The notes below the pieces were generated by a model. It had not been told where the DNA came from and did no database searches. It saw only the letters and a program-made list of their open reading frames with translations. Positions 1 through 64,000 of a stretch of 64,000 bases of DNA are shown one piece after another. The position numbers and the translations under genes were made by a program. The DNA is taken from assembly GCA_902789415.1 (NCBI GenBank), contig CADAOD010000021.1, positions 5,030 through 69,029 of the forward strand, in the 5' to 3' direction. Every line of letters starts with the position of its first letter. Within the stretch, counting starts at the first letter, position 1. The DNA comes from an uncultured Prevotellaceae bacterium. GTDB lineage: Bacteria > Bacteroidota > Bacteroidia > Bacteroidales > Bacteroidaceae.

Positions 1-1
1 C

Positions 2-328
2 GTGGGTGACATCGGTCATGCCATCGAGAAGCATTGTAAGAAATACGGCTATGGTATCGTTCGCGATCTGGCTGGACATGGCGTGGGTCTGAAATTCCAC
101 GAGGAGCCCGACGTGGAGCACTATGGACATCGTGGTACTGGTATGCTGCTGGTGCCTGGCATGGTGTTCACCATCGAGCCTATGATTAACATGGGCACCT
201 GGAAGGTGTTTATCGATGCCGACGACCCATACGGATGGGAGGTCATCTCGGAGGATGAACAGCCCAGTGCTCAGTGGGAGCATACACTGGTGATGACAGA
301 ACATGGTGTAGAGATACTGACGTACTAA
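2..328 (+). CDS. map: Methionine aminopeptidase, C-terminal part (5' truncated by window)
   Basis: GHGVG..FHEEP, FTIEPMIN and SAQWEHT metal-binding motifs. Confidence 0.92.
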   Translation: MGDIGHAIEKHCKKYGYGIVRDLAGHGVGLKFHEEPDVEHYGHRGTGMLLVPGMVFTIEPMINMGTWKVFIDADDPYGWEVISEDEQPSAQWEHTLVMTEHGVEILTY

Positions 329-329
329 G

Positions 330-1355
330 ATGAAGGATATATATATATTAGGTATAGAGAGCTCGTGTGATGATACTTCGGCAGCTGTGCTGAAGAATGG
401 TATCCTGCTGTCGAACGTTACAGCTTCGCAGGCTGTGCACGAGGCTTATGGTGGGGTGGTGCCTGAATTGGCATCGCGCGCTCACCAACAGAATGTGGTG
501 CCTGTAGTGGATCAGGCCATCAAAAAGGCTGGTATCACTAAGGAACAGTTGACGGCTATCGCCTTTACTCGTGGACCCGGACTGATGGGCTCGTTGCTGG
601 TAGGTGTTAGCTTTGCTAAAGGTTTTGCCCGCTCGTTGGGTATCCCTATGATTGATGTAAACCATCTGCAGGGACACGTGATGGCGCACTTTATCAAAGA
701 GAGCGAGGACGATGAGCATCAGCCACCATTGCCATTCCTGTGCCTGCTAGTATCAGGAGGTAACTCGCAGATTGTGAAGGTGAATGCCTACAACGATATG
801 GAGGTGCTTGGACAGACTATCGACGATGCGGCTGGTGAGGCTATCGACAAGTGTTCGAAGGTGATGGGACTGGGCTATCCCGGTGGTCCTATCATCGACC
901 GACTGGCGCGTCAGGGTAATCCTAAGGCTTATCAGTTTGCTGAGCCAAATATCCCAGGACTGGACTATAGTTTCTCGGGACTGAAGACTTCGTTCCTGTA
1001 TTCGATGCAGAAATGGGTGGCCGAGGATCCCGACTTTATCGAGAAGCATAAGGAGGATATCGCTGCCTCGTTGGAGTGGACCATTGTGGATATCCTGATG
1101 AAGAAGCTGAAGAAGGCCGTGAAGCAGACGGGTATCACGCATGTGGCTGTGGCTGGTGGTGTGAGTGCCAACAACGGACTGCGAAATGCGTTCTATGATG
1201 CCGAGAAGCGTTATGGTTGGACGATTTACATCCCGAAGTTCAGCTATACGACCGATAATGCGGCTATGATTGGTATCGTGGGCTATTATAAGTATCTGGA
1301 CAAACAGTTCTGCTCGATCGATGCGCCCGCGTTCTCGAAAGTGACGTTTAAGTAA
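330..1355 (+). CDS. tsaD: tRNA N6-threonylcarbamoyladenosine synthase TsaD
   Basis: LGIESSCDDTSAA, GGVVPELASRAH, GPGLMGSL, HLQGH, SGGNSQ, DNAAMI motifs. Confidence 0.97.
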   Translation: MKDIYILGIESSCDDTSAAVLKNGILLSNVTASQAVHEAYGGVVPELASRAHQQNVVPVVDQAIKKAGITKEQLTAIAFTRGPGLMGSLLVGVSFAKGFARSLGIPMIDVNHLQGHVMAHFIKESEDDEHQPPLPFLCLLVSGGNSQIVKVNAYNDMEVLGQTIDDAAGEAIDKCSKVMGLGYPGGPIIDRLARQGNPKAYQFAEPNIPGLDYSFSGLKTSFLYSMQKWVAEDPDFIEKHKEDIAASLEWTIVDILMKKLKKAVKQTGITHVAVAGGVSANNGLRNAFYDAEKRYGWTIYIPKFSYTTDNAAMIGIVGYYKYLDKQFCSIDAPAFSKVTFK

Positions 1356-1381
1356 TAATTAGAAAGAAAATAAAATAAAAT

Positions 1382-1897
1382 ATGGATTTTGAAAGTAAGA
1401 TTACAAGTAGAGAGATAAGTGAGATTCTTTGGGAGACGGAGAAGACGGTTGGTACTGCAGAGAGCTGTACTGGTGGTCGTATTGCCGAGGCTATCATCTC
1501 GGTGCCTGGCGCATCAAAGTATTTCAAGGGTGGCATTATTTCATATGTGAACGAGATAAAGGAGAATCTGTTGGGCGTTGATTATCAGTTGCTCGAAGAG
1601 AAAACCGCTGTATGTGAGGAAGTTGCGATTGCTATGGTAAAGGGAGCATGTAAAGCGCTGAATACCGATTATGCTATCGCTGCTACAGGTATTGCAGGTC
1701 CTACCGGCGGTACCAAAGAGATACCCGTTGGCACCATCTGGTTGGCATGTGGACGTCCCGAAAAAGTGGTAACCATGAAGTTGGAAGAAGACTATGGTCG
1801 CGACATCAATTTGGCCATTGCTACCAACCGTGCTATGGAGATGTTTTTGGAGTTCTTGAAGGAGGAAGATGCCCCCAGACCTACCCGAGAAGGTTAA
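1382..1897 (+). CDS. CinA C-terminal domain / PncC NMN deamidase
   Basis: TAESCTGG, ATGIAGPTGG..PVGTIW motifs. Confidence 0.9.
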   Translation: MDFESKITSREISEILWETEKTVGTAESCTGGRIAEAIISVPGASKYFKGGIISYVNEIKENLLGVDYQLLEEKTAVCEEVAIAMVKGACKALNTDYAIAATGIAGPTGGTKEIPVGTIWLACGRPEKVVTMKLEEDYGRDINLAIATNRAMEMFLEFLKEEDAPRPTREG

Positions 1898-2015
1898 AAA
1901 TTATTAATTCTTTGATTTTCCAGTCGTGTAATTATCTGAATCTCAATAAAATTGTGTAATTTTGCACGCTGTTTGGAATAAGTAAGTGTAAATCACAAGT
2001 AAAAAGTAGATAGAA

Positions 2016-2140
2016 ATGTCTTGAAGATTAGCGCTGCTGGTCTTCGTATGATTAATAAAGTAGGTCTGGATGCTGCCTTGAAGCAGGCTGTTGCCAAAGG
2101 ATTTGTAGACTGGAAGGACATTAAAGTGATAGGAGATTAA
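2016..2140 (+). pseudogene. rpmB: 50S ribosomal protein L28, only the C-terminal 39 codons present and out of frame with the ATG
   Basis: 2021-2140 reads [39 protein letters not shown], the Bacteroidota L28 C-terminus. It lies directly upstream of rpmG. The ATG at 2016 runs ATG TCT TGA (stop). Confidence 0.75.
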
Positions 2141-2144
2141 TATC

Positions 2145-2336
2145 ATGGCAGGAAAGAAAGCAAAAGGTAATCGTGTTCAGGTTATCCTGGAGTGCACTGA
2201 GCACAAGAATAGTGGTCTGCCCGGCACAAGCCGTTACGTTACCACCAAGAATCGTAAGAATACGCCTGAGCGTATGGAGCTGATGAAGTATAACCCAATC
2301 CTGAAGAAGATGACTCTTCACAAGGAGATTAAATAA
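2145..2336 (+). CDS. rpmG: 50S ribosomal protein L33
   Basis: [34 protein letters not shown]. Confidence 0.96.
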
Positions 2337-2348
2337 TACGACTGAAGT

Positions 2349-2504
2349 ATGGCAAAGAAAACCGTCGCTACCCTCCATGAAGGCTCAAAGGATGGTCGCG
2401 CTTACACAAAGGTAATCAAGATGGTTAAGAGCCCAAAGACTGGCGCTTACGTCTTTGATGAGCAGATGGTTCCCAACGAGGACGTTAAGGACTTTTTCAA
2501 GTAA
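2349..2504 (+). CDS. DUF4295-family small protein (51 aa, absent from ORF track)
   Basis: Manual translation MAKKTVATLHEGSKDGRAYTKVIKMVKSPKTGAYVFDEQMVPNEDVKDFFK; usual position after rpmG in Bacteroidota. Confidence 0.85.
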   Translation: MAKKTVATLHEGSKDGRAYTKVIKMVKSPKTGAYVFDEQMVPNEDVKDFFK

Positions 2505-2561
2505 ACGGCTCTTGCCGCTTACTGTCGAAGGGACGTAAGTAAATACAAAATAAAAGAAATT

Positions 2562-2595
2562 AGAGGTCGCAAGGAAATTTGCGGCCTCTTTTTTT
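2562..2595 (+). terminator. Rho-independent terminator of the rpm operon
   Basis: AGAGGTCGCAA/TTGCGGCCTCT stem followed by a T run. Confidence 0.85.
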
Positions 2596-2643
2596 GGTTG
2601 TGTCGTAAAATTTACCTATCTTTGCAATCGAAAATATTGCAAT

Positions 2644-3597
2644 ATGGGATTATTTGGATTTTTTAGTAAGGATAAAAAAGAGACGCTCGACAAGGGATTG
2701 GAGAAAACCAAAACGAGCGTGTTCGATAAACTGACTCGTGCCGTAGCCGGTAAGTCGAAGGTTGATGATGATGTATTGGATAATCTTGAAGAGGTGCTTA
2801 TCACCAGCGATGTGGGTGTAGATACCACGCTAAAGATTATTCAGCGCATCGAAGAGCGTGTGGCTCGCGATAAATATGTCAGCACTTCTGAACTTAACCG
2901 CATTCTCCGTGAGGAGATAGCCGAGCTGCTGGCCGAGAATAATTCGGATGATAACGATAATTGGGATTTGCCCACCGATCATAAGCCCTACGTTATCTTA
3001 GTAGTTGGTGTGAACGGAGTGGGTAAAACCACAACCATAGGTAAGTTGGCTTGGCAGTTCAAGCAGGCCGGCAAGAAGGTTTACTTAGGTGCTGCTGATA
3101 CATTCCGTGCAGCTGCTGTTGAGCAGTTGTGTATCTGGGGCGAGCGAGTAGGGGTGCCTGTGATTAAGCAGCAGATGGGTAGCGATCCTGCCAGTGTGGC
3201 ATTTGATACCCTACAGAGTGCCAAGGCCAATGGTGCCGACGTGGTGCTGATTGATACCGCAGGCCGACTGCACAACAAAGTGGGCTTGATGAACGAGCTG
3301 AAGAAGATTAAGGAGGTGATGAAGAAGGTGCTGCCTGAGGCTCCCGACGAGGTGATGCTGGTGCTGGATGGCTCTACCGGTCAGAACGCCTTCGAACAGG
3401 CCAAGCAGTTTGCTGCTGTGACCCAGATTACCTCGCTGGCCATCACCAAGCTTGATGGTACTGCCAAGGGCGGCGTTGTGATTGGTATTTCCGATCAGCT
3501 GAAAGTGCCCGTGAAATATATCGGACTGGGTGAGGGGATGACCGACCTCCAGTTGTTTAATAAACGTCAGTTTGTAGATTCGCTGTTCAATGAGTAA
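2644..3597 (+). CDS. ftsY: SRP receptor FtsY
   Basis: GVNGVGKTTTIGKLA, DTFRAAA, DTAGRL, TKLDGTAKGG. Confidence 0.97.
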   Translation: MGLFGFFSKDKKETLDKGLEKTKTSVFDKLTRAVAGKSKVDDDVLDNLEEVLITSDVGVDTTLKIIQRIEERVARDKYVSTSELNRILREEIAELLAENNSDDNDNWDLPTDHKPYVILVVGVNGVGKTTTIGKLAWQFKQAGKKVYLGAADTFRAAAVEQLCIWGERVGVPVIKQQMGSDPASVAFDTLQSAKANGADVVLIDTAGRLHNKVGLMNELKKIKEVMKKVLPEAPDEVMLVLDGSTGQNAFEQAKQFAAVTQITSLAITKLDGTAKGGVVIGISDQLKVPVKYIGLGEGMTDLQLFNKRQFVDSLFNE

Positions 3598-4903
3598 GAC
3601 GATAGATATCATATCTCTGGGATGCTCAAAGAATCTGGTTGACAGCGAGACTCTGATGGGCTTGATGGAGGCCAATGGCTTTCAGTGCACGCACGATAGC
3701 GACGACCCGCAGGGTGAAATCGTGGTTGTTAATACCTGTGGCTTTATCAACGATGCCAAGGAGGAGAGTATCAACACCATCCTGGAGTTTGCTCAGGCCA
3801 AGACCGAAGGTCGCATCGAGAAGCTCTTTGTGATGGGCTGCTTGTCGGAGCGTTATCTGGCTGATTTGGAAGCAGAGATTCCCGAGGTGGATGGCTGGTA
3901 CGGCAAGTTTAACTATAAGAAACTGTTGAACGACCTGAAGGGTGAGGATTATAACGCTTGCGAGGGTAGGCGCCATATCACCACTCCCCGTCATTATGCC
4001 TATATCAAGATTAGCGAGGGTTGCGATCGCCACTGTGCCTATTGCGCCATCCCGCTGATTACCGGTAAGCATCAGAGTCGCCCCATGCAGGAAATTCTCG
4101 ACGAGGTGCGTTATCTGGTTAGTCAGGGCACCAAAGAGTTTAATGTGATTGCCCAGGAGCTGACCTATTACGGTGTGGATCTTGATGGCAAGCAGCATAT
4201 CGCTGAGCTGATAGAGCAGATGGCCGATATCCCTGGCGTGGAATGGATTCGCTTGCATTATGCTTATCCCACGCACTTCCCTTGGGATTTGTTGCGCGTG
4301 ATTCGCGAAAAGCAGAATGTTTGTAAATATCTGGATATCGCACTCCAGCATGTGTCCGACCACATGCTCACCCGTATGCGTCGCCATGTGACTAAGGATG
4401 AGACTTATGAGCTTGTTCGTCGTATGCGCGAAGAGGTGCCTGGCATGCACATCCGCACCACCTTGATGGTTGGTTTCCCAGGTGAGACCGACGAGGATTT
4501 TGAGGAGCTCAAGGCCTTTGTCAAGTGGGCTCGTTTTGAGCGTATGGGTGCTTTCGCTTATTCGGAAGAGGAGGGAACCTATTCGGCCGACAACTTCGAG
4601 GATGATGTACCCGAGGATGTTAAGCAGAGCCGACTGGATAAGATTATGCGTATCCAGCAGAATATCAGTGCCGAACTCGAGGCAGAGAAAGTAGGAAAGG
4701 TATTCAAGGTGATTATCGACCGTCGCGAGGGCGATTATTATATCGGTCGTACCGAGTTCTGCTCGCCCGAGGTTGATCCCGAGGTGCTGATACCAGCTGC
4801 CGAGGCAAAACTTGCTATCGGCAATTTCTACGATGTGATGATTACCGACTCGGAAGAGTTTGATTTATATGGAACCACAATCATTAAAACATATGAACAA
4901 TAA
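3590..4903 (+). CDS. rimO: Ribosomal protein S12 methylthiotransferase
   Basis: SLGCSKNLVDSE, VNTCGFI, radical SAM EGCDRHCAYCAIP, C-terminal TRAM domain. Confidence 0.95.
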   Translation: MSKTIDIISLGCSKNLVDSETLMGLMEANGFQCTHDSDDPQGEIVVVNTCGFINDAKEESINTILEFAQAKTEGRIEKLFVMGCLSERYLADLEAEIPEVDGWYGKFNYKKLLNDLKGEDYNACEGRRHITTPRHYAYIKISEGCDRHCAYCAIPLITGKHQSRPMQEILDEVRYLVSQGTKEFNVIAQELTYYGVDLDGKQHIAELIEQMADIPGVEWIRLHYAYPTHFPWDLLRVIREKQNVCKYLDIALQHVSDHMLTRMRRHVTKDETYELVRRMREEVPGMHIRTTLMVGFPGETDEDFEELKAFVKWARFERMGAFAYSEEEGTYSADNFEDDVPEDVKQSRLDKIMRIQQNISAELEAEKVGKVFKVIIDRREGDYYIGRTEFCSPEVDPEVLIPAAEAKLAIGNFYDVMITDSEEFDLYGTTIIKTYEQ

Positions 4904-5180
4904 AGACTTTATCACAGAATTGGCACAACGCATGGGTTATTCGGCCGATGAAACCCAGCAGTTTGTGAATTGCGTAGTTGATGCCATGGGCGACCATTTC
5001 CAGGACGACGACTCGGTGCTGATACCTACCTTCGGTACATTCGAGGTTAAAAAGAAGATGGAGCGCATCATGGTTAACCCTTCTACAGGACAGCGTATGC
5101 TGGTACCCCCAAAATTGGTGCTTACATTTAAGCCAAATGTAAGTTGGAAAGAACGTGTAAAGAATGGAGGAGCTGAGTGA
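4893..5180 (+). CDS. HU-family DNA-binding protein (start moved to ATG 4893)
   Basis: [38 protein letters not shown]. Confidence 0.9.
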
Positions 5181-7333
5181 TGGGAAAGATTTCGATACAA
5201 GAATTAGCTAATGTGCTGGTTGAGCGCAGAAGAATGAACAAACGCGATGCAAGTTTGTTTGTAAGTGCTATGTTCGATATCGTACAGCAGCGACTTGAAA
5301 CCGATAAGTTGGTTAAAGTCAAAGGTCTGGGTACGTTCAAGATTATTGATGTTGAAGATCGCGAAAGCGTAAACGTAAATACCGGCGAGCGTGTGCTTAT
5401 CGAGGGTCACGGAAAAATTACTTTTGTGCCCGATGCTCTGATGAAGGAGTTGGTAAACAAGCCATTTGCCCAGTTCGAGACGGTGGTGCTGAACGATGGT
5501 GTGGATTTCGACGATGTTACAACCACATCTACAGATGAGCCCGAGCCCGAAGTGGATACAGAGCCTATCGTAGAACCCGATCCCGAACCAATTGTTGAGC
5601 CAGAACCAGAGCCTATCGTGGAGCCAGAACCAGAGCCCATCGCTGAGCCTGAACCCGAACCTGTTGTAGCGCCTGAGCCTGCTCCTGTGGTGGAGCCTGA
5701 ACCTCAAGTGAACATCGACGACAATCATGAGGCAATGCCATTGGTTGACTTTGGTGACAACGAGGAACCAGAGCCCATTGTAGCTCCTGAGCCTGTGGCT
5801 GTTCCCGAGCCTGTAGTTGAGCCCGAGCCCGTTGTTGAACCAGAGCCGGAACCTGTGGTAGAACCTGTAGCCGAGCCAGAGGATAACCCCGAGGCCGAAG
5901 CTAATGAGGTTGCGGATTTGGACGATGAGTTCGACGACGATATAGACGATGAACTTGAGGAGGAACTTAAGTTAGGTATGACTATTCGTCCTGAGACAAC
6001 AGTTCGCCCAAAGGAAGAACCAAAAGTTCTGGAAGATATCGCCGATGAAGATATTCCTGAATGGGTTATCGAGCCTTATGTTGCTTCGCCTGCCGAAGCA
6101 CCGGCAGAGCCAGCACCAGTCGTGGAGCCGGAGCCAATTGTAGCTCCAGAGCCCGAGCCTGTTGTAGAACCCGAACCAATTGTCACTCCTGAGCCCGAGC
6201 CAGTAGTAGAGCCAGAGCCAATTGTAGCTCCAGAGCCTGAGCCAATTGTCGCTCCTGAGCCTGTGGTTGAAACTCCAAAGCCTGCAATGAATTCTAATCT
6301 GCAATCGATTTTGAGTTCGTTCCAGACTATCAAGAAACCTGCTCCAGCTCCTGAACCCGAGCCTGCTCCAGAGCCAATCGTTGCTCCTGAGCCCGAGCCA
6401 ATCGTTGCTCCCGAGCCTGAGCCAGTTTATACTCCTGAGCCAGAGCCCGTTAGCCCTGTTGTAACCCAGCTCTCTGACGAGACCAAAATTACCGAGGAGT
6501 CGCTCCTTGATATGCCTGAGGATGAGCCCGAGCCAGTAGTGTTCCACGAGCCCGAGCCTGTGGTAGCTCCAGAACCAACTCCAGTAGTCGAGGAGCATAA
6601 GCTTACAGCTGATGAGGAGCTTGAGGCTGTTATTCCTGAAGAGCCCGAGAACGAGGAGCCTGAATACGAGTTTGAGTCAGCCCGTCCACGCAAGTCGGCC
6701 GGAAAATGGCTGTTGGCCTTGCTGGCATGTATCATTGGCTTAGGTTGTGGCTATCTGTTGGGTAATCATTATCCATATGCTAACTTCCTGCCTGATGAGA
6801 GCAGCGAGACCGTGATCCACGTTCAGAAGGAAGCCGCTCCTGAGGCACAGGCCGCTCCTGAGGTTGAAGCTGTAGTAGAGGAGACGCCTGCCGAAGTTGA
6901 GCAGCCAGCTGCCGAGTCTGATACCAAAGCTGCTGAAGCAAAGGCTGCCGAAGAGGCTAAGGCTGCAGAGGCTAAAGCCAAAGCAGATGCCGAAGCAAAG
7001 GCAAAAGCCGAGGCTGCTGCCAAGGCAAAGGCCGAAGCCGAAGCTAAGGCTAAGAAGGAGGCAGAGGCCAAAGCCAAAGCAGATAAGTACGATGCGATGG
7101 ACGCCAGAGTACGTCTTGGTGCCTACCGTATAGTTGGTACCGACCGCACAGTAAAGGTTAAGGAAGGCGAGAATCTTGTAAAGATTTCACGTCGTGTTTT
7201 TGGCCCCGATATGGAGTGCTATCTTGAGGTATATAATAACATCAAAGCCTCTACACCACTCAAGGTTGGTCAGGAAATCAAGATTCCAAAACTGGAGCTG
7301 AAGAAGAAAAAGAAGGCCACAACAGCCAACTAA
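5177..7333 (+). CDS. HU-domain protein with a long Pro/Glu-rich linker, one TM helix, an Ala/Lys/Glu-rich helix and a C-terminal LysM-like domain
   Basis: N-terminal [30 protein letters not shown]; (V/I)xxPEPEP repeats; [19 protein letters not shown]; [26 protein letters not shown]. Confidence 0.8.
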
Positions 7334-7477
7334 ATCAGCAAATAATGAAAAAGTTTCTTAAAACTTAGGTTTTGGGAAACTTTTTTAATATTATTTAGAC
7401 TGATAAAGTGCGGCAAAGTCCTTTAAAAAAAGTATTTTTGCAGTCAAATTTAGAAAACAATTAAAGATATAAATATT

Positions 7478-8473
7478 ATGGCAGAAGCTATTGATATCCG
7501 AGAGTTAAATATTCGGATTGAACAACAAAGCGCATTTGTAACAAATCTTGTAAGTGGAATGGACCGCGTTATCGTGGGTCAGAAACATCTTGTTGATTCG
7601 CTTTTGATAGGTTTGTTGAGTGATGGACATATTTTGCTGGAAGGTGTGCCAGGTCTGGCTAAGACTTTGGCCATTAAGACCCTTTCGCAGTTAATCGATT
7701 CAGATTATAGTCGTATTCAGTTTACCCCCGACTTGCTCCCAGCCGACGTGATCGGTACTATGATCTACTCGCAGAAGGACGAGAAGTTCCAGGTAAAGCA
7801 GGGCCCCGTGTTTGCCAACTTCGTGCTGGCCGATGAAATTAACCGTGCCCCAGCCAAGGTGCAGAGTGCACTGCTCGAGGCCATGCAGGAAAAGCAGGTT
7901 ACCATCGGTAGTCAGACTTTTAAGTTGCCAAACCCATTCCTGGTGATGGCTACACAGAACCCCATCGAGCAGGAGGGAACCTATCCTCTGCCCGAGGCAC
8001 AGGTCGATCGTTTCATGCTCAAGGTAGTGATTGATTATCCTACACTCGAGGAGGAGAAGAAGATTATCCGCGAGAATATCGCAGGCGAGATGCCTACTGT
8101 TACTCCTGTAACCACAGCCGATGAGATTCTGAAGGCTCGCAGCGTGGTTCGCGAGGTTTATATCGACGAGAAGATCGAGCAGTATATTGCCGATATCGTG
8201 TTCGCCACCCGTTATCCCGAGCGTTATGGCTTGAAGGATCTCAAGGATATGATTTCGTTTGGTGGTTCGCCTCGTGCCAGCATCAATCTGGCTAAGGCCG
8301 CTCGCGCTTATGCTTTCATTAAGCGTCGTGGCTACGTGGTTCCCGAGGATGTTCGTGCTGTGGCTCATGATGTATTGCGCCATCGTATCGGACTTACCTA
8401 CGAGGCCGAGGCCAGCAATATTACCAGCGAGGAGATTGTTTCGAAGATTATTAATAAGGTTGAAGTGCCCTGA
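7478..8473 (+). CDS. MoxR-family AAA+ ATPase
   Basis: LLEGVPGLAKT, RIQFTPDLLPAD, LADEINRAPAKVQSALLEAM, ATQNPIEQEGTYPLPEAQVDRF. Confidence 0.95.
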   Translation: MAEAIDIRELNIRIEQQSAFVTNLVSGMDRVIVGQKHLVDSLLIGLLSDGHILLEGVPGLAKTLAIKTLSQLIDSDYSRIQFTPDLLPADVIGTMIYSQKDEKFQVKQGPVFANFVLADEINRAPAKVQSALLEAMQEKQVTIGSQTFKLPNPFLVMATQNPIEQEGTYPLPEAQVDRFMLKVVIDYPTLEEEKKIIRENIAGEMPTVTPVTTADEILKARSVVREVYIDEKIEQYIADIVFATRYPERYGLKDLKDMISFGGSPRASINLAKAARAYAFIKRRGYVVPEDVRAVAHDVLRHRIGLTYEAEASNITSEEIVSKIINKVEVP

Positions 8474-9342
8474 TGGAAACCTCTGAGATCATCAAGAAAG
8501 TCCGTAAGATCGAGATCAAGACCCGCGGCTTGAGCTCAAACATCTTTGCAGGTCAGTACCACTCTGCCTTTAAGGGTAGGGGTATGGCCTTTAGCGAGGT
8601 GCGCGAGTATCAGTTCGGTGATGATGTGCGAGATATCGACTGGAATGTGACTGCTCGTTTCCATCGTCCATATGTAAAGGTGTTTGAAGAGGAGCGCGAG
8701 CTGACGGTGATGCTGTTGATCGACGTCAGCGGATCGCTTGATTTTGGCACCCAGAAGCAGATGAAGCGCGATATGGTGACCGAGATTGCTGCCACCCTTG
8801 CCTTCAGTGCTATTCAGAACAACGATAAGATTGGTGTGATATTCTTCTCGGATAAGATCGAGAAGTACATCCCGCCCAAGAAAGGCCGCAAGCATATCCT
8901 TTACATTATCCGTGAGATGCTCGACTTTAAGCCCGAGTCAACACGTACGGATATCAAGCAGGCCATTGAGTTCTTGTCGAGTGTCCAGAAACGTCGTACT
9001 ACAGCCTTTATCCTGAGCGACTTCTATGTGCGTAGCGATTTCCAGCAGTCGTTGCAGATTGCCAATCGCAAGCACGATGTGGTAGCCATCCAGGTGTACG
9101 ACCAGCGTGCACGCGAGTTGCCCGATGTGGGACTGATGAAGGTTGTTGATGCCGAAACTGGCTACGAGCAGTATGTGGATACAAGTTCCAAAAAGCTGCG
9201 CCAGGCTTACCAGAAATACTGGTTAACCCGCCAGGCACAGTTGCAGGATACTTTTAATAAGAGCAATGTAGATAACGTGAGCATAGCCACTAATCAGGAC
9301 TTTGTTAAATCGTTGCTGTTGCTATTTAAACAACGTAGTTAA
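8473..9342 (+). CDS. DUF58 (VWA-like) MoxR-associated protein
   Basis: GRGMAFSEVREYQFGDDVRDIDWNVTAR, KVFEEEREL. Confidence 0.92.
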   Translation: METSEIIKKVRKIEIKTRGLSSNIFAGQYHSAFKGRGMAFSEVREYQFGDDVRDIDWNVTARFHRPYVKVFEEERELTVMLLIDVSGSLDFGTQKQMKRDMVTEIAATLAFSAIQNNDKIGVIFFSDKIEKYIPPKKGRKHILYIIREMLDFKPESTRTDIKQAIEFLSSVQKRRTTAFILSDFYVRSDFQQSLQIANRKHDVVAIQVYDQRARELPDVGLMKVVDAETGYEQYVDTSSKKLRQAYQKYWLTRQAQLQDTFNKSNVDNVSIATNQDFVKSLLLLFKQRS

Positions 9343-10410
9343 ATGAAACGTATATTTCTTCTTATATCGCTGATTACTAATGCACTGCTGATTTCGGCAC
9401 AAGTGTCTGTCGAGGCTGAGATTGACTCGATTCAGATCTTTGTTGGTCAGCAGACTCACCTCAGGCTCACTACCCATGTGCAGCCCAATCAAAAGGTTGA
9501 GTTCCCTAAGTTTCAGCCCACACAGATGATTACACCTGGTGTCGAAGTGCTGAACTGCGAGGAGCAAACGCAGGATGGCGGCGATGGATTCGAAGCCCGC
9601 ACGATGGTGTACACACTCACCTCGTTCGACGATACCCTTTATTATCTGCCACCACTTACCGTTAAAGTGGATGGTAAGCAGTATAAGAGTAAGAGTTTGG
9701 CCCTGAAGGTGTTAACCATCGATGTGGATACCACTAAGGTCGATCAGTTCTTTGGTCCTAAGGATGTGCAGGACAACCCGTTCCTTTGGAGCGAGTGGAG
9801 CTTGCCATTCTGGTTGAGTGTGCTCATGCTGGTACTGCTGGCCCTGTGCTATTATCTGTACCTGCGTTTGCGCGACAACAAGCCCATCATCACCCATATC
9901 CGCATTGTTAAGCGTCTGCTGCCACATCAGAAGGCTATGCAGGAAATCGAGCAGATTAAGGCCGATAAGATGGTGGCTTCAGAGAACTCTAAGGAGTACT
10001 ACACCAAGCTTACCGACACCCTGCGTAAGTATATCGAGGAGCGTTACGGATTTAATGCGATGGAGATGACCAGTAGCGAGATTATCGAGCGCCTCACCGC
10101 TTCGCAGGATCAGAAGGCTCTCGACGAGTTGCGCGAGCTGTTTATGACAGCCGACCTGGTTAAGTTCGCCAAGCATTCTACACTCATTAACGAGAACGAT
10201 AAGAACCTGGTGAGCGCTATCGACTTCATCAATCAGACCAAGCTCGAGAATCAGCCTGTAGAAGAAAAGGTTAAACCACAACTCTCTGAGGAGGACCAGC
10301 GCACACAGAAGTCGCGCCGCCTGCTCAAAACCGTTATCACGCTTATCTCGGTGGTATGTGCCGGATTGTTCGGCTTTGTGGCTTACACCCTTTATCAGTT
10401 ATTGAATTAA
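9343..10410 (+). CDS. Bat-cluster membrane protein
   Basis: Signal peptide, two TM segments, YYTKLTDTLRKYIEERYG..AMEMTS..ADLVKFAK; lies between DUF58 and batA. Confidence 0.75.
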   Translation: MKRIFLLISLITNALLISAQVSVEAEIDSIQIFVGQQTHLRLTTHVQPNQKVEFPKFQPTQMITPGVEVLNCEEQTQDGGDGFEARTMVYTLTSFDDTLYYLPPLTVKVDGKQYKSKSLALKVLTIDVDTTKVDQFFGPKDVQDNPFLWSEWSLPFWLSVLMLVLLALCYYLYLRLRDNKPIITHIRIVKRLLPHQKAMQEIEQIKADKMVASENSKEYYTKLTDTLRKYIEERYGFNAMEMTSSEIIERLTASQDQKALDELRELFMTADLVKFAKHSTLINENDKNLVSAIDFINQTKLENQPVEEKVKPQLSEEDQRTQKSRRLLKTVITLISVVCAGLFGFVAYTLYQLLN

Positions 10411-10420
10411 AACAGAACAA

Positions 10421-11419
10421 ATGGAATTTGCCAATAAAGAATATCTGCTGTTGCTTCTGCTCATCATACCTTATATTATATGGTATGTGATGTACAGAAA
10501 GAAAACCGAGCCCACGCTGCGGATGAGCGATACGTTTGCCTTCCGCTATGCGCCCCGAAGCTGGAAGGTAACGTTGATGCCTCTCAGCATGCTGCTCCGA
10601 CTGCTGGTATTTGTAATGATAGTAATGGTGCTGGCTCGCCCTCAAACCCAGAACTCGTGGGATAGCAAAACCGTAGAGGGTATCGACATTATGCTGGCTA
10701 TGGACGTATCAACCAGTATGCTGGCCGAGGACTTGCGCCCAAACCGTATAGAGGCTGCCAAGCAGGTGGCTTCTGAGTTTATCATCGGTCGCCCTAACGA
10801 TAACATCGGCTTGGCCATTTTTGCTGGCGAATCGTTCACCCAGTGCCCAATGACCACCGATCATGCCTCGCTGCTGAATCTGCTGCAGAATGTGCGTACC
10901 GATATTGCCGCTCGCGGATTGATTGAGGATGGTACCGCTATCGGTATGGGACTGGCCAATGCCGTGAGCCGACTCAAGGATTCAAAGGCTAAGAGCAAGG
11001 TGGTTATCCTGCTTACCGATGGTAGTAACAACCGTGGTGATATCTCGCCATCAACAGCTGCCGAGATTGCCAAGAGCTTAGGCATCCGTGTTTATACCAT
11101 TGGTGTGGGTACCAATAAGCTGGCACCTTATCCTATGCCTGTGGCCGGTGGTGTGCAGTATGTGAATGTGCCCGTTGAGATTGATACCAAGACGCTGAGC
11201 GAGATTGCCAGCATTACTGAGGGCGATTTCTATCGCGCCACCAACACCAAGGAGCTGCGTAATATCTATAAGGAAATTGATCAGTTAGAGAAGTCGAAGC
11301 TCAACGTCAAGACCTTCAGCAAGCGTTACGAGGCCTATCAGCCTTTTGCACTTGTAGCTGTATTGGCGCTGTTGCTCGAGATTCTGCTGCGTGTAACTAT
11401 ATTTAGGAGGATACCGTAA
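10421..11419 (+). CDS. batA: BatA VWA-domain protein
   Basis: MIDAS DVSTSM, GTAIGMGLANAV, ILLTDGSNN; N-terminal TM segments. Confidence 0.9.
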   Translation: MEFANKEYLLLLLLIIPYIIWYVMYRKKTEPTLRMSDTFAFRYAPRSWKVTLMPLSMLLRLLVFVMIVMVLARPQTQNSWDSKTVEGIDIMLAMDVSTSMLAEDLRPNRIEAAKQVASEFIIGRPNDNIGLAIFAGESFTQCPMTTDHASLLNLLQNVRTDIAARGLIEDGTAIGMGLANAVSRLKDSKAKSKVVILLTDGSNNRGDISPSTAAEIAKSLGIRVYTIGVGTNKLAPYPMPVAGGVQYVNVPVEIDTKTLSEIASITEGDFYRATNTKELRNIYKEIDQLEKSKLNVKTFSKRYEAYQPFALVAVLALLLEILLRVTIFRRIP

Positions 11420-11421
11420 TT

Positions 11422-13122
11422 ATGTTTAGATTTGCTGACCCAATATATCTCTATCTTTTAGCGGTGATACCAGTGCTGGCCATCATCCGCTTTATCACGT
11501 ATCGCAATCAGAAGAAGCGGTTGCGTAAGTTTGGTGATCCCCAACTGCTGCGCTCGCTCATGCCCGACGTGTCGCGATTCCGTCCTGCTGTCAAATTCTG
11601 GATTCTGCAGGGCGCTTTGGCGTTGTTGGTGGTTATGCTGGCCCGTCCGCAATTTGGCACTAAGATCAGTAACGAGCAGCGTACCGGCATCGAGACCATT
11701 ATTGCGATGGATATCAGTAACTCTATGCTGGCCGAGGATATCACACCCAGCCGTTTGGACCGCAGTAAGATGATGGTCGAGAATCTGGTAGATCATTTCA
11801 CCAACGATAAGATTGGCTTGCTGGTATTTGCTGGCGATGCATTCGTACAGCTGCCTATCACCAGCGATTACGTATCGGCCAAGATGTTCCTGTCGAGTAT
11901 CGATCCATCCATGATGGCTACTCAGGGTACTGATATTGCCCGTGCCATCGATATGGCTACCCATAGCTTTACACAAGAGGAGGGTATCGGCAAGGCCATC
12001 ATCGTGATTACCGATGGCGAGGACCACGAGGGTGGGGCACTCGAATCTGCCAAGGCAGCTAAGGATGCCGGCATGCGTGTGTATGTGTTAGGTGTTGGTT
12101 CAACCCAAGGTGCACCTATCCCCATTCCGGGCACAGGCGATTATATGAAGGATAATACGGGCAACACGGTGATGTCGGCCCTTAACGAAGATATGTGTCG
12201 CCAGGTGGCTCAGGCCGGTGGCGGTGCCTATATCCATGTAGAGAACAACAGTGCTGCTCAGGACCAGTTGGATAACGAGCTTAACAAACTGGCTAAGAAA
12301 GAGACTACCAGCACCGTTTACAGCGAGTTCGACGAGCAGTTCCAGGCTGTGGCCATTCTGGCATTGCTGCTGCTCATTCTCGAAATCTGCATCTACGATC
12401 GTCGCAATCCGCTGCTCAAGCGTTTGTCGCTTTTCGGCTCAAAGAAGAAGGCCGCTGCTACCGTAGCTTTACTGCTGGTGGCTATCACAGCCAGCGCCCA
12501 GACCGATCGCCAGTATATCCGCGAGGGAAATAAGCAGTTCCGTGTGGGTCAGTACGATAAGGCCGAGGTGTCGTATCGTAAGGCAGTTGAAAAAAATCCC
12601 AAGAATCCACAGGCTGCCTATAACTTAGGTAATGCCCTGATGGCACAGAAGAAGGATTCGGCTGCTGTACAGCAGTTCGAGCAGGCCACCCGCATCGAGA
12701 CCAACCCACTGCGTAAGGCTGCAGCCTATCATAACATGGGTGTTATCTGTCAGACCCACAAGATGTACGGCGAGGCTATCGAGGCTTACAAGAATGCCCT
12801 GCGCCTGAATCCTAACGACGATGAAACCCGCTATAACCTGGTTCTCTGCAAGAAGCAGAAACAGAAGCAGGATAAGAACCAGCAGCAGAATCAGGACAAG
12901 AAGGACGATCAGAAGAAAGACGACCAGAAAAAGAACGATCAGAAAGATCAGAACAAAGATAAGAAAGACGACAAGCAGCAACAGCAGCAGAAGCCTCAGA
13001 TGAGTAAGGACAATGCCGAGCAACTCTTGAATGCCGCCATCCAGAACGAGAAGATGACGCAGGACAAGATGAAGAAACAGCAGCAACAGCCGCAGCGTCG
13101 TAATGTATTAAAGAATTGGTAA
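11422..13122 (+). CDS. BatB (VWA) - BatC (TPR) fusion
   Basis: DISNSM and ITDGEDHEG VWA motifs, then an internal signal-like stretch, TPRs (YNLGNAL) and a Q/K/D-rich tail ending RRNVLKNW. Confidence 0.85.
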   Translation: MFRFADPIYLYLLAVIPVLAIIRFITYRNQKKRLRKFGDPQLLRSLMPDVSRFRPAVKFWILQGALALLVVMLARPQFGTKISNEQRTGIETIIAMDISNSMLAEDITPSRLDRSKMMVENLVDHFTNDKIGLLVFAGDAFVQLPITSDYVSAKMFLSSIDPSMMATQGTDIARAIDMATHSFTQEEGIGKAIIVITDGEDHEGGALESAKAAKDAGMRVYVLGVGSTQGAPIPIPGTGDYMKDNTGNTVMSALNEDMCRQVAQAGGGAYIHVENNSAAQDQLDNELNKLAKKETTSTVYSEFDEQFQAVAILALLLLILEICIYDRRNPLLKRLSLFGSKKKAAATVALLLVAITASAQTDRQYIREGNKQFRVGQYDKAEVSYRKAVEKNPKNPQAAYNLGNALMAQKKDSAAVQQFEQATRIETNPLRKAAAYHNMGVICQTHKMYGEAIEAYKNALRLNPNDDETRYNLVLCKKQKQKQDKNQQQNQDKKDDQKKDDQKKNDQKDQNKDKKDDKQQQQQKPQMSKDNAEQLLNAAIQNEKMTQDKMKKQQQQPQRRNVLKNW

Positions 13123-15683
13123 TGAAACGTATAGCGATATTTATAGCAATGGTAATGACCACGGTTATGGCCGTGGCCCAAACATTAACAGCATCAGCAC
13201 CATCGCATGTAGCGGTGGGCGAGCAGTTCCGGTTGTCGTACACCATCAATACACAGAACGTGTCCGACTTTCGTGCTGGTAATATCCCATCCGAACTCGA
13301 GGTGCTCATTGGTCCTAACCGCTCCATGCAGTCGAGCTACCAGATGATAAATGGTCACACCTCGTCAACCTCATCTATTACCTATACTTATATAGTAGCG
13401 GCTACCAAGGGTGGTACATTTACCATTCCTGCAGCTTATGCGGTAGTAGATGGCAAGAAGATTTCCTCAAAAGCGCTTACCATCAAGGTGTCGGGCTCGG
13501 CTTCGGGCTCAGGCTCAAGCTCGCGCCAGAGTAGCGACGAAGGTGCCGAGATGCGCGATGCAGGTAGTCGTATTTCGGGAAGCGACCTGTTTATCAAGGT
13601 AAGCGCCAACAAGAAGCATGTTTACGAGCAGGAGCCCATTCTGCTCACCTATAAGGTTTACACACTGGTTCAGCTCACCCAGCTGCGTGGCGATATGCCC
13701 GACCTGAAGAGCTTCTATACCCAGGAGGTGGATCTGCCCCAGCAGAAGTCGTTCTCTATCGAGACGGTCAACGGTCGCCCATACCGTACCTGCACCTGGA
13801 GTCAGTACGTCATGTTCCCACAAACCACTGGTAAGCTGAAGATTCCAGCCATTACCTTCGAGGGTATCGTGGTGCAGCAGAATCGTAATGTAGATCCGTT
13901 CGAGGCATTCTTCAACGGTGGCTCAGGCTATGTCGAGGTAAAGAAGAAGATCGTGGCTCCAGGCATCGAGATTCAGGTAGATCCGCTGCCACAGCGTCCA
14001 GCTACCTTCTCGGGTGGAGTAGGTAAGTTCAATATCTCGGCTCAGCTCGATAAGACCGAGACTAAGGCCAACGACCCCATCACCCTGCGTGTGATTGTAA
14101 GCGGTACGGGTAACCTTAAGCTTATTAAGCAGCCTGTAGTCAACCTGCCTAAGGATTTTGATAAGTACGAGCCAAAGGTTACCGACCAGACCAAGCTGAC
14201 CACAGCCGGTATCGAGGGTTCTAAGATTTACGATATCCTGATTGTACCACGCCATCAGGGCCAGTACGATATTCCACCTGTAGAGTTTACTTATTTCGAT
14301 ACCGCCACCAAGCGTTACGAAACGGTAAAGAGCGAGGGCTTCCATCTCGATGTGGCCAAAGGGTCGGGTAGTGCTTCGGTAAGCGATTTCTCTGGTCAGG
14401 AGGATGTAGATGAGCTTAACAAGGATATCCGCTTTATCAAGACTGGCGATGCCGACCAGCACTTGACCAACGATTTCTTCTTCGGCTCAACCGCTTATTG
14501 GGTAATCATTGCTGCGCTGGTAGTAGTGTTTGTCACACTGTTTGTCATCTTCCGTCAGCGTGCCATCGACAACGCTAATGTTACCAAGATGCGTGGCAAG
14601 AAGGCCAACAAGGTTGCTACCAAGCGCTTGAAGTTAGCTGCCCGCCTGATGACCGACAACAAGCCTAACGAGTTCTACGACGAGGTACTGCGTGCCCTAT
14701 GGGGTTATGTGGGCGATAAACTCAATATCCCTGTGGCACAACTGTCGCACGATAACATCAGTCAGAAGCTGGCCGATCGTGGTGTACACCAGTCAATCAT
14801 CGATATGTTTATTGGTGCTATCGACGAGTGCGAGTTCGAGCGTTATGCCCCAGGCGATCCAAAGGGAAATATGAGTAAGGTTTACGATAAGGCCATGCTG
14901 GCCATCGAGAAGATCGAGGAGGTAATGAAGAAGGGTAGTAAGAAAGCCGCTACTTTGGTACTGTTACTGCTGTTGGCACCAATGGCAGCCAACGCAGCCA
15001 CTAAGGCCGAGGCTGATAGCGCCTATGTAAATGGCGAATACCAGACAGCCATCAAGGGCTACGAGCAGCTGCTTAAGCAGGGTGCTTCGGCCGAGCTGTA
15101 TTACAACTTGGGTAATGCCTACTATCGCACCGAGAATATCACCCGTGCCGTACTTAACTACGAGCGTGCCCTGTTGCTCTCGCCAGGCGATGCCGACATC
15201 CGTTTTAACCTGCAGTTGGCCCGCTCAAAAACCATCGATAAGATTGTGCCCGAGAGCGAGATGTTCTTCGTAACGTGGTACCGCTCGCTGGTTAACCTCA
15301 TGAGTGTAGATGGATGGGCACGTATGGCCCTTGTGTCGCTGGCCATCGTCATCGTACTGTTCCTGGTTTACCTGTTCTCGGCCCGTGTATGGATGCAGAA
15401 GTTAGGTTTCTTTGGTGGTATAGCCTTGTTGCTGCTGTTTGTGTTCAGCAATTTCTTTGCCTGGCAGCAGCGCCAGCAGTTGCTGTATCGCCAGGGTGCC
15501 ATCGTGGTAGCCCCATCGGTAGCCGTAAAGAGCACACCAGCCCAGAACGGTACCGACCTCTTTATTTTGCACGAGGGTACCAAGGTGGTCATCACCGATA
15601 GTTCGATGAAGAACTGGCGCGAGGTACGTTTGGCCGACGGTAAGAAGGGTTGGCTGGAGAGTAAGAAAATTGAAATGATCTAA
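13116..15683 (+). CDS. BatD - BatE (TPR + SH3) fusion
   Basis: BatD-type beta repeats followed by TPR (YYNLGNAYYR) and SH3 (LHEGTKV..W.EVRLADGKKGWL). Confidence 0.85.
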   Translation: MVMKRIAIFIAMVMTTVMAVAQTLTASAPSHVAVGEQFRLSYTINTQNVSDFRAGNIPSELEVLIGPNRSMQSSYQMINGHTSSTSSITYTYIVAATKGGTFTIPAAYAVVDGKKISSKALTIKVSGSASGSGSSSRQSSDEGAEMRDAGSRISGSDLFIKVSANKKHVYEQEPILLTYKVYTLVQLTQLRGDMPDLKSFYTQEVDLPQQKSFSIETVNGRPYRTCTWSQYVMFPQTTGKLKIPAITFEGIVVQQNRNVDPFEAFFNGGSGYVEVKKKIVAPGIEIQVDPLPQRPATFSGGVGKFNISAQLDKTETKANDPITLRVIVSGTGNLKLIKQPVVNLPKDFDKYEPKVTDQTKLTTAGIEGSKIYDILIVPRHQGQYDIPPVEFTYFDTATKRYETVKSEGFHLDVAKGSGSASVSDFSGQEDVDELNKDIRFIKTGDADQHLTNDFFFGSTAYWVIIAALVVVFVTLFVIFRQRAIDNANVTKMRGKKANKVATKRLKLAARLMTDNKPNEFYDEVLRALWGYVGDKLNIPVAQLSHDNISQKLADRGVHQSIIDMFIGAIDECEFERYAPGDPKGNMSKVYDKAMLAIEKIEEVMKKGSKKAATLVLLLLLAPMAANAATKAEADSAYVNGEYQTAIKGYEQLLKQGASAELYYNLGNAYYRTENITRAVLNYERALLLSPGDADIRFNLQLARSKTIDKIVPESEMFFVTWYRSLVNLMSVDGWARMALVSLAIVIVLFLVYLFSARVWMQKLGFFGGIALLLLFVFSNFFAWQQRQQLLYRQGAIVVAPSVAVKSTPAQNGTDLFILHEGTKVVITDSSMKNWREVRLADGKKGWLESKKIEMI

Positions 15684-15688
15684 GTACG

Positions 15689-16378
15689 ATGTTTGAAACG
15701 CTAATAGATTTAGATCGCGAGTTATTGTTGGCCGTTAACGGCAGCGATTCGCTGTTCCTCGACCGTTTGGTACGTTTGCTTACTAACGGTCTTACATGGA
15801 TACCGCTGTATCTGTCGCTGTTCTATATGGTCATGAAGAATAACGATAATTTCCGTCGTTTGCTGTATGTGCTGCTGGGTGCTGGGTTGTGTGTGCTGCT
15901 GGCAGGTACGGTTGATGACGAGATTGTTAAGCCCTTGGTGGCTCGTTGGCGTCCAACGCACGATCCTCAGATAGGTACACTGGTTGATATCGTGGATGGC
16001 TATCGTGGTGGTAAGTATGGCTTCTTCTCCGCCCATGCCTCAAACACCATGAGTATTGCCGTTTACTTTTGTTGGATGGTTCGTAGCCGTCGTTTGTCAA
16101 TAGCACTGGTCATCTGGTCGCTCATTAACTGCTGGACCCGCATGTACTTAGGTGTACACTTCCCAGGCGACATCCTGGTGGGCCTGTTGTGGGGCATCAC
16201 CGTAGGCACTGGTGTTTATTTCCTCTATCTTCGTATCACGCGTGGCATGTACACACCTCGTAATCTAAACCCTGCTCAATACACCACAGGCTGCTATCGC
16301 CGTCAGGACTGCAACTGGCCTGTAGGTGTGTTTGTATTCACATTAATTTTTGTATTTATTAAAGCTTGTATTATATGA
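15689..16378 (+). CDS. PAP2-family phosphatase
   Basis: K..VARWRP, FFSAHA, TRMYLGVHFPGD. Confidence 0.9.
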   Translation: MFETLIDLDRELLLAVNGSDSLFLDRLVRLLTNGLTWIPLYLSLFYMVMKNNDNFRRLLYVLLGAGLCVLLAGTVDDEIVKPLVARWRPTHDPQIGTLVDIVDGYRGGKYGFFSAHASNTMSIAVYFCWMVRSRRLSIALVIWSLINCWTRMYLGVHFPGDILVGLLWGITVGTGVYFLYLRITRGMYTPRNLNPAQYTTGCYRRQDCNWPVGVFVFTLIFVFIKACII

Positions 16379-17622
16379 ATTCCGATCCACGACATATTCG
16401 TATCAGCGATTATAACTATCCGCTGCCCGATGAGCGTATCGCTAAATTTCCTATTGCCCAGCGCGATCACTCTAAACTGTTGGTTTACCGCCAGGGCCAG
16501 GTATCGCACGATGTATTTTATAACCTGCCCGAGTATCTGCCCAAGGGTGCCTTGATGGTGTTTAATAACACCAAGGTTATCCAGGCGCGCATGCATTTCC
16601 GCAAGGATACAGGTGCCCTCATCGAGGTGTTCCTGTTAGAGCCCGCTCAGCCTTCGGATTACGAACTGATGTTCCAAACCACCGAGAAGTGCTCGTGGTA
16701 CTGTCTGGTGGGCAACCTGAAGAAATGGAAGGAAGGCACGCTGACACGTCAGGTGGAAGTGAATGGTGCTGAGTGGATTGTTAAAGCCACTCGCGGTCCT
16801 GTTCATGGCACCAGTCATCGCATTGATTTTGAGTGGGAGCCTGTAAACTCTCCACTGTCAACTGTTAACTGTCAACTGTCCTTCGCCGAGATTATCGACG
16901 CCATGGGCGAACTGCCCATTCCGCCATATTTGAACCGCGAAACCCAGGAGAGCGACAAGACCACCTACCAGACTGTTTACTCAAAAATCAAGGGTAGTGT
17001 GGCTGCACCTACTGCAGGTTTGCATTTCACCCCCGAGGTGCTGGCAGCGGTTGATGCTCACGGCATTGAGCGCGAGGAGCTCACCCTGCACGTGGGTGCC
17101 GGAACCTTTAAGCCTGTAAAGAGCGAGGAGATTCAGGGTCACGAGATGCACACCGAGTATATCTCGGTTCGTCGCGACACCATCCGCAAGCTGCTGGCTC
17201 ACGATGGCTGTGCCATTGCCGTAGGTACCACCAGCGTGCGTACCCTCGAGAGCCTGTATTATATGGGATTGAAGGTGATGCAGAACCCCGATGCTTCGGA
17301 GGACGATCTGCATGTAAACCAGTGGGAACCTTACGATACCGATACCCAGGTAAGCACCGTCGATTCGCTTACAGCCCTTGGTGCCTGGATGGATGCCCAC
17401 GGACTCGAAGTGCTGCACAGCAGTACCCAGATTATCATTGCCCCGGGCTATCAGTATCACATCGTAAAAATGCTGGTAACCAATTTCCACCAGCCACAGT
17501 CCACGCTGCTGCTCCTGGTGAGCGCCTTTGTAAAGGGCGACTGGCATAAGATCTACGATTATGCGCTGGCCAACGATTTCAGATTCCTGAGCTACGGCGA
17601 TTCATCGCTGCTCATTCCATAA
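16375..17622 (+). CDS. queA: SAM:tRNA ribosyltransferase-isomerase QueA
   Basis: FNNTKVI, PIPPYL, GSVAAPTAGLHFT, LHVGAGTF, VGTTSVRTLES, TNFHQPQSTL, FLSYGD. Confidence 0.96.
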   Translation: MNSDPRHIRISDYNYPLPDERIAKFPIAQRDHSKLLVYRQGQVSHDVFYNLPEYLPKGALMVFNNTKVIQARMHFRKDTGALIEVFLLEPAQPSDYELMFQTTEKCSWYCLVGNLKKWKEGTLTRQVEVNGAEWIVKATRGPVHGTSHRIDFEWEPVNSPLSTVNCQLSFAEIIDAMGELPIPPYLNRETQESDKTTYQTVYSKIKGSVAAPTAGLHFTPEVLAAVDAHGIEREELTLHVGAGTFKPVKSEEIQGHEMHTEYISVRRDTIRKLLAHDGCAIAVGTTSVRTLESLYYMGLKVMQNPDASEDDLHVNQWEPYDTDTQVSTVDSLTALGAWMDAHGLEVLHSSTQIIIAPGYQYHIVKMLVTNFHQPQSTLLLLVSAFVKGDWHKIYDYALANDFRFLSYGDSSLLIP

Positions 17623-17625
17623 CAC

Positions 17626-17666
17626 AAAAAAATAGGAGTTCCAATCATTTTCGGAACTCCTATTTT
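17626..17666. terminator. Bidirectional terminator between queA and the OmpH gene
   Basis: AAAATAGGAGTTCC/GGAACTCCTATTTT perfect inverted repeat. Confidence 0.85.
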
Positions 17667-17687
17667 AATTATAGAGTATTAATAATA

Positions 17688-18308
17688 TTACTTCTTCTCT
17701 TCAGCCTTCTTATCCTCGGCCTTCTCAGCAGCTGGCTTAGCTGTTGACTTGTAGCGCTTGTTCAGTCCGTTGATAACGTCCTGAGTAATATCCAGCTTCT
17801 TGTTGCCAATCAGGATGTTGTCGCCTGCCTTCGAGAGAATCAGGTCGTACTTCTTATCCTGGTTGTACGACTTCAGGAAGTTCTGCAGTGAGTCGCGCAG
17901 AGCCTCGTTGAACTTAGATGTCTCGTTGGCCAGTTCGTTCTCCAAACGTGCCTGCAACTCCTGCAGGTCGTTCTGCTGGCGCTGTATGGCGGCCTGCTGA
18001 CTGGCTGCCTGCTCGCGGCTCTGGAAACCGTTGTTGTTCAACTTCTGCTGGAAGTTAGCCATAGCAGCCTGCAGGGCGTTACCTTTCTGGTTCAGGGTGT
18101 TACGGGCATTGTTGCTCTTCTTCTGCAGGGTTACGCTGTAGTCCTTAGCAAATTTGTACTGAGTCATCAGCGAGTCAACCTCAACATAAGCAATCTTCAT
18201 ACCCTCGCCACTTGCAGCAGCGGGCTGGTCATCCATTTTAGGACTCTGGTTGTTGCACGATACCATCATAGCAGCGATGGCCAGTGCTGGAAAAATGTAC
18301 TTTTTCAT
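17688..18308 (-). CDS. OmpH/Skp-family chaperone (lipoprotein)
   Basis: Lipobox MMVSC, KIAYVEVDSL, coiled coil, YDLILSK..LDITQDVINGLN. Confidence 0.88.
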   Translation of the reverse strand: MKKYIFPALAIAAMMVSCNNQSPKMDDQPAAASGEGMKIAYVEVDSLMTQYKFAKDYSVTLQKKSNNARNTLNQKGNALQAAMANFQQKLNNNGFQSREQAASQQAAIQRQQNDLQELQARLENELANETSKFNEALRDSLQNFLKSYNQDKKYDLILSKAGDNILIGNKKLDITQDVINGLNKRYKSTAKPAAEKAEDKKAEEKK

Positions 18309-18401
18309 TTTCTGTTTTTAATTATTATTTTTTTAATTCTCAATTTTCAACTGTCAACTATCCGCTCGGCTTTGCCGCTTGGCTCTGCCAAGAACTGTCA
18401 A

Positions 18402-18608
18402 TTACTTCTCCGAGACAGCAAACGGACTTTTGGTGCGAAGCTCGCGATCCTGGTCCATCACACAGTGTATACCTCGGTCTTTCATCGCCTGCGAATCGTG
18501 GATATGCTGCGATGAGAACTCGCCGTTGCGCTTTAAAAGCACCTTTACGAGCAAAAATGCCATGCCTATAGCAATTATTAACGTGGTTATGAGTAGAGTC
18601 TCAATCAT
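18402..18608 (-). CDS. Small membrane protein
   Basis: N-terminal hydrophobic helix; co-oriented upstream of OmpH. Confidence 0.65.
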   Translation of the reverse strand: MIETLLITTLIIAIGMAFLLVKVLLKRNGEFSSQHIHDSQAMKDRGIHCVMDQDRELRTKSPFAVSEK

Positions 18609-18675
18609 TTTTTATATCTTTGCGGCTGCAAAGTTAAGCATTTTATATCGAAATCAAACAAAAAAAGCATTAATA

Positions 18676-20136
18676 ATGAATAAAAACGATTTAAAACCTG
18701 CAGTTGTGTTCGCAGAATTTGCGAAGATTAACGAAATTCCGCGTCCTTCTAAGCGCGAAGAGAAGATGATTGAGTATCTTAAGTCATGGGGCGAGAGCCA
18801 CAATTTGGATACCAAAGTAGATGAAACCGGTAATGTGATTATACGCAAGCCTGCCACCAAGGGTATGGAGAACTGCAAGACCGTTATCTTGCAGAGCCAT
18901 ATGGATATGGTGTGTGATAAGCTGGTTGATGTAGAGTTCGATTTTGACAAGGACGCTATCAAGACCTATGTAGATGGCGAGTGGCTCACCGCCGAGGGTA
19001 CCACACTGGGTGCCGACGATGGTATCGGTTGCGCCATCGAGCTGGCCATCCTGGCAAGCGACGACATTGAGCACGGTCCTATCGAGTGCGTGTTCACCCG
19101 CGACGAGGAGACTGGCTTGAGCGGTGCCGAGGGTATGAAGGCTGGTTTCATGACTGGCGATTACCTCATCAACCTCGACTCAGAGGACGAGGGCGAAATT
19201 TTTGTTTCTTGTGCCGGTGGTCGTAACACCACAGCCAAGTTCACCTTCAAGCGCCAGCAGGCCGCCCCAGGCAGCTTCTTCATGAAAGCCCAGCTCAAAG
19301 GTCTGGTTGGTGGTCACTCTGGTGACGATATCAACAAAAAGCGTGCTAACGCCATCAAGATCCTGGCTCGTTTCCTGTATCAGGAGATGAACCGTTACCA
19401 GGGCATCCAGTTGGCTCAGTTCCACAGTGGTAAGCTGCACAACGCTATCCCACGCGATGGTCAGTTCGTTATTGCCGTACCTCACGATGTAAAGGAGAAC
19501 GTAAAGGCCGATTGGAATGTGTTTGCAGCCGAGGTTGAGGACGAGTTCCACGTTACCGATACCCAGATGGTATGGAGCATGGAGAGCACCGATGCCGAGC
19601 CTGTTATCGATCCCGCTGTAGCCAAGAACTTTGTTTGGGCTGTTCAGGCAGTCGATAATGGTGTTTACGCCATCTGTCAGGACGAGGAGCTCGGCGGCAT
19701 GGTCGAGACCTCATCTAACATCGCCAGCATCCACACATCCGATGATACTATCGAGATTCTGTCGAGCCAGCGCAGTAACGTCATGTCTAACCTCGACAAT
19801 ATGTGTGCCACCATCCGTGCCGCCTTCCAGCTGGCAGGTGCCGAGGCTACATCGGGCGATGGCTATCCCGCTTGGAAGATGAAGACCAACTCAGAGCTGC
19901 AGAAGATTGTTCGCGAGAGCTACGTAAAACTGTTCGGTAAGGAGCCCGTGGTTCGTGGCATCCACGCTGGTTTGGAGTGCGGTTTGTTCTCAGAGCGCTA
20001 TCCTAACCTCGATATGGTAAGCTTCGGTCCCACATTGCGCTATGTGCATACCCCCGACGAGCGTCTGCTCATCCCAACCGTACAGATGGTATGGGATCAT
20101 CTGCTTGATGTACTTAAAAACATTCCACAGAAATGA
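18676..20136 (+). CDS. pepD: Aminoacyl-histidine dipeptidase (M20; start moved to ATG 18676)
   Basis: LQSHMDMV, GTTLGADDGIG, DEETG, IHAGLECG, VHTPDE. Confidence 0.95.
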   Translation: MNKNDLKPAVVFAEFAKINEIPRPSKREEKMIEYLKSWGESHNLDTKVDETGNVIIRKPATKGMENCKTVILQSHMDMVCDKLVDVEFDFDKDAIKTYVDGEWLTAEGTTLGADDGIGCAIELAILASDDIEHGPIECVFTRDEETGLSGAEGMKAGFMTGDYLINLDSEDEGEIFVSCAGGRNTTAKFTFKRQQAAPGSFFMKAQLKGLVGGHSGDDINKKRANAIKILARFLYQEMNRYQGIQLAQFHSGKLHNAIPRDGQFVIAVPHDVKENVKADWNVFAAEVEDEFHVTDTQMVWSMESTDAEPVIDPAVAKNFVWAVQAVDNGVYAICQDEELGGMVETSSNIASIHTSDDTIEILSSQRSNVMSNLDNMCATIRAAFQLAGAEATSGDGYPAWKMKTNSELQKIVRESYVKLFGKEPVVRGIHAGLECGLFSERYPNLDMVSFGPTLRYVHTPDERLLIPTVQMVWDHLLDVLKNIPQK

Positions 20137-20501
20137 TGCATGCGCGCGCGTACATTATAATTATAACCCTTTGCTTGGGTGTACTGCTTTTCGCCTCGTG
20201 CGGAAAGCAGTACGCCGCCGAGCAGACGGTGAAAGATTTTGTGGCTCAGAACATGCAGGATGGGGTAGAGACCTCGGGGGTTGATTTTGCTGATTTGGGC
20301 ACTACTCGACACATTACCGACTCGCTTGTGGCAAAAATGCGCAAAAATGGTGCGCAGCTGTATAAAAGCGGCATTCAGTATGCTAAAGCACCCGTTGGCG
20401 ACATGTATTATCTGAGAATGAGATACTTATACAAAGGCGACACCTTGCAAAACACCTTTTATCTCGACTCTACGCTTACCCAGGTAGTAGCGTTTAAATG
20501 A
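20133..20501 (+). CDS. Hypothetical lipoprotein
   Basis: Lipobox LFASC after a hydrophobic stretch. Confidence 0.7.
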   Translation: MMHARAYIIIITLCLGVLLFASCGKQYAAEQTVKDFVAQNMQDGVETSGVDFADLGTTRHITDSLVAKMRKNGAQLYKSGIQYAKAPVGDMYYLRMRYLYKGDTLQNTFYLDSTLTQVVAFK

Positions 20502-20610
20502 CTTTTTCGAAAAAAAGTAGGATAAAAATTTGGTGGAATCAAAAAATAGTCGTACCTTTGCACCCGCAATCGAGGAGATGCCCCAAGGTTTGGTACTCTA
20601 AGGTCCTTTT

Positions 20611-20700
20611 GGAAGGATGGGTGAGTGGCTGAAACCAGCAGTTTGCTAAACTGCCGTACGGGTTCCCGTACCGGGGGTTCGAATCCCCCTCCTTCCGCCA
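20611..20700 (+). tRNA. tRNA-Ser(GCT)
   Basis: Cloverleaf with long variable arm, anticodon loop TT-GCT-AA, GTTCGAATC T-arm, encoded CCA. Confidence 0.95.
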
Positions 20701-20736
20701 AAGGAGATCTCCGAGATTTGTCTTTGACATGCTGTT

Positions 20737-20808
20737 GGTCGATTCATCTAATGGTTAGGATACAAGATTCTCAATCTTGGCATAGGGGTTCGATTCCCCT
20801 ATCGACTA
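20737..20808 (+). tRNA. tRNA-Glu(CTC), copy 1
   Basis: Anticodon stem-loop CAAGA-TT-CTC-AA-TCTTG, GTTCGATTC T-arm. Confidence 0.93.
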
Positions 20809-20899
20809 CAACATCTTTTACATTTTGGTCGATTGAGTTTTCAACTCTATCTCCCTCGCGACTCGGCAATTCAAGTAAACTTGATTGCGCTCGCTGCTC

Positions 20900-20971
20900 G
20901 GTCGATTCATCTAATGGTTAGGATACAAGATTCTCAATCTTGGCATAGGGGTTCGATTCCCCTATCGACTA
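20900..20971 (+). tRNA. tRNA-Glu(CTC), copy 2; integration target
   Basis: Identical to copy 1 over 72 nt; 3' end duplicated at 54504-54518. Confidence 0.93.
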
Positions 20972-20972
20972 C
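20958..20972 (+). repeat. attL core
   Basis: TCCCCTATCGACTAC, same as 54504-54518. Confidence 0.9.
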
Positions 20973-20974
20973 TT

Positions 20975-20999
20975 AAAACCGCCTATTTAGGGCGGTTTT
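20975..20999 (+). terminator. Element-supplied terminator after tRNA-Glu
   Basis: AAAACCGCC/GGCGGTTTT inverted repeat. Confidence 0.8.
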
Positions 21000-21006
21000 C
21001 GCGTTT

Positions 21007-21027
21007 TTACACGCAGAATTACACGCA
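21007..21027 (+). repeat. Integrase arm-type site pair (TTACACGCA x2, 12-bp period)
   Basis: Same pair inverted at 21206-21226 and direct at 54356-54376. Confidence 0.75.
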
Positions 21028-21205
21028 GTTTTCTATATTTCACCTCTACTCAGCGAACATGATTATAGACTTTTCAAAGCAGTATAATCTCGTTTTTGGG
21101 TCTTTCAGATGACATATAATTATTATATGTAGGATTTTCGCGAATATAAAAATATGATTCTGGGTTGAACTGATGCCACGTTCAAGTTCACTATCCCCGA
21201 CATCA

Positions 21206-21226
21206 TGCGTGTAAAATTGCGTGTAA
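21206..21226 (-). repeat. Integrase arm-type site pair, inverted
   Basis: TGCGTGTAA at 21206 and 21218. Confidence 0.75.
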
Positions 21227-21656
21227 CCTGGTCTTTTCAGCAAGAAATCGACAAAATTACACTGTAATAGTGCATTTTCTTTAAAATTTTGCACTGCTTT
21301 AGTGCATTTAAGGATTACATTGTCATGGATGACATAGAATATGGCTCCGGCAGCATCATTACTCCTCCGGGCTTTCGGTTTGACCTACTGATTGTTTCAG
21401 AGGAACGCAGTTCCTCCCGTAGTTCTTTTCTTCCTTTGTCGTTTTCTTCCAAAAAGATTTTCATACATTGTCGCTTTAATACAATTTCTTCTTTCTACGT
21501 GTTCTTAATTAACAATAGAAGAAAGGGGGAAAGAAGAGTACTGAGTACCCTTCTCTTCTAAACCCCCTGCAGTAAGAGTTAGAGTACTCTTCTTGCGCGC
21601 GCGCACGAGGTTAATCGCCCTGTAAATCGGTGTTACAGCATATTTTTTGCTTCGAG

Positions 21657-21782
21657 TTTTCACTACTCGGCGCGGCATTTTCACTACTCGGCGCGGCATT
21701 TTCACTACTCGGCGCGGTGAGTTTTCACTACTCGGCGCGGCATTTTCACTACTCGGCGCGGCATTTTCACTATTCGGCGCGG
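21657..21782. repeat. Six iterons (19-bp core TTTTCACTACTCGGCGCGG, 21-bp period); candidate replication origin
   Basis: Units at 21657, 21678, 21699, 21722, 21743, 21764; no spacers; Rep-like gene nearby. Confidence 0.8.
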
Positions 21783-21826
21783 TAGTTAAATAATGTTTAT
21801 TTCTTGGATGTTAGAAATAATCTTTG

Positions 21827-22105
21827 TATCTTTGCCATCGCTTAACAGATGATAGTTCCTTCTATCCGGTAAGAGCAACAACCGTAACTGCTCAGCCTTC
21901 GGCTCGGGCTTTTTTGATGGCCAAGAGCCAGCGAGTATTGACTCGTAACATTGTGGGTAAATTGGTATAGTCAACATATAACGGCTGCCATCTCGTAGAT
22001 CAATCTGCTCTCCGGAGAAGACTACATCTGTTAAGCAACGGGATGTGCAGCCGTTTCCTTGTCACCGTACCAGCGGTACTGGTAAGCTTAACAGATGTAG
22101 CAAAA
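21827..22105 (+). promoter_or_regulatory. Promoter plus structured leader with an a / a' / a complementary triad
   Basis: -7 box TATCTTTG near 21827; GCTTAACAGATG 21840; CTACATCTGTTAAGC 22022; GCTTAACAGATGTAG 22086; hairpin plus T6 at 21890-21915. Confidence 0.65.
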
Positions 22106-22636
22106 ATGGAACAAAGAAAGAGCGTAGAGGATTTGAAAGATTTAGAGTCTTTCGAGAAAAAAGTCCTACAAGATGTTGAAAAACAAAAAAGAGAAGAAGC
22201 GAAGAATTACCTGAGACTTCTCACAAAAGGTGCAGAAAGTATATGGGCATGGTGGCACCCGTCATGTCTGACCAGCGAATTTCTGACGATACTCCCCCAA
22301 AAAGATTTCGCGGACGGAGGCACCATGTTCCCGTTTGGGATCGTGTGGCCTTCTGGTATGGCTATAAATTTGGTTAAGTTATCCCAGTTCATTGATTATT
22401 GCAAAAAAAGATTTGGTTCTGATGCCTCGATAGCCAACGGTTTCATTTGGAGAGAAAATGGCAGGATGTGCTACGTGTGGTATTTAAATGCTGGCATGCT
22501 TAACGGGTTGTCTGAACTTATCAAGAAAGCAGCAAAGATATATTCCCTTCCTATTACTCAAGAGTCAAATCAATGCCATAGTCTATCAGAGAAATCGAAA
22601 AGATGCAAAATAGTGGATTTAGATAAGGTAGTATAA
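22106..22636 (+). CDS. Hypothetical protein (start moved to ATG 22106), candidate element regulator
   Basis: ORF preceded by A-rich AAAAATG directly after the antisense target; no family recognised. Confidence 0.7.
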   Translation: MEQRKSVEDLKDLESFEKKVLQDVEKQKREEAKNYLRLLTKGAESIWAWWHPSCLTSEFLTILPQKDFADGGTMFPFGIVWPSGMAINLVKLSQFIDYCKKRFGSDASIANGFIWRENGRMCYVWYLNAGMLNGLSELIKKAAKIYSLPITQESNQCHSLSEKSKRCKIVDLDKVV

Positions 22637-22695
22637 AATGCAATTTTTCAGCAAGCAGAGCCCTGAAATGCCCATTTTACGGGCTGGAAAAATCG

Positions 22696-22762
22696 TAAAT
22701 GTGTTAAATCAAGACAAAGTTTTGAATTTTTATGGCGGTCAAAAATGTATTTCCGATCTTTG
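22696..22762 (+). promoter_or_regulatory. Conserved 20-bp box plus -7 promoter element (copy 1)
   Basis: TAAATGTGTTAAATCAAGAC 22696-22715; GATCTTTG at 22755. Confidence 0.75.
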
Positions 22763-22790
22763 CCTTAGAATTAATTAAAAAGGTGATAAA

Positions 22791-23153
22791 ATGGATACAC
22801 TACAGCAAATAACGAAGGACACTCCTGTTGCAATGATGACCTATGGTCAGCTGCAGGATCATCTTACAGAGCATCTTACAGAGCATTTTATGAAGAATCT
22901 CTTCCCACCTCCTCTCCTTGAAATCCTGGCTAAGTACACGGAAATAGAAGAGAAGAACACGAAGCGATATGAGTATGGTGTAGGCGGAATAAAGAGATTG
23001 TTCCATTGCAGCTACCCTACGGCCCACAAACTAAAAGAAACGATTCTCAAACCTGCTATTCATCAGCAAGGACGTGTGGTTCTGGTCGATGTTGATCTCG
23101 CTCTTAAACTGTTCAGAGAAGCGAAAACGGTTAACAGCATAAAAGATTTATAG
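22791..23153 (+). CDS. DUF3853-like excisionase/HTH protein
   Basis: VAMMTYGQLQ..YEYGVGGIKRLFHCSYPTAHKLK..AIHQQGRVVLVDVDLALKLF. Confidence 0.75.
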   Translation: MDTLQQITKDTPVAMMTYGQLQDHLTEHLTEHFMKNLFPPPLLEILAKYTEIEEKNTKRYEYGVGGIKRLFHCSYPTAHKLKETILKPAIHQQGRVVLVDVDLALKLFREAKTVNSIKDL

Positions 23154-23155
23154 GT

Positions 23156-24676
23156 ATGTCAAATATACAGCTATATCAAGACATGACTACTCTTTCCAAT
23201 ATTTTTCTCCGCCGAATAAGAGTTCCGACCGAGAAGAGTCTTGGTAAATTGTCGTCAGCTTTGTTGGATATTTTTATCGAGCACTATAAGGACAAAAAAG
23301 ATGAACTACTAAGTCTTCGAGAAAAAAAGATGCCAGAGGTCAATAGATTTCTCACCTTAAAAGTTACATTTGGAGATTTACATTTTGCGGCCGATAAAAA
23401 TTTACCACGAGCAAAAGATTACATAGAATCATATATACTTAAAATTACCGAATGCCCATGCATTATATGGGATGACAAAAAGCAAAAATACAAGACTCTT
23501 CCATTATTGAAAGCTGCTGATGTCGATTTAGAAGGGTATTGTAAAATAACTTTTAATGATGTCCTTCTTGAGCACTTACTTCCCAAAAGCGAGTACGGTG
23601 CCTATGAGCCTGAAATAATAAAAGAATTACAGAAGAAAAATATGTACGCAGGCTATATATATCAAGAGGCATGTAGCTGGGAAAATCTTTATAATCACGG
23701 TAGGAACCCCTTCTTTATCTGGACTCTTTCTGACATTCGAAAGAAATTCAGTTTTGATGAGATAATTATTTGTGAAGATGGAACAAAAATTAAAGTCACG
23801 GAACCAAAAAAGAAGATGAGGATAGATAATCTACTTGGCAAAGTCCTTAATCCAGCGATAAAGAACATAAACGACTTATATGATCAAGGAAAAATTAGAT
23901 TTTGGATTGGTGTAAGTTGTAGTTACACTGGCGAGAAAAAAACAGGTCGTTCTCCTAAGAACTGTTTTCGGTTTGAAATTCATAAGGAGAAGAAAAACAA
24001 CAACATAGAATCCTTTCAGTCTGCTGTTCAACAAGAAATACAATTTGACGAATGTATCATTCTGGATAATGTATATATGATTCATAATATATTGAAAGGG
24101 AAAAAAGTTCCTCAGTCAAAAATCGATAAGATAATTGGTCAAATTAAAGAAAGGGAAACAGCGGACAATAATTACAGTGAGCAAGTCCTTTCGAAAATAA
24201 GAACGGTCGACAGCAAACACGGCGATAAAGGCGACAAAGAATGGTGGTATATTATAGGTGCTGTACTCTGGAGAGAGTTTCATCTTGGTGTTCCTGGGAA
24301 AAAAGAACTGCAATCCATGACAAGCGGTTGGCCGGACACCATCGACGAAAAGATTAAGTTGATGCAGAAAAGCTGGGAGATCTGTGATAAAGCCATACGA
24401 GAATACCCTCATCTTAATCTAACCCAAGAAAAGGTGATAAGTATTCTGGGCAATGAGTTCAGGGAGTACTGTATAAAATCAAATCCCCCCAAAACTCTGC
24501 GAAACTGGGATGATGCAACATCATTATTTTACACTTTACTGGGCAAACCTTATTTTAACGAAAAATTGAATCATGGAACAGGGAATAATCAAACAACAGA
24601 CACAGGCCAGTCTGACACAGCTTCGAACAGAGCTGATGACTATTTTAAACGCCGAGGAAGTCAGAGAATCTTATAA
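23156..24676 (+). CDS. Replication initiator (Rep_3-like winged-helix N-terminus) with C-terminal extension
   Basis: Rep-type spacing (KITFNDVLLEHLL..Y....IIKELQKKNMYAGYIYQ..WTLSDIRKKF..VLNPAIKNIN); iterons upstream; dnaB downstream. Confidence 0.65.
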   Translation: MSNIQLYQDMTTLSNIFLRRIRVPTEKSLGKLSSALLDIFIEHYKDKKDELLSLREKKMPEVNRFLTLKVTFGDLHFAADKNLPRAKDYIESYILKITECPCIIWDDKKQKYKTLPLLKAADVDLEGYCKITFNDVLLEHLLPKSEYGAYEPEIIKELQKKNMYAGYIYQEACSWENLYNHGRNPFFIWTLSDIRKKFSFDEIIICEDGTKIKVTEPKKKMRIDNLLGKVLNPAIKNINDLYDQGKIRFWIGVSCSYTGEKKTGRSPKNCFRFEIHKEKKNNNIESFQSAVQQEIQFDECIILDNVYMIHNILKGKKVPQSKIDKIIGQIKERETADNNYSEQVLSKIRTVDSKHGDKGDKEWWYIIGAVLWREFHLGVPGKKELQSMTSGWPDTIDEKIKLMQKSWEICDKAIREYPHLNLTQEKVISILGNEFREYCIKSNPPKTLRNWDDATSLFYTLLGKPYFNEKLNHGTGNNQTTDTGQSDTASNRADDYFKRRGSQRIL

Positions 24677-25361
24677 TGACGAAGATTCTTTAATTAGATC
24701 TTTCTCACCATTATGCCATTATGACATCATCAAAAATGAGCATAATGTATGGTTCGGCGCATATCCTACCTTAGTTACAATTAACAATGTTTACCCCGAG
24801 ACCGCTGAGCGTCTTGTAAACATAATGCTGGAGGACTTGGAAATATATATATGTGCTAACAAAAAATTTGATGAAACACAGTATATTCAATTATCACAAA
24901 TAATAGTATCCGAGTTTTACTTTCTAAAAATTTCGGAGTTAATTTTATTTTTTTGGCGCGTAAAAAGTGGACACTATGGTAAGTTCTACGGTCAGATTGA
25001 TCCGCTCAATCTTATCGAATGGTTGAGGAACTTCGTGTATGAGTATAGGTGGAATGCTATTAACGCAGATATTCAGAAAATAGAAGACGCCTATGAACAA
25101 TGGCATAGTCAGAATGTAGTTAAAGATCGCAACTTAGGTCATGAACTGCCTAACATCATGAAGGCAATAAGTGACAAAGCCACCGAAGAAAATGCAGAAG
25201 ACACAGAAAACCCAGATTTGGTGCAGGAATCTGCCTTAGCCTTAGTAAATAACACGGCAAACCTTAGTCCGGAAGATTTGATGGAAGTCTGTAGGGTATG
25301 GAAAGCCAGACATGGATGCAATCCATATGAATTTGTAACAAAGAATAAGAAGGAGGGTTAA
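24573..25361 (+). CDS. Phage-type replication-associated protein (DUF6633-like); possible helicase loader
   Basis: LKISELILFFWRVKSGHYGKFYGQIDPL recalled from Bacteroidota phage replication modules; lies between Rep and DnaB. Confidence 0.55.
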   Translation: MEQGIIKQQTQASLTQLRTELMTILNAEEVRESYNDEDSLIRSFSPLCHYDIIKNEHNVWFGAYPTLVTINNVYPETAERLVNIMLEDLEIYICANKKFDETQYIQLSQIIVSEFYFLKISELILFFWRVKSGHYGKFYGQIDPLNLIEWLRNFVYEYRWNAINADIQKIEDAYEQWHSQNVVKDRNLGHELPNIMKAISDKATEENAEDTENPDLVQESALALVNNTANLSPEDLMEVCRVWKARHGCNPYEFVTKNKKEG

Positions 25362-25363
25362 AT

Positions 25364-26848
25364 ATGCCACAGAACAACAATAATAGAAGTAGATATAACC
25401 AGCGGCAGGTTGAACAAAATAATCGTGATTATGTCATGCCACAAGCGACGGATATAGAGAAAGCCGTACTTGGTGCTCAAATGATAGACAAGGATGCCAA
25501 TGCCACTTTTGCCAAATTAACGAAAAATGAGCCGGTCTATTATGAGCCCCGCAATCAGATGATTCAAGATGCCATTGATACACTTGCGAGGGATGGACAC
25601 CCCATCGATGTATGGACGGTTGTCAATCAATTGAGTAGCATGGGTAATCTGGAAGAGGTTGGCGGTCCTGGCTATGTGACGGAACTATCAAGTAAGGTCG
25701 CATCTTCATCTACAATTAAATACCACACTTTAGTGCTCCTCGAAAAATACAAAAAACGCCGGTTAATAACGAACGGAATTACCTTGCAAAATAAAGGATA
25801 TGATAACACCATCTTGGCTGATGAATTATTGTGCGAAGCAGATTCCGACCTTCAAGCCATCCGTAATATACAACTCGGCGAAGAAATAAAGGACTTAAAG
25901 GTTAGCATCAAGGAGGCCGTAGAAGAGATACAAGCAGCAGCTTCAAACCCAGACGGGATAACAGGCATTGCATCATTTATAAGCCTGGATGCGAAAACAT
26001 CTGGCTTTCAAGATTCCGATTTGGTCATTGTCGCTGCCCGTCCTGCAATGGGTAAGACCTCCTTCGCTTTGACAACAATAAAGAAGATTGCGGTAATTCA
26101 GAAAATTCCAACGGCTTTCTTCTCGCTCGAAATGTCTGCTGTACAACTAACCAAGCGTCTTATTTCTGACGTTGCCTCTGTTCCTGGACAGACCATCCTT
26201 CACGGACAACTAAGCTGCGACGAATGGGACAGACTGGATAAAACTCTAACACCATTGATTGATGCACCTTTGTATATAGACGATACTCCCGGACTGACCA
26301 TCGGCGAGTTCCGCGCTAAGGCAAAAAGGCTCGTAAAGGAAAAAGGAGTAAAAATTATCTTTGTTGATTATCTTCAAATGATGCACTATGGTGCTAAGAA
26401 CTTCAGTACTCGACAGGAAGAGGTGAGCAACATATGTGAATCACTTAAAAACATCGCGAAAGAGCTGAATGTACCAATTATAGCCTTAGCTCAACTCAAC
26501 CGTGGCGTAGAGAACCGTGAGGGTCTGGATGGCAAACGCCCACGTCTTAGTGACTTGCGAGAATCAGGAAGTATAGAGCAAGCTGCCGACTTGGTAATGT
26601 TCATTCATCGCCCTGAATACTACCATATATACCAGGACGAGAACGGCAGAGACCTGCGCGGTATGGCACAGATTATCATCGCTAAGCATCGCAAGGGTGC
26701 CACCGGCGACGTACTCTTGTCATTCAAAGGTGAGTTCACGCGATTCGAGGATCCGGAAGAAAACACTCTTAACAGTCCCCATCAGTCAACACAGAAGCCA
26801 GCTGACAATGAGACCACCTATCAGGAAGGTGGACCGACTCCCTTCTAA
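25364..26848 (+). CDS. dnaB: Replicative DNA helicase
   Basis: AARPAMGKTSF, FSLEMS, IFVDYLQMM, LAQLNR, SDLRESGSIEQAAD, IIAKHRKG. Confidence 0.95.
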   Translation: MPQNNNNRSRYNQRQVEQNNRDYVMPQATDIEKAVLGAQMIDKDANATFAKLTKNEPVYYEPRNQMIQDAIDTLARDGHPIDVWTVVNQLSSMGNLEEVGGPGYVTELSSKVASSSTIKYHTLVLLEKYKKRRLITNGITLQNKGYDNTILADELLCEADSDLQAIRNIQLGEEIKDLKVSIKEAVEEIQAAASNPDGITGIASFISLDAKTSGFQDSDLVIVAARPAMGKTSFALTTIKKIAVIQKIPTAFFSLEMSAVQLTKRLISDVASVPGQTILHGQLSCDEWDRLDKTLTPLIDAPLYIDDTPGLTIGEFRAKAKRLVKEKGVKIIFVDYLQMMHYGAKNFSTRQEEVSNICESLKNIAKELNVPIIALAQLNRGVENREGLDGKRPRLSDLRESGSIEQAADLVMFIHRPEYYHIYQDENGRDLRGMAQIIIAKHRKGATGDVLLSFKGEFTRFEDPEENTLNSPHQSTQKPADNETTYQEGGPTPF

Positions 26849-26952
26849 GTAATAATGCTCTCATCTCACATCTGAGGGTGTAGGCATGAGAGCATCTTAT
26901 TATATATAATGTGTACATTATTACATCGTAAACAAGTAAATATATTAGAGTT

Positions 26953-27621
26953 ATGAAACGAAGTGTCAAAGTTATTACGACCTCCATCAAGGGAGGTGTG
27001 GGCAAGACCCAGATTTGTGCTACACAAGCATTGTACATGGTGGAGAAAGGCATACCTGTTAAGGTGATAGATGCCGACATCCAACAGTCGTTATCCCGTC
27101 ACCGCCAGCGTGACCTCGAAGTCCACCCGGACGAATGGATTCCCTATAGTGTCGATTTCCTGAACACTACAGACATTAACATGGTTAAGGCTGGCATGGA
27201 GATGATTTCTTCACTACCCTGCTGCTTTCTGATTGACTGCCCAGGTAATATCAGTGACCAGGCACTCAGCGTTATCTACAGGGCAGCAGACTATGCCGTT
27301 ATACCCTTTGAACTGAATGCTGATAGTGTTGACGCAACAGTTATGTTTGCAGAGGTGTTCAAAGCAAACTTCTCGGCTAAGATGTACTTTGTTCCCAACA
27401 AGGTTTCACCTATTTATGAGAAGCGTGGCGAGGTGCGCAAAGCCCGTGAAGATGCCGAAGCAGCTCTTGGCAAACTTGGCATAGTAACGCCAGACATCAA
27501 GATGACAACCCATCTGAACGGGTATTCAACTCTCGAGCTGTTAGACAGAGATAAGCGCAGACATATCCTTGACGCTTTTCATCCTATCGTCGAACCAATT
27601 TGGAAAGTTTATAACCGCTAA
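26953..27621 (+). CDS. parA: ParA-family ATPase
   Basis: Deviant Walker A KGGVGKT, IDADIQ, IDCPG. Confidence 0.88.
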   Translation: MKRSVKVITTSIKGGVGKTQICATQALYMVEKGIPVKVIDADIQQSLSRHRQRDLEVHPDEWIPYSVDFLNTTDINMVKAGMEMISSLPCCFLIDCPGNISDQALSVIYRAADYAVIPFELNADSVDATVMFAEVFKANFSAKMYFVPNKVSPIYEKRGEVRKAREDAEAALGKLGIVTPDIKMTTHLNGYSTLELLDRDKRRHILDAFHPIVEPIWKVYNR

Positions 27622-27632
27622 ATATTAAAGCT

Positions 27633-27959
27633 ATGGCAACAAAAAGAAGAATAGAGAACATCGCTAATGATGTCGATTTGACAGGTGCCTTTCTGAAGAA
27701 AACAGAGAAAGACCAAACCGTCAACAACACCAAGAATCCAGGAACCACCACCCCTGATGGGAGCTGGGTACGTGCAACCTTCATCTGTTCAAAAGAACTT
27801 GTGGACAAAATCAAGTTCATCGCAGAAGAGGAGAATTTCAGCATTCGAGAAGTCGTTGAGAAATCATTCAGCAATACTATTAGCCGTTACGAGACTAAGA
27901 AAGGAAAGAAGATAGTTATCAAGTCCAAGAAGAGAAAGGACATTGATAGCATCATCTGA
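27633..27959 (+). CDS. Small ParA partner (ribbon-helix-helix like)
   Basis: WVRATFICSKELVDKIKFIA strand-helix-helix pattern directly after parA. Confidence 0.65.
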   Translation: MATKRRIENIANDVDLTGAFLKKTEKDQTVNNTKNPGTTTPDGSWVRATFICSKELVDKIKFIAEEENFSIREVVEKSFSNTISRYETKKGKKIVIKSKKRKDIDSII

Positions 27960-27978
27960 ACGCCATGATTTATGCTCG

Positions 27979-28012
27979 ATGCCAGGGTGCTGTGAAGTAC
28001 TCTGGCATTTTT
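27979..28012 (+). terminator. Terminator of the rep/par operon
   Basis: ATGCCAGGGTGC/GTACTCTGGCAT stem plus T run. Confidence 0.75.
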
Positions 28013-28044
28013 CCAGTTCAAGGCATTTATTCAGAAAAAAATCG

Positions 28045-28111
28045 TAAATGTGTTAAATCAAGAGGAACTTTCTCTTGAATTTGTACACTTTGGGGAATAA
28101 ATGTATCTTTG
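28045..28111 (+). promoter_or_regulatory. Conserved box plus -7 promoter element (copy 2)
   Basis: TAAATGTGTTAAATCAAGA 28045-28063; TATCTTTG at 28104. Confidence 0.75.
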
Positions 28112-28148
28112 CTGCAAATAGAAAGAATATGTTAAATATTTAACCATA

Positions 28149-30170
28149 TTGAAAGTTATGTCAGAACCGAGAAATAAGCAAATCTTTCAAGATTTAGAAT
28201 ATGTCTTTGACAGGTATTACAGGGAGAATATCGCCCCTGTGGTCAAGGGTCAGATGGACTACCTCAAGAAGAAGCAGTCCGAGGAATACGTGCGTATGCT
28301 TGATAGCCGTCCTGTTGCTCCTGGCCAGTCTGGTATGATGCATGCCTCCATGGTTGCTCAGGAGGCCCATCTTGTGGGCGAGTGGAATAGCAAGACCTCC
28401 GACGACCTCCTGAAGATGGTTGACGGTAAGCTTGGTAAAAACAAGAATCTTCAGCATGACTTTGAGGTGTTTGTTGATGCCTGGCGCTTGACTGCCGTAA
28501 AGGAGATGGGGAAGCAGCGTTATGCTGAGCTTTCCGCAAAGTGTCCTTCCAAGGATCTTGCTAAAGAGTTCATTTCTAACCGTTTTATGCAGTTGGAACT
28601 TGAACAGCTTGCCAAAGCACAGGTTCCCAAGTCCTCCTTGGAGTATATTATGAAGAAAGGCTTTGGTGATTCATTCCCAGCCTTTCTTTCTGGCATGTCC
28701 ATGCCGGAAGGTCAACATGACCATATAATCAAGAATCTCGCAGAGAAGATGTATGATCCAAGTTCTGCAGAGAAGCTTGCTGCCTATACTACCACCTTCG
28801 TTGCCGATACCGCTACCACTGGTGGCTATGGTTCATGGACGAAAGCGGGTGTCTGGCTTGGTTTCGAGGTTCTCGCCCGTTCTGGTTTGGCATTATTAGA
28901 TGACAATACGACTTTCGATCAAGTCTTGGGAAAGGAGTTATATGGAGACGAGAACGCCTTTGCTTCTATTCGGTCTAATGGCAAGAAGGTAAAAGTCGCT
29001 CAGTCAGAGATCGTTCACGCTGTCAATGACTGCCTAAACAAGCCCATGACTATTCCTGAGTACCGGCCTCTTTACAGTCCTTCATGGCAAAAGGCGCGTT
29101 GTGACGAGCTAACAAATGCAGCTGGAGGTGACGCTTCTCTTCACATGGAAAATGTGCTTTCTGTATCAAGGAAGTATGGATTGAAACCCTCTGCCGTCTC
29201 TAACGTGCCAGGATGGATGTTTCAGAAGAGCCAGCAACAGTGTATTGAATTAAGCAGCTATTTTCTTTCTACTGCCTTAACCATGCAGCGTAGCAAGATG
29301 AAGATGCAGACTATTAACGGCCAGAAGTTTACTTTTGACGAGATTATTCAGAGAGCATATGACTATGCCCGTGCTGCCGATCAGATGCAGAAACAGGCAG
29401 AGAAACCCCAGGTGCAGACTGCATCAGTTGCCGTTTCTTCTCAGCAGGCTACTGCACAAAGTCAGGAACAACGTCAGTATCAGCCACAAGTCCAGCAACA
29501 GCAATATGCCGTACAGCAGCAGTATCAGCAGGGACAGCCTTTGCCCCAGCAGATGCAGCAATCTGCTGTTAACTACCAGACAGAAGGTATGAATGGCTGG
29601 CATAGTATGATGAGCCAGTTAGGTCTATCAAATATGGGAGATATCGGTCATAACCTTGGTTATGTCATTGCCATGTTGCCTGATATGCTTGTTGGTATGC
29701 TGACGGGTAAGAGTAGTAGTCTTCGTCTGAATGATAATCTTCTGCCTTTCGGTGCCATCTTTGCTGGAATGTTTGTAAAGAATCCGCTTTTGAAGATGCT
29801 TCTGATTGGTCTTGGTGGTGCCAATATCCTTAACAAGGCAGGTCACAATCTCTTGGAGAACTCTGGAGTCCAGACTTCCCAGCAGCGTCCAAAGCAGTAC
29901 GTCCAGCATAAAGACGAATTACTTTCCGAGCGCATTGAGCAGCCTGCCATGAAGGGCAATGCCCTTTTAGCCACTATAGACCATAAGCCCTGTGTTATCT
30001 ATATCGACGAGCAGAGTGCCGATGCCTACTATCAGGGTAAGCTCCCTCTTAACGTTCTCTGTAATGCTGTTCTGAGGAAGTATGATGAACAACAGTCTGC
30101 TGTCAGAGATAATTATGACCGTAGTGTTTCACAAGGTCAGGAACGGCAACAGACTCTCGGAATTAAATAG
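28149..30170 (+). CDS. Conjugative-element-associated hypothetical protein with a Gln-rich linker
   Basis: GEWNSKT, GMLTGK..L..NLLPFGAIFAGMFVKNPLLKMLLIGLGGANILNKAG recalled from Prevotella conjugative elements; function unknown. Confidence 0.7.
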   Translation: MKVMSEPRNKQIFQDLEYVFDRYYRENIAPVVKGQMDYLKKKQSEEYVRMLDSRPVAPGQSGMMHASMVAQEAHLVGEWNSKTSDDLLKMVDGKLGKNKNLQHDFEVFVDAWRLTAVKEMGKQRYAELSAKCPSKDLAKEFISNRFMQLELEQLAKAQVPKSSLEYIMKKGFGDSFPAFLSGMSMPEGQHDHIIKNLAEKMYDPSSAEKLAAYTTTFVADTATTGGYGSWTKAGVWLGFEVLARSGLALLDDNTTFDQVLGKELYGDENAFASIRSNGKKVKVAQSEIVHAVNDCLNKPMTIPEYRPLYSPSWQKARCDELTNAAGGDASLHMENVLSVSRKYGLKPSAVSNVPGWMFQKSQQQCIELSSYFLSTALTMQRSKMKMQTINGQKFTFDEIIQRAYDYARAADQMQKQAEKPQVQTASVAVSSQQATAQSQEQRQYQPQVQQQQYAVQQQYQQGQPLPQQMQQSAVNYQTEGMNGWHSMMSQLGLSNMGDIGHNLGYVIAMLPDMLVGMLTGKSSSLRLNDNLLPFGAIFAGMFVKNPLLKMLLIGLGGANILNKAGHNLLENSGVQTSQQRPKQYVQHKDELLSERIEQPAMKGNALLATIDHKPCVIYIDEQSADAYYQGKLPLNVLCNAVLRKYDEQQSAVRDNYDRSVSQGQERQQTLGIK

Positions 30171-30173
30171 ACA

Positions 30174-30218
30174 TGACATATTGCTACTCCTTATTTAGGG
30201 GTAGCGATATGTCTTTTT
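30174..30218 (+). terminator. Terminator
   Basis: GACATATTGCTACTCC/GGGGTAGCGATATGTC plus T run. Confidence 0.8.
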
Positions 30219-30299
30219 ATTGATGCATAAAAATATGGAATAAGCTTTTTCTCATTCTGCTTTTCTCTTGATTAAGACAATTTAAGACGATGAAATTTC

Positions 30300-30366
30300 T
30301 AAATGTGTTAAATCAAGACAAAGTTTTGAATATTTTATCGCGTGTGTTATATAAAAGATAACTTTG
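30300..30366 (+). promoter_or_regulatory. Conserved box plus -7 promoter element (copy 3)
   Basis: TAAATGTGTTAAATCAAGAC 30300-30319; TAACTTTG at 30359. Confidence 0.75.
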
Positions 30367-30404
30367 TCAGAAACAGGAAAATATTAAACTAAAATAAATA
30401 AATT

Positions 30405-31256
30405 ATGTCAGTAGGTTTATTTGCAAAATTAGCGAAAGAGGCAGCTCCGATATTAGAAAACCAATCGGCGCTAAAGGCTGCTGGTAAGGTTGCTAAATAT
30501 GGTGGGATTACCCTTGGAGTAGGTGGTTTCGGAATCTATCATATGATTACCGGCAAGGGTCTTGTTGACGTTGCTGGTAATACCATCCTTGGTGAAGAGT
30601 ATGAGAAGGAAGGCCTTGCAGGTGTTGTAAAGAAGAAAGCCACTGGTACCGCTGGAGCCGACAAAGGTCTTGTAGAAGGTGTTACGGATGCTGCAATGGG
30701 TGCAGGCACCTATCAGAAGATTGGCGATACTGCCGATCAGGTAGTTGACTCAGTAGGTAACGGTGTTCGAGCCGCCCGTGATGCAGCAGGAAATCTTATT
30801 TCCGGTGCTGCCGGAGCTGTTCAGGGTATGGCTGGCGGTGGTCAGCAGCAGCCGACGTATGCCGATCCCAATACAGGCTATGTTCCCCAGCAGACAATGA
30901 TGAATGGCGGTGCAAGTCAGTTTACAGGCATGTTCAACAGCGTTCCTCAGATGATAGGTAATATGACAGGCAGCAATGTCACATTGACAAATCTTGCAGG
31001 TCTTATTGCCTCTGCTTACATGATGATGGGGCCTTTTGGTTGGATGGGTAAGATTGCCAGTCTGTTGACAGGTAATATGGCATTGAAGTCCATGCGCCAG
31101 CAGCCTGCATATGCGATGCCCCAGCAGGGCTATTACCCCCAGATGCAGCAGGGCTATTACCCCCAGATGCAGCAGCCCTATTACCCTGCTGCTCAACCAT
31201 CTCCGCAGCAGCAACAGGAAGACAATAATCCCGTTTATCGTTCAAGACATCTATAA
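30405..31256 (+). CDS. Gly/Ala-rich putative membrane protein with QQGYYPQM repeats
   Basis: ORF track; hydrophobic Gly-rich segments; 24-bp tandem repeat at 31122-31186. Confidence 0.7.
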   Translation: MSVGLFAKLAKEAAPILENQSALKAAGKVAKYGGITLGVGGFGIYHMITGKGLVDVAGNTILGEEYEKEGLAGVVKKKATGTAGADKGLVEGVTDAAMGAGTYQKIGDTADQVVDSVGNGVRAARDAAGNLISGAAGAVQGMAGGGQQQPTYADPNTGYVPQQTMMNGGASQFTGMFNSVPQMIGNMTGSNVTLTNLAGLIASAYMMMGPFGWMGKIASLLTGNMALKSMRQQPAYAMPQQGYYPQMQQGYYPQMQQPYYPAAQPSPQQQQEDNNPVYRSRHL

Positions 31257-31266
31257 TTTGAATACT

Positions 31267-32046
31267 ATGAACTCTATAAGATTATATAGTTTCTTCATTC
31301 TTTTCTCTGTGTCATTACTTTCGCACGGACAGATGACCTATAACCACGATCCTGTGGTGATGAACCAGTTCATGAAGGCTGAGATCGGTTCCGGTACCCT
31401 TGGTGCAGGTTATTTTTATGCAGAACAGGTTTATTATGGTCAACTGCACAAAGGATATCGTAATATGGCCAATAATCCAGCCAATAATAAGCTTGCCAGC
31501 AGAACGTTGACCTATGCCGAAGTCTTAAAGCAGGAAAATTATGCTCTTCAGATAAAGGACTCCTTAGAGAAACGTGCTGAGATAGAACTCCTGAACATGG
31601 CAGATCGTCAGCTTGATGTAGAGTGGTTGGTAGAGAAAGAAAAGATTGAACGTCAGCAAGCCATATTCAAAAAGAGCATCCAGGATATTGTCTATTACGG
31701 TGGAACATCCTCTGATAAGACAAACTGGACAACCATTTATAATATGGTCCAGGAAAGTCTTGATGCTGCCCACGATGCTTATATGCCCAATAGCCAGCGT
31801 AAGGCTGTTTATCTGCTCCTTTATAAGGACTTGTGCACTTACAATACCACTCTTAATGAATGTAAGGCAAAGTGGTGGGCAGCCCGTTCCGTCCGCAATA
31901 ACGAAGGTGTTTCGCAGAAATTTACCAAGAATCGCTCCATGATATCTGATTGTTATGGACGTTGGAAGCTGGCATGGGCAGGTAAGAAGGGTAACGCCGG
32001 TGGCGTTCCTGGTAGTGGTGCCATCGGTATTGATGCTGGTAAATGA
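31267..32046 (+). CDS. Secreted conjugation-associated protein, DUF5045-like (start moved to ATG 31267)
   Basis: Signal peptide; TYNHD..KRAEIELLNMADRQLDVEW..DAYMPNSQRK. Confidence 0.65.
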   Translation: MNSIRLYSFFILFSVSLLSHGQMTYNHDPVVMNQFMKAEIGSGTLGAGYFYAEQVYYGQLHKGYRNMANNPANNKLASRTLTYAEVLKQENYALQIKDSLEKRAEIELLNMADRQLDVEWLVEKEKIERQQAIFKKSIQDIVYYGGTSSDKTNWTTIYNMVQESLDAAHDAYMPNSQRKAVYLLLYKDLCTYNTTLNECKAKWWAARSVRNNEGVSQKFTKNRSMISDCYGRWKLAWAGKKGNAGGVPGSGAIGIDAGK

Positions 32047-32062
32047 TACAAAAGAATATAAT

Positions 32063-32755
32063 ATGAAACAATTCCTTTACATATTGATTTTGTTTTCTTT
32101 GTGTCTGACTGCAACGGCCCAGACTGTTTCTGAGACAAATGGCACTCAGATAGCTGCTATCAGAGGTCTCGGCGGAAAAATCAGCAAGGAGATATCTAAG
32201 CAGACTACTTCACAGACCAAGACGGACCTGTTGGCAGGTGCCATCGGTACGGAGTTCCTGGCCATCAAAGGCTGGGAAGGAAAGTATAACTCATATCTGA
32301 AGACGGCACAGGGTTATGCAGAGGGCCTGAAAGGGGCTGTTACGCTCTATGCCGAAGGGGTGACAACGCTTCGTCATCTGTATGAGATAACGAAGGCCAT
32401 CAAGAATAACCCCCAAGGGGTGATGGCTACCGTGTCGATGAACAACCTCTATGCCGAGACAGCAGCAGAGCTGATTAAGGTATATAACGTTCTGAAATAC
32501 ACAATAGCCGTAGGCGGTAAGACAAACATGCTGACAGGCGCAGAGCGTACCGAGCTGTTATGGGAAATCAATGACAGCATGCAGGACTTTAACCGGAAGC
32601 TTCGCCAGCTGGCTCTCAGTATCGCATACTATAACATGACGGATGTCTGGAACAGGGCGACAACAGGACTGATAGAGCGGAACCACGGCGAGATAGCCCG
32701 TCAGGCCTACGGGCGGTGGGTAAGAGCACAGACGGCATATAAGAACCTTCAATAA
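32063..32755 (+). CDS. Secreted helical conjugation-associated protein (start moved to ATG 32063)
   Basis: Signal peptide; WEGKYNSYLKTAQGYA..NPQG....SMNNLY..NMLTGAER recalled from Prevotella tra regions. Confidence 0.65.
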   Translation: MKQFLYILILFSLCLTATAQTVSETNGTQIAAIRGLGGKISKEISKQTTSQTKTDLLAGAIGTEFLAIKGWEGKYNSYLKTAQGYAEGLKGAVTLYAEGVTTLRHLYEITKAIKNNPQGVMATVSMNNLYAETAAELIKVYNVLKYTIAVGGKTNMLTGAERTELLWEINDSMQDFNRKLRQLALSIAYYNMTDVWNRATTGLIERNHGEIARQAYGRWVRAQTAYKNLQ

Positions 32756-32761
32756 AATATT

Positions 32762-33847
32762 ATGGCAAAGAAAAATATAATTGCAACAGACCAAGACACC
32801 CAAGAATTAAAGAAAAAAGTGAAGACAGAGAATAAGGGTGATGTCGAGCAACCAAAGATTTACCAAACGGACATGATGGTAAATAATGGTGGTGGCAAGC
32901 GATTAGCCACTATCAGCGAGGAGGCAGTGCTTCGTACCCAGAATCTCAATGTTGCCACCATTACTTCTCATAAAGGAGATGGACATACCTTTGAGATTAG
33001 CAATATGAGTGTTGAATCTGCCATGGAGGATCTTGACAGGGCGTGTAATTATCGTACTGGTGGACAATATTCCGATGACATCAAAGCGTTATTGAATGAC
33101 AAATATCTACTCCATGCGCTGGTGGACGGACAGGATGTCCAGATGGTTATATCAAAGGAAGATCATGACCGTTTCCTTAAAGCTAACGAAGAGAACCGCC
33201 TTGAAATCGTCCGTCAGATTCTTGACATAGATCCTGGTCATATTAAAAGAGGTCAAGATGTTGAAAATCTGGTAGTTCAGGTTAAATCTACAGACGGGAA
33301 ATTATCTACGTCTCACCATGTCTTTGACGATGAAGGGTTACGTCGTTATGAAAATGAACTGGGACACAAACTTATACCGCCCAAGCCACAAATAATTGAG
33401 GATGCAAAGACAAGCATCCAAAAACAAGAGAATGATTATAAATTGACTATTATCTTGGACGGTAAAGTCTATAACGCCACAATGACACAGCAGCAGCACG
33501 ACAAAATGATGGCCTTGGATGATCGTCAGAAAGTCAACTTCCTCCAAAAGCTGTTGCCGGAAGCAAACATCAAAGGACAGTCAACCGACACACAACAAGC
33601 CATCCTGCAAACTCTGAATAACTCCCTCTATAATATACAGCCTAAAGCAGAGGTATATGCCTCGGCTACGCAAAGCCAAGGTAATCAGCGGACTGCGCCC
33701 AATGTTCAAGAAAGACTATCCGAAAACCAATCTCTTAATTCATCCCTTCACACAAACCTGTCAGAGATGACTGCAGCCTGCTTTGAACAGTTAGACAGAG
33801 ACAGCCAGGAGATTGCCCAGTCAGAACATAGAGGTCTTAGCATGTAA
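32762..33847 (+). CDS. Conjugative-element-associated hypothetical protein
   Basis: EEAVLRTQNLNVATITSH.GDGHTF..MEDLDRAC, with an internal duplicated domain (ISKEDHDRFL / MTQQQHDKMM). Confidence 0.65.
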   Translation: MAKKNIIATDQDTQELKKKVKTENKGDVEQPKIYQTDMMVNNGGGKRLATISEEAVLRTQNLNVATITSHKGDGHTFEISNMSVESAMEDLDRACNYRTGGQYSDDIKALLNDKYLLHALVDGQDVQMVISKEDHDRFLKANEENRLEIVRQILDIDPGHIKRGQDVENLVVQVKSTDGKLSTSHHVFDDEGLRRYENELGHKLIPPKPQIIEDAKTSIQKQENDYKLTIILDGKVYNATMTQQQHDKMMALDDRQKVNFLQKLLPEANIKGQSTDTQQAILQTLNNSLYNIQPKAEVYASATQSQGNQRTAPNVQERLSENQSLNSSLHTNLSEMTAACFEQLDRDSQEIAQSEHRGLSM

Positions 33848-33849
33848 TT

Positions 33850-35076
33850 ATGGTACACCCTGACAACATATCAAGCAAACCAGATTTCAGAGTGATTATA
33901 GCTGGAGGACGTGACTTCAATGACTACGCTCTTCTCAAAGCCAAATGTGACAACATATTGGCTGAGAAAACGGCTACACATCGGATAGTCATCGTGTCTG
34001 GAGCTGCCAGAGGTGCTGACAGCCTCGGTGAACGGTATGCCCGTGAACATGGCTATACTCTCGACTCTCACCCTGCCGACTGGAATACTCACGGAAAATC
34101 TGCCGGATATGTTAGAAACGCTCAGATGGCAAACAGTGCCGATGCCCTGATAGCATTCTGGGACGGTCATAGTCGAGGAACCAAGCATATGATTGACACA
34201 TCAGTCAGAAATGGGCTGTCAGTGAGAACAATATTATACGCAAATCAGATAACAAAGAATAATATGGAAGTAAAACAACAATCACACTCCGATATAGACT
34301 ATCTTATAGATGAAGACAAGAACGAAGTTATTGTCGAAGCGGATGAAATAGAAACCGATGAATTATGTAGCATCGGTAAAGCAATGGGAGGACAATTAAG
34401 TACGACAAAGAATGGTCGCATCATGTTTACGTTTAATACGCTGCAAGAAGGTCACCATTTTGGTTCGACTATGGTAGAACTTGCCAAGGCCAGAGCCATC
34501 GGAAATAAGAATCTCGCCGATAAAATTCTTGAAAAGGCGTATTCCTCCAATAATCAAAGCTCACATTCTTCCCAGGATACAGAATTGGAATCGTTAAAAA
34601 ACAAGGTGAGTCAGTACGCTATCGAGCATATAACTGGTAAGGGTTCGCACAGTGGCATAGCCTGGTTCCGCGACTCCTTCAATGAGTACTGCGATGCGAT
34701 AGGTGCCAACGAGTACGATCCCGATGACCTAAGTTTTGAAATTGAAGATCTCGTAGATAACATAAAAAAAGCCCCATGGGTGGCTGAAATAGCAGGCAAA
34801 CCAACAGATAAACGCACTACGGCTGACATTGACCGTGTTGTCAAAGATTTCATCTGCGAATATTGGCTGATGCAACCGGAAGAGGTAACCACCAAGAATG
34901 TTGCCGACGTCCTGAAAGTTGCAGATCCACTCAGCCACCGTCATCTTGTAGGACAGAAGATAGCCATCGATTGCATCCATGCGCTCAACCAGGAGCAGTT
35001 ACAGCAACTCGATGCTGTTCTGCGAGATCTCGAGAAAAATCCCAACCTCGGCAAAACAAACGAATTAAAAATATAG
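33850..35076 (+). CDS. SLOG-superfamily (DUF2493/YspA-like) domain fused to an uncharacterised C-terminal region
   Basis: RVIIAGGRDF, VSGAARGAD..GERYA, DW..HGKSAGYVRNAQM..ADALIAFWDG.SRGT.HMI. Confidence 0.85.
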   Translation: MVHPDNISSKPDFRVIIAGGRDFNDYALLKAKCDNILAEKTATHRIVIVSGAARGADSLGERYAREHGYTLDSHPADWNTHGKSAGYVRNAQMANSADALIAFWDGHSRGTKHMIDTSVRNGLSVRTILYANQITKNNMEVKQQSHSDIDYLIDEDKNEVIVEADEIETDELCSIGKAMGGQLSTTKNGRIMFTFNTLQEGHHFGSTMVELAKARAIGNKNLADKILEKAYSSNNQSSHSSQDTELESLKNKVSQYAIEHITGKGSHSGIAWFRDSFNEYCDAIGANEYDPDDLSFEIEDLVDNIKKAPWVAEIAGKPTDKRTTADIDRVVKDFICEYWLMQPEEVTTKNVADVLKVADPLSHRHLVGQKIAIDCIHALNQEQLQQLDAVLRDLEKNPNLGKTNELKI

Positions 35077-35098
35077 GTTTATAATAAGTGTATAAATT

Positions 35099-35797
35099 AT
35101 GAAGAAAATAGTGTTATTTATAATGCTAATGCTGCCGATGGCAGTCATGGCACAGAAGGATGTAACGACGTTCTTGGGTATTCCTGTTGATGGCACCAAA
35201 GATGCCATGATTCACAAACTTGCCCAGAAAGGATTCAAGAAAGCTCCATATGGCAAAGAATATGATATGACGGGTGAGTTTAATGGGGAAAAAGTAGAAC
35301 TTAACATCGTTACATACAAGAATAAGGTCTGGAGAATCGCCGTTGCCGATAAAACAATACGACCAGAATCTGACATAAGAATTAGATTCAATAACTTGGT
35401 AGATCAATTCGACACCAACAACAAATATATACCTGTAAATTTCGGCCAGCAAAATTTTAAGATTCAGTTTGACGAAAATATTTCTTATGAAATGATGGTG
35501 AATAATAAACGTTACCAAGCTGCATATTATCAGATAGTTGACGTCAGCAAAATAGACACGCTGGAAATCCAAAACAGTATTCTCCAGACCCTGATAAAGA
35601 AATACGGAGAATCAGCAGTTGAGAAGAAGGAAACTGCAGTGGTAACAGAAGCCCAGAAATTGGCAATTGAACATTATACCGATATCCTGGACCATAAACA
35701 TGTCTGGTTTATGATTAACCGGCAAGGTTATAATAATTACAGCATATTTTTATATTATGACAACGAGTATAACCACTTTTCCAACGAGGATTTATAA
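35099..35797 (+). CDS. Hypothetical secreted protein
   Basis: Signal peptide MKKIVLFIMLMLPMAVMAQ; TFLGIPVDGT. Confidence 0.7.
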   Translation: MKKIVLFIMLMLPMAVMAQKDVTTFLGIPVDGTKDAMIHKLAQKGFKKAPYGKEYDMTGEFNGEKVELNIVTYKNKVWRIAVADKTIRPESDIRIRFNNLVDQFDTNNKYIPVNFGQQNFKIQFDENISYEMMVNNKRYQAAYYQIVDVSKIDTLEIQNSILQTLIKKYGESAVEKKETAVVTEAQKLAIEHYTDILDHKHVWFMINRQGYNNYSIFLYYDNEYNHFSNEDL

Positions 35798-35805
35798 TCA
35801 TTATT

Positions 35806-36258
35806 ATGGAAGTATACGAAAACTATGTGCGTAGCATAGAAGTAACAACATCTGACTGGCTTGTCTTCTACGAAGAAATCAAAAATCATATCGTATCGAC
35901 AATCGAAAAGAATGTCGGGAAGGGTAAGATTGAAAAGATTAATTTGGGAATAGACTTTCATGACCACCCCCTTCTTGAAATCACCGTTTTGTTGACATGG
36001 GGTAATGATGGGTGTAAACCTAATGAAGAAGTGAAGAAACAGGTTTATGGACTTCTGACAGAATTACATATTCATTATAAAAACGGATGGAGAGATTATA
36101 GAGCAAAAGATTATTATAATTACCCGCATTCTACATCGGAAATCAAAGGTGTCTTAAGTATGTGTCCCGATGAAATTGAATATGCCATCCTGAAGGAGAA
36201 AGGATATATTCAAATTGAAAATAAAACGGAATTAAAAACAAGTTTTTTAAGAAGATAA
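35806..36258 (+). CDS. Hypothetical protein
   Basis: 150-aa ORF in a tightly packed operon. Confidence 0.6.
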   Translation: MEVYENYVRSIEVTTSDWLVFYEEIKNHIVSTIEKNVGKGKIEKINLGIDFHDHPLLEITVLLTWGNDGCKPNEEVKKQVYGLLTELHIHYKNGWRDYRAKDYYNYPHSTSEIKGVLSMCPDEIEYAILKEKGYIQIENKTELKTSFLRR

Positions 36259-36262
36259 TATT

Positions 36263-37279
36263 ATGATAGTAAAGGACAAACATTTTAATGCAGCACTTTT
36301 CGCTGGTAATTTAAATGACGGCATCCGAGATTTGGACGCTGCCGACGTACCTACTTTGAAAGAACTTTCAAAGATTGAGGACCATTATGTTAATGTGCTG
36401 AATATTCATGACGTCACATGTTCGAGGCGGTTTAATCCTATTCAACACAAGTATATTCCAACCCTTCAGGATGCTCTTATCCTTTCAGAAAGGATAACAA
36501 GCACATTTTGGAATGAAGAGGATTGTATGCCCAGATATTTTCAGCTCTACAAGGAAATATCGTCTGACATCCTTGCCGCTTGCATATGGTTTTTCGTAAA
36601 CTACAAAAAAATGCCATACGACAAAGATAGAAGACAGCTATACCCTGAATACTGCAAGGACATCGAGACGGGTAACATGAAGCCGACTGGTCGAGTATTT
36701 GACTCAGAAGCGAATATGATTCCCACAACACCAGACTATTGGCTCGGGAAATACTCCGACTTACCACATATTCTTTCCTTCCTGTGTCATGACTATAGTG
36801 AAATCATTGATATTCTTAAGACAGTTCCAGAAATTTATCCATTAATTACACCACTTATATCCAGCTGGCAGGACAAGACTATGGATCTGGTTGAATTGTT
36901 TACCATACCTCTCAGGACAATGTTAAACAAATTCTGTACTCCGGAGGCCTACTGGGTATTTCATCGTGACGGCGATGATTTCGACCTGAGAAGGAACGAA
37001 AACCTTCTTATCATAAACTGTCGCGAAGGATATGAGAAGGCTATGAATATGATGTCGATTCTTGTTACAGGGAAAGTTCCCGAACAGAGAATTATGGAGA
37101 TAAGCAACAAATATCCTTGGCGCGATACCATAATTGGAAATTTGACAGCCAAAATCTATGATTTTCGCCCTTACGAAACGAAGGAGAAAGTTCTTCTCGA
37201 AAACATGGAAAATGTTAACAGAGATGTGAACAATCTTATTTGTGAAATTCAGCAAGTATACAAATTTTTATATAAATAG
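36263..37279 (+). CDS. Stand-alone all-alpha-domain homologue of a VirD4/TraG-type coupling protein
   Basis: SRRFNPIQ.KYI, LAACIWFFVNY, KPTG.V.D, YWLGKYSDLPHILSFL, YWVFHRDGDDFDL match the recalled Prevotella T4CP core; no Walker A, Walker B or TM segments. Confidence 0.7.
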   Translation: MIVKDKHFNAALFAGNLNDGIRDLDAADVPTLKELSKIEDHYVNVLNIHDVTCSRRFNPIQHKYIPTLQDALILSERITSTFWNEEDCMPRYFQLYKEISSDILAACIWFFVNYKKMPYDKDRRQLYPEYCKDIETGNMKPTGRVFDSEANMIPTTPDYWLGKYSDLPHILSFLCHDYSEIIDILKTVPEIYPLITPLISSWQDKTMDLVELFTIPLRTMLNKFCTPEAYWVFHRDGDDFDLRRNENLLIINCREGYEKAMNMMSILVTGKVPEQRIMEISNKYPWRDTIIGNLTAKIYDFRPYETKEKVLLENMENVNRDVNNLICEIQQVYKFLYK

Positions 37280-37282
37280 ACC

Positions 37283-37603
37283 ATGTACATCATATGGATT
37301 CTTATAGTAGGTGCTGCAATTAGTGGAGTCATAGAAGGCTTTACCAAAGCTCGTCGCAAAAGAAATCAACGCAGGGAGTATGAGAAATACAAATATAATC
37401 CTTATACGACTCGTGGCTTTAATACATTATATGTATTTGAATCGAACGGTTCTTTCTGTGTGAGTGGCGATCCAGAATATTATCTACATTCTTCCCCAGA
37501 AGAAGATTTTGAACTTCCGATAGATTTACCTCCAGATGAATACCATGAATCAGCTGATGTGTGCACGGATGAGGAAGAAATAAGCTCCATCAAATATAAA
37601 TAA
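37283..37603 (+). CDS. Small single-TM hypothetical protein
   Basis: MYIIWILIVGAAISGV followed by a basic stretch. Confidence 0.6.
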   Translation: MYIIWILIVGAAISGVIEGFTKARRKRNQRREYEKYKYNPYTTRGFNTLYVFESNGSFCVSGDPEYYLHSSPEEDFELPIDLPPDEYHESADVCTDEEEISSIKYK

Positions 37604-37605
37604 GT

Positions 37606-37911
37606 ATGACTGACAGCAAGCGACTCTCTATATATAACAGGTATCACGGTCACTGTGCTTACTGTGGTCAGTACATGAAGCAAAAGAACATGACTGTTGA
37701 TCATTTGATACCTCAAAGCAAAGGCGGAGGCAACAACATTGAGAACCTAATGCCGTGTTGCAAGAGTTGTAACAGCATGAAAGCTGCTGACAGTCTGGAG
37801 GTATTTCGTCTCCGTTTCTTCTGGGGCACCCTGCATCCATCGGAACTGTCAACATATGACAATATGATCTCGGTCATGAAAAAGAAAAATTTCTATTTTG
37901 AGACAGAATAA
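37606..37911 (+). CDS. HNH endonuclease
   Basis: CAYCG..TVDHLIPQSKGGGNNIENLMPCCKSCNSMK. Confidence 0.92.
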   Translation: MTDSKRLSIYNRYHGHCAYCGQYMKQKNMTVDHLIPQSKGGGNNIENLMPCCKSCNSMKAADSLEVFRLRFFWGTLHPSELSTYDNMISVMKKKNFYFETE

Positions 37912-37928
37912 CAAGCAATATTATAGCG

Positions 37929-38297
37929 ATGGGAAGAATGGCAAAATGGCGTAAAGATGAAAAGATGTACACCACATTGATTGACCTCATGCGGAAATAT
38001 CTTAGTCATTACAACACCCCGAACATTGACTGTCAACTGAAGGATCAGTTTAACAGTTACTTTGCTTGGCATGAAAACAACTTGGAGGGTGGACACATCG
38101 AGAGCTTTGGCGGACCAGCAGGGAGCCTGCAGAATCGTTATATTCTTGCAGGGAAGCTCGCCCTCGATGCCCCAAGGTGCCTTCCTGGTCCTTCTGACTG
38201 GATGAAGCCCGGACGTCTGGCATCCCTCATAAAAAAGCTCAGGGACATCGCCTATGATATTGATTTAAGGAGCACGGAAATTGTTCGCAAAGTATAA
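37929..38297 (+). CDS. Hypothetical protein
   Basis: 122-aa ORF, last gene of the operon. Confidence 0.55.
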   Translation: MGRMAKWRKDEKMYTTLIDLMRKYLSHYNTPNIDCQLKDQFNSYFAWHENNLEGGHIESFGGPAGSLQNRYILAGKLALDAPRCLPGPSDWMKPGRLASLIKKLRDIAYDIDLRSTEIVRKV

Positions 38298-38371
38298 TCT
38301 TTTATTGAATGTTTCTGAAAAAAAATAGAAGAATCCTTTGGTCATTTGAATTATTCTTCGTACCTTTGCAC

Positions 38372-38557
38372 CATAAGACAAACGGACAGCAGTGTGAAAG
38401 GTCGCGATAGTGGCGTAATGTGAGGCACCTGTCTGCTGTTGGTTCCTGGACATGAGCATGGTAACTGGCTCACTTCTTTGCAGGGTAAAGTCCAGACGAT
38501 TTCAGAAGAACTGAAGGGAAAGACCACAGAGATCCACGGGATTTCTGTGGTCTTTTT
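38372..38557 (+). ncRNA. Candidate ~185-nt structured small RNA or terminated leader
   Basis: Consensus promoter TTTG(38337)-N20-TACCTTTG(38361); several stems; 17-bp terminator hairpin 38519-38557. Confidence 0.6.
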
Positions 38558-38678
38558 GCGTGTATACCCCAGTGGTGCGTAGCGGCCCACGGTGAAAAAA
38601 TAAAATAATAGTCATGCCATCTCGGCTCCGGGTGTCCGCTACCACCCGTCCGGGGTGGCTAACTAATTTTTTATAGTT

Positions 38679-39140
38679 ATGAGAAAATCAAAGTTCAGAA
38701 TCATAACCAAAAAGGAACTTCGGGAAGTAACTGAACGTTTCTTTGGAGAGTGTGTATTTGTCTATAACCATGAACACAAATGGATACACGTTTATGTGAA
38801 AGAGCCTGTTGTTACAGCTAAAACATTCAAGAAGTGGCTCAAAGAATGTTTCGGCGAATATCTTACCCAAAATCTTCCTTGGCATCCCCTTGATAATGAG
38901 AAGAAAGAAGACCAGGCGAAACGACTGGGTTTCTCTGAATGGGAGCCTGGTGAATATTACAAGTTAGGCCGAAAGATAGAAGAGAAAGATGCCAACTTTA
39001 TGATTGACCAGTGGTCTGACTGGGCAACAGAACTTCACAAACGGTCCGTTATCTATCTTTCGAAAGAAATTGTAGAAAGCTGTATCAAGGAGTACCGTAT
39101 AAAGGCTCAGAAAGATATGATTGATAGACTCTGGGACTGA
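38679..39140 (+). CDS. Hypothetical protein
   Basis: 153-aa ORF with A/T-rich translation initiation region. Confidence 0.6.
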   Translation: MRKSKFRIITKKELREVTERFFGECVFVYNHEHKWIHVYVKEPVVTAKTFKKWLKECFGEYLTQNLPWHPLDNEKKEDQAKRLGFSEWEPGEYYKLGRKIEEKDANFMIDQWSDWATELHKRSVIYLSKEIVESCIKEYRIKAQKDMIDRLWD

Positions 39141-39267
39141 TAGAATAGAGAGTAAAAACATAGGGATTTCCCTTTGATATATAGGGATATTCCATTGATA
39201 ATCAGGAATTTATTATGTATCTTTGCAATAAAGAACAGAAGTATTAACCAATTTAAAACTAACAATT

Positions 39268-39801
39268 ATGAAAAAGAGTATTTTTCTGAATTTGATGACA
39301 GTAGCCATGATGGCTGCTATGTGTGTAACCTTTACAGCCTGTGGCGGTGATGACGGTGACAGCACGCCAGGTAAGCCAGACGGTCCGTCAGGACAAACAG
39401 GCAGCACAGAGTATGTAACCCCGTGTCTGGACTTTGGCAGCTCTATAGCACATGTGAAGGAGTATATGTCCGGCACCATCTGGCAGCTGAACGAGAACAG
39501 TAACGACGCTGTTCTGCTCTACATGAACAACCAGGCGACGACAGTGGTAAACTACATGTTCATCAACTCTAAGCTTCACATGACAACTGTTACCTATAAC
39601 GGCGGCGGTGAGAGCAAGGCAAATGCCTTCAAAGCGGAGATAGAGAAATTGTATGGCGTGACGATGACGCGCGAAAATGACCCCGACAACCCTGCCCAGT
39701 TCTCATATCATTGTACGGTAACCGTCAACCAGAAGAGCGTTGTTATCATGATGACCTGCTACGCACAAGGAATCAACATCCTTTATAGTTTGCCAGATTG
39801 A
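39268..39801 (+). CDS. Hypothetical lipoprotein
   Basis: Lipobox TFTAC-GGDD; promoter TATCTTTG near 39219. Confidence 0.75.
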   Translation: MKKSIFLNLMTVAMMAAMCVTFTACGGDDGDSTPGKPDGPSGQTGSTEYVTPCLDFGSSIAHVKEYMSGTIWQLNENSNDAVLLYMNNQATTVVNYMFINSKLHMTTVTYNGGGESKANAFKAEIEKLYGVTMTRENDPDNPAQFSYHCTVTVNQKSVVIMMTCYAQGINILYSLPD

Positions 39802-39920
39802 GACATGAAGAATGACAATATGAGCAGGCGTGACAATGAGCATGATGCCGACTACCTGCGACACCTCGACGAAGTGCTGCAGGAAGAGGAACAAGCACAC
39901 ACAGACTATCTCGACTGATT

Positions 39921-40118
39921 ATGGATGCCAACTACTATAGCAGCTATCTGAAGGTATATCTTACCGATGCCGGTGATGCCCGAAAGGATGATGAAGACTT
40001 CATCAGTTCCAGGGCCGATGCAGCATCAGAAGAGTATGAGGTGCAGCGCCGTGCCGGTGCTCCACCCCCATGTGCCCAGGAAATGGCAATGTCAGTCCTG
40101 ATGGTAGGGTTAGAATAG
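39921..40118 (+). CDS. DUF1896-like small protein
   Basis: YYSSYLKVYL..FISSRADAASEEYE....G.....AQEMAMSVLMVGL pattern of Bacteroidota conjugative elements. Confidence 0.7.
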   Translation: MDANYYSSYLKVYLTDAGDARKDDEDFISSRADAASEEYEVQRRAGAPPPCAQEMAMSVLMVGLE

Positions 40119-40127
40119 CGATCTTTG

Positions 40128-41297
40128 AAACACTGAGATATAGCCTGGCATGCGGCACTTGAGCGATGGGGTTACGCTATTAAGTTAAGTGTTCTGTGAT
40201 TCCATGAGCGTAGCGGTGCCAGGCCCTTATATCGCCGAAGGACTGGATAACGGTTACTGCACCTATTTCTTCTGGAGCATGACTCCGTTTGTGATGGATG
40301 CAGGTTAAGACGTCGAGCTTAGGGGGCGTTCATACGAACGAGCATCTATGACCAGTGAAGGCGATTACTACTGGAGGTTATGCTGTCATTGTCATTATAG
40401 GATTGAATTGCATTAGCAAGGTCTCTCCGCGACGCAGCATATACCTCCATTTTGGGACTTGCGGAGGGGTTCGTCAACAACTGCCCCTGTATGACCATCC
40501 CATGAGCGAGCGGTGCCAGGTTCCTATGGGGAATGTCGGCACTTGAGCCTCCTTTTTGGTGAGCGTTGCGATTCCCCGTCATGGGAAAAGCGGGTGAGAG
40601 TCCCGCACAAGGGGAATGGCAGTTGCTTTGAAAGGTGATCCCACACCCGGTACGACGATTCCCCGTTCTTCTTGGAGGGTTGCGCCAGAGCGTCAAGGGC
40701 GTAAGGAGTGGGGCAAGTACATCACTCGCTGAGAGGCCCCTCCATCTACTGGAGAGTGCAGTATAGGTATTCACAGGTGCTACGGCACGTCTGCGAGGGT
40801 CTGAGGCAAACGCCGATAACGACTGGAAAAACGGCTCTCCATTCTTCTGGGAGTCATTGCCATTATAGGATAGAATTGCATCCGCAAGGTCTTTCCGCGG
40901 CGCTCCCATCTTCTCAGGACGGATGTAATAGTCCTGAAGCTGCACACTGCCGGGTGGAGTAGTTCCCTGCATCCGGGTTCTTCCACTGAAGACAAGCCAG
41001 ACAGGAGTGCAGCATTTTTGGAAACGCCATGTACGCCTCGGCGGAATCGGACTGCCGTCGATCTTGGGTTTCCATCGGGAGGATATTCACGGGAACTGTG
41101 TCCGTGCAGAAGTGCCTCCCGACCTATTGGAGAGTGCGGATATAGGCGAATCCGGGTGCTTCAATGGCACGTCTGGGTGTCCCTGAGATAGCATCAATAA
41201 TGGGTGGAAAAACGGCTCTCCAATCTACTGAGCTGCTGCCGTTGGCTACGCGATTAGGTTCGTGTTCTGTAGTTCGACGGTGGCAGTGTTTTTTTTG
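40128..41297 (+). ncRNA. Candidate large modular structured RNA (or RNA-motif array)
   Basis: No credible ORF; duplicated motifs with compensatory changes; G-U pairs favour the + strand; ends in a hairpin plus T8 at 41235-41296. Confidence 0.6.
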
Positions 41298-41455
41298 ACT
41301 CTGTGCTTTTTGGACAGGACGTCGGCGAATCTGCAAGGGGTGCTGCTCGATGGGAGGAACCCTTTCCAATTCTTTCCAATTCTTGCAAAATTGGAAAGAA
41401 TTATATATATTGGGCGCAGTCCGCTATTACCGATTCCAGAGAGAATAAAGACTTG

Positions 41456-41546
41456 TTAACAATTATCAGCCGCTGGCTGGGAATTATAAAAATATGTAAA
41501 AGAACTGTTGAAAAGTTGTTTTACATTAACTTTTTCGTAACTTTGC
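41456..41546 (+). promoter_or_regulatory. 91-bp promoter cassette, copy 1
   Basis: 85/91 identical to 42681-42771; ends in a TAnnTTTG box. Confidence 0.8.
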
Positions 41547-41604
41547 ACTCAAAGAACGTGGACTTGATGCTCCACAACCATTGTATATTCAAATATTTGA
41601 TAAA

Positions 41605-42285
41605 ATGAAACATGTACTTTTATTATTAGTGTTTTTTGCCATTCCTGCTATCAGTATTGCCCAGGGAGCAGATGATTTCTTCACCAGTCCTGAATTTAAG
41701 GCAGACATTCAAGAGTACAACAAGACAACGAAAGGCAGTAACAAGAAGCGTTGCCAGATGTTGATGAAGTTAGAAAATCATATGAACGATGAAGGTGAAA
41801 TCCAATATCAGTACGTGTTTCATGCCAAGGACACCCTGAATAGAGCACAGCTCATGGAGATTGTCAAGCGATGGGCCAAGACGAATTATAAGAATCTTGA
41901 GAAATCGACTATCAGCGAGACGGACAGTACCGCTGAATATACAGGCTATTTTATGAATGTCGGTCAGGTTATGGGTGCTTTTAAGGCCGTCATCATCAAT
42001 GCAATTTCGTATGTCCTCATCGAAGCCAAGGCCGACAGGATTAGAGTGACGGCTACCGTCAGACACTACTCCCTGGCACAGGGAAGTGTTTCCGGTGCCA
42101 AGACTGCCCTAACCTTACCAAAAGATGTTTATCCATATGCTGATTCATCTAATCAAAGTACCTATGCTCAGGCATATATTAACTGTCACTATAATCTTAT
42201 AACAACAGTTGCCGGTATTCTGATGTATCTTAACAAGAATTACCCTTCTTTCCCTGCTAAGGAAAAGAAGAATGATGATTGGTGA
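41605..42285 (+). CDS. Secreted DUF4468-like protein (start moved to ATG 41605)
   Basis: Signal peptide; YQYVF..LNRAQLMEIVKRWA..IEAKADRIRVT. Confidence 0.6.
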   Translation: MKHVLLLLVFFAIPAISIAQGADDFFTSPEFKADIQEYNKTTKGSNKKRCQMLMKLENHMNDEGEIQYQYVFHAKDTLNRAQLMEIVKRWAKTNYKNLEKSTISETDSTAEYTGYFMNVGQVMGAFKAVIINAISYVLIEAKADRIRVTATVRHYSLAQGSVSGAKTALTLPKDVYPYADSSNQSTYAQAYINCHYNLITTVAGILMYLNKNYPSFPAKEKKNDDW

Positions 42286-42328
42286 TTAGACCGCTAAGTC
42301 ATTATACGAGGCTGAAACTGCCTATTTC

Positions 42329-42360
42329 AGGTGTCGCATCATATCGATGCGGCACCTTTT
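42329..42360 (+). terminator. Terminator
   Basis: AGGTGTCGCATC/GATGCGGCACCT plus T run. Confidence 0.8.
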
Positions 42361-42680
42361 CTTTGAAATATAACAGGTTATCTTGCCTATTTGGGTAAGA
42401 TTATCTTACCCATGTACCCTGTATCAGATCAGCCTACTAAAATATAAGGTGCTCCTTGTATTTTACATCAATTTTGATGTATTTGAAGGTGTAAAGATAT
42501 TTTATTTCGCCCGATTTTAGGGGGATATAACTACCTCACCTGCAGTCTGTTTCGCGTTCTACGGGCTTTATATGAGGTCATTTTCTCCGTCGACATCGGT
42601 AAAATGCCCGTTTCGGCAAAATACTTGACAATATTCAGTTGGCGTATCTTTTACCGATGCAGGAAAGGAATTTGTACCTA

Positions 42681-42771
42681 TTAACAGTTATCAGCCACTG
42701 GCTGGGAATTATAAAAATATGTAAAAGAACTGTTGAAAAGATGTTTTGCATTATCTTTTTCGTACCTTTGC
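42681..42771 (+). promoter_or_regulatory. 91-bp promoter cassette, copy 2
   Basis: Direct repeat of 41456-41546; ends in TACCTTTG. Confidence 0.8.
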
Positions 42772-42793
42772 TGTCAGATAATAACTCTCAGCA

Positions 42794-45562
42794 ATGAAAT
42801 CAGACAAACAAATCGCCAAAGATGCTGCTGAATTTGCAGACCGTTGGCAGGGAGAAGGGTACGAAAAAGGTCAAAGCCAGATGTTTTGGAGTGACCTTCT
42901 GACGAAAGTTTATGGGATAGAAGATCTTACGTCTTTCGTCCGTTTCGAGGAACAGGTGAAGAGTGATATATCAACCACCAACTTCATCGATGTTCGTATT
43001 CCATCAACGAAGGTGTTCATAGAGCAGAAGTCCATCAACAAAGACCTACGTGCTCCCATCAGGCAAAGTGACGGTAATTTCCTGACACCATTTCAGCAGG
43101 TGAAGAGGTATGCCAACGATGTAAGCTATTCACAGCGTCCACGTTGGATAATTACCTGCAATTTCAAAGAGTTCCTGGTCTATGACATGGAACAGCCGAA
43201 CAGCGAGCCAGAAAGTATTTTACTGAAAGACCTCGGTACCGATTATTATCGTCTGAAGTTCCTCGTCGATGAAAAGAGCGAGCATATCAGCAAGGAGATG
43301 GAGGTTTCAATGGCAGCGGGAGAAATTGTAGGACGTATCTACGATGCGCTGCTGAAGCAATATGATGACAATTCACCAGAAGCTCTGCGATGGCTGAATA
43401 TCCTTTGTGTCCGCATTGTGTTCTGTCTGTATGCTGAGGATGCTGGCATCTTCAGCCGAGACCAATTCCATAACTATCTGGCGAAATTTGACGCAGAAGG
43501 AATGCGGCAAGCACTACTGCAGTTATTCCAAACGCTGAACACAAAGGAAGGTAACAGGAGCAAATTCTTACGAGACGACCTGAAAGCATTCCCATATACC
43601 AATGGAGGATTGTTTGCTGCTGAAATCGAGATACCTCAGTTTACGGATGAGCTGCGTAAGGTTTTATTGCATAATGCCAGTCTCGATTTCGATTGGAGCA
43701 AGATATCCCCCACCATCTTTGGAGCCGTTTTTGAATCGACATTGAACCCGGAAACGAGACGTGCAGGAGGTATGCACTACACCAGTATTGAGAATATTCA
43801 TAAAGTCATTGATGCCCTATTCCTGAATACACTCAGGAAGGAGTTCGAGACCATTCTTGAAGAGAAAGTAGAGAAGACCAGGAACAGGCTGCTTGATGCC
43901 TTTCAAGACAAGCTGGCCAGTCTGGTTTTCTTCGATCCCGCTTGTGGCTCCGGCAACTTCCTGACGGAAACATACCTAAGTCTGCGCCGTCTGGAGAATG
44001 ACGTCATTCGTGCCAGATATCACGGACAGGCATTTATTGGTTTTGAAGATAATTCGCCCATCAAGGTAAGTATAAGCCAGTTCTACGGCATAGAGATAAA
44101 CGACTTTGCCGTGACAGTGGCCACCACTGCCCTTTGGATTAGTGAGGCCCAGATGTTGGCTGAGACAGAGAAGATTATTGACTTTAATGATGACTTCCTT
44201 CCACTAAAGACCTACACGAATATTACGGAAGGTAATGCCCTACGCATAGAATGGAAGGATGTAGTTCCTGTAGAGCGACTGTCATATATCATCGGCAATC
44301 CTCCATTTGTTGGCCATCAATGGCGCAATGAGACGCAGCAGGAGGACATGAATCTTGTATTCGCAGATGCAAAGAAACATGGGAAACTTGACTACGTAGC
44401 TTGTTGGTATAAAAAAGCAGCTGATTTAATGCAGAACACACACATCAAATGTGCTTTCGTTTCAACAAACAGTATAACACAAGGTGAAAGTGTGGCGGCA
44501 TTGTGGGAATTGCTTTTTGGGCAGTTTTATGTGGAAATTCAGTTCGCTTATCGAACATTCAACTGGACAAGTGAGGCTTCTCTTAAAGCAGCCGTGCATT
44601 GTGTCATTATAGGTTTTACATGTTACCACGATAAGGAGCAGAAGATTCTTTTTGATAACGACAAGCTATCTTATGTTGAGCATATCAATGGATATCTCTT
44701 AGCGGCTCCCGACATCTTCATTCAGTCAAGAGGGAAACCCCTCAATGCTGATTTACCCATTATGAGCAAAGGAAGTCAGCCAACAGATGGAGGAAATCTG
44801 ATTCTGTCGGTAGAGGAGCGTGAGGAACTAATAAAAGCCTTTCCTGATGCTGAAGTTTTCGTCAAACGTTACATGGGAAGCGATGAGTTTATAAATAACA
44901 AGTATAGATATTGCTTATGGCTAAAGGGGGTCGCACCATCTGATTATAGGAAGATTTCCCCAGTTATGGAACGTTTAAAGAAGGTTGCTGAGACAAGATC
45001 CAAGAGTCCAACGGCATCGGTGAGACGCGATGCAGATATTCCCATGCTATTCACTCAGATTCGACAACCCGAAAGTAATTACCTTGCTGTTCCTGAAGTT
45101 TCTTCACAACGTCGTAGGTATATTCCTATAGGATATATGTCACCAGATGTCATATCGAGTAGTAAACTTATTCTGATTCCCGATGCTTCCATTTACATGT
45201 TTGGCGTGATGACGTCTAATGTTCACATGGCATGGATGCGTGTTGTTTGTGGGCGTTTGAAAAGCGATTATAGCTATTCTCCAGCCGTTTACAACAACTT
45301 CCCATGGCCATCACCCACGGATGAACAGAAAGTAAAGATTGAGCAGACTGCGCAAGCTATACTCGATGCCCGTGCGCTTTATCCGGAAAGCAGTTTGGCA
45401 GATCTCTATGACGAAGTGGCTATGCCACCAGAGCTGCGAAAAGCGCACCAGGCTAACGACCGTGCCGTCATGGAGGCCTATGGATGGAAAGCTGACAGGA
45501 ATTTCACTGAAAGCGTTTGTGTGGCTGAACTATTCAAGCTATACCAGAATTTGGCAAAATGA
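42794..45562 (+). CDS. MmeI-like (Type IIL/IIG) fused restriction endonuclease - N6-adenine methyltransferase
   Basis: N-terminal nuclease (FIDV..VFIEQKS), GMHYT, FDPACGSGNFL, IGNPPF, C-terminal TRD (H.AW.R.VCGRLKSDY.YS...YNNFPWP). Confidence 0.9.
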   Translation: MKSDKQIAKDAAEFADRWQGEGYEKGQSQMFWSDLLTKVYGIEDLTSFVRFEEQVKSDISTTNFIDVRIPSTKVFIEQKSINKDLRAPIRQSDGNFLTPFQQVKRYANDVSYSQRPRWIITCNFKEFLVYDMEQPNSEPESILLKDLGTDYYRLKFLVDEKSEHISKEMEVSMAAGEIVGRIYDALLKQYDDNSPEALRWLNILCVRIVFCLYAEDAGIFSRDQFHNYLAKFDAEGMRQALLQLFQTLNTKEGNRSKFLRDDLKAFPYTNGGLFAAEIEIPQFTDELRKVLLHNASLDFDWSKISPTIFGAVFESTLNPETRRAGGMHYTSIENIHKVIDALFLNTLRKEFETILEEKVEKTRNRLLDAFQDKLASLVFFDPACGSGNFLTETYLSLRRLENDVIRARYHGQAFIGFEDNSPIKVSISQFYGIEINDFAVTVATTALWISEAQMLAETEKIIDFNDDFLPLKTYTNITEGNALRIEWKDVVPVERLSYIIGNPPFVGHQWRNETQQEDMNLVFADAKKHGKLDYVACWYKKAADLMQNTHIKCAFVSTNSITQGESVAALWELLFGQFYVEIQFAYRTFNWTSEASLKAAVHCVIIGFTCYHDKEQKILFDNDKLSYVEHINGYLLAAPDIFIQSRGKPLNADLPIMSKGSQPTDGGNLILSVEEREELIKAFPDAEVFVKRYMGSDEFINNKYRYCLWLKGVAPSDYRKISPVMERLKKVAETRSKSPTASVRRDADIPMLFTQIRQPESNYLAVPEVSSQRRRYIPIGYMSPDVISSSKLILIPDASIYMFGVMTSNVHMAWMRVVCGRLKSDYSYSPAVYNNFPWPSPTDEQKVKIEQTAQAILDARALYPESSLADLYDEVAMPPELRKAHQANDRAVMEAYGWKADRNFTESVCVAELFKLYQNLAK

Positions 45563-45669
45563 ATATCTATACTTTGTATAAGAGTTGCCCCACATCACGT
45601 GAGACAACTCTTTTTTTATTTTATAATTTTTATATAGAATATCTGCATCGGTAAATAATAGTGGCATGT

Positions 45670-47631
45670 TCATCTTTTTTTTGTCGTTTTCTGGCTCTGT
45701 GACGAAGATCTGCGAGGTAAGAACATGTTGAACATATTCTGCCACCATCTATACTTGTCATCGCTATCCTTGGGCAGTTCATTATTTTCCCCACCACCGA
45801 CACCCGTACTCTGCATAGCAGAGAGTATCATGCCAAGATATCCCTTCACTACATTATCCCTGACTTCTGAATAGATATTATTTTTGTATGGCGTATACCC
45901 CTCTATCTCGTTAATAAGATGCCGCGACATCAATTCCAGGGTAGGCAGATGTAAGATATCCATTTTTTCTTCATAACCTCGAGCGACTATACCCTTTGCT
46001 ATCCCAATTATATTTTCTTCGAGTATTTCTTTGCGCGAGAAAGGATCCTTGAACATATTCTCAAATATATTTCTTGCATTCTCAATATCATCAAGACACT
46101 TTTCGTGTATTGTCGGCTCGGTCTGTACTGGGGTATGATGATGAGCAGGACGCGTAGAAACCGGCTTCTGAGTGACCATAGGAGTCGGTTTGATAATCTG
46201 CTTCTTTTTCTTTCCCATAGCGACATAATTAGCATATGCTACAGCGGCATCAGCAGTCTTTTCGGCTTCTTTTCTATCACCATTATCATTTTCGTAGATA
46301 GCTTTATCCAACAAATATAAGGCTTTTTCTCTTGCTTCTTCAACCGTCATTTCCAGATCATCAAGGTTAGGTGAATATATACCATTGGTTGAGACATAAT
46401 TTCTATCGCATTCCTCTATAATATACTCTGCTAATTCATAATCCCGAATAGTACTACGATCAAATGGCTCTTCATCGAGATATGCCATTTCGTCATCTGG
46501 TATCTTTTCTGATTGGATGACATCTACTGTATGGGCGGCTTCATTTGAAGATATGACAGTTCCTTTCTCCTGTCCTTTTCTCCATTCTGGATTAAGAAGC
46601 TGCTCCAATGGCATAATATCACTGCCCTTGAATACAATTTTCTTATTATTATCAACTATAGTGTAGCCTTTGACTTCACCGTCCCACTTCGAGAACACTA
46701 CAGACAGTCCGAATTTCGCTTTCAATTCCTCCAGGAACTGCTTAAACTGTGCCTTTCTGATACCCTTGATGTCTTCACCCAAGGCGTTCTGGCCATCGAA
46801 AGCAGCCCCCTTTACACCCTTCTTACTGTCAGTAGCAGTATGCTTTTTCCCCTTCTTTGTCTTCACGACTTCCGGGTCATCCACCAGGTAGTCCATCGAC
46901 CTGCGCCGGTGGTCAAGTATGATACCTTTAAGCTGCTTGATACGATCCTTCTCGTTATCTTTATTCTTGCCTGTTGCTTCTATCTGGTTATTTATTTCTT
47001 CATCGGTAAAGTTAGTAAGAACCTCTTGAGCACGCCTTACGTGTACCACGCCGAGTTCACTATTGTAGTATGACTGACGATATCCTACAGCGCGTAGTAG
47101 ATTAAGAAACTGTTCCCTCGACTCGAACTTATATTTCAGTAGATTCTCCAGCTTATCTTTTTTGTTATACCCTAACAATTTATCGAGTATGCGCCGGGCT
47201 TTTATGCCCTCGCAGTAATTGTCTATCCATTCTCCTGTAGTCTTGTTAACTGTCACCGTGGCACTATGTATATGGTAATGACCAGAGTCAAGATGCCCCC
47301 AGAACACCATTGGTTGTCCTGCATATCCCATATCTTCAAGCACCTTGATCCCCAGTTCCAACAATCGTTGTTTATCCTCTTCTGTCGGCTTTCCGGGCAG
47401 GGAAAACATCGTATGTTTCTGTGGGTGCACTACCTGAGGATTACGGTCGGCTATCTTCTTTAAATACCTACTTAGCACTACCGGAGAATGTATATTATAC
47501 TTCTCCAGCTCACCGAAATTCTTCATTCCGAGGAATATCGCTTTACCCTCTGCTACCTTCTTCTCGTTGTAGAAACAGGCCGCGAAAGTAGTAGCATCAT
47601 TCCCCAATATTTTCACGTTTGCTCTATCCAT
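45670..47631 (-). CDS. MOBP-type relaxase
   Basis: Motif I ACFYNEKKV; motif III VFWGHLDSGHYHIHS. Confidence 0.88.
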   Translation of the reverse strand: MDRANVKILGNDATTFAACFYNEKKVAEGKAIFLGMKNFGELEKYNIHSPVVLSRYLKKIADRNPQVVHPQKHTMFSLPGKPTEEDKQRLLELGIKVLEDMGYAGQPMVFWGHLDSGHYHIHSATVTVNKTTGEWIDNYCEGIKARRILDKLLGYNKKDKLENLLKYKFESREQFLNLLRAVGYRQSYYNSELGVVHVRRAQEVLTNFTDEEINNQIEATGKNKDNEKDRIKQLKGIILDHRRRSMDYLVDDPEVVKTKKGKKHTATDSKKGVKGAAFDGQNALGEDIKGIRKAQFKQFLEELKAKFGLSVVFSKWDGEVKGYTIVDNNKKIVFKGSDIMPLEQLLNPEWRKGQEKGTVISSNEAAHTVDVIQSEKIPDDEMAYLDEEPFDRSTIRDYELAEYIIEECDRNYVSTNGIYSPNLDDLEMTVEEAREKALYLLDKAIYENDNGDRKEAEKTADAAVAYANYVAMGKKKKQIIKPTPMVTQKPVSTRPAHHHTPVQTEPTIHEKCLDDIENARNIFENMFKDPFSRKEILEENIIGIAKGIVARGYEEKMDILHLPTLELMSRHLINEIEGYTPYKNNIYSEVRDNVVKGYLGMILSAMQSTGVGGGENNELPKDSDDKYRWWQNMFNMFLPRRSSSQSQKTTKKR

Positions 47632-47633
47632 TG

Positions 47634-48332
47634 TTACTCCTCTTCTTTATTATATCTACTTTCAAGTTCATCTATTAACAGATAAACAGGCAGCTCGCCA
47701 TAACCATCAACATTCCCACTGATATAGTCCTGTAAAGCTCGTAAAAGTTGTCCTACTTTCACTTTAAAATTTCCTACAGGAGGGAATACCAGGCATCTGG
47801 TAAGCAGCTCATCTTCCTTTAAAAGAATATCCGAAATAGCGTTTTTATCGTTCACTACAGTTTCTTTATATTCCCTTATAAGAGTTCGTATAGATGCCAT
47901 ATTTTCAAGGGTGCCATCCCTGAACTGTAGCAATTCTCGACGTTGTTCTGATACCTCCGTTCCGTTTTCCTCAGCCTTCAACATCAGCAGATTTATCTTC
48001 TTCGCTATCTGGTTGACGTTGTTTCCGAGGCGGTTAATCTCTTCTATTATTCGCCTGAAGTCTGCTTCGAAGGTCGCGAGAACCATACGGTTATCAGCGA
48101 TACATTTTACCAGAGAGTCAGCATCTTTAAGACTCACTCCGACGCCATCATCCATGTGGTTTACTGCGTACCTTATCATATTACTAAGGGAGTATTTGGG
48201 CTTGCCGAAACCGTTCATAGATCTCGCAACCCATTTCCCCTTATCCCTTTCACGAAGGTGTATCTGGTTATCATTTCTCTTCTTTCCAGATACCCTTACC
48301 GGCTTCATTTTTTTGTCTTCCATCATCATCAA
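47634..48332 (-). CDS. MobC-like relaxosome accessory protein
   Basis: EINRLGNNVNQIAKKIN motif; directly upstream of the relaxase. Confidence 0.85.
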   Translation of the reverse strand: MMMMEDKKMKPVRVSGKKRNDNQIHLRERDKGKWVARSMNGFGKPKYSLSNMIRYAVNHMDDGVGVSLKDADSLVKCIADNRMVLATFEADFRRIIEEINRLGNNVNQIAKKINLLMLKAEENGTEVSEQRRELLQFRDGTLENMASIRTLIREYKETVVNDKNAISDILLKEDELLTRCLVFPPVGNFKVKVGQLLRALQDYISGNVDGYGELPVYLLIDELESRYNKEEE

Positions 48333-48365
48333 TATTAAAAAAATGAGTAATACATTATGTTTGAA

Positions 48366-48396
48366 GTGCCCGACTAAGAGGGCACGTTACCCCTGC
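48366..48396 (+). other. Candidate oriT/nic
   Basis: Inverted repeat GTGCCC/GGGCAC followed by TTACCCCTG^C, resembling the MOBP YATCCTG^Y nic; upstream of mobC. Confidence 0.5.
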
Positions 48397-48511
48397 AAGG
48401 GCGGGATGGGAAGGTGTACATAATGGCATCGTTAGAGGCCGTTGTGTACCACCTGCCACTTCCCGCCTACTTCTGGAAATTCTGGCAACGCCGGATTTCC
48501 TTGAAGTACTG

Positions 48512-48660
48512 CAAAGATACGTAGTAGCTTTGTGGTTGCCGAAATTCGGCAAACATTCGTCTTGATTTAACACATTTAAGACGGCGAAAATTCTAAATGA
48601 GTTAAATCAAGACAAAGTATGTGTTTTTTTAGGGTATCTGAAAGATTTTTTCGACCTTCG
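48512..48660. promoter_or_regulatory. Divergent promoters with an inverted pair of the conserved box (copies 4 and 5)
   Basis: Reverse box 48559-48578 with TATCTTTG (minus) at 48519-48512; forward box 48594-48613 with GACCTTCG at 48653. Confidence 0.75.
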
Positions 48661-48727
48661 CAGAAAAGAAAAAACGGGCCGACTGTACGGCCATAATATA
48701 TTAAAGTATAACATAAATATTATAGAC

Positions 48728-49789
48728 ATGGAAGAAATGAAAATAGAGATACCTTGCAATCGTAAGGTTCGCGAGTACACAACTCGCCAGGTGAAAGCTT
48801 TAACTGGCTTGACAGTAAGCCGTGCATACGAGCTGTTGAGAGAGACTGGCAGCTTACCGGTTAACGAGAGTTCCGACGTCATCAAGCGAGGTCGACAACT
48901 CTTGAAGTTGATTAACTCCTTCAAGTTCCCGTCATCAATTCCTGTCCGACCGGTTGATGATCGCCACATGTGGCAGTTCCGGGAGAGATGGGCCAAGTAT
49001 TTACAAGGTCAGCTCGATAAGGTTGTGGGGTCATCGAAGCCAGTTTATCTTGTCGATGAAGTGAACAAACAATTAAAGCGGCGGAAGTCGAACATCACAT
49101 GCATACGCATACATCTTATGTGGTATCTTGATGTGTATGGTGAAGACAATATGACACCAGAAAGTATTGCTACCGCCATCATCAAGTTTGGCGTGAGTGA
49201 CTGGAGTCAAGTACAGCCGCTTGTCAACAATTCAAAGTATAGCCTCGTTCTGGCTGGCGACGTTGACAACATAGACCAGGAAGAGTTTGCGCAGATGGTC
49301 GAGTTCATTTGGTTAGTTCCCAAGCCGAAGATTCAGGATGACTTATTGTCGAAGTTTGAGAATGACATCAAGGTCATGCAAGAATTTTACAAGTTGTGGG
49401 AGTCCTCACCAACGACCTATGACTACAAGAAGATTTTCGAAGAATATGTATGTCGCCTGCAGACTTTACCTCCTTCAAAGAAAAGGGTATCACTGAAGAA
49501 AGAAGTTGATATTGAGTCACGTTCTGGCGTTGAGGAAGACAGAACTGTGACACGTTACAATGAAGTGATAAGTTTTCTCCAGGATCTCACCGGTGGTGAT
49601 TACTTTGCAAAAAAAAGAATAGAGGAACGAGACGAGTCCGTCCGATCTTTCTGCAAACTCTCGAACTTCGACGAGTGTTTTAACGACGTTAAAGCTGCTG
49701 TTACGCACTCTGAAGTACGATATCCAACGACTACCGCGATAGGGCTGATGGAACAGCATGTAAAGAACAATGGGATTATTTTGAAATAG
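48728..49789 (+). CDS. Hypothetical protein, possible N-terminal HTH
   Basis: 353-aa ORF; TRQVKALTGLTVSRAYELL suggests an HTH (weak). Confidence 0.6.
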   Translation: MEEMKIEIPCNRKVREYTTRQVKALTGLTVSRAYELLRETGSLPVNESSDVIKRGRQLLKLINSFKFPSSIPVRPVDDRHMWQFRERWAKYLQGQLDKVVGSSKPVYLVDEVNKQLKRRKSNITCIRIHLMWYLDVYGEDNMTPESIATAIIKFGVSDWSQVQPLVNNSKYSLVLAGDVDNIDQEEFAQMVEFIWLVPKPKIQDDLLSKFENDIKVMQEFYKLWESSPTTYDYKKIFEEYVCRLQTLPPSKKRVSLKKEVDIESRSGVEEDRTVTRYNEVISFLQDLTGGDYFAKKRIEERDESVRSFCKLSNFDECFNDVKAAVTHSEVRYPTTTAIGLMEQHVKNNGIILK

Positions 49790-49804
49790 TTAAAATATGA
49801 TAGT

Positions 49805-50077
49805 ATGGCAGCAAAAGATTATGTAATAGTAACAGGATGGCAGAACGCCTACCTGGCAAAGAAAAAGAAGCCCACCAAGAAAGGGCCACAGACAATGAGT
49901 ATGGATCGCCGTCCCATCACAGAGGGCGAAATGATTGGACTCTTCGAGTTCTACCTTCGCAAATGGTGTGAGGAACACGAGGGTGAAGATACGGTAGTCA
50001 TCTCCAACAGCGACGGTAAGAAGATTTTCGAGGCGACACTGTTGGATAAGGAACCGGAAGCTGGAGAAAATGACTGA
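49805..50077 (+). CDS. Small hypothetical protein
   Basis: 90-aa ORF directly after 48728-49789. Confidence 0.6.
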   Translation: MAAKDYVIVTGWQNAYLAKKKKPTKKGPQTMSMDRRPITEGEMIGLFEFYLRKWCEEHEGEDTVVISNSDGKKIFEATLLDKEPEAGEND

Positions 50078-50191
50078 CGGCAAGCGATAGGCTATCCTTC
50101 TATCATGGCATCATGAGATAACCGATGAAGGCGAGATCAGCCAGTAGTGCAGCACTGGTCACCCAGAGTAGTACTATGTTCAATGTCCTGT

Positions 50192-50485
50192 TCATATCTT
50201 CGACAATTTAAACGGCACGATTCCGAAGGTAGCCATCCTCAGAACTGGAGCCTTGGCTTCCGGGACAAAGTGAATTAACTTGAAGTAAACATCCCGTCCA
50301 TCCTTGCGGTCAGCAGCACAGCAAGGATGGCGGTCATAGACGGCACCTGAGCAAGCACCACCGGTAAGGGTAGCAAAGGCACAGTCCTTGCACCCGTCAC
50401 CGGCAACGGTAATCACCTTTGCACCATCGATCGAGTCTATCCAGACCTCGCCAACTGCACGTTCTTGTCCGTAGTTCGTAATCAT
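50192..50485 (-). CDS. Small Cys-rich hypothetical protein
   Basis: CKDCAF..C..HPCC..RKDGRDVYF, phage-like Cys cluster. Confidence 0.55.
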   Translation of the reverse strand: MITNYGQERAVGEVWIDSIDGAKVITVAGDGCKDCAFATLTGGACSGAVYDRHPCCAADRKDGRDVYFKLIHFVPEAKAPVLRMATFGIVPFKLSKI

Positions 50486-50608
50486 GACTTGCGGGTTTTG
50501 AAGTTTTTCAGATAAACATTCTTGATGAAGGCATTGAAGCCGAAGCAGTAGGTGGCGATAGATGCGCCAACAAGAATAAGTTCAAAATCAGTTAGATGTC
50601 CCATAACA

Positions 50609-50833
50609 CTAATATTCAATTTTAGATGTTGCTACTTCATAAATGCTACTGTCAGCCAGTTTGACGTATTCACGTCCTGCCAGAGCTGCCAGACGGCTCT
50701 GTTGTTCCATACTCTCGTAACCCGTCTCAATCCGTCGCTGCATCTTGTCGATGGCGCGGTCGAGATCTTCCTTTACGCTGTCGAGTGTGCGCTGCACCTC
50801 CTTCAGCTTCTCTATATACTCTTCTGGTGTCAT
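50609..50833 (-). CDS. Small coiled-coil hypothetical protein
   Basis: 74-aa helical ORF. Confidence 0.55.
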   Translation of the reverse strand: MTPEEYIEKLKEVQRTLDSVKEDLDRAIDKMQRRIETGYESMEQQSRLAALAGREYVKLADSSIYEVATSKIEY

Positions 50834-51010
50834 ACTCTCTACGCCTGTTTCTATCCCGTCGGCTGCGGTTTTGGTGAATATTGTTTGTGACGCTGTTGTT
50901 TTGAGTTATCGGCTGAGAGGAGTTTTAGATCTTTCTTCCTTAAATCTTTTCTTACCTGAGTCAGCCGTGTGTTTCAAAATTTTCAGTCGTCATCGACTTC
51001 GTATCGCTTT

Positions 51011-51202
51011 GAGTCTTTTTCCTTGCTGGTATCAAAGTAGCAGACACCAAGGGAACTAAGCCAAGAAATTCTGCGAGAAATTTCGCGGAATACCCAGATT
51101 GTGCGCAATCTGCGGAAGGCTGCCGTGATAATTTCTCCCAGAACGTAGCTTGTTTATTGGTATGGCCCCGGTCTGCACTACCTTTGCAAGGGAAAACGGC
51201 TC
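51011..51202. promoter_or_regulatory. Long fold-back element 1 (candidate ssDNA promoter)
   Basis: Nested complementary arms; TACCTTTG at 51179 pairs with CAAAG-TAG at 51033-51040. Confidence 0.6.
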
Positions 51203-51366
51203 ATCAGAAAGCGATATGAACCTATGAGGTGAAAATAACACACGGACAGGACGAAGGTAAGCCAGAAAAGATTTGCATCACCGCGTAGCGGCTTGCACAG
51301 TTTACTGTGGTTCATGTGTGATACTTCCTGATTCTCTTTGGCGGCAACGCCCCAATCTAAGCCCAC

Positions 51367-51401
51367 AAAAAACTGGAACCTGACATTTGCCAGGCTCCAG
51401 C
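51367..51401 (-). terminator. Terminator after ssb
   Basis: CTGGAGCCTGGCA/TGTCAGGTTCCAG plus T6 on the minus strand. Confidence 0.75.
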
Positions 51402-51423
51402 TGTAGGTTATAGGAAGGAGGCC

Positions 51424-51771
51424 TTACGCCTCCTGAGTCTCTTTCTTCTCAATCTTCTCGATGGCTGTAGCCTTCCAGACGATGGTCTGATGTTCCTTCT
51501 CGTCCTTGCCGACGTACTGGTTGACCTCGAAGAATCCTTCGATCTTGACGAGAGTGCCTTTCTTCAGCAGGTCCAGCTTCGGGCTGTCAGCCTTGGTGCC
51601 TACCTCGATGTTCTGCAGGGCAGAGATCTTCTTCTCGTTGCCGTCCTTGTCCTTCTTGGTGGTACGGATGGAGAGTGGGAACCGTGCGAAAGCACTGCCG
51701 TTGTTGTTCTTTACTACGTTAGCGTCCATTGCTACGAAACCAGTCACTGTGAAATTGTTGTTAGTTGCCAT
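51424..51771 (-). CDS. ssb: Single-stranded DNA-binding protein (start moved to ATG 51771)
   Basis: NNFTVTGFVAMDA..ARFPLS..LLKKGTLVKIEG OB-fold pattern. Confidence 0.8.
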   Translation of the reverse strand: MATNNNFTVTGFVAMDANVVKNNNGSAFARFPLSIRTTKKDKDGNEKKISALQNIEVGTKADSPKLDLLKKGTLVKIEGFFEVNQYVGKDEKEHQTIVWKATAIEKIEKKETQEA

Positions 51772-51839
51772 AATCTTTAATTTTAAAGGGTTTAACTTAT
51801 AATTTTTACGTGCAATACAGAGCCAACAAGAAACAGTCA

Positions 51840-51996
51840 TGCAAAGACAAGGAATTACAAGCAAATTTTGCGGAATACCCCATTTTCTTTAGGCGTGCCG
51901 TTAAGAAGAAAATGCGGAAGGCTGCTGGAAAATTTGAGCAGGAATAAGGAGCCGTGCGACTGGTACTTGACGAATGACGCTTGGGCTACCTTTGCA
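51840..51996. promoter_or_regulatory. Long fold-back element 2 (candidate ssDNA promoter for ssb)
   Basis: Shares GCGGAATACCC, CGGAAGGCTGC and CTACCTTTGCAA with element 1; TGCAAAG/CTTTGCA arms. Confidence 0.55.
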
Positions 51997-52913
51997 AAGG
52001 AAAAATATGAGTGCAGACCCGCCCAGAAAAGGAAAGAGGCAACCCATAACAACAATCAGTGACGCATCACAGCATAATGGATGCAGTAGGCCCATGAAGA
52101 ACACCAGGCATCCGTAGTGAGGTTTCCCCGTCAGTACGACCAACGAACCAAGGACAGGAAGAATCAGCAACAAAGAAGAGCACAGTCCGCTATCAGGAAC
52201 GTCCACCATGCCTGACGGCGCTGGAACAGAGAAAGAAGAAAAGCTGTCAAGTTCCAAAGGATGAGTCAAACAACAAGGCGAGAGTGACAATTAGAGAGGA
52301 ACACCTTTGTCTGCAAGGCAGCAACATGATTGAGAGCCGAAGGAAGAGAGTACCAGAGGTTAGGGATTCATCCCGTCGTGGAAGCCGGATAGAAATGTCT
52401 GGTTGAGTTTTTCCATGGTGAAGTAATAAAAGCGTCCTGTTCACTATTATATCTTCAGGACGTTCATGTCATTCTCTGGCGAACCAGCAGGGAGCCTGTC
52501 AGCGTTCGGCGGCAACCAAGCAGGCACACGTACAGCTGATGGTGGTTCTCCAAGCTCCATGAGCTGCCGAGAATGAACAGCAGCCGTGCATGATGCCTGT
52601 GCCAAGCGCGGACGGATGCCGACAAGTGACCAGTGCCGAGAGTGAGAACATGACATATAGTTATTATTTGTCAGATATGAGCAAATAATTATTGTATTAA
52701 ATACAGAAAGGTAATATCGTTTTTGTCGTGCGAGCTTTACGAGGTAAACAAGATTTCATGTAAACCTTATCCACATATGCTAATGTTTACATTGAAAACA
52801 CATAAACATTTATTCATTGTACGCATATTTAATATGTACGCACGTGTACATATTATATTTAGTTTACATGGTTACATGTCAATAAGTTGTTGTTGTTTAC
52901 ATATGGGGAACTT

Positions 52914-54263
52914 CTATTGCTTGTCAAACAATAACATTGCATCCTCTTTAGCCTTGTCAGCTATTTCAATGTATGGTTTCATGGCCGAATAATCGCTGTG
53001 TCCTGTCCATTTCATCACTATCTGAGGGGCGATGCCAAGCATCAGAGCGTTACAGATGAAGGTTCTACGTCCTGCATGAGTGGACATCAGCTGATACTTA
53101 GCATAGACTTCGTCTACACGTTGGCTGCCACGATAATAAGTGACAGGAATAGCCTCGTTAAAGCCAACAATCTCAGCCATCTCCTTCAGATAGTCATTCA
53201 TTCGCTGGTTGCTGATAACAGGAAGGACCTTATCATACGGAAAATTATCCTTTCGGTATTTGTTCAAGATAGCTTTGGCATACTTGTTCAATTCGATCTT
53301 CAAGGAGTCACCGGTTTTTACGGTCGTTATTTGAATATAGCCAGGGAAAAGATTGCTTCGCTTTAGGTTTTCGACGTCAGAATAACGTAAAGAAGTGAAA
53401 CAGCAGAAGCAGAACACATCCCTAACACGTTCAAGAGTGGACTTTTCAAGCCCCACACGCTTCTCGTATTCATATCCGTGGACATCGACAAGGGTCAGCT
53501 TCGTTCCGACGTCAGGAAAGCTAAATTCATAGAGCTTCATCAGTTCGTCCCAATCCAGGAAGACGATAGGTTTCTTAGTCTTCTGAAGTTTTGGCCTAAA
53601 ATTGGCCTTTATGGACGTGTAACCTTTATTTTCTGCCCACCGGATGAAGTATCGCAGACGGCTTGTGTATTTTTCAATCGTAGAATTACGTAGAAACTTT
53701 ACCTCACGAAGAAAATCTACAAAGTACGTAGTTCCATCTTCGTTAAAATAATCGATGGAGGTTACATGTTTATAGTCAAAGAAATCAGTCATGTGCTTCT
53801 GGAACGACTTCATACTTTTGCTCGTTGCCAAACGCCAGCTATTTTTGTCTTTCTGTTCTTCCAAGAAATCTGACAACCGTTTTCTGATGTCATCTGGTAG
53901 TTCTTCTTTCTCTTCAGTTGTTTCTACCTTCTGCTTTTTGAAGTTCTCGTTATAGATGCTTTTCAGGTCACCCACAGTCTGACCATTTCTCCGTAGTTCG
54001 TCCTCATATTCACTAAAAAAGCTATCTATACGTTTCAACTTACTGTTTAACTCGCGGGCAGTAAGAGAACCTATCATCACTGGTTTACCAGCGTATGAAA
54101 GTAGAATTCTCTGAGTGTCCTGATTCCAGTACTCAGGTTTTATAGAGAAACCTGCAGTCGTGGTGAGGCGCTTGCCTTGAATACAGATAGCACATCTCAC
54201 TGTAACGTCGCCATCTCCACGCTTCTTCTCTCTGGTTTTATCTAAGAAAAATCTGACTGACAT
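52914..54263 (-). CDS. Tyrosine integrase
   Basis: Arm-binding N-terminus; SLRYSD, TVKT, HAGRRTF, WTGHS..MKPY catalytic R-K-H-R-H-Y. Confidence 0.95.
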   Translation of the reverse strand: MSVRFFLDKTREKKRGDGDVTVRCAICIQGKRLTTTAGFSIKPEYWNQDTQRILLSYAGKPVMIGSLTARELNSKLKRIDSFFSEYEDELRRNGQTVGDLKSIYNENFKKQKVETTEEKEELPDDIRKRLSDFLEEQKDKNSWRLATSKSMKSFQKHMTDFFDYKHVTSIDYFNEDGTTYFVDFLREVKFLRNSTIEKYTSRLRYFIRWAENKGYTSIKANFRPKLQKTKKPIVFLDWDELMKLYEFSFPDVGTKLTLVDVHGYEYEKRVGLEKSTLERVRDVFCFCCFTSLRYSDVENLKRSNLFPGYIQITTVKTGDSLKIELNKYAKAILNKYRKDNFPYDKVLPVISNQRMNDYLKEMAEIVGFNEAIPVTYYRGSQRVDEVYAKYQLMSTHAGRRTFICNALMLGIAPQIVMKWTGHSDYSAMKPYIEIADKAKEDAMLLFDKQ

Positions 54264-54355
54264 TGTTTTTGGGGCTTATAATTTGCATATTTCACCGATA
54301 ATTCATACCTTTGCAGCAGTCATTGAGGTGACTAAGCTGGCATCGGTGTTTGAAT

Positions 54356-54376
54356 TTACACGCAAAATTACACGCA
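54356..54376 (+). repeat. Integrase arm-type site pair overlapping the int -7 box
   Basis: TTACACGCA at 54356 and 54368; TAATTTTG on the minus strand at 54370-54363. Confidence 0.7.
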
Positions 54377-54503
54377 TTTTTCGAAATATGCAAGTTTTTA
54401 GCCAGTTTTAATCAGTTATTTTAAATTTATTTAATTAACTGAATATTAGTAATTTAGGAAAAGAGGCTTTAATGTGGTTCGAAATTAGACCCTCCTTGGA
54501 GAG

Positions 54504-54518
54504 TCCCCTATCGACTAC
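54504..54518 (+). repeat. attR core
   Basis: tRNA-Glu 3' end TCCCCTATCGACTAC followed by a terminator-like hairpin at 54524-54554. Confidence 0.9.
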
Positions 54519-54774
54519 AACTCAAGAGCTTCCGTTTTCACGGGAGTTTTTTTTATTCCCTAAAACTAAGTTTTGTATGATGTTTCCCGAAGTACATAAC
54601 AGCGCACAGCTCACCGAGCTAATTAGCAGCATAGGTTTCACACCTTATTTATATAGGTGAAATGGTGTAGAAATAACAAATTGTGGCAGAAATCGCAAAA
54701 TTTCTGCCATTTTATTTGTTTATTTCACAAAAAAGCTATACTTTTGCAGTCGTAAACAATAAAACGAAAGAATT

Positions 54775-54852
54775 ATGTCACAGTTGAATAGTTATTTTTA
54801 CGGTTATTACTTTTACTTTGCAGGGCACTGTGAAGCGGGAAGTTGCGTATAA
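54775..54852 (+). CDS. Tyr/Phe-rich leader peptide (25 aa)
   Basis: MSQLNSYFYGYYFYFAGHCEAGSCV; 5 Tyr + 3 Phe within 9 codons. Confidence 0.85.
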   Translation: MSQLNSYFYGYYFYFAGHCEAGSCV

Positions 54853-54927
54853 TATTCAACTTATGACAATGGAAGATAAAACAACAAGGTCCCGCTTCAC
54901 AAACAAGTGATAGCGGGACTTGTTTTT
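54829..54927 (+). promoter_or_regulatory. Transcription attenuator of the aromatic amino-acid operon
   Basis: TGTGAAGCGGGA (54829) is complementary to TCCCGCTTCACA (54890), which is the 5' arm of terminator 54883-54927. Confidence 0.85.
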
Positions 54928-54970
54928 AACGAGATAATTAAGAATTGAGAATTAAGAGACGAGATAAAGG

Positions 54971-55813
54971 ATGAAGAGAATTGCAATACAAGGATTAATC
55001 GGGTCGTTCCACGATATCGCGGCACACCTTTACTTCGAGGGAGAACAGATACAGTTGATTTGCTGCTCAACCTTCGAACAGGTGTTTGAGGAGATGAAGA
55101 AGGATCCTACCGCCATAGGTATGCTGGCTATCGAGAATACGATTGCGGGCAGCTTGCTGCACAACTACGAGTTGCTGCGCGATAGCGGTACAGCCATCGT
55201 GGGCGAGCATAAGCTGCACATCACGCACAGTATCTGCTGTTTGCCTGAGGATGATTGGGACACCATCACCGAGGTACACTCGCACCCCGTAGCCCTGATG
55301 CAGTGCCGCAACTTCCTGGCACAGCACCCACAGCTTAAGAATGTGGAGGCCGAGGATACCGCTGGTAGTGCCAAGATGATAGCCGAGGGCAAGAAGCGCG
55401 GATGGGCAGCCATCTGTCATGCCGAGGCTGCCAAGCTGTACGGACTGAAGGTGCTTGAGGACCATATTGAGGACAATAAGCATAACTTTACCCGATTCCT
55501 GGTAGTGAGCAATCCTAACAAGGCCGATATGATGCGTCCGCTTACCGAGACCAATAAGAGCAGCATGGTATTCTCGCTGCCTCACGAGCAGGGCTCGCTG
55601 GCACACGTACTGGCCATTCTGTCGTTCTATCACATCAATCTTACCAAAATACAGAGTCTGCCCATCATCGGCAAGGAGTGGGAGTACCTGTTTTACGTAG
55701 ATGTGATGTACGAGGATTTTACACGATACCGTCAGGCTGTGGATGCCATTATCCCGCTGACAAAAGCTTTAAAAATTTTAGGAGAATATAAAGACGGCAA
55801 ACAAACGAATTGA
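54971..55813 (+). CDS. pheA: Prephenate dehydratase with ACT domain
   Basis: IAIQGLIGSFH, IENTIAGS, SHPVALMQC, NFTRFLV, NLTKIQSLP. Confidence 0.93.
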   Translation: MKRIAIQGLIGSFHDIAAHLYFEGEQIQLICCSTFEQVFEEMKKDPTAIGMLAIENTIAGSLLHNYELLRDSGTAIVGEHKLHITHSICCLPEDDWDTITEVHSHPVALMQCRNFLAQHPQLKNVEAEDTAGSAKMIAEGKKRGWAAICHAEAAKLYGLKVLEDHIEDNKHNFTRFLVVSNPNKADMMRPLTETNKSSMVFSLPHEQGSLAHVLAILSFYHINLTKIQSLPIIGKEWEYLFYVDVMYEDFTRYRQAVDAIIPLTKALKILGEYKDGKQTN

Positions 55814-56985
55814 GCATTATGATACAACCAGCAGATAGATTAAGTTTGGTACAGGAGTACTACTTTAGTAGGAAACTGAAGGAGGTGGCGCAGATGAACG
55901 CCGAGGGTAAGGATATCATCTCATTGGCTATCGGTAGTCCCGACATGCCACCATCGGAGCGCACCATTAACACACTATGCGAGGTGGCTAAGCAGCCCGA
56001 TGCACACGGCTACCAGATAACAGTGGGTACACCCGAACTGCGCGAGGCGATGGCCAACTTCTACAAGCGTTGGTACAACGTGGAGCTTGACTGGAAGACC
56101 GAGGTGCTGCCACTGATTGGTTCGAAGGAGGGTATATTGCACGTAACCCTGGCCTTTGTAAACCCTGGCGACGAGGTGCTGGTGCCCAATCCCGGCTATC
56201 CCACCTACACATCGCTCAGCAAGATTTTAGGTGCTAAAATCGTGAACTACAACCTGCGTGAAGACAACGGTTGGCAGCCCGATTTCGATGAGTTGGAGAA
56301 GATGGACCTGAGCCGAGTAAAGCTGATGTGGACCAACTATCCCAATATGCCTACAGGTGGACGTGCCCGTATGGAAACCTACGAGCGACTGGTGAAATTT
56401 GCCCAGGATCACAATATTGTGGTGGTGAACGATAACCCTTACTCGTTTATCCTGAGCGAAGAGCACTTGAGCATTATGCAGGTGCCAGGCGCCAAGGACT
56501 GCTGTATTGAGTTTAACTCGATGTCGAAGAGTCATAACATGCCAGGTTGGCGTGTGGGTATGTGTCTCTCGAACCCACAGTTTATCCAGTGGATACTGAA
56601 GGTGCAGAGCAACATTGAGAGTGGCACTTTCCGTGGCATACAGTTGGCTGCTGCCGAGGCGCTGAACAACAACGAAGAGGCTTGGCATCGCGAGTTCAAC
56701 ATTGATAACTACAAGCGTCGCCGCCAGTGGGCCGAGAAGATTATGGATGTATTAGGTTGTACCTACGATAAGAACCAGGTGGGTATGTTCCTGTGGGGAA
56801 AGATTCCTGCTGACATCCAGAACGTTGAGGACCTGACAGAGCGTGTGCTGCACGAGGCTCGCGTGTTTATCACCCCAGGTTTTATCTTTGGTAGCAACGG
56901 CGAGCGTTACATCCGCATCTCGCTCTGTGCCAAGGAGGAGAAAATCAAAGCCGCCCTGGAGCGCATCGAGAAAATAATTAGATAA
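55810..56985 (+). CDS. Class I/II PLP aminotransferase
   Basis: NYPNMPTG, DNPY, SMSKSHNMPGWRVG. Confidence 0.92.
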   Translation: MSIMIQPADRLSLVQEYYFSRKLKEVAQMNAEGKDIISLAIGSPDMPPSERTINTLCEVAKQPDAHGYQITVGTPELREAMANFYKRWYNVELDWKTEVLPLIGSKEGILHVTLAFVNPGDEVLVPNPGYPTYTSLSKILGAKIVNYNLREDNGWQPDFDELEKMDLSRVKLMWTNYPNMPTGGRARMETYERLVKFAQDHNIVVVNDNPYSFILSEEHLSIMQVPGAKDCCIEFNSMSKSHNMPGWRVGMCLSNPQFIQWILKVQSNIESGTFRGIQLAAAEALNNNEEAWHREFNIDNYKRRRQWAEKIMDVLGCTYDKNQVGMFLWGKIPADIQNVEDLTERVLHEARVFITPGFIFGSNGERYIRISLCAKEEKIKAALERIEKIIR

Positions 56986-57018
56986 AAAGAACAGAAGAAA
57001 CATAAAAAAATTTACGAT

Positions 57019-58083
57019 ATGGAATTAGAATTATCACCATTGAATTTACCAAGTGACAACGAACGTCCCTTTGTGATTGCAGGACCTTGTAGTGCTGAGA
57101 CCGAGGAACAAGTGATGACAACCGCTAAGCAGCTGGCTATGAAGGGCTGCCACAACTTCCGCGCTGGTGTGTGGAAACCCCGTACCAAGCCCGGTGGCTT
57201 TGAAGGTCATGGCGAGCCCGCTCTGGTATGGCTGGAGCAGGTAAAGAAGGAAACCAAGATGCTGGTATCTACCGAGGTGGCTACACCTGAGCACGTAGAG
57301 TTGTGCCTGAAGCACGGTGTAGATATCCTGTGGATTGGTGCCCGTACATCGGCCAACCCCTTTGCCATGCAGGCTATTGCCGACTCGCTGAAGGGTGTGG
57401 ATATCCCCGTGTTTGTAAAGAACCCCGTGAACCCCGATCTGGAGCTTTGGATTGGTGCCTTGGAGCGTATCAACCAGGCTGGCGTAAAGCGTCTGGGAGC
57501 TATCCATCGTGGTTTCTCAAGCTACGAACAAAAGATTTACCGTAACGCACCTATGTGGCAGATTCCTATCGAGTTACGTCGCCGTATTCCTGAGCTGCCT
57601 ATCATCAGCGACCCAAGTCACATTGGTGGTCGCCGCGAGCTGATTGCACCTCTGTGCCAGCAGGCTATGGACCTTGGTTTCGACGGTCTGATTGTGGAGA
57701 GCCACTGCGATCCTGACAAGGCTTGGAGCGATGCCAAGCAGCAGGTAACACCAGATGTACTTGACTACATTCTGAGCTTGTTGGTTATCCGCGACGAGAA
57801 GACCACTACCGAGGGTATCACCCAGTTGCGTAAGCAGATTGACGAGCTTGACAACCAGTTGATGGAGCTGTTGGCAAAGCGCATGCGCGTGTGCCGTGAG
57901 ATTGGTCAGTACAAGAAGGAGCACAACATGACGGTACTACAGGCCAACCGCTACAACGAAATTCTGAACAAGCGTGGTGCCCAGGGCTCGCTGTGCGGTA
58001 TGGACCCAGAGTTTGTAGCACACGTATTCGAGAATATCCACGAAGAGAGCGTTCGCCAGCAGATTGAAATAATAAATAAGTAA
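57019..58083 (+). CDS. Bifunctional DAHP synthase / chorismate mutase
   Basis: IAGPCSAE, RAGVWKPRT, WIGAR, DPSH; C-terminal CM domain LRKQIDELD. Confidence 0.93.
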   Translation: MELELSPLNLPSDNERPFVIAGPCSAETEEQVMTTAKQLAMKGCHNFRAGVWKPRTKPGGFEGHGEPALVWLEQVKKETKMLVSTEVATPEHVELCLKHGVDILWIGARTSANPFAMQAIADSLKGVDIPVFVKNPVNPDLELWIGALERINQAGVKRLGAIHRGFSSYEQKIYRNAPMWQIPIELRRRIPELPIISDPSHIGGRRELIAPLCQQAMDLGFDGLIVESHCDPDKAWSDAKQQVTPDVLDYILSLLVIRDEKTTTEGITQLRKQIDELDNQLMELLAKRMRVCREIGQYKKEHNMTVLQANRYNEILNKRGAQGSLCGMDPEFVAHVFENIHEESVRQQIEIINK

Positions 58084-58105
58084 TTCGTGCCAAAATAAAA
58101 AAGCA

Positions 58106-58900
58106 ATGAAAATATTAGTAATGGGTGCAGGAAAGATGGGATCGTTCTTCATCGACCTGCTGAGTTTTGACAACGAAGTGGCTGTGTTTGAGCGCGATCC
58201 CAAACGCATGCGATTTACATACAACTGTCAGCGTTTTACCACCTACGATGAGATAAAGGAATTTAAGCCCGAACTGCTCATCAATGCGGTAACGCTGAAG
58301 TACACCATACCCGTGTTTAAAGAGGTGATACCTTACCTGCCTAAGGAGTGCATTATCAGCGATATTGCCAGCGTAAAGACCGACCTGAAGGAGTTTTACG
58401 AGCAGACAGGCATGCGCTACGTTTCTACACACCCCATGTTTGGTCCTACCTTTGCCAACCTGCAACAGTTGAGCGAGGAGAATGCCATCATTATCCAGGA
58501 GGGCGACACACTGGGACGCTGCTTCTTTAAGGATTTGTACAGCAAGTTAGGCTTGAACATCTACGAGTACACCTTCGAGGAGCACGATAAAACAGTGGCT
58601 TACTCGCTGAGTATTCCATTCGTATCAACGTTTGTGTTTGCCGCTGTGATGAAGCATCAGGATGCACCAGGTACCACTTTTAAGCGCCACATGCGTATAG
58701 CCAAAGGTGTGCTGAACGAGGACGACTACCTGCTGCAGGAAATCTTGTTCAACCCCTACACGCACGACCAGGTGGCACAGATTCGTACCGAGCTGAAGGA
58801 GCTGCTGGAGATTATCGACAATAAGGATGCCGATGGTATGGGTCGGTATCTTACCAAAATTCGAAATAACGTAAGGCGCGACATCGAGATTAAACGCTGA
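58106..58900 (+). CDS. Prephenate dehydrogenase
   Basis: GAGKMG Rossmann fold, DIASVK, THPMFGP. Confidence 0.9.
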   Translation: MKILVMGAGKMGSFFIDLLSFDNEVAVFERDPKRMRFTYNCQRFTTYDEIKEFKPELLINAVTLKYTIPVFKEVIPYLPKECIISDIASVKTDLKEFYEQTGMRYVSTHPMFGPTFANLQQLSEENAIIIQEGDTLGRCFFKDLYSKLGLNIYEYTFEEHDKTVAYSLSIPFVSTFVFAAVMKHQDAPGTTFKRHMRIAKGVLNEDDYLLQEILFNPYTHDQVAQIRTELKELLEIIDNKDADGMGRYLTKIRNNVRRDIEIKR

Positions 58901-59017
58901 TACTTTTTTATCAGTTTCGAATATCTGTTGGTAAGATTGACAGAAAAATAAAACGAAAGTTTGCAGGCTGTGATTCTTTTTTGTATTTTTGCGCAAAAAT
59001 CAGAATCACAGCTTTTT

Positions 59018-62000
59018 ATGAAGTATCTTGCAACCTTTTTATCGTGTATCAACTTGTGTGCTGTAGCTGCACCACAAGGCAATGATTACACGCGTGGCAT
59101 CGGACGTTATCCGGGTGCCCCCAGTGAGTATTATGCACCTGCACTGAGTTGGGTGGATAATGGTAATAAACTTACAAATGTGGCTCGCCATCGTGCGGCT
59201 TGGGCATCGTCGACTATCGATTACAACCTGACAGCGCACTTAGTAACTGATGGTATCTGCGACACGGCCGAACCCATCATGCTGAAGGTATCGACCCAGG
59301 ATGGGGTGCTGCCCCGAAAGGAGGCAGAGTGGGCCATTGATGGTGGTATCTACTCGAAGAACATCCTGATGGGCGAGAAGACCTGGCTGCAGTACGACTA
59401 CAGTGGCGCTATGAAGATAAAAGCCGCCGGGGTGCGTGTGGCAGGTATGATGGCCTATAACGACCAGTTGGCTACCGAGGGCTACAGCATTCGTTGCGAG
59501 GCTTCGGAAAATGGCAAGGACTGGCGTGTGGTTGGCGAGCTGAAGGGCGACAAACTGCCAGGCAAACCACTGTATTATAAGTTGCATTCCGACCCTAATA
59601 AGCAGACCGAGGAGAGTCTGTTGCCAGCCCGCCAGTTAGACGAGATTATCAAATTCAAGACGCCTGTAAACACCCAGCACCTGCGTGTGGTAATGGATAT
59701 GACGGGTGCAGCCCACTGGGACGTGTACGAGTTGCAGTTCCAGAATGCCATTGGCGAGTACGTAGAGCTGTTGCCATCGCAGCAGTTCAGCAGCGTGTGG
59801 ATGAGCGATGGTGGTGGCGAGCAATGGATATACACCGATTTGGGTAAGAGTCTGCCCATCCAGCAAATCCAGTTGGATTGGCTATATGCCCCCAAAAAAG
59901 GCATCATCCAGATATCCGACGATGCCCAAACCTGGAAGAACATCGCAGATATAAATATTCAATCTTCAATTTTCCGCTCCAGCTTTGCTGGCTTGCAAGG
60001 CAAGAATCTTCAATGTAAAGCCCGCTACGTGCGCTTACTGCTGCAGGAGCCTGGCGAGGCTGGTTGCTATGCCCTGCGCGAGATGGAGGTGCTATCAAAC
60101 CAGAAGCAGGTTTACACCCCGCATGCGTTGGCTGGCATGAAGAACGGACGCTACGAGTTGAGTGGCGGCCTGTGGCAGTTGCAGCGTGCATCGGAGGTGG
60201 ATGCCCGTGGCGAAAAGATTGCATCGGCCGACTATGATAGCCGTAGTTGGGTGCCCGCTACTGTGCCTGGTACCGTATTAGCTTCGTATATGAACATTGG
60301 CGCTGTGCCCGATCCGAACTATGCCGACGATGTGAATCAGATTTCGGAATCGTACTTCCGCTCTAACTTCTGGTATCGCAACGAGTTCGAGGTAAATAGT
60401 ATCGACGGCGAGCAGCAGTGGCTGAACTTTGATGGCATTAACTGGAAGGCAAACGTATATCTTAACGGTCAGCGCTTAGGGCGTATCGAGGGCGCCTTTT
60501 TGCGTGGCAAGTTCAACGTTACCGGACTTCTGCGTAAGGGTAAGAACTACCTGGCAGTAGAAGTGGAGTGCAACAAGTACTTTGGTGCCGTAAAGGAGAA
60601 GGACCGCAATACCACCCAGCTGAATGGTGGACTGCTTGGTGCCGATAATCCTACTTTCCACGCTACGATTGGTTGGGACTGGATTACCACCGTGCGTGGT
60701 CGCGAGGTGGGTATCTGGAACGAGGTTTATCTCACCTCTACTGGTAATGTTACTGTGAGCGATCCATACGTGAACACCAAGTTGGCTGCCGACGGAAAGA
60801 CAGCCAGTGTTAAGCCCGCTGTGTTTGTACGTAACAACGATAACAAGCCTGTTACCGGTACCCTGAAGGGCTGGATTGGCGACGTGAAGTTCGAGAAGCA
60901 GCTCACACTGCCAGCTAATACTGAGCAGGAGGTAAGCTTCTGTCCGCATTGCAACAAGCAGTTGACGAGCAGCGACTTTAAGTTGTGGTGGCCTAATGGC
61001 TATGGCGAGCCTTATCTGTACCAGGCTGGCTTTACCTTTACACCCGATAACGGCCAGGCTACCACCATTAACTATCAGGCTGGTATCCGCGAGATGAAGT
61101 ACGAGGGACTGAAGGATTCGCTCATCATGTATATCAATGGTCGCCGCTTTATTCCATTAGGTGGTAACTGGGGATTTGACGAGCATAACCTCTTATATCG
61201 CTCGCGTGAGTACGATATTGCTGTGGGCTACCACAAGCAGATGAACTGCACCATGATACGTAACTGGGTGGGCCAGATTGGCGACGAGGCTTTCTACGAG
61301 GCTTGCGATAAGCATGGTATCATGGTATGGCAGGACTTCTGGTTGGCTAACCCTGCCGACGGACCTGATCCTCACGACGATGTGCTGTTCCTGAGCAATG
61401 CGCAGGATTATCTGCGCCGTATCCGCAGTCATGCCAGCATTGGTATCTGGGTAGGACGTAACGAGGGATTCCCTCCCGAGGCTATCGATCGTAAGTTGCG
61501 CGAGTATGTACACACCCTGTCGCCTGGATTGGAGTTTATCTCAAGCTCGGCCGATGATGGTGTAACGGGTCACGGTCCGTACTGGGCACTGCCTATGAAG
61601 GAGTACTTTGCGCGTCAGAGTGGAAAGATTCACACCGAGCGTGGTATGCCTAACGTGATGAATATCGAGAGTTTGAAGCGTACGTTGAGTCCCGATTCGC
61701 TCTGGCCACAGAGTGTACAGTGGGGTATGCACGATTACACCCTGTTAGGTGCCCAGCGTGCCCGCGAGTTTAACGGACTGGTTGAAGAGGGACTTGGCAA
61801 GGCTACCAGTGCCGAGGAGTTTACCCGTTGGGCTCAGCTTATTAACTACAACGGCTATCGTGGCATGTACGAGAGTACCAGCAAAAGTAGGGCAGGACTG
61901 CTCATCTGGATGAGTCATGCTTGCTGGCCATCGATGGTTTGGCAGACTTACGATTACTATTTCGAACCCACAGCGGCTTACTTTGGTGTGAAGAAGGCTT

Positions 62001-62578
62001 GCGAGCCCTTGCACATACAGTATAATGCCCTGACCGACAGCGTTGAGGTGGTGAACCACTCGGCAGGCAACGTATTAGGCATCACCGCTACCGTAGCTGT
62101 TTACAATTTGGATGGTAAGAAGGTGCGCCAGCAGAAACTTCGACTGAATAGCAACGAGGATACTACCAAGGCTATCCTGAAGTTAGCTAAATTGCAGCCA
62201 CAGGCACCATCGGATGTATGGTTCTTGCGTTTGACACTGGCCGATAAACGTGGTGTGATTTCGGAGAACGAGTATATCATGGGCAAAGAGGAGAACAATT
62301 TCCGTGCCCTGAATACGCTGCCAAAACCTGCGTTGCAGCAGAACGTAAAGATAACGGGTACCAAGGCTGTTGTAACGCTGAAGAACGTGGGTAAGAGCGT
62401 AGCACCATTCCTGCGCATCAATCTGAAGGGTGCCGATGCCGAGCAGATTCTGCCGGTTATCTACAGCGATAACTACTTTACCTTGATGCCTGGCGAACAG
62501 AAGGTGGTTACCATCGAATGGAAAGCCGAAGATAGTAGAGGGCAGGCGCCTGTGATTGAGGTTAAGCCGATTAATTAA
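59018..62578 (+). CDS. GH2 glycoside hydrolase (beta-mannosidase/exo-glucosaminidase-like) with discoidin domains (start moved to ATG 59018)
   Basis: Signal peptide; FDGINWKANVYLNG, GGNWG, MIRNWVG, GIMVWQDF, SHASIGIWVGRNE, HTERG. Confidence 0.85.
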   Translation: MKYLATFLSCINLCAVAAPQGNDYTRGIGRYPGAPSEYYAPALSWVDNGNKLTNVARHRAAWASSTIDYNLTAHLVTDGICDTAEPIMLKVSTQDGVLPRKEAEWAIDGGIYSKNILMGEKTWLQYDYSGAMKIKAAGVRVAGMMAYNDQLATEGYSIRCEASENGKDWRVVGELKGDKLPGKPLYYKLHSDPNKQTEESLLPARQLDEIIKFKTPVNTQHLRVVMDMTGAAHWDVYELQFQNAIGEYVELLPSQQFSSVWMSDGGGEQWIYTDLGKSLPIQQIQLDWLYAPKKGIIQISDDAQTWKNIADINIQSSIFRSSFAGLQGKNLQCKARYVRLLLQEPGEAGCYALREMEVLSNQKQVYTPHALAGMKNGRYELSGGLWQLQRASEVDARGEKIASADYDSRSWVPATVPGTVLASYMNIGAVPDPNYADDVNQISESYFRSNFWYRNEFEVNSIDGEQQWLNFDGINWKANVYLNGQRLGRIEGAFLRGKFNVTGLLRKGKNYLAVEVECNKYFGAVKEKDRNTTQLNGGLLGADNPTFHATIGWDWITTVRGREVGIWNEVYLTSTGNVTVSDPYVNTKLAADGKTASVKPAVFVRNNDNKPVTGTLKGWIGDVKFEKQLTLPANTEQEVSFCPHCNKQLTSSDFKLWWPNGYGEPYLYQAGFTFTPDNGQATTINYQAGIREMKYEGLKDSLIMYINGRRFIPLGGNWGFDEHNLLYRSREYDIAVGYHKQMNCTMIRNWVGQIGDEAFYEACDKHGIMVWQDFWLANPADGPDPHDDVLFLSNAQDYLRRIRSHASIGIWVGRNEGFPPEAIDRKLREYVHTLSPGLEFISSSADDGVTGHGPYWALPMKEYFARQSGKIHTERGMPNVMNIESLKRTLSPDSLWPQSVQWGMHDYTLLGAQRAREFNGLVEEGLGKATSAEEFTRWAQLINYNGYRGMYESTSKSRAGLLIWMSHACWPSMVWQTYDYYFEPTAAYFGVKKACEPLHIQYNALTDSVEVVNHSAGNVLGITATVAVYNLDGKKVRQQKLRLNSNEDTTKAILKLAKLQPQAPSDVWFLRLTLADKRGVISENEYIMGKEENNFRALNTLPKPALQQNVKITGTKAVVTLKNVGKSVAPFLRINLKGADAEQILPVIYSDNYFTLMPGEQKVVTIEWKAEDSRGQAPVIEVKPIN

Positions 62579-62589
62579 AGTCGATAAAT

Positions 62590-62632
62590 AAAAAAGAAAT
62601 CTCCTCCAGTTTGCTTGGAGGAGATTTTTTTT
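62590..62632. terminator. Bidirectional terminator
   Basis: AAATCTCCTCCA/TGGAGGAGATTT flanked by A and T runs. Confidence 0.85.
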
Positions 62633-62635
62633 GTG

Positions 62636-64000
62636 TTAGAACTGCCAGCGACTGGGTAGCTGTCGCTCGGGCCATAGGTGCTTGGCGTATTTGTAGTTGT
62701 ACTTCTCGAAGAGTGAAGTGAATCGTGTAAGGCGCTCCTTAAAGGCCTCGTAATTCTTTTGCTCGGGCTGTGTCCAAAGCACTTCGGCTAAGGCCGACAT
62801 GCGGGGCAGTGCCTGATATTCAACCATTCCCTCGGTAAAGATATACTCGGTCCAGATATTTGCCTGTCCGCCCAGGATATGCTTGCGAGCTTCGGCAGGA
62901 ATGCTATCGGGAGCGGGATCGAGCGAGTAAACCTTTTCTACAGGAATATAGCCGCTGCAGCGACTGGGCTCGTGCTCGGGCTCCTGACTTTGCTGGTAGT
63001 CGAAGTAAACATGCGTTGTAGGCGACATTACCACGTCGTGACCTGTCTTGGCTGCCTGTGCTCCAGGGGCGGTGCCGCGCCACGACATAATCATGGCATC
63101 GGCCGGACTGCCTTCCAGAATCTCGTCCCAACCCAATACACGGCGGTGATGAGCGGTGATGAAATCGAACACACGTTTGGTAAAGTAACCTTGGTAGGTA
63201 GTGCCGCTCAGGTTGAGTGCATTGCATTTTGCGCAGTGCTCCCACTTCTCGGTAGGTGCCTCGTCGCCACCGATATGAATCACCTCGGATGGGAAGATGT
63301 CCATAATCTCAGCCAGTACACCCTCTACAAACTCGTAAACCTTAGGATTACCTACGCACAGCACATCCTTATAAACACCCCAATAATGGCCCACCTGGTA
63401 AGGACCGCCTGTGCAGCCCAGTTCGGGATAACAAGTCAGTGCTGCCAGCATGTGTCCGGGCATGTCGATCTCAGGAACTACGGTGATGTGACGCTGCTGA
63501 GCGTATTTTACAATGTCGCGAGCCTCCTGCTGGGTGTAGAATCCACCATGGGGGATGCCATCATCCAAATCGGAGTTTGTGCCTAAAGTGGTACCCGAAC
63601 GCTGCGAACCGATGGTGGTGAGTTCGGGATACTTTTTGATTTCGATACGCCAACCCTGATCGTCGGTAAGATGCCAGTGGAAGGTGTTCATGTTGTGCAT
63701 GGCTAGCAGGTCGATGAACTTCTTCACAAAATCCACGCTCCAGAAGTGGCGCGAGCAGTCGAGATGCATGCCTCGCCACGAGAATCGGGGTGTGTCCGTG
63801 ATGGTGGCTGCAGGCAGACTGGCTCCTGTGTGCTTGCCGCACTTGCAGGCGATAGGCAACGACTTGCGCAGGGTCTGGATGCCATAGAACACACCAGCAG
63901 CGGTGCCGCCCTGGATGGTAACACCCTTCTGGTTGATGGTCATCACGTAACCCTCGGTAGCAGTAACCTTAGGCGATACGGCCAACTCGATATAGCGCAC
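62636..64000 (-). CDS. GH20 beta-N-acetylhexosaminidase (5' truncated by window)
   Basis: RGMHLDCSRHF, HWHLTDDQGWR, PEIDMPGH, HIGGDE, GGQANIWTEY. Confidence 0.95.
   Translation of the reverse strand: MRYIELAVSPKVTATEGYVMTINQKGVTIQGGTAAGVFYGIQTLRKSLPIACKCGKHTGASLPAATITDTPRFSWRGMHLDCSRHFWSVDFVKKFIDLLAMHNMNTFHWHLTDDQGWRIEIKKYPELTTIGSQRSGTTLGTNSDLDDGIPHGGFYTQQEARDIVKYAQQRHITVVPEIDMPGHMLAALTCYPELGCTGGPYQVGHYWGVYKDVLCVGNPKVYEFVEGVLAEIMDIFPSEVIHIGGDEAPTEKWEHCAKCNALNLSGTTYQGYFTKRVFDFITAHHRRVLGWDEILEGSPADAMIMSWRGTAPGAQAAKTGHDVVMSPTTHVYFDYQQSQEPEHEPSRCSGYIPVEKVYSLDPAPDSIPAEARKHILGGQANIWTEYIFTEGMVEYQALPRMSALAEVLWTQPEQKNYEAFKERLTRFTSLFEKYNYKYAKHLWPERQLPSRWQF

Follow-up and report, generated by a model that had tools for sequence, protein, structure and literature searches.

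What does a long, stem-rich region carried by a mobile element encode? The question is raised by the + strand of positions 40143-41296 of the window (the whole 64-kb stretch of DNA analysed). The preliminary description proposed a large non-coding RNA comparable with GOLLD, ROOL or OLE or, as a second option, an array of RNA modules. The region is a non-coding RNA locus composed of small domains that fold independently. Taken together, the evidence makes it most probably a modular array of non-coding RNA, whose units may, tentatively, serve as protein- or ligand-binding domains.

Organization of the locus

In the locus, 13 structured units, each of 50-143 nt, follow one another head to tail, and a terminator hairpin with U8 closes the string. 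The locus is carried by a ~33-kb integrative mobile element from a Prevotella-type bacterium of the rumen, within the accessory region and immediately 3' of a short DUF1896 gene. Positions 40050-41250 have a GC content of 0.50-0.58, and the AT-rich genes on either side (38.7-39.3 kb and 41.4-41.8 kb) one of 0.33-0.42. However, the genes just upstream (39.3-40.05 kb) already reach 0.48-0.50 and the step is therefore one-sided: of the GC-rich stretch between two AT-rich genes described earlier, the higher GC content is retained but not the step on both sides. The features, from 5' to 3', are as follows.

39921-40118, + strand: upstream gene, a 65-aa protein corresponding to the N-terminal half of DUF1896 (Pfam PF08989, E = 2.2e-12, profile positions 6-68 of 142)
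40120-40127, + strand: GATCTTTG, a degenerate -7-type box and candidate promoter element, read from the sequence and conserved in one related locus (L003)
40143-40224, + strand: unit C (fold -33.2 kcal/mol; motif expected 0.00 times by chance)
40229-40371, + strand: unit J, a 143-nt multi-hairpin domain (fold -43.9 kcal/mol, z = -1.82)
40372-40448, + strand: unit A, copy 1 (fold -28.6 kcal/mol, z = -4.21)
40449-40527, + strand: unit K (window copy folding no better than shuffles, z = +0.38)
40528-40577, + strand: unit C2 (fold -31.9 kcal/mol)
40578-40610, + strand: short hairpin GCGGG-loop-CCCGC linking C2 to D, from folding
40611-40664, + strand: unit D (98.9% paired)
40666-40744, + strand: unit I (fold -29.3 kcal/mol; 7 distinct sequences, little variation)
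40745-40849, + strand: unit B, copy 1 (covariance model R1, 118.9 bits, E = 4.8e-33)
40849-40907, + strand: unit A, copy 2 (core shared with copy 1)
40909-41013, + strand: unit G (fold -41.3 kcal/mol, z = -2.64)
41014-41122, + strand: unit H (fold -45.3 kcal/mol, z = -2.91; 6 distinct sequences, few changes)
41123-41230, + strand: unit B, copy 2, a variant subtype (model R1, 94.7 bits, E = 1.3e-25)
41232-41296, + strand: unit F1, a long terminator hairpin with conserved GCGAUUAG, followed by U8 (-29.6 kcal/mol, z = -5.67)

The first RNA unit starts 25 nt past the stop codon of DUF1896, suggesting that this gene and the array are probably co-transcribed. The short form of DUF1896 has an identical end point in three other loci. 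The degenerate -7 box reported at 40120 is indeed present. It lacks the TA of the Bacteroidetes TAnnTTTG consensus, and a -33 TTTG is not seen.

Three motifs had been described as occurring twice, in the order C-A-C'-...-B-A-B, and this pattern is real. Repeats A (40385-40435 and 40853-40903) share 88% identity, repeats B are located at 40736-40849 and 41114-41230 and repeats C at 40199-40230 and 40497-40527. The core motifs are confined to this locus, with exactly two copies each in 64 kb where shuffles give an expectation of 0.00, and the window contains no unit B other than the two in the array.

Unit C is bounded by a "frame" helix, CCUGGCA (40144-40150) paired with UGCCAGG (40217-40223), which surrounds an irregular conserved stem (GGCACUUGAGC with UGAGCGUAGCGG) and a variable inserted hairpin; in other loci this frame is found around six or more different interiors. 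Unit C2 retains the core of C, with a short insert, while the closing helix is changed to GGGGAAU/AUUCCCC. Copy 1 of unit A exhibits a long closing stem (GGUUAUGCUG with CAGCAUAUACC) and the conserved core UCAUUGUCAUUAUAGGAUUGAAUUGC-loop-GCAAGGUCUCUCCGCGACG, whereas copy 2 is closed by GGGAG/CUCCC and carries GCC/GGC rather than GUC/GAC as its inner stem. Each domain has a conserved core within a closing helix of changeable sequence. Unit K combines an E-type hairpin (UUGCGGAGGGGUU...CCCCUG) with the 3' strand of the frame, CCCAUGAGCGAGCGGUGCCAGG. The corresponding 5' strand is absent from the window and is restored in three DNA runs (X1, X4 and X12) by 30 extra nt between 40452 and 40454.

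Unit D includes a closing stem P1, an inner stem P2 (GUUG/CGAC) and a hairpin P3 (GGUG/CACC). The "T-loop" of the preliminary description is CUUUGAAAG in this unit, at about 40627-40635, and is T-loop-like by sequence. Unit I has a closing stem GGAGGG/CCCUCC with three hairpins within. Unit B is composed of P1, a hairpin P3 with a GU bulge, and P4-P5 with a conserved CUGAG/GAUAAYG internal loop; some copies carry GNRA-type loops. Unit G starts with the hairpin CAGGAC/GUCCUG, followed by a domain closed by GCUGCAC/GUGCAGC, and unit H is formed of two hairpin domains, GGAAAC...GUUUCC and UCGGGAGG...CCUCCCGA. Among the stems named earlier, GGAG/CTCC at 40273, CAGGAC/GTCCTG at 40915 and GGGAGG/CCTCCC at 41077 are recovered, but GGATGTA/TGCATCC at 40921 lies outside the consensus fold, in which GGAUGUA falls in a hairpin loop.

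Unit F1 is the predicted 3' end of the transcript. A simple terminator scan did not flag this hairpin because its loop is larger than the limit of the scan, but direct folding reveals it and confirms the long terminal hairpin with its T8. F1 is also observed at the end of arrays or of single units in nine other loci.

Base pairing, strand and transcription

Unit B, aligned with MAFFT, is 90% paired with 14 compensatory pairs (0 of 500 shuffles). A model-based alignment of 62 distinct sequences is 98% paired, with compensatory changes in 14 of 21 pairs, compared with 36-47% pairing in slid controls. For unit D (12 distinct sequences), 8 of 15 pairs are compensatory, none of 500 shuffles reaches the score and slid controls are 37-53% paired. 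Compensatory changes are also found in 9 of the 25 pairs predicted for unit G (13 distinct sequences) and in 5 of the 23 pairs of the C/E frame; units A, H, I and J vary too little for a covariation test. The sequences compared are from closely related rumen elements, which limits the phylogenetic depth of the covariation, and part of it derives from paralogous copies. The z values from single-sequence folding are modest in most cases (-0.5 to -2.9), and the strong structural evidence is comparative, not thermodynamic.

Conserved G-U pairs and folding energies both point to the + strand as the RNA strand. At two positions of unit B, G-U occurs more often than any other pair (39 of 57 and 37 of 61 sequences), in agreement with the earlier proposal that such pairs mark this strand. 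Summed over 13 segments, the folding energy is -397.6 kcal/mol for the + strand and -320.3 kcal/mol for the - strand, a difference of ~77 kcal/mol in favour of +.

In seven rumen metatranscriptomes, the region 40.1-41.3 kb reaches a depth of 3-34, and the gene at 41.5-42.4 kb one of about 0-3. DNA runs, used as a control, show equal depth over the array and the neighbouring gene. As the units are multi-copy in the community, their apparent depth is somewhat inflated. The preliminary description had called for a + strand transcript: RNA is present over the array, but as these runs consist of assembled, undirected contigs, its strand, ends and processing are inferred only.

A conserved promoter cassette, ...TTCTTCGTACCTTTGCA..., is located directly 5' of units A, B, D, E and L, with T-runs on their 3' side. 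Some units are small stand-alone genes with a predicted Bacteroidetes promoter and a T-run terminator. This is the case of unit A in two loci (L010 and L046), where the promoter is of the TAnnTTTG type. In the short array of L004, unit A comes first, directly 3' of the promoter.

Units in related loci and alternative readings

BLAST and seed maps of related DNA from 51 rumen contigs reveal the units in varied orders and numbers. The pool includes at least 12 unit types, and arrays of related elements range from one unit (~75 nt) to more than 12 units (~1.5 kb), with all units of a given array on one strand. Unit J, for example, recurs in nine other loci with 85-98% identity. Metatranscriptome and DNA contigs contain unit junctions in other combinations, joined at unit boundaries, and unit E can be nested inside unit C. 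These recombined units, together with the compensatory pairs, bear out the array of modules that had been the second option. None of the three outcomes named at the outset as refuting (a strong Rfam hit, conserved codons in the 208-aa ORF of the - strand, or missing RNA) was observed, the presence of RNA being read from undirected contigs. Among species-representative genomes, unit B is found in only 4, all rumen MAGs, and scans of IMG/VR identified units in only one contig, so that the family could not be shown outside the rumen.

It is improbable that the locus forms one large RNA acting only as a whole, with the units as sub-domains, in the manner of ROOL, GOLLD and OLE. These large "ornate" bacterial RNAs (PMC5737381; cryo-EM work in bioRxiv 10.1101/2024.12.08.627333) are similar to the array in presenting hundreds of nt of dense, covarying structured RNA, mostly on mobile elements. 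ROOL was likewise first seen in rumen metagenomes (PMC5737381). The array has 1.15 kb of dense helices, and its GNRA-type loops and T-loop-like element could mediate contacts between domains. However, ROOL, GOLLD and OLE each have a single conserved architecture and are often found near tRNA arrays or in prophages, whereas the array is combinatorial, has single units that are genes and belongs to an integrative mobilisable/conjugative element of Prevotellaceae. A fixed single fold is disfavoured because the number and order of units vary among the 51 loci and single units stand alone. Moreover, tRNA genes are absent beside the arrays of 12 loci and near the array in the window, no phage record matches (BLASTN of the array region against GenBank phages; the corresponding search of PLSDB plasmids was likewise negative) and Rfam gives no ROOL, GOLLD or OLE match. 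The earlier comparison is thus appropriate for size and ornateness but not for a single fixed architecture, and a fixed GOLLD/ROOL-like RNA is unsupported.

Still less probable is that the structures act in single-stranded DNA, as single-strand origins, priming sites or attC-like sites after conjugative transfer. Covariation cannot separate RNA from DNA of the same strand, and the relaxase gene is ~4.4 kb from the array. Were oriT to lie at ~48.4-48.7 kb and the relaxase side to enter last, as inferred, transfer would involve the + strand. Single-strand origins depend on structure and work in one orientation (ICEBs1 sso1, PMC4595007). Like attC sites, they have strand-specific folds, preserve structure over sequence and form imperfect palindromes with bulges and variable centres; the CCTGGCA...TGCCAGG frame, with its bulged bases and variable interior, is attC-like in this respect. 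However, such sites act as DNA and have neither promoter nor terminator, whereas here predicted promoters and terminators occur, together with RNA coverage. Predicted double-strand promoters and T-run terminators bracket even single units, and L046 carries a single unit A on the strand opposite to its array, each with its own promoter. RNA is enriched relative to the flanks and DNA is not, and G-U is the preferred pair at several positions, where G-T would be weak in DNA. In addition, the neighbours of the L004-L009 copies are Wadjet-like (DUF3584) and AbiE genes, the 8 kb viewed there include no relaxase, and the integrase of the element is of the Arm-DNA-binding plus phage-integrase type, with no match to an integron integrase.

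The units could also be selfish mosaic repeats of the BIME/REP or MITE-like kind, their RNA being a by-product or a 3'-end stabiliser, but this is very unlikely. BIMEs combine a small number of palindromic unit types into mosaics within transcribed intergenic DNA, and their unit number varies between loci; the array shares the mosaic composition, the variable copy number, the nesting of E in C and the position at the 3' end of an operon. However, REP units are simple ~35-nt hairpins with hundreds of dispersed copies, whereas those of the array are complex multi-helix domains with conserved unpaired nucleotides, compensatory changes and dedicated promoters. They are restricted to one locus in 64 kb and, for unit B, to four species-representative genomes, and no transposase, RAYT-type or other, adjoins the array.

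A cis-acting role as leader or 3' UTR, in which tandem riboswitch-like or attenuator elements would control adjacent genes, is slightly less likely again. The array does begin just past the DUF1896 stop codon, and in L019 unit M is directly 5' of a metallophosphoesterase gene. However, a strong terminator ends the array, the next gene has its own predicted promoter repeat, downstream genes differ among loci and no downstream gene falls within the transcripts of stand-alone units.

Finally, the reading of the sole long open reading frame (208 aa, - strand, 40346-40972) as a real gene with incidental structures can be dismissed: although it is the longest in the region and has 49 database hits, these are fragmentary and of varied length (117-239 aa, covering 12-100% of the query, with no Pfam domain in the matching part), substitutions by codon position are 188/183/238 and 21 of 31 indels shift the frame, among them a 4-nt GTAC insertion that recurs at 40716. 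Its codons are not conserved and the region has, as first stated, no credible ORF.

Known RNA families and possible roles of the array

Searches of the whole window against Rfam 15, which includes GOLLD, ROOL, OLE, HEARO, raiA, group I/II introns, riboswitches, ribozymes and the Bacteroides BTnc sRNAs, identified only three tRNAs at the gathering threshold. Four chance-level hits, all far below gathering, were obtained in 39800-41600 at E<=10. The units thus correspond to no Rfam family, in keeping with the absence of a recognised consensus noted at the outset, and ARAGORN detected no tRNA-like units. In nine other array loci (E<=5) the only family returned was FopS/GibS, outside the array; in L048 one FopS copy is located 230 nt downstream of it. 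FopS/GibS (RF04319; PMC11697453) are, like the units, multi-copy small RNA genes of Bacteroidota with the same promoter type. However, FopS RNAs are ~70 nt long, act by seed pairing and consist of a seed and a terminator, whereas the units have conserved junctions and covarying stems with no single-stranded seed. None of them matches the FopS model.

Several other candidates were rejected. An intron splitting DUF1896 has as its best model group-II-D1D4-4, at 12.5 bits for a gathering threshold of 49; nothing resembling the C-terminal half of DUF1896 was observed in the ORFs downstream of the array, read by eye, and in L001 other genes come after the short form of DUF1896. A CRISPR array or RNA anti-CRISPR is not compatible with units of 50-143 nt rather than 28-37 nt and the absence of a repeat-spacer period. 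Nor do the heterogeneous units and varying downstream genes fit a ToxI-like type III toxin-antitoxin, in which near-identical tandem repeats of ~36 nt precede the gene of an endoribonuclease toxin. Unit D shows a partial likeness to a Cas13b repeat, the linkers to the Cas12a handle and GCGGAU.UAG to the 5' end of a tRNA; we consider these resemblances superficial and did not use them. Literature searches retrieved no description of this locus. If this holds, the array comprises about a dozen undescribed structured RNA domains.

A possible functional parallel is with multi-unit RNAs such as the CsrB/RsmZ-type protein sponges, the ToxI antitoxin repeats and the RNA anti-CRISPRs (Racr; PMC10651486), in which protein-binding units form strings or lie dispersed in accessory regions of mobile elements, with a promoter and terminator of their own or shared, and sequester a protein. 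Their units are simple, ~20-40 nt long and of one type, with identified partners (CsrA, ToxN and Cas proteins), whereas those of the array measure 50-143 nt and belong to at least 12 unrelated types, with no repeat-spacer periodicity found.

The genes around the arrays vary and form a neighbourhood of conflict type. The window holds an MmeI-type enzyme and a YAcAr/SLOG protein, and a gene for a 234-aa secreted-type protein is located downstream of the array. Metallophosphoesterases adjoin arrays in other loci, and an AbiEii and a DUF3584 protein are found nearby in L004. When the flanking ORFs of all loci were clustered, the only consistent protein partner was the upstream pair formed by a lipoprotein and DUF1896. 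Two candidate partners that neighbour some arrays, an 82-aa protein and the metallophosphoesterases, do not occur in the window. DUF1896 has been reported adjoining AcrIIA9 and ArdA homologues (PMC6739104); comparisons of DUF1896 with PDB sequences and of the neighbours with NCBIfam returned nothing informative.

The product would be a stable multi-domain RNA, each unit of which would bind a protein or a small ligand, either from the host or from a rival element. Provided that it acts as RNA, it may, tentatively, serve as a decoy, sponge or scaffold with protein- or ligand-binding units. Unit turnover would then reflect an arms race, as is typical for defence and counter-defence regions. A more specific and rather unlikely version is a combinatorial library of aptamer-like decoys, each type sequestering a different defence protein or immune signalling nucleotide, in which elements would shuffle, nest and duplicate decoy domains as their hosts change. 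The high steady-state RNA does not fit well with a purely entry-phase anti-defence role. If true, the decoy library would represent an RNA-based counter-defence or defence "cassette array" without described precedent.

To our knowledge, large bacterial RNAs have fixed folds and RNA arrays repeat one simple unit. The modular array, if correct, would mean that RNA genes can be built from heterogeneous, independently folding domains that are joined in strings, placed inside one another and reshuffled, much as protein domains and gene cassettes are. Its compact natural folds of 54-110 nt, with covariation support, are material for structural biologists. Moreover, the location of the array amid restriction-modification, SLOG, phosphoesterase and abortive-infection genes on mobile elements of rumen Prevotella could make RNA-only players in conflicts of such elements with their hosts directly testable.

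Architecture of the array

The array is transcribed, lies on the plus strand and is closed by a terminator; it is a string of RNA domains that fold independently and come from a common pool. Between 40128 and 41297 the GC content (0.50-0.58) exceeds that of the surrounding AT-rich genes, and the sole long ORF is one of 208 aa on the minus strand (40346-40972, hereafter the minus ORF). A preliminary description recognized three repeat families of two copies each, and their order agrees with the copies located here.

Repeat families of the array (window coordinates, plus strand)
40385-40435 and 40853-40903, plus: family A, copies 88% identical
40736-40849 and 41114-41230, plus: family B
40199-40230 and 40497-40527, plus: family C

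Their core motifs occur exactly twice each in the 64-kb window (0.00 expected from shuffles). The terminal hairpin with T8 proposed earlier was also recovered, as a 56-nt hairpin followed by U8 (-29.6 kcal/mol, z = -5.67), and three of the four stems proposed with it were retained, GGATGTA/TGCATCC falling outside the consensus fold. Unit K is incomplete in the window, where the 5' strand of the frame helix is missing. This copy corresponds to a deletion or variant, because three DNA sequencing runs (X1, X4 and X12) carry 30 additional nucleotides, AGCCTGCCTGGCATGACAGTGTGAGGAGCC, at 40452-40454 that restore the missing strand.

The minus ORF, though spurious, served as query for a protein database search. 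The 49 matches differ widely in length and coverage, as expected if the DNA but not the reading frame is conserved. The contigs encoding them, together with pattern scans of species-representative genomes (4 loci), JGI metagenomes (37) and IMG/VR (1), provided 51 related loci, all from rumen (51/51); every related sequence comes from closely related rumen elements. Plasmid and phage collections contained no similar sequence. The runs containing the window sequence are bovine gut metagenomes. The named genomes are all MAGs, of which three belong to Prevotellaceae and one carries the label Saccharofermentans (Firmicutes). In the latter, a 60-kb contig (L012, JAIKWL010000006.1) carries an array with its DUF1896 gene, which is either a binning error or an element crossing phyla.

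BLAST comparison of the window region with these loci gave short colinear blocks whose order differs between loci. Detailed mapping with 17 seed units and the promoter cassette identified from one to more than 12 units per array. Arrays often start with a C-type frame, many are closed by a terminator unit (F1 or F2) and the units of a locus nearly always share one strand. Six loci (L004-L009) have a short version of about 400 nt (A, L, B, M, F1) directly after a Bacteroidetes promoter, TAcCTTTG with the conserved cassette ATAATACCAATTTTCTTCGTACCTTTGCA. On L010, a contig of a Prevotellaceae MAG, units A and E are solitary, short transcripts start with L or B, and in each case the same cassette lies 5' and a T-run 3'. 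Another contig (L046) carries a solitary unit A on the strand opposite to its array, flanked by a separate TAAATTTG promoter and T-run. The interior of the closing frame helix (CCUGGCA...UGCCAGG, one G bulged) takes at least six different forms, among them one or two nested E hairpins, and contigs from RNA and DNA runs show yet other unit combinations, joined at unit boundaries.

Other small elements were observed. In the window, 38340-38570 (plus strand) has the same promoter cassette, TTCTTCGTACCTTTGCA, at 38354-38370, then about 190 nt of structured sequence ending in a 19-bp hairpin (about 38516-38556) and a T-run (-70.3 kcal/mol, z = -3.19); it resembles another small-RNA gene, distinct from the array and located upstream of a 153-aa gene. 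Operator-like repeats and palindromes (ATCAAGTTGAC, ATATCAAGTT, AAAGTTGAT; L004:4330-4420, L003:3540-3610 and L010:5730-5790, minus strands) lie directly 5' of cassettes driving single units or short arrays, which suggests a dedicated repressor. On a rumen contig (L048:2357-2421, plus strand), an sRNA of the FopS family, described for Bacteroidaceae (RF04319, 64.6 bits for a gathering score of 56), has its own promoter 230 nt downstream of an array.

Conserved structure and transcription

Unit B was first tested on a MAFFT alignment of 42 distinct sequences with five specified helices. Pairing is kept in 90% of cells, 14 pairs changed on both sides and none of 500 shuffles reached any of the measures, while slid controls paired at 34-49%. 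One proposed helix, P2, was unsupported and was dropped. The covariance model built from this alignment found 77 copies in 44 sources; its sole matches in the window score 118.9 bits (40745-40849) and 94.7 bits (41123-41230). When 62 distinct sequences were aligned with the model, 98% of cells paired and 14/21 pairs were compensatory (slid controls 36-47%). Such an alignment tends to favour the model, but the MAFFT alignment gives a concordant result. In unit D (12 sequences), 98.9% of cells are paired and 8/15 pairs are compensatory: the closing helix occurs as three very different sequences (GGGGAAU, CUGGAAAC and CCUGGCA) and in the inner helix U-G is replaced by G-U or G-C. Compensatory changes affect 9/25 predicted pairs of unit G and 5/23 of the C/E frame. 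Variation in our sample of units A, H, I and J is too low for a covariation test; the two window copies of A show compensatory differences in two stems.

The G-U pairs assigned earlier to the plus strand are reflected in the pair counts of unit B, where G-U outnumbers every other pair at two positions and is also frequent at a third. This preference marks the plus strand, since the same pairs would be A-C mismatches on the other. Folding summed over 13 segments also favours it (-397.6 kcal/mol vs -320.3 for the minus strand), and promoters and terminators agree. That the minus ORF might be a real gene is unlikely: in all homologous segments, substitutions at codon positions 1/2/3 number 188/183/238 and 21/31 indels are not multiples of three, in keeping with the original view that the region has no credible ORF. 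Among these frame-breaking indels is a recurrent 4-nt GTAC insertion at 40716, which is present in RNA and DNA contigs too.

Part of the sequence is held by 18 RNA-labelled runs. RNA over the array, anticipated in the preliminary description, was found in seven rumen metatranscriptome runs, its strand being predicted from the sequence as the contigs are undirected. Contigs cover 40.1-41.3 kb at depth 3-34, against 0-3 for the downstream 234-aa gene and mostly 0 over 6 kb upstream, these values being the assembler's word depth for units that are multi-copy in the community. The enrichment is at the RNA level, because DNA runs with related elements give about equal depth for array (11-34) and downstream gene (11-13); depth is flat at 12.7x in X1, the run with the same element as the window.

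The host element

The mobile element that carries the array is integrative and spans about 33 kb, from a tRNA-Ser/Glu/Glu cluster (20.6-21.0 kb) to a tyrosine integrase (52914-54263). Its first block encodes DUF3853, a DnaB-type helicase, ParA, DUF5045 and a YAcAr/SLOG protein. A lipoprotein, a 65-aa protein corresponding to the N-terminal half of DUF1896 (stop at 40118) and the array follow, then the 234-aa protein and an MmeI-type enzyme (42794-45562, plus strand) with all five Pfam domains complete (N-terminal, helicase spacer, methyltransferase, TRD, C-terminal). This cargo enzyme lies between array and relaxase gene; the minus strand encodes the relaxase, a MobC-like protein and an SSB.

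Flanking-ORF clustering of all loci identified no constant protein partner other than the upstream lipoprotein (25 loci) and DUF1896. In Bacteroidetes, DUF1896 proteins are reported neighbours of AcrIIA9 and ArdA homologues (PMC6739104). Metallophosphoesterases (11 loci) and an 82-aa protein (7 loci) lie downstream of some arrays; the window has neither. Of the neighbouring ORFs that were scanned, none was recognized as a gene for a reverse transcriptase, Cas protein, TnpB/IscB or toxin.

At the left edge, beside tRNA-Ser(GCT), two tRNA-Glu(CTC) genes with identical scores (20737-20809 and 20900-20972) may be an integration target or a duplicated attachment site. Beyond the presumed oriT, at about 48.4-48.7 kb, the SSB (51424-51864) and integrase genes lie on the minus strand and read towards this site, an arrangement expected of a leading region; we infer that the array would then sit in the part entering the recipient last. 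A 106-nt direct repeat (89% identical) precedes the 234-aa gene (41451-41556) and the MmeI-type gene (42676-42781) and looks like a common promoter or leader region. About 70 nt past the array terminator, AATTCTTTCCAATT and AATTGGAAAGAATT form a perfect inverted repeat of 14 nt around a 7-nt spacer (41368-41402), which might serve as an operator or recombination site.

Possible modes of action

The alternative that deserves mention is that the structures act as ssDNA, as a single-strand origin or attC-like site (PMC4595007). Covariation is compatible with DNA as well as RNA and the frame helices resemble attC sites. However, the presence of promoters and terminators, enrichment of the array in RNA, preference for G-U pairs and opposite unit orientations on L046 all argue for RNA. 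A single ROOL/GOLLD-like RNA acting as a whole is unlikely, since the architecture varies between loci and units also occur singly as genes; of the two options originally offered, the array of RNA modules is supported and the single fixed RNA is not. Selfish mosaic repeats and cis-regulatory leaders are also unlikely.

As first suspected, the array matches no recognized consensus: Rfam 15 gave no match for any unit in the window and nine other loci, even at permissive thresholds. No tRNA-like unit, intron core (Rfam models) or repeat-spacer period was detected in the array, and no description of the locus was found in Rfam or the searchable literature. Large structured RNAs on mobile elements are of a known kind; combinatorial construction from many unrelated domains is, as far as we found, undescribed so far. 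That the units are RNA decoy cassettes, something categorically new, we consider improbable.

Junctions, bulges and loops are the conserved parts of the units, helices are free to vary and there is no obvious conserved single-stranded seed. The units therefore look like binding or tertiary-fold modules, and may act as such, rather than as base-pairing sRNAs. Their heterogeneous, nested and rapidly reshuffled nature, in a conflict-type neighbourhood (MmeI-type enzyme, SLOG proteins, phosphoesterases, AbiE, a DUF3584 protein and DUF1896 with its anti-CRISPR/ArdA associations), would fit a role of the array in conflicts between the element, its host and other elements. Provided that the array acts as RNA, this setting and the putative module character favour a decoy, sponge or scaffold, a guess from sequence that we hold only tentatively. 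The high steady-state RNA level suggests that the array is active in the resident state too, beyond entry.

Follow-up and report, generated by a model that had tools for sequence, protein, structure and literature searches.

The window analysed here, 64,000 nucleotides of DNA from an uncultured Prevotellaceae bacterium, contains a non-coding stretch in which one short sequence, motif A, occurs twice, and the question raised by this locus is whether the repeat is an RNA selected for its structure, a coding repeat, a DNA element or the outcome of a neutral duplication. A sequence-only reading had favoured the first of these, and re-reading of the letters bore out all of its sequence statements: the two copies lie where it had placed them (Table 1), the U-A to C-G swap in P2 occurs at identical spacing, the P4 stem is fixed as its loop changes from ATTA to ATCC, and the two differing closing stems both pair in MFE folds. 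A repeat finder returned a 51-nt direct repeat (40385–40435/40853–40903) of 88% identity and 468 nt spacing, and a 32-nt pattern over the shared part matched exactly twice in the 64-kb window, compared with 0.00 matches expected from 100 shuffles. The cores differ at six positions (40392 T>C, 40404 T>A, 40414 T>C, 40415 A>C, 40425 C>T and 40432 A>G); one of these differences is the U-A to C-G swap and the other five disrupt no pair.

Table 1 Coordinates of the features discussed, as positions in the window.
Feature	Coordinates	Strand	Description
65-aa DUF1896-like ORF	39921–40118	+	Pfam PF08989, E = 2e-12, profile positions 6–68 of 142
Whole non-coding array	40119–41296	+	~1.18 kb, ~13 hairpin domains, intrinsic terminator at end
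First domain	40144–40222	+	CCUGGCA...UGCCAGG frame enclosing a hairpin; repeat families D5, D8, D10, D12
208-aa ORF, spurious	40346–40972	−	Overlaps both motif A copies; called as 219 aa in related contigs
Motif A copy 1	40372–40449	+	P1 TGGAGG-T-TATGCTG / CAGCATA-TA-CCTCCA around core 40385–40435
P2, copy 1	40391–40433	+	GUC (40391–93)/GAC (40431–33); copy 2, GCC (40859–61)/GGC (40899–901); compensatory pair
P4 hairpin, copy 1	40408–40419	+	UUGC-AUUA-GCAA; copy 2, 40876–40887, UUGC-AUCC-GCAA
Module B copy 1	40750–40845	+	Three-way-junction domain, immediately 5' of motif A copy 2; repeat families D2–D4
Motif A copy 2	40848–40908	+	P1 TGGGAG / CTCCCA around core 40853–40903
Module E	40912–41014	+	3' of motif A copy 2; also after motif A in L139 and L138; 11 variants
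Module B copy 2	41128–41222	+	Repeat analysis, variant collection, fold
Intrinsic terminator	41233–41296	+	10-bp stem CUGCUGCCGU/ACGGUGGCAG (41233–42/41277–86), then U8 (41289–96)

In both copies the MFE and centroid folds agree on a single unbranched hairpin, running in the order P1, CAUU bulge, P2, 6 × 2 internal loop, P3, small loops, P4 and tetraloop, with an MFE of −31 kcal/mol (z = −4.9) for copy 1 and −23.3 kcal/mol (z = −2.9) for copy 2. Of the 'multi-stem junction selected for structure' originally put forward, the selection has held up, with pairs kept and closing helices swapped, and the junction has not: copy 1, copy 2 and the variant in the related locus L070 all fold unbranched, with no place at which three or more helices meet. 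A covariance model, proposed at the same time as a check, was built (R1; zero branch points) and scores copies 1 and 2 at 89.2 and 84.5 bits, respectively, and the ~250 kb of related loci yielded no diverged relatives. Motif A is predicted by these folds to be an independently folding, unbranched RNA hairpin domain of ~55 nt with four short helices.

Standard pairs fill 100% of the 119 pair cells (17 pairs in 7 distinct variants), both-sided changes occur at three pairs among the 7 variants (two in P1 and one in P2), and P4 of L070, UUGU/GCAA, adds one G.U wobble. Homologues with uncompensated broken pairs, which the original proposal had named as telling against it, were looked for, and 0/8 variants break any pair. 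Pairs are kept via compensatory or wobble changes, as in structured non-coding RNAs generally, although covariation within the core is thin, consisting of a single compensatory event plus a wobble; no variation occurs in P3 or in the greater part of P4, which are therefore uninformative either way. At the compensatory pair, two further variants in the copy 2 frame (runs X26 and X10) have U-A, and the letters of the P4 loop differ among variants (AUUA, AUCC, AUAA and AUCU) with the stem retained. The internal loops (CAUU bulge, AUUAUA/GC, UU/UC and A/GG) are invariant. More strongly diverged copies, with five differences in 53 nt, are present in DNA runs X10 and X13.

When six substitutions were placed at random in the 51-nt core as a permutation test, the outcome of all 14 predicted pairs intact and at least one compensatory pair had P = 0.007, which is more than chance, yet based on a single double change. 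A recent neutral duplication, in which the U-A to C-G pair would be a coincidence or the product of gene conversion without structural selection, can point to this sole compensatory event, to a P value that refers to one chosen structure and to a core that is near-identical everywhere, as fits a recent origin. Such a history is nevertheless very improbable, given that the closing helix has been replaced wholesale in at least six unrelated contexts, all of them pairing, around a nearly invariant core, that pair-breaking variants are absent among the 8 compared, that flanking modules at the same loci have fallen to 72–85% identity as the core remains at 88–100% (the full range is 72–99% for modules B, E and I, against 88–100% for four variants of the core) and that a stand-alone gene for motif A retains its promoter and terminator across several backbones. 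Selection for structure in motif A is supported, and the near-invariance of its core could partly come from recent cassette spread rather than from selection.

The sequence-only reading had overlooked the surroundings of motif A; in the window it is one of ~13 modules of a non-coding array, and as a stand-alone small-RNA gene it occurs elsewhere. The array begins directly 3' of the stop codon of the DUF1896-like ORF, contains no conserved ORF and is made up of segments that each close into their own domain when folded alone, with short, pyrimidine-rich linkers, (A/U)UCU(U/A)C, between the modules. Folding of the array as a whole gives unimpressive, non-significant z-scores (−1.4 for the + strand and −2.3 for the − strand). 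Module B covaries clearly, unlike the core of motif A, in which covariation is thin: across 28 variants, 6/10 predicted pairs are changed on both sides, and many G.U pairs form on the + strand. The terminator stem encloses a conserved inner hairpin to which the inner hairpin of the first domain is related, and the same terminator type closes arrays in L001, L063, L070 and L186; the start of the array is 90–94% conserved in L157 and L172. The window array has only an imperfect promoter box of its own (GATCTTTG).

The 65-aa ORF upstream has homologues in 166 protein clusters, every one of 65 or ~91 aa, and is a short protein conserved in its own right rather than a broken gene. A DUF1896 gene split by an intron or insertion was considered and rejected, as the protein is conserved at its length of 65 aa and is not followed by a C-terminal half. 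The ORF precedes arrays or small-RNA genes in the window, L001, L002, L137, L157, L172 and L178, but not in L173, and following its divergent homologues led to more small-RNA islands and no new motif A. DUF1896 genes adjoin AcrIIA9/ArdA homologues in Bacteroidetes (PMC6739104). Downstream of the array lie a gene for a 234-aa uncharacterised protein and one for an MmeI-type restriction-modification enzyme. The neighbourhood is of the kind in which Bacteroidetes conjugative elements keep anti-defence genes.

On the − strand, both copies fall within a 208-aa ORF, in which motif A would be a protein repeat, ...RRDLANAIQSYNDNDS... and ...RKDLADAILSYNGNDS.... The ORF is long and is called as 219 aa in ten related contigs, and the chance that it encodes such a repeat is nonetheless negligible: it belongs to no Pfam family, its composition is of low complexity (R-, P- and S-rich), it is intact only in near-identical copies, and its segments in L063, L137, L138 and L141 carry stop codons and are reordered or inverted. 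Of the six positions at which the copies differ, at least four alter the amino acid, and the conservation across divergent homologues and excess of synonymous changes expected of a protein-coding repeat were not observed. The ORF was rejected as coding.

The motif A hairpin is present in 18 RNA runs from 11 studies, in the form of unstranded assembled contigs in which DNA carry-over is possible. Rumen metatranscriptome contigs span 40200–41150, with array bins at word depth 14–34, and further RNA contigs hold motif A within other arrays. These contigs are continuous through motif A and its junctions. Because the contigs carry no strand, we infer + strand transcription from the G.U pairs, the promoter and the terminator; the + strand fold is more stable than the − strand fold, and it is only on the + strand that pairing is possible in the UUGU/GCAA variant and in the U.G that closes P1. 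Motif A would accordingly act as an RNA, on the + strand.

Alternatively, the hairpins may act as single-stranded DNA, either as priming or promoter structures of the strand transferred in conjugation (sso/ssi/Frpo-like, as once considered for STAXI) or as cassette recombination sites. Mobilizable elements with relaxase and SSB genes close by, a mosaic, cassette-like arrangement and a + strand DNA fold of copy 1 with z = −4.1 would suit such a role, but its chance of being the right one is remote. When folded as DNA the inner helices are unstable, leaving only P1 and P4 in the centroid, whereas the promoter and U-tract terminator lie on the folding strand and the hairpin is found in many RNA libraries. 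Nor is the orientation fixed as in an sso/ssi/Frpo-like element: in the window and in L001 motif A and the relaxase gene lie on opposite strands, in L184–188 on the same one.

The window locus lies near the relaxase and SSB genes of a mobilizable element, and relatives were found only on plasmid/ICE-like elements (Rep3-DnaB-ParA-YAcAr-relaxase) of rumen Prevotellaceae. Homologous arrays with a different module order occur in L001, L002, L038, L063, L070, L121, L157 and L172, and arrays are mosaic between related elements; in L001, a variant of module B sits in the place of motif A between identical flanks. Stand-alone copies (L070, L141, L184–188 and a DNA contig of run X4) take the form of a ~90-nt small-RNA gene that has a Bacteroidetes promoter and a U-tract terminator of its own and is laid out as ...TACCTTTGCA-N5-GAAATGAAGG...CCTCCATTTTTTT with a T7–8 terminator. 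The combination of a −7 box (TAnnTTTG) and a terminator is thus found in copies elsewhere, the window copies being array-embedded. Motif A is one cassette among at least 12 structured RNA modules, reused across array and single-gene forms. The six contigs recovered from JGI metagenomes in a scan for motif A carry the same core types, and a protein database used as an index of translated motif variants gave the same three core types back. An exact scan of GTDB genomes with a 27-mer of motif A produced no match, a permissive scan with the 5' half found only L070 plus chance matches, IMG/VR gave chance matches only and BLAST against phage and plasmid collections gave no match. No gene was found to be a strict co-occurrence partner of motif A; an 82-aa protein turns up repeatedly, though not in every island.

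The stand-alone gene is built like a typical trans-acting sRNA, and motif A may be a base-pairing regulator in which the invariant single-stranded UCAUUGUCAUUAUAGG, containing two CAU anti-start-codon triplets, would pair with the A/U-rich site of translation initiation on an mRNA of the host or of the element, with the hairpin and U-tract serving only for stability and termination. Conserved loops between variable helices and the precedent of RteR of CTnDOT fit this reading, which we consider unlikely but worth weighing. Antisense matches in the 64-kb window are at chance (best 11–13 nt, E about 1–14), the complement of the loop matches this window once with three mismatches, a result equalled by 16/100 shuffles, the conserved stretch lies partly within P2 and P3, and a dozen different modules strung together would be left unexplained. 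RteR is a small RNA of a Bacteroides conjugative transposon, from the region of its excision/DUF1896-type genes. Like RteR, motif A forms a small-RNA gene on a Bacteroidota conjugative element; unlike this single small RNA, it is also a module of arrays.

Comparison with Rfam 15 (4227 models, among them those for riboswitches, ribozymes, STAXI, GOLLD, ROOL, OLE and the Bacteroides/Bacteroidales motifs) at the gathering threshold identified only three tRNAs in the window and only tRNAs in 12 related loci, and at E < 10 with the laxest filters the array, the L063 and L070 arrays and the isolated 91-nt motif gave noise of ≤21 bits. ARAGORN found no tRNA in the array. Ideas of a tRNA-like, CRISPR-repeat-like or rRNA/SRP-mimic nature, based on short resemblances by eye, were unsupported and dropped. 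This RNA was not found described in the literature on STAXI, DUF1896, large Prevotella ncRNA or Bacteroidota conjugative ncRNA, and the long ncRNA is apparently undescribed.

Hammerhead, twister, pistol and hatchet ribozymes cluster on phage and other mobile DNA and have conserved cores in variable closing stems. The array likewise sets unrelated small structured RNAs side by side, with a core in variable closing stems, and motif A could be a new self-cleaving ribozyme or an aptamer, cleavage cutting the array into unit-length RNAs; its invariant internal loops and replaceable helices are as in small ribozymes and aptamers, and the conserved linkers might be processing sites. We regard this as improbable. 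Unlike the known clusters, the modules match no ribozyme or riboswitch family at E < 10, so self-cleavage, for which the sequence-only reading had proposed an assay, is unsupported here, and RNA contigs pass uninterrupted through motif A and the junctions. The module does not precede a regulated gene, a hairpin that is unbranched and has 2–6-nt loops is small for a catalytic pocket, and a dozen new ribozyme classes at one locus would be implausible. The arrangement is also not that of a riboswitch or cis-acting leader, as the window copies are internal and the stand-alone copies are self-terminated without a same-strand downstream ORF.

Several known systems share some of these properties. Prophages or other mobile DNA carry GOLLD and ROOL, the latter having first come to notice in rumen metagenomes. 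The array resembles these and the other 'ornate' orphan ncRNAs OLE and raiA in being long (0.6–1 kb or more), multi-domain, non-coding and apparently highly expressed (see PMC12286853). Whereas GOLLD, ROOL, OLE and raiA each have one fixed architecture, the domains of the array change order, replace one another, occur in duplicate and are in addition expressed on their own, they have no match to the Rfam models and their host belongs to the Prevotellaceae, not the Bacillota. ToxI arrays consist of near-identical 34–36-nt repeats followed by a toxin gene and are processed to single units. The tandem structured RNA units on mobile DNA are similar here, but they are 50–150 nt long and heterogeneous, with no endoribonuclease gene downstream, and do not constitute a type III toxin-antitoxin array. 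In flavivirus 3' UTRs, the xrRNA1/2 and DB1/2 domains are duplicated, with compensatory changes and differing flanks, and have a role in exonuclease resistance; duplication of a domain within one transcript is an analogy only, sequences and organisms being unrelated. STAXI is one small pseudoknot, repeated. The array has the same kind of conjugative-element neighbourhood as STAXI (RF01728), which in Bacteroidetes is often tandem and, on conjugative elements, adjoins genes for SSB, topoisomerase, antirestriction and integrase functions (PMC2864571; Weinberg et al. 2010). It differs from STAXI in having a dozen different modules, with motif A unbranched, and the STAXI model has no match at E < 10.

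The analysis supports the fold and strand of motif A and shows its modularity, its occurrence in RNA libraries, its confinement to mobile elements and the lack of an Rfam match. The best overall explanation, to which we assign a probability of roughly 0.6, is that motif A is a cassette in a repertoire of mobile-element RNA modules and would function in trans-acting recognition or as a decoy. A trans-acting recognition site is suggested because the helices are swappable and compensated, the unpaired nucleotides of the internal loops hardly change, the terminal loop varies freely and the module occurs alone or embedded. Modules would be expressed in two ways, as single sRNA genes (TAnnTTTG promoter, module and U-tract) or as concatenated arrays, in which linkers would join them into kilobase-long, terminator-ended transcripts such as that at 40119–41296; the two copies of motif A in the window would represent one cassette re-used within two different closing helices. 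The internal loops may be read by a protein or other macromolecule, and the arrays may serve as multivalent scaffolds or decoys that aid element maintenance, transfer or host conflict. A more speculative and rather doubtful extension holds that the locus represents an RNA system of a new kind, a shuffled 'cassette library' of at least 12 autonomous structured RNA domains, which Prevotellaceae plasmids and ICEs would put together as genes of one module or as arrays of kilobase length, through recombination in closing helices and linkers of a standard form. Every domain would bind or mimic its own host factor, serving for instance as a decoy against defence systems of the host or against RNA-targeting systems, and motif A would be one such decoy.

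Among the bacterial genera of the rumen Prevotella is dominant, and these RNAs, although plentiful enough to be assembled from numerous metatranscriptomes of the rumen and the sheep gut, lack annotation. Gene callers report them as 'hypothetical proteins' of 200–340 aa, and for annotation the locus draws attention to a class of spurious ORFs. To RNA structural biology it offers a dozen compact natural domains with clear boundaries. The single compensatory pair is small evidence by itself and has its value as an entry point to the array. RNA domains that are heterogeneous, highly conserved, reused in varying helices and orders and also expressed on their own are unusual for bacteria, and they point to undescribed RNA-level roles of mobile elements in maintenance, transfer or host conflict.

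Motif A, a hairpin of ~55 nt, occurs twice in a ~1.18-kb non-coding array of the window, where a repeat finder recovered it as a 51-nt direct repeat (40385-40435 and 40853-40903; 88% identical, 468 nt apart), and a 32-nt pattern over its shared part had two exact matches in the window and none in 100 shuffles. Six positions differ between the copies (40392 T>C, 40404 T>A, 40414/40415 TA>CC, 40425 C>T and 40432 A>G). These differences bear out the sequence-only reading that helix P2 changes from GUC/GAC to GCC/GGC at unchanged spacing (40392 and 40432) and that the UUGC/GCAA stem is kept under an altered tetraloop (40414/40415); the closing stems, as also claimed, differ in sequence and pair in both copies. 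Of 200,000 permutation trials, each with six substitutions placed at random, 0.7% left all 14 core pairs intact and also yielded a compensatory pair. Neutral duplication is one rival explanation of the repeat.

The multi-stem junction proposed from the same comparison was not borne out, as the predicted RNA folds of both copies and of their relatives are one and the same unbranched hairpin. Its outer half comprises the closing helix P1, a 4-nt bulge (CAUU), P2 and a 6x2 internal loop (AUUAUA/GC), and its inner half P3 (GGA/UCC), small loops, a 2-bp step (GA/UC) and P4 (UUGC/GCAA) with the tetraloop. Folding energies were -31 kcal/mol for copy 1 (z = -4.9) and -23.3 kcal/mol for copy 2 (z = -2.9), with poorer folding of the minus strand, on which A.C mismatches would stand in place of the invariant basal U.G of P1 and of the wobble in the UUGU/GCAA variant found in the related contig L070. 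Under DNA parameters the inner helices are unstable and the centroid retains P1 and P4 only. Because the folds are unbranched, the U.G/G.U pairs strand-specific and the inner helices unstable as DNA, motif A is modelled as a + strand RNA hairpin. The same weakness of the inner helices as DNA argues against a single-stranded DNA element, as does an orientation relative to the relaxase gene that is not fixed. In unstranded assemblies, the hairpin was present in 18 RNA-seq runs (11 studies of the rumen or sheep gut), RNA contigs covered the array at a word depth of 14-34 with several flanking bins empty, and other arrays containing motif A were also found in RNA contigs. A ribozyme or aptamer is a further rival, against which stand the lack of homology to known families and the continuation of contigs through motif A.

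A protein repeat was considered for the minus-strand ORF covering both copies, which in ten related contigs is annotated by gene callers at 219 aa, and was rejected: the 208-aa product has no family in a Pfam search, is of low-complexity composition and is unbroken in near-identical contigs only, its pieces in diverged relatives carrying stop codons, being reordered and lying in other orientations. This annotated 208/219-aa 'protein' (in the window and in L142-L151) overlies the RNA array, and many short 'proteins' of the public protein collection (P0121-P0134) are translated motif A and its promoter; such entries are a structured RNA polluting the database.

Across seven distinct motif A variants, 119/119 pair cells are standard pairs, compared with just 33-55% of cells in slid controls. 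Both sides change in three pairs, two of P1 and one of P2, P4 has one G.U, and no uncompensated disruption of a pair was found among the variants collected. Two further variants in the frame of copy 2 (RNA run X26, DNA run X10) carry U-A at P2 and differ at loop positions only, and the P2 C-G pair is therefore a single derived event; the core covariation rests on this one event. A covariance model (R1) built from the variant sequences scored true copies at 84-89 bits and all else at <=13 bits; the family is narrow. At the same loci, the 51-nt core has 4 variants of 88-100% identity, as against 5-18 variants, down to 72-76%, for modules B, E and I, other domains of the arrays, so that either paired and unpaired positions are both strongly constrained or the core has spread recently. 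Among 28 module B variants, double changes affect 6/10 predicted pairs and G.U interchanges with G-C or A-U at many positions, independent evidence for a + strand structured RNA at the locus.

Elsewhere the core is near-invariant and the closing helix varies (see table). In L070, L141 and L184-188 motif A is a stand-alone gene, consisting of a Bacteroidetes -7 box (TACCTTTGCA), ~5 nt, GAAAUGAAGG..., the hairpin and 7-8 U, and flanked by a DUF5045 gene on one side and the relaxase region on the other in Rep3-DnaB-ParA elements. The intermediate form L139, with the 5' leader retained and the 3' side fused to the usual linker and module E, suggests that arrays may have been built from stand-alone genes, or vice versa. 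At least three palindromic operator-like sites (ACTTGAC-N6-8-ATCAAGT) precede the stand-alone promoter, suggesting a small RNA that may be controlled by a dimeric DNA-binding regulator. Motif A was found in L070 only in a GTDB scan of 185,579 species genomes, in six metagenome contigs in the JGI scan and in no IMG/VR contig; more diverged copies are present in public runs.

Relatives collected as contigs with the same MmeI and DUF1896-like proteins, by GTDB pattern scans and by the JGI metagenome scan amount to ~40 loci, whose named hosts are Prevotella, Prevotellaceae or Bacteroidales MAGs only (L038, L063, L070, L121, L157). Blocks of the window array recur among them in different orders, forming mosaic arrays of up to 1.9 kb (L063); in L001, a module B variant is bounded on the left by exactly the flank that motif A copy 1 has in the window, and on the right by exactly that of copy 2. 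Modules in related arrays had no Rfam match even at E<10. One locus classed as viral, L172 (IMG/VR UViG 3300010998_000682), has at least two RNA arrays besides the 65-aa ORF; it is either a misclassified plasmid/ICE or a sign that the system occurs in phages as well. Several small-RNA islands share a conserved protein of 82 aa (MMNLKIGDIVKAK...) that has a basic tail at its C terminus, belongs to no Pfam family and is absent from the window, a possible RNA-binding partner.

Features of the window and of related loci.
Feature	Position	Strand	Remarks
tRNA-Ser(GCU), two tRNA-Glu(CUC)	20611-20972		G+C falls from ~50% to ~40%
65-aa DUF1896-like ORF	39921-40118	+	profile positions 6-68 of 142, hence truncated look
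Array	40119-41296	+	
Array promoter box	~40121-40128		GATCTTTG, imperfect
Paired elements	40153-40222; 40499-40548		CGGCACUUGAGC and CCAUGAGCG(U)AGCGGUGCCAGG, halves in reverse order
First-domain hairpin	40171-40202		
208-aa ORF	40346-40972	-	covers both motif A copies
Motif A copy 1	40372-40449		P1 UGGAGG-U-UAUGCUG / CAGCAUA-UA-CCUCCA; also L002, L136, L142-151
Motif A copy 2	40848-40908		P1 UGGGAG / CUCCCA; also L138
Motif A	stand-alone genes, L139		P1 GAAGG-... / 3' strand as window copy 1
Motif A	L137		P1 CUUCU-UA-GUUG / CAAC-AGGAG
Motif A	L140		P1 UGGUUG / CAACCA
Motif A	DNA run X10		P1 GGAUGGUUG / CAACCAUC
Module B copies	40750-40845; 41128-41222	+	repeated domain within array
Terminator	41233-41296	+	10-bp stem + U8, array end; sequence reading and fold
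Hairpin within terminator	41244-41275		GGCUACGCGAUUAGGUUCGUGUUCUGUAGUUC
Inverted repeat	41368-41402		perfect, 14 nt, AATTCTTTCCAATT / AATTGGAAAGAATT
106-nt direct repeat	41451-41556; 42676-42781		89% identical
234-aa ORF	41581-42285		
Operator-like sites	L186 ~7130-7290	reverse	
Operator-like sites	L070 ~5730-5800; L001 6480-6560		
82-aa protein	L001 6232-6480; L177 4748-4996; L157		conserved ORF
82-aa protein	L186 7208-7456	-	conserved ORF

The window array has no credible ORF and no part matching an Rfam family, and is predicted to fold as ~13 successive hairpin-closed domains, each by itself; z-scores for the whole array are not significant (-1.4 on the + strand, -2.3 on the - strand). Many domains are closed by UGGAG.../...CUCCA helices and separated by (A/U)UCU(U/A)C linkers, and a CCAUGAGCG...GGUGCCAGG element and a CGGCACUUGAGC element are each present in two copies. 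The paired elements resemble a single two-strand internal-loop motif in circularly permuted form, and CCUGGCA and GGCAC are rivals for pairing with one GGUGCCAGG partner. The hairpin within the terminator is related to that of the first domain, and terminators of related small-RNA genes have a similar insert containing GCGAUUAG. The array has only an imperfect promoter box and may be co-transcribed with the 65-aa ORF upstream, which, despite its truncated look, is conserved in its short form (90%-identity clustering gives 166 clusters, every one 65 or ~91 aa) and often lies immediately upstream of small-RNA genes or arrays.

The window derives from a rumen organism, and the DNA runs containing the region are bovine gut metagenomes. 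Neighbouring genes encode DnaB, a YAcAr (SLOG) protein, an HNH nuclease, the DUF1896-like protein, an MmeI-type restriction-modification enzyme, a relaxase and MobC, with SSB farther along, a gene content indicative of a mobilizable, plasmid/ICE-like element. The inverted repeat, preceded by a short tandem CTTTCCAATT repeat, lies ~70 nt downstream of the array terminator. The 106-nt repeats flank the 234-aa ORF, the second just upstream of the MmeI gene, and relatives without this ORF (L001 type) have one copy; the repeat looks like a promoter or leader duplicated by gene-cassette insertion. The tRNA cluster may be an integration site or the left border of the mobile element.

Motif A is a module re-used in stand-alone and embedded forms, in mobile elements of rumen Prevotellaceae only. 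Exchangeable helices, a free terminal loop and invariant internal-loop nucleotides would be the signature of a partner-read site, and the module probably acts in trans, because it is found alone and in arrays and not in front of genes. On these two grounds we favour a recognition, decoy or scaffold module in the service of the element, which a protein or other macromolecule would recognise via the invariant internal loops. A base-pairing small RNA is another rival, for which a search of the window found no target. In Bacteroidetes, DUF1896 genes are adjacent to AcrIIA9 and ArdA homologues (PMC6739104), and this neighbourhood hints, through guilt by association only, at host-conflict functions.

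Literature searches found no description of the array RNA. It comes closest to three known groups, namely large ornate orphan RNAs (GOLLD, ROOL, OLE), the STAXI motif found on conjugative elements of Bacteroidetes, and small-ribozyme clusters carried by mobile DNA, but belongs to none of them. It is an orphan structured non-coding RNA carried by mobile elements, and is unusual in being a mosaic whose domains are interchangeable.

What the first reader, a model, noticed from the sequence alone, without database searches (positions are those of the whole stretch)
40750..41223. Motif B duplicated with covarying hairpins
Seen: copies at 40750-40841 and 41127-41223 are closed by TGGAGAG/CTCTCCA. 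GTGC/GCAC is kept with different loops (TACG vs TTCAATG). CTGA-GGC-AAAC-GCC-GATAA becomes CTGA-GAT-AGC-ATC-AATAA, a two-pair swap. The flanking stem TTCACAG/CTGCGAG becomes ATCCGG/CTGGGT. An unpaired-looking 18-mer TGGAAAAACGGCTCTCCA is invariant. Inference: a ~95-nt fold with conserved junction nucleotides, as in aptamers, ribozymes or protein-binding modules.
Basis: partly seen in the sequence, partly recalled or inferred. Interest (0 to 1): 0.7.

Follow-up and report, generated by a model that had tools for sequence, protein, structure and literature searches.

The report
New modular three-way-junction RNA family
The two "motif B" copies are real members of a previously undescribed ~95-nt three-way-junction RNA domain that rumen Prevotella-type mobile elements express, alone or strung together with other RNA domains, and whose job is still unknown.

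Summary
Motif B (40750-40841 and 41128-41222, + strand) is a conserved RNA three-way junction. A covariance model finds 59 copies (47 distinct) in 32 sources. 93.5% of cells are paired and 14 of 24 pairs show double changes. An independent MAFFT/RNAalifold run recovers the same helices. G-U far outnumbers A-C, so the + strand is the one that folds.

The two copies lie in a 1.2 kb, G+C-rich, ORF-free RNA (40120-41296). It follows a 65-aa half-DUF1896 ORF inside an integrative mobilisable element of a rumen Bacteroidales bacterium. This RNA is a string of self-closed domains (C, X, A, E, F, D, B, G) that ends in a hairpin plus U8. The order and number of domains differ between related loci.

Elsewhere B has its own Bacteroidetes-type promoter and terminator, so it can be a free-standing small RNA. 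Contigs from eight rumen metatranscriptomes match the RNA region far better than the neighbouring genes.

There is no match in Rfam 15, PLSDB plasmids, GenBank phages, IMG/VR or the paper library. The function is not shown. My best guess is a trans-acting, multivalent binding RNA. A new ribozyme, an aptamer or a base-pairing sRNA remain open.

The parts
39268..39801 (+). 177-aa lipoprotein-like ORF. It is the first gene of the transcription unit that runs into the RNA, and a Bacteroidetes-type -7 box (TATCTTTG) lies at about 39218-39226.
   Evidence: ORF list. No Pfam family. Homologues lie 430-940 nt upstream of motif B on the same strand in 12 loci. 51 relatives in the protein collection. 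The promoter is inferred from the sequence only (D13).
39921..40118 (+). U: a 65-aa ORF equal to the N-terminal half of DUF1896. The RNA starts about 20 nt after its stop codon.
   Evidence: Pfam PF08989, E = 2.2e-12, profile positions 6-68 of 142. The 65-67-aa form is conserved in at least 15 loci, including loci without any RNA array (L098, L100), so it is not a recent truncation.
40120..41296 (+). Multi-domain non-coding RNA ('array'), G+C 0.51-0.56 against about 0.40 in the flanks. Domains: C1 40140-40228, X 40229-40345, A1 40370-40455, E 40456-40496, C2 40497-40560, F 40561-40672, D 40673-40746, B1, A2 40847-40913, G 40914-41113, B2, T.
   Evidence: Composition. Internal repeats. The same domains occur in other orders and numbers in 30+ loci. 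Predicted self-closed domains. Metatranscriptome contigs fall on this stretch. No Rfam family.
40750..40841 (+). Motif B copy 1. P1 40750-40757/40834-40841 (plus C40759-G40833). P2 40771-40780/40785-40796 with bulge G40789 T40790 and loop TACG. P3 40799-40801/40821-40823. P4 40805-40807/40812-40814. J1/2 40760-40770. J3/1 40824-40831.
   Evidence: Covariance model R1, 122 bits, E = 1e-30. Pair counts. P1 extension.
41128..41222 (+). Motif B copy 2. P1 41128-41135/41215-41222 plus C41137-G41214 and G41138-C41213. P2 41150-41159/41167-41178 with bulge G41171 T41172 and loop TTCAATG. P3 41181-41183/41202-41204. P4 41187-41189/41193-41195.
   Evidence: R1, 104.5 bits, E = 7e-26. Pair counts.
40847..40913 (+). 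Domain A copy 2 (copy 1 at 40370-40455). It is a self-closed hairpin domain that shares with B the submotif AUAGG followed by a hairpin with a 2-nt bulge on its 3' strand.
   Evidence: Repeat D2. Folds with z = -2.8 and -4.6. The closing helix takes three different paired sequences in 9 copies. A is a free-standing gene with promoter and U-run in L027 and L087.
41226..41296 (+). Domain T: a long hairpin (GCTGCTGCCGTTGG ... CGACGGTGGCAG) followed by T8. This is the likely intrinsic terminator and 3' end of the RNA.
   Evidence: Read from the sequence and part of the predicted fold. T follows B or G in more than 10 loci and follows the free-standing B genes. The simple terminator scan did not list it because its loop exceeds 8 nt.
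40346..40972 (-). 208-aa ORF on the opposite strand. Judged spurious.
   Evidence: No Pfam family. Equivalent ORFs in other loci vary from 70 to 208 aa and follow the module shuffling. B copies differ in length by numbers that are not multiples of three.

Best explanation
**What it is.** Motif B is an autonomous, roughly 95-nt RNA domain that folds on the + strand into a three-way junction.
- P1 is a 9-11 bp closing helix.
- P2 is a hairpin with a conserved G-U pair next to a 2-nt bulge.
- P3 is a short helix that carries a UGA / GAUAAY loop and an optional variable hairpin, P4.
- Two purine-rich junction strands (GAAUAGG and UGGAAAAA) are nearly invariant.

**Where it sits.** An integrative mobilisable element of rumen Prevotellaceae transcribes it. 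It appears either as a small RNA with its own promoter and terminator, or, as in this window, twice within a 1.2 kb RNA. That RNA is a chain of self-closed domains joined by short pyrimidine linkers and ended by a terminator.

**Shown.**
- The fold is supported by covariation.
- The + strand is the folding strand.
- The domains are modular and shuffled between loci.
- The region is transcribed.
- No known family matches.

**Inferred.** The RNA acts in trans. The conserved junction core of B is a specific binding surface. One to four B domains per transcript, together with other domain types, would make the RNA a multivalent binder (decoy, sponge or scaffold) for a host or element factor, most likely a protein. 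Copy number and domain mix are reshuffled by recombination at the shared helix-plus-linker boundaries.
For: **Fold.**
- 59 copies (47 distinct), 93.5% of cells paired, 14 of 24 pairs with changes on both sides.
- 0 of 500 shuffles reach the observed values. Slid controls give 37-45% paired.
- MAFFT plus RNAalifold on 39 copies recovers P1, P2 and P3, with 13 of 16 pairs compensatory.
- An extra covarying pair lies at the base of P2.
- P1 has six alternative paired sequences.

**Strand.** 99 G-U against 34 A-C cells. All copies in a locus lie on one strand.

**Conserved core, variable periphery.**. P4 is absent in some copies.

**Not a cis element.** B is followed by G, A, another B or the terminator T, and never by a conserved ORF.

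**Free-standing genes.** A TAnnTTTG promoter box lies directly upstream and a hairpin plus U-run downstream in L064, L060, L027 and L099.

**Several copies per transcript.** Some are head-to-tail.

**Transcribed.** In eight rumen metatranscriptomes the matching contigs fall on 40.1-41.3 kb, reaching word depth 20-34 in the best run. The flanking genes mostly show 0-3 (up to about 8 in one run).

**Element context.** tRNA genes, DnaB-type helicase, MobC, relaxase and integrase.
Against: - No partner is identified. No protein gene is consistently next to B apart from backbone genes of the element.
- The free-standing B genes sit in other neighbourhoods.
- A large, highly conserved junction core suits an aptamer or a ribozyme as well as a protein site.
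- The P1 sequence is far more conserved than a helix needs and is shared by domains A, B and D. This points to recognition of the helix plus linker (processing), or to DNA-level recombination, rather than to the junction alone.
- The expression evidence comes from unstranded assembled contigs. These also recruit related elements at 90% identity or more, so neither the relative abundance nor the transcript ends are measured.
Confidence: 0.45

Rival explanations
1. B is a small-molecule or ion aptamer. The RNA either senses a ligand or soaks it up (for example a nucleotide signal), with several aptamers per transcript.
For: Three-way junction with about 30 near-invariant junction-proximal nucleotides and free-varying loops. 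Tandem copies. In several loci B directly precedes the terminator domain T. GCCGUU in the 5' arm of T can pair with AACGGC of B (read).
Against: No conserved downstream gene and no evident alternative pairing that competes with P1. Most copies are internal and followed by other domains. The P1 sequence is conserved, which is unusual for aptamers. No Rfam riboswitch match, even at E = 10.
Confidence: 0.15
2. B is a new class of self-cleaving ribozyme, or a signal for an endonuclease, that cuts the multi-domain transcript into single domains at the conserved helix-plus-linker boundaries.
For: Its size and conserved core are typical of small ribozymes. P2 has a conserved G-U pair next to a 2-nt bulge, a common metal-binding layout. 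All domains share UGGAG.../...CUCCA closing helices and UCUUCU-like linkers. It sits on a mobile element in multiple copies.
Against: No match to any known ribozyme class. Free-standing B and A genes have their own promoter and terminator and need no cutting. No read-end data were available, because only contigs were held.
Confidence: 0.12
3. B and its sister domains are base-pairing small RNAs. The conserved single strands (junction strands or pyrimidine linkers) act as seeds against purine-rich translation initiation regions of host or element mRNAs.
For: Small-RNA gene architecture with a Bacteroidetes promoter and an intrinsic terminator. Paralogous small-RNA families are known in Bacteroides (PMC11697453). 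The UCUUCU linkers are conserved.
Against: Known Bacteroides sRNAs of this type have an unstructured 5' seed followed by a terminator. B goes straight into a complex covarying fold. Its conserved strands lie inside a junction where they are poorly accessible. No target was sought or found.
Confidence: 0.12
4. The domains are passive structure. They would be a 3' UTR block against exonucleases, or an insulator or terminator region, with no specific partner.
For: The array lies at the 3' end of an operon, is very G+C-rich and stable, and seems to outlast the coding part in RNA data.
Against: Passive hairpins do not need about 30 invariant unpaired or junction nucleotides, or a specific three-way junction kept through compensatory changes. 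Free-standing genes exist.
Confidence: 0.08
5. The selected feature is DNA. Candidates are a single-strand DNA fold used in transfer or replication priming, recombination sites, or a selfish mosaic repeat of the REP/BIME/BOX kind.
For: Mosaic order of modules. Boundaries are 7-bp inverted repeats around a 6-nt spacer (read). The element has a relaxase and a replicative helicase.
Against: About 10% of pairs are G-U and are strand-specific. Variant P1 helices covary within a domain and not with the neighbouring domain's arm. There are promoters, terminators and RNA contigs. The locus is single-copy in the 64 kb window. Only 4 of the 49 exact-18-mer matches among about 185,000 species genomes carry it.
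Confidence: 0.07
6. The region encodes the 208-aa protein on the minus strand (40346-40972), and the repeats are protein repeats.
For: An ATG-started ORF of 208 aa exists.
Against: No Pfam family. Equivalent ORFs vary from 70 to 208 aa between loci. Copies differ by indels that are not multiples of three. The substitution pattern is RNA-type covariation.
Confidence: 0.01

Closest known systems
Orphan structured ncRNAs of mobile elements found by comparative genomics (ROOL, GOLLD, HEARO and the other motifs of Weinberg et al. 2017, PMC5737381)
   Same: G+C-rich, ORF-free, covariation-supported fold. Carried by mobile DNA, seen in cow-rumen data, function unknown.
   Different: No sequence or structure match to any of them (Rfam 15). 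The unit is small (about 95 nt). It is combined with other domain types in variable order, whereas those RNAs are single large fixed architectures.
Protein-sequestering multi-repeat small RNAs (CsrB/RsmZ type)
   Same: Trans-acting RNA with its own terminator. Several copies of a binding module per transcript. Copy number varies between relatives. Each B has two single-stranded GGA(A) elements.
   Different: CsrB units are simple hairpins with GGA in the loop. B is a three-way junction with GGA in the junction strands. Bacteroides are reported to lack CsrA and Hfq (abstract of PMC13370968, listed). No partner is known here.
Tandem riboswitch aptamers (glycine; glutamine glnA RNA)
   Same: Three-stem junction with a conserved core. 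Tandem copies. The J1/2 sequence CGGAAUAGG recalls the glnA core, but this is from memory and was not tested.
   Different: Not in a 5' UTR, no expression platform, and no Rfam hit to these families at E = 10.
Type III toxin-antitoxin RNA arrays (ToxI and relatives)
   Same: Repeated structured RNA units on mobile DNA, followed by a terminator.
   Different: By established knowledge those units are short (about 36 nt in ToxI), near-identical and strictly tandem, and a ToxN-type toxin gene follows. Here the units are about 95 nt and mixed with other domains, and the downstream gene is not conserved.
Mosaic intergenic repeats (BIME/REP of E. coli, BOX of pneumococcus)
   Same: Modules combined in variable order and number in intergenic DNA. 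They can fold as RNA.
   Different: Those are dispersed in tens to hundreds of sites per genome and are simple palindromes. B is at one locus per element and has a covarying junction with a conserved unpaired core.

Membership tests
Any Rfam 15 family (riboswitches, self-cleaving ribozymes, RNase P, 5S, tRNA-like, pRNA, 6S, CsrB, FopS and others) | Covariance-model score at the family's gathering threshold, or at least E < 10 | tested here: not met
   Whole window at gathering threshold: only 3 tRNAs. 39800-41600 at E <= 10: four chance-level hits, none in B. B1 alone: none. L099 B'-B-T: one fungal snoRNA at E = 0.25.
Cis-acting riboswitch | Conserved aptamer fold supported by covariation | tested here: met
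Cis-acting riboswitch | Lies in the 5' UTR of a regulated gene, with an expression platform that competes with the aptamer | tested here: not met
   B is followed by domains G, A, B or T and by no conserved ORF. Free-standing copies end in a terminator with nothing conserved behind.
Cis-acting riboswitch | Specific ligand binding | not testable with these tools
   Needs in-line probing or ITC.
Self-cleaving ribozyme | Site-specific self-scission, seen as uniform RNA ends in reads or in vitro | not testable with these tools
   Only assembled contigs of RNA runs were available. Their ends follow variant branch points.
Type III toxin-antitoxin antitoxin array | Strictly tandem, near-identical short repeats followed by a ToxN/AbiQ-type toxin gene | tested here: not met
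   Heterogeneous domains in variable order. The downstream 234-aa ORF has no Pfam family and lies upstream of the array in other loci.
CsrB/RsmZ-type sponge | Many GGA motifs presented in hairpin loops | tested here: not met
   The GGA elements of B lie in J1/2 and J3/1, not in loops. The loops are GNRA/UNCG-like and variable.
CsrB/RsmZ-type sponge | CsrA-family partner in the host or element | not tested
   No host genome is available. No CsrA domain among the 38 window ORFs scanned with Pfam or PHROGs.
REP/BIME/BOX mosaic repeats | Mosaic combination of modules | tested here: met
REP/BIME/BOX mosaic repeats | Dispersed at many intergenic sites of one genome | tested here: not met
   Only one locus in the 64 kb window. 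In the genome collection each positive genome gave one locus. This test is limited because whole genomes were not scanned with the model.
Bacteroides base-pairing sRNAs (GibS/FopS type) | Own promoter and intrinsic terminator | tested here: met
   L064, L060, L027, L099. Promoters are read from the sequence only.
Bacteroides base-pairing sRNAs (GibS/FopS type) | Unstructured conserved 5' seed followed by a terminator hairpin | tested here: not met
   The transcript enters P1 within a few nucleotides of the predicted start. FopS architecture as described in PMC11697453.

The most novel reading that the evidence does not exclude
Motif B is the catalytic or ligand-binding core of a new RNA class: a new self-cleaving ribozyme or a new aptamer. 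The shuffled multi-domain RNA would then be an RNA-only accessory weapon of the mobile element. For example, it could be a decoy or sponge against host defence factors or signalling nucleotides, diversified cassette-fashion by recombination at shared domain boundaries.
Probability: 0.2. Interest if true: 0.85.

Novelty: new variant of a known kind. Interest (0 to 1): 0.62.

Why it matters
Complex RNA folds with a large conserved core are rare. They have repeatedly turned out to be ribozymes, riboswitches or parts of ribonucleoprotein machines. This one has four notable properties:
- It is absent from Rfam 15.
- It is well supported by covariation.
- It is transcribed in cattle rumen communities.
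- It rides on mobile elements of Prevotellaceae, a dominant rumen family whose RNA biology is almost unexplored.

Its 'beads on a string' layout is also unusual. Several domain types are each closed by the same kind of helix and reshuffled between closely related elements. That layout offers a natural system to study how modular RNAs evolve. A covariance model and defined coordinates now make both biochemical tests and wider database searches straightforward.

Tried and rejected
1. **IMG/VR viral contigs.** Scans with the 18-mer and with a degenerate 21-mer gave only chance matches inside unrelated coding regions (L001, L002, L094).
2. **Genome collection.** 45 of the 49 exact 18-mer hits are chance matches. 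Only L016, L024, L027 and L045 are real.
3. **PLSDB plasmids and GenBank phages**, sensitive blastn: no match.
4. **Insertion into a full-length DUF1896 gene (intron-like).** Rejected. No C-terminal half lies downstream in any frame, and the 65-67-aa form exists without an array in L098 and L100.
5. **Group II intron.** One D1-D4 hit at E = 7.7 and a domain-V-like look of P2. No Rfam support.
6. **RNase P or rRNA mimicry.** I noticed shared words such as GGTGCCAGGT, GATAACNACTGGAAA and CAGGTGCGAAAGC. BLAST E-values are 0.07 or worse and the word counts are about what chance gives. The B model scores nothing in the E. coli rrn operon or rnpB with filters off.
7. **CRISPR-repeat mimicry (Cas12a or Cas13b handles).** Only loose resemblance from memory, with no testable support.
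8. **Kink-turn in the P3/P4 loop.** The strand layout does not fit. A UAA/GAN-type loop is possible but untested.
9. **Guilt by association.** Clustering 714 neighbouring ORFs gave only element backbone genes (lipoprotein, U, SLOG protein, metallophosphatase, relaxase).
10. **Literature searches** by sequence string, DUF1896, Prevotella ncRNA and structured RNA on conjugative elements found nothing on this RNA.
11. **Raw-read RNA runs for end mapping.** None were offered, only contigs.

Full report
**1. The observation**

- Both copies start with TGGAGAG and end with CTCTCCA.
- The hairpin GTGC/GCAC carries different loops (TACG and TTCAATG).
- GGC/GCC is replaced by GAT/ATC.
- TTCACAG/CTGCGAG is replaced by ATCCGG/CTGGGT.
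- The 18-mer TGGAAAAACGGCTCTCCA is identical in both.

The 18-mer has two matches in the window against 0.05 expected, even with three mismatches allowed. The copies align at 72% over 119 nt with E = 1.5e-13.

**2. Surroundings in the window**

The copies lie in a stretch of about 1.2 kb (40120-41296). Its G+C is 0.51-0.56 against about 0.40 around it.

It has no credible ORF. The 208-aa minus-strand ORF has no Pfam family. Its counterparts in other loci vary from 70 to 208 aa.

The stretch contains other internal repeats:
- A at 40385-40435 and 40853-40903.
- C at about 40147-40230 and 40497-40548.

It starts about 20 nt after a 65-aa ORF that matches the N-terminal half of DUF1896. It ends in a long hairpin followed by T8.

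The wider context is an integrative mobilisable element of about 33 kb:
- tRNA-Ser and two tRNA-Glu genes at 20611-20972.
- A DnaB-type helicase.
- A SLOG-domain protein and an HNH nuclease.
- An MmeI-family restriction-modification enzyme and a relaxase.
- A MobC-like protein and a tyrosine integrase at 52914-54263.
- Housekeeping genes follow beyond 54.9 kb.

DNA runs that hold the stretch are bovine gut or rumen metagenomes.

**3. Homologues**

The exact 18-mer gave only chance hits in viral contigs.

Among one genome per species it gave 49 hits. Four carry the real motif:
- L016, uncultured Bacteroidales (RUG).
- L024, yak-rumen Prevotella.
- L027, Prevotellaceae (RUG).
- L045, Prevotella.

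A degenerate 21-mer on metagenome contigs gave 42 loci, most of them real.

A covariance model was built from 11 copies. It finds 59 copies, 47 of them distinct, in 32 sources, at 32-122 bits.

Loci reached independently through the upstream lipoprotein gene gave three outcomes:
- An array with B (L097, L099).
- The 65-67-aa U ORF (the half-DUF1896 ORF of section 2) without any array (L098, L100).
- Neither (L102).

**4. The fold**

On the model-fitted alignment:
- 93.5% of cells are standard pairs.
- 14 of 24 pairs show changes on both sides.
- None of 500 column shuffles reaches the observed values.
- Sliding the 3' partners by 1-3 columns drops pairing to 37-45%.

An alignment made by MAFFT alone, folded by RNAalifold, recovers P1, P2 and P3. 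There 13 of 16 pairs are compensatory.

Mutual information adds a pair at the base of P2, with 93% standard pairs of five types.

It is GGAGAGU(G)CG / CGGCUCUCC, and pairing is kept in several alternative versions:
- GAAGGU(G)CG / CGGCCUUC
- GGAGAGCUG / CGGCUCUCC
- GGAGA(A)GCUG / CAGCUCUCC
- GGAGAGUC / GGCUCUCC
- AAGAGUUGC / GCAACUCUU
- GCCAGUGGU / AGCCACUGGC

So 10 of the 18 'unpaired' bases are helix.

The remaining conserved single strands are J1/2 (GAAUAGG plus 3-4 nt), J2/3 (2-3 nt) and J3/1 (UGGAAAAA). P3 encloses UGA ... GAUAAY. The hairpin P4 inside that loop varies in length and is missing in some copies. The P2 loops are GNRA-like, UNCG-like or longer.

G-U cells (99) far outnumber A-C cells (34, of which 25 come from one misregistered pair). 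This means the + strand is the one selected to fold. All copies in a locus share one strand.

**5. The larger RNA**

Using the window's segments as queries, the same domains (C, X, A, E, F, D, B, G, T) recur in other loci in different orders and numbers.
- U, the half-DUF1896 ORF of section 2, usually comes first. T usually comes last.
- B is present one to four times, sometimes head-to-tail.
- RNA contigs show the same kind of alternative joints, for example C joined directly to B at 40750.

Each domain is closed by its own helix, commonly UGGAG.../...CUCCA. Neighbouring domains are joined by linkers such as UCUUCU or UCUAC. Variant closing helices covary within a domain and not with the neighbour's arm.

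Domain A shares with B the element AUAGG followed by a hairpin with a 2-nt bulge on its 3' strand.

**6. Autonomy and expression**

In L064, L060, L027 and L099, a Bacteroidetes-type promoter box (TAnnTTTG) lies directly upstream of B and a hairpin plus U-run lies downstream. In L099 the promoter precedes a B'-B pair. These are free-standing small-RNA genes of about 180-250 nt.

Domain A is likewise a free-standing gene in L027 and L087.

In eight rumen metatranscriptome runs the matching contigs fall almost only on 40.1-41.3 kb.
- Word depth reaches 20-34 in the best runs.
- The flanking genes mostly show 0-3, and up to about 8 in one run.

Caveats: the contigs are unstranded, their depth is a poor measure of abundance, and they also recruit related elements.

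**7. What it is not**

- No Rfam 15 family matches at the gathering threshold, or at E <= 10 on small slices.
- Nothing similar is in PLSDB or in the phage collection.
- My impressions of similarity to RNase P RNA and to 16S/23S rRNA did not survive testing. BLAST words are at chance level. The B model scores nothing in the E. coli rrn operon or rnpB with filters off.
- It is not an insertion into a full DUF1896 gene.
- It is not a cis riboswitch, because no conserved ORF or expression platform follows it.
- It is not a type III antitoxin array, because the domains are heterogeneous and no conserved toxin gene follows.
- It is not a dispersed REP/BIME/BOX-type repeat, because it occupies a single locus and has a covarying junction.
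- The paper library holds nothing on it. The FopS/GibS sRNAs of Bacteroides have a different architecture.

**8. Mechanism**

Shown:
- B is a structured RNA domain under selection for its fold and for about 30 core nucleotides.
- It is made by a mobile element.
- It is used alone or in multiples within a modular RNA.

Inferred: it acts in trans through its junction core.

I rank a multivalent binding RNA (protein decoy, sponge or scaffold) first, at 0.45. My reasons are:
- The copy number per transcript varies.
- Several domain types are combined.
- It is not tied to any downstream gene.
- The helix-plus-linker sequence is conserved across domain types, which suggests recognition by a common factor.

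The rivals are:

| Rival | Confidence |
|---|---|
| Aptamer | 0.15 |
| New ribozyme or processing signal | 0.12 |
| Base-pairing sRNA | 0.12 |
| Passive structure | 0.08 |
| DNA-level element | 0.07 |
| Coding | 0.01 |

None of these can be decided with sequence tools alone.

**9. Novelty and verdict**

It is a new RNA family with a well-supported three-way-junction fold and an unusual shuffled multi-domain setting. I classify it as a new variant of a known kind (orphan structured ncRNAs of mobile elements), with interest 0.62. It would rank much higher if the core proves catalytic or ligand-binding, or if the array proves to be an RNA-only counter-defence device.

Noticed in passing
L027 5631-5716 (-) and L087 3495-3582 (-); window 40370-40455 and 40847-40913: Domain A of the array is a free-standing small-RNA gene elsewhere. 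A TTTG promoter box is followed by an about 75-nt self-closed hairpin domain and a run of 7-8 U. Its closing helix takes three different paired sequences across 9 copies.
   Followed up: partly
L099 7450-7500: A 'frame-only' variant of B. P1 (UGGAGAGUGC ... AAAAACGGCUCUCCA) is kept, but P2 and P3 are replaced by one small hairpin. This suggests the closing helix with its adjacent bases is a reusable frame.
   Followed up: partly
window 39921-40118; L097 9522-9719; L098 1440-1643; L099 6918-7115; L100 6643-6840: A half-length DUF1896 ORF (65-67 aa, profile positions 6-68 of 142) is conserved as such in many related elements, with or without the RNA array behind it. It has no PDB relative.
   Followed up: partly
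L099 7744-7985: A 79-aa ORF (MMNLKIGDIVKAKGYEIRLVV...) sits between two parts of an array. In L100 a 79-aa ORF, not compared with it, directly follows U with no array. Arrays therefore seem to occupy intergenic gaps of an operon.
   Followed up: no
window 41451-41556 and 42676-42781: A 106-nt direct repeat (89% identical) holding Bacteroidetes promoter boxes (TAACTTTG / TACCTTTG) lies upstream of both the 234-aa secreted-protein ORF (41581-42285) and the MmeI-family gene (42794-45562).
   Followed up: no
window 41368-41402: A perfect 14-nt inverted repeat (AATTCTTTCCAATT / AATTGGAAAGAATT, 7-nt spacer) lies just after the RNA's terminator. RNA contigs from other variants break or rearrange here.
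   Followed up: no
window 20611-20972 and 52914-54263: tRNA-Ser(GCT) plus two copies of tRNA-Glu(CTC) on one side and a tyrosine integrase on the other are the likely limits of an element of about 33 kb. The attachment-site repeats were not looked for.
   Followed up: no
window 42794-45562: A complete MmeI-family type IIL restriction-modification enzyme (all five MmeI domains, E down to 8e-90) lies 1.5 kb downstream of the RNA.
   Followed up: no
window 40799-40823; L069 6775-6859; L016 747-828: The P3 hairpin without P4 has a 9-nt loop UGAAAUAAU. This resembles the 9-nt loop UGAGAGGAU of the hairpin GGUC-UGAGAGGAU-GACC, which I recall from E. coli 16S rRNA. The similarity is at chance level statistically.
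   Followed up: partly
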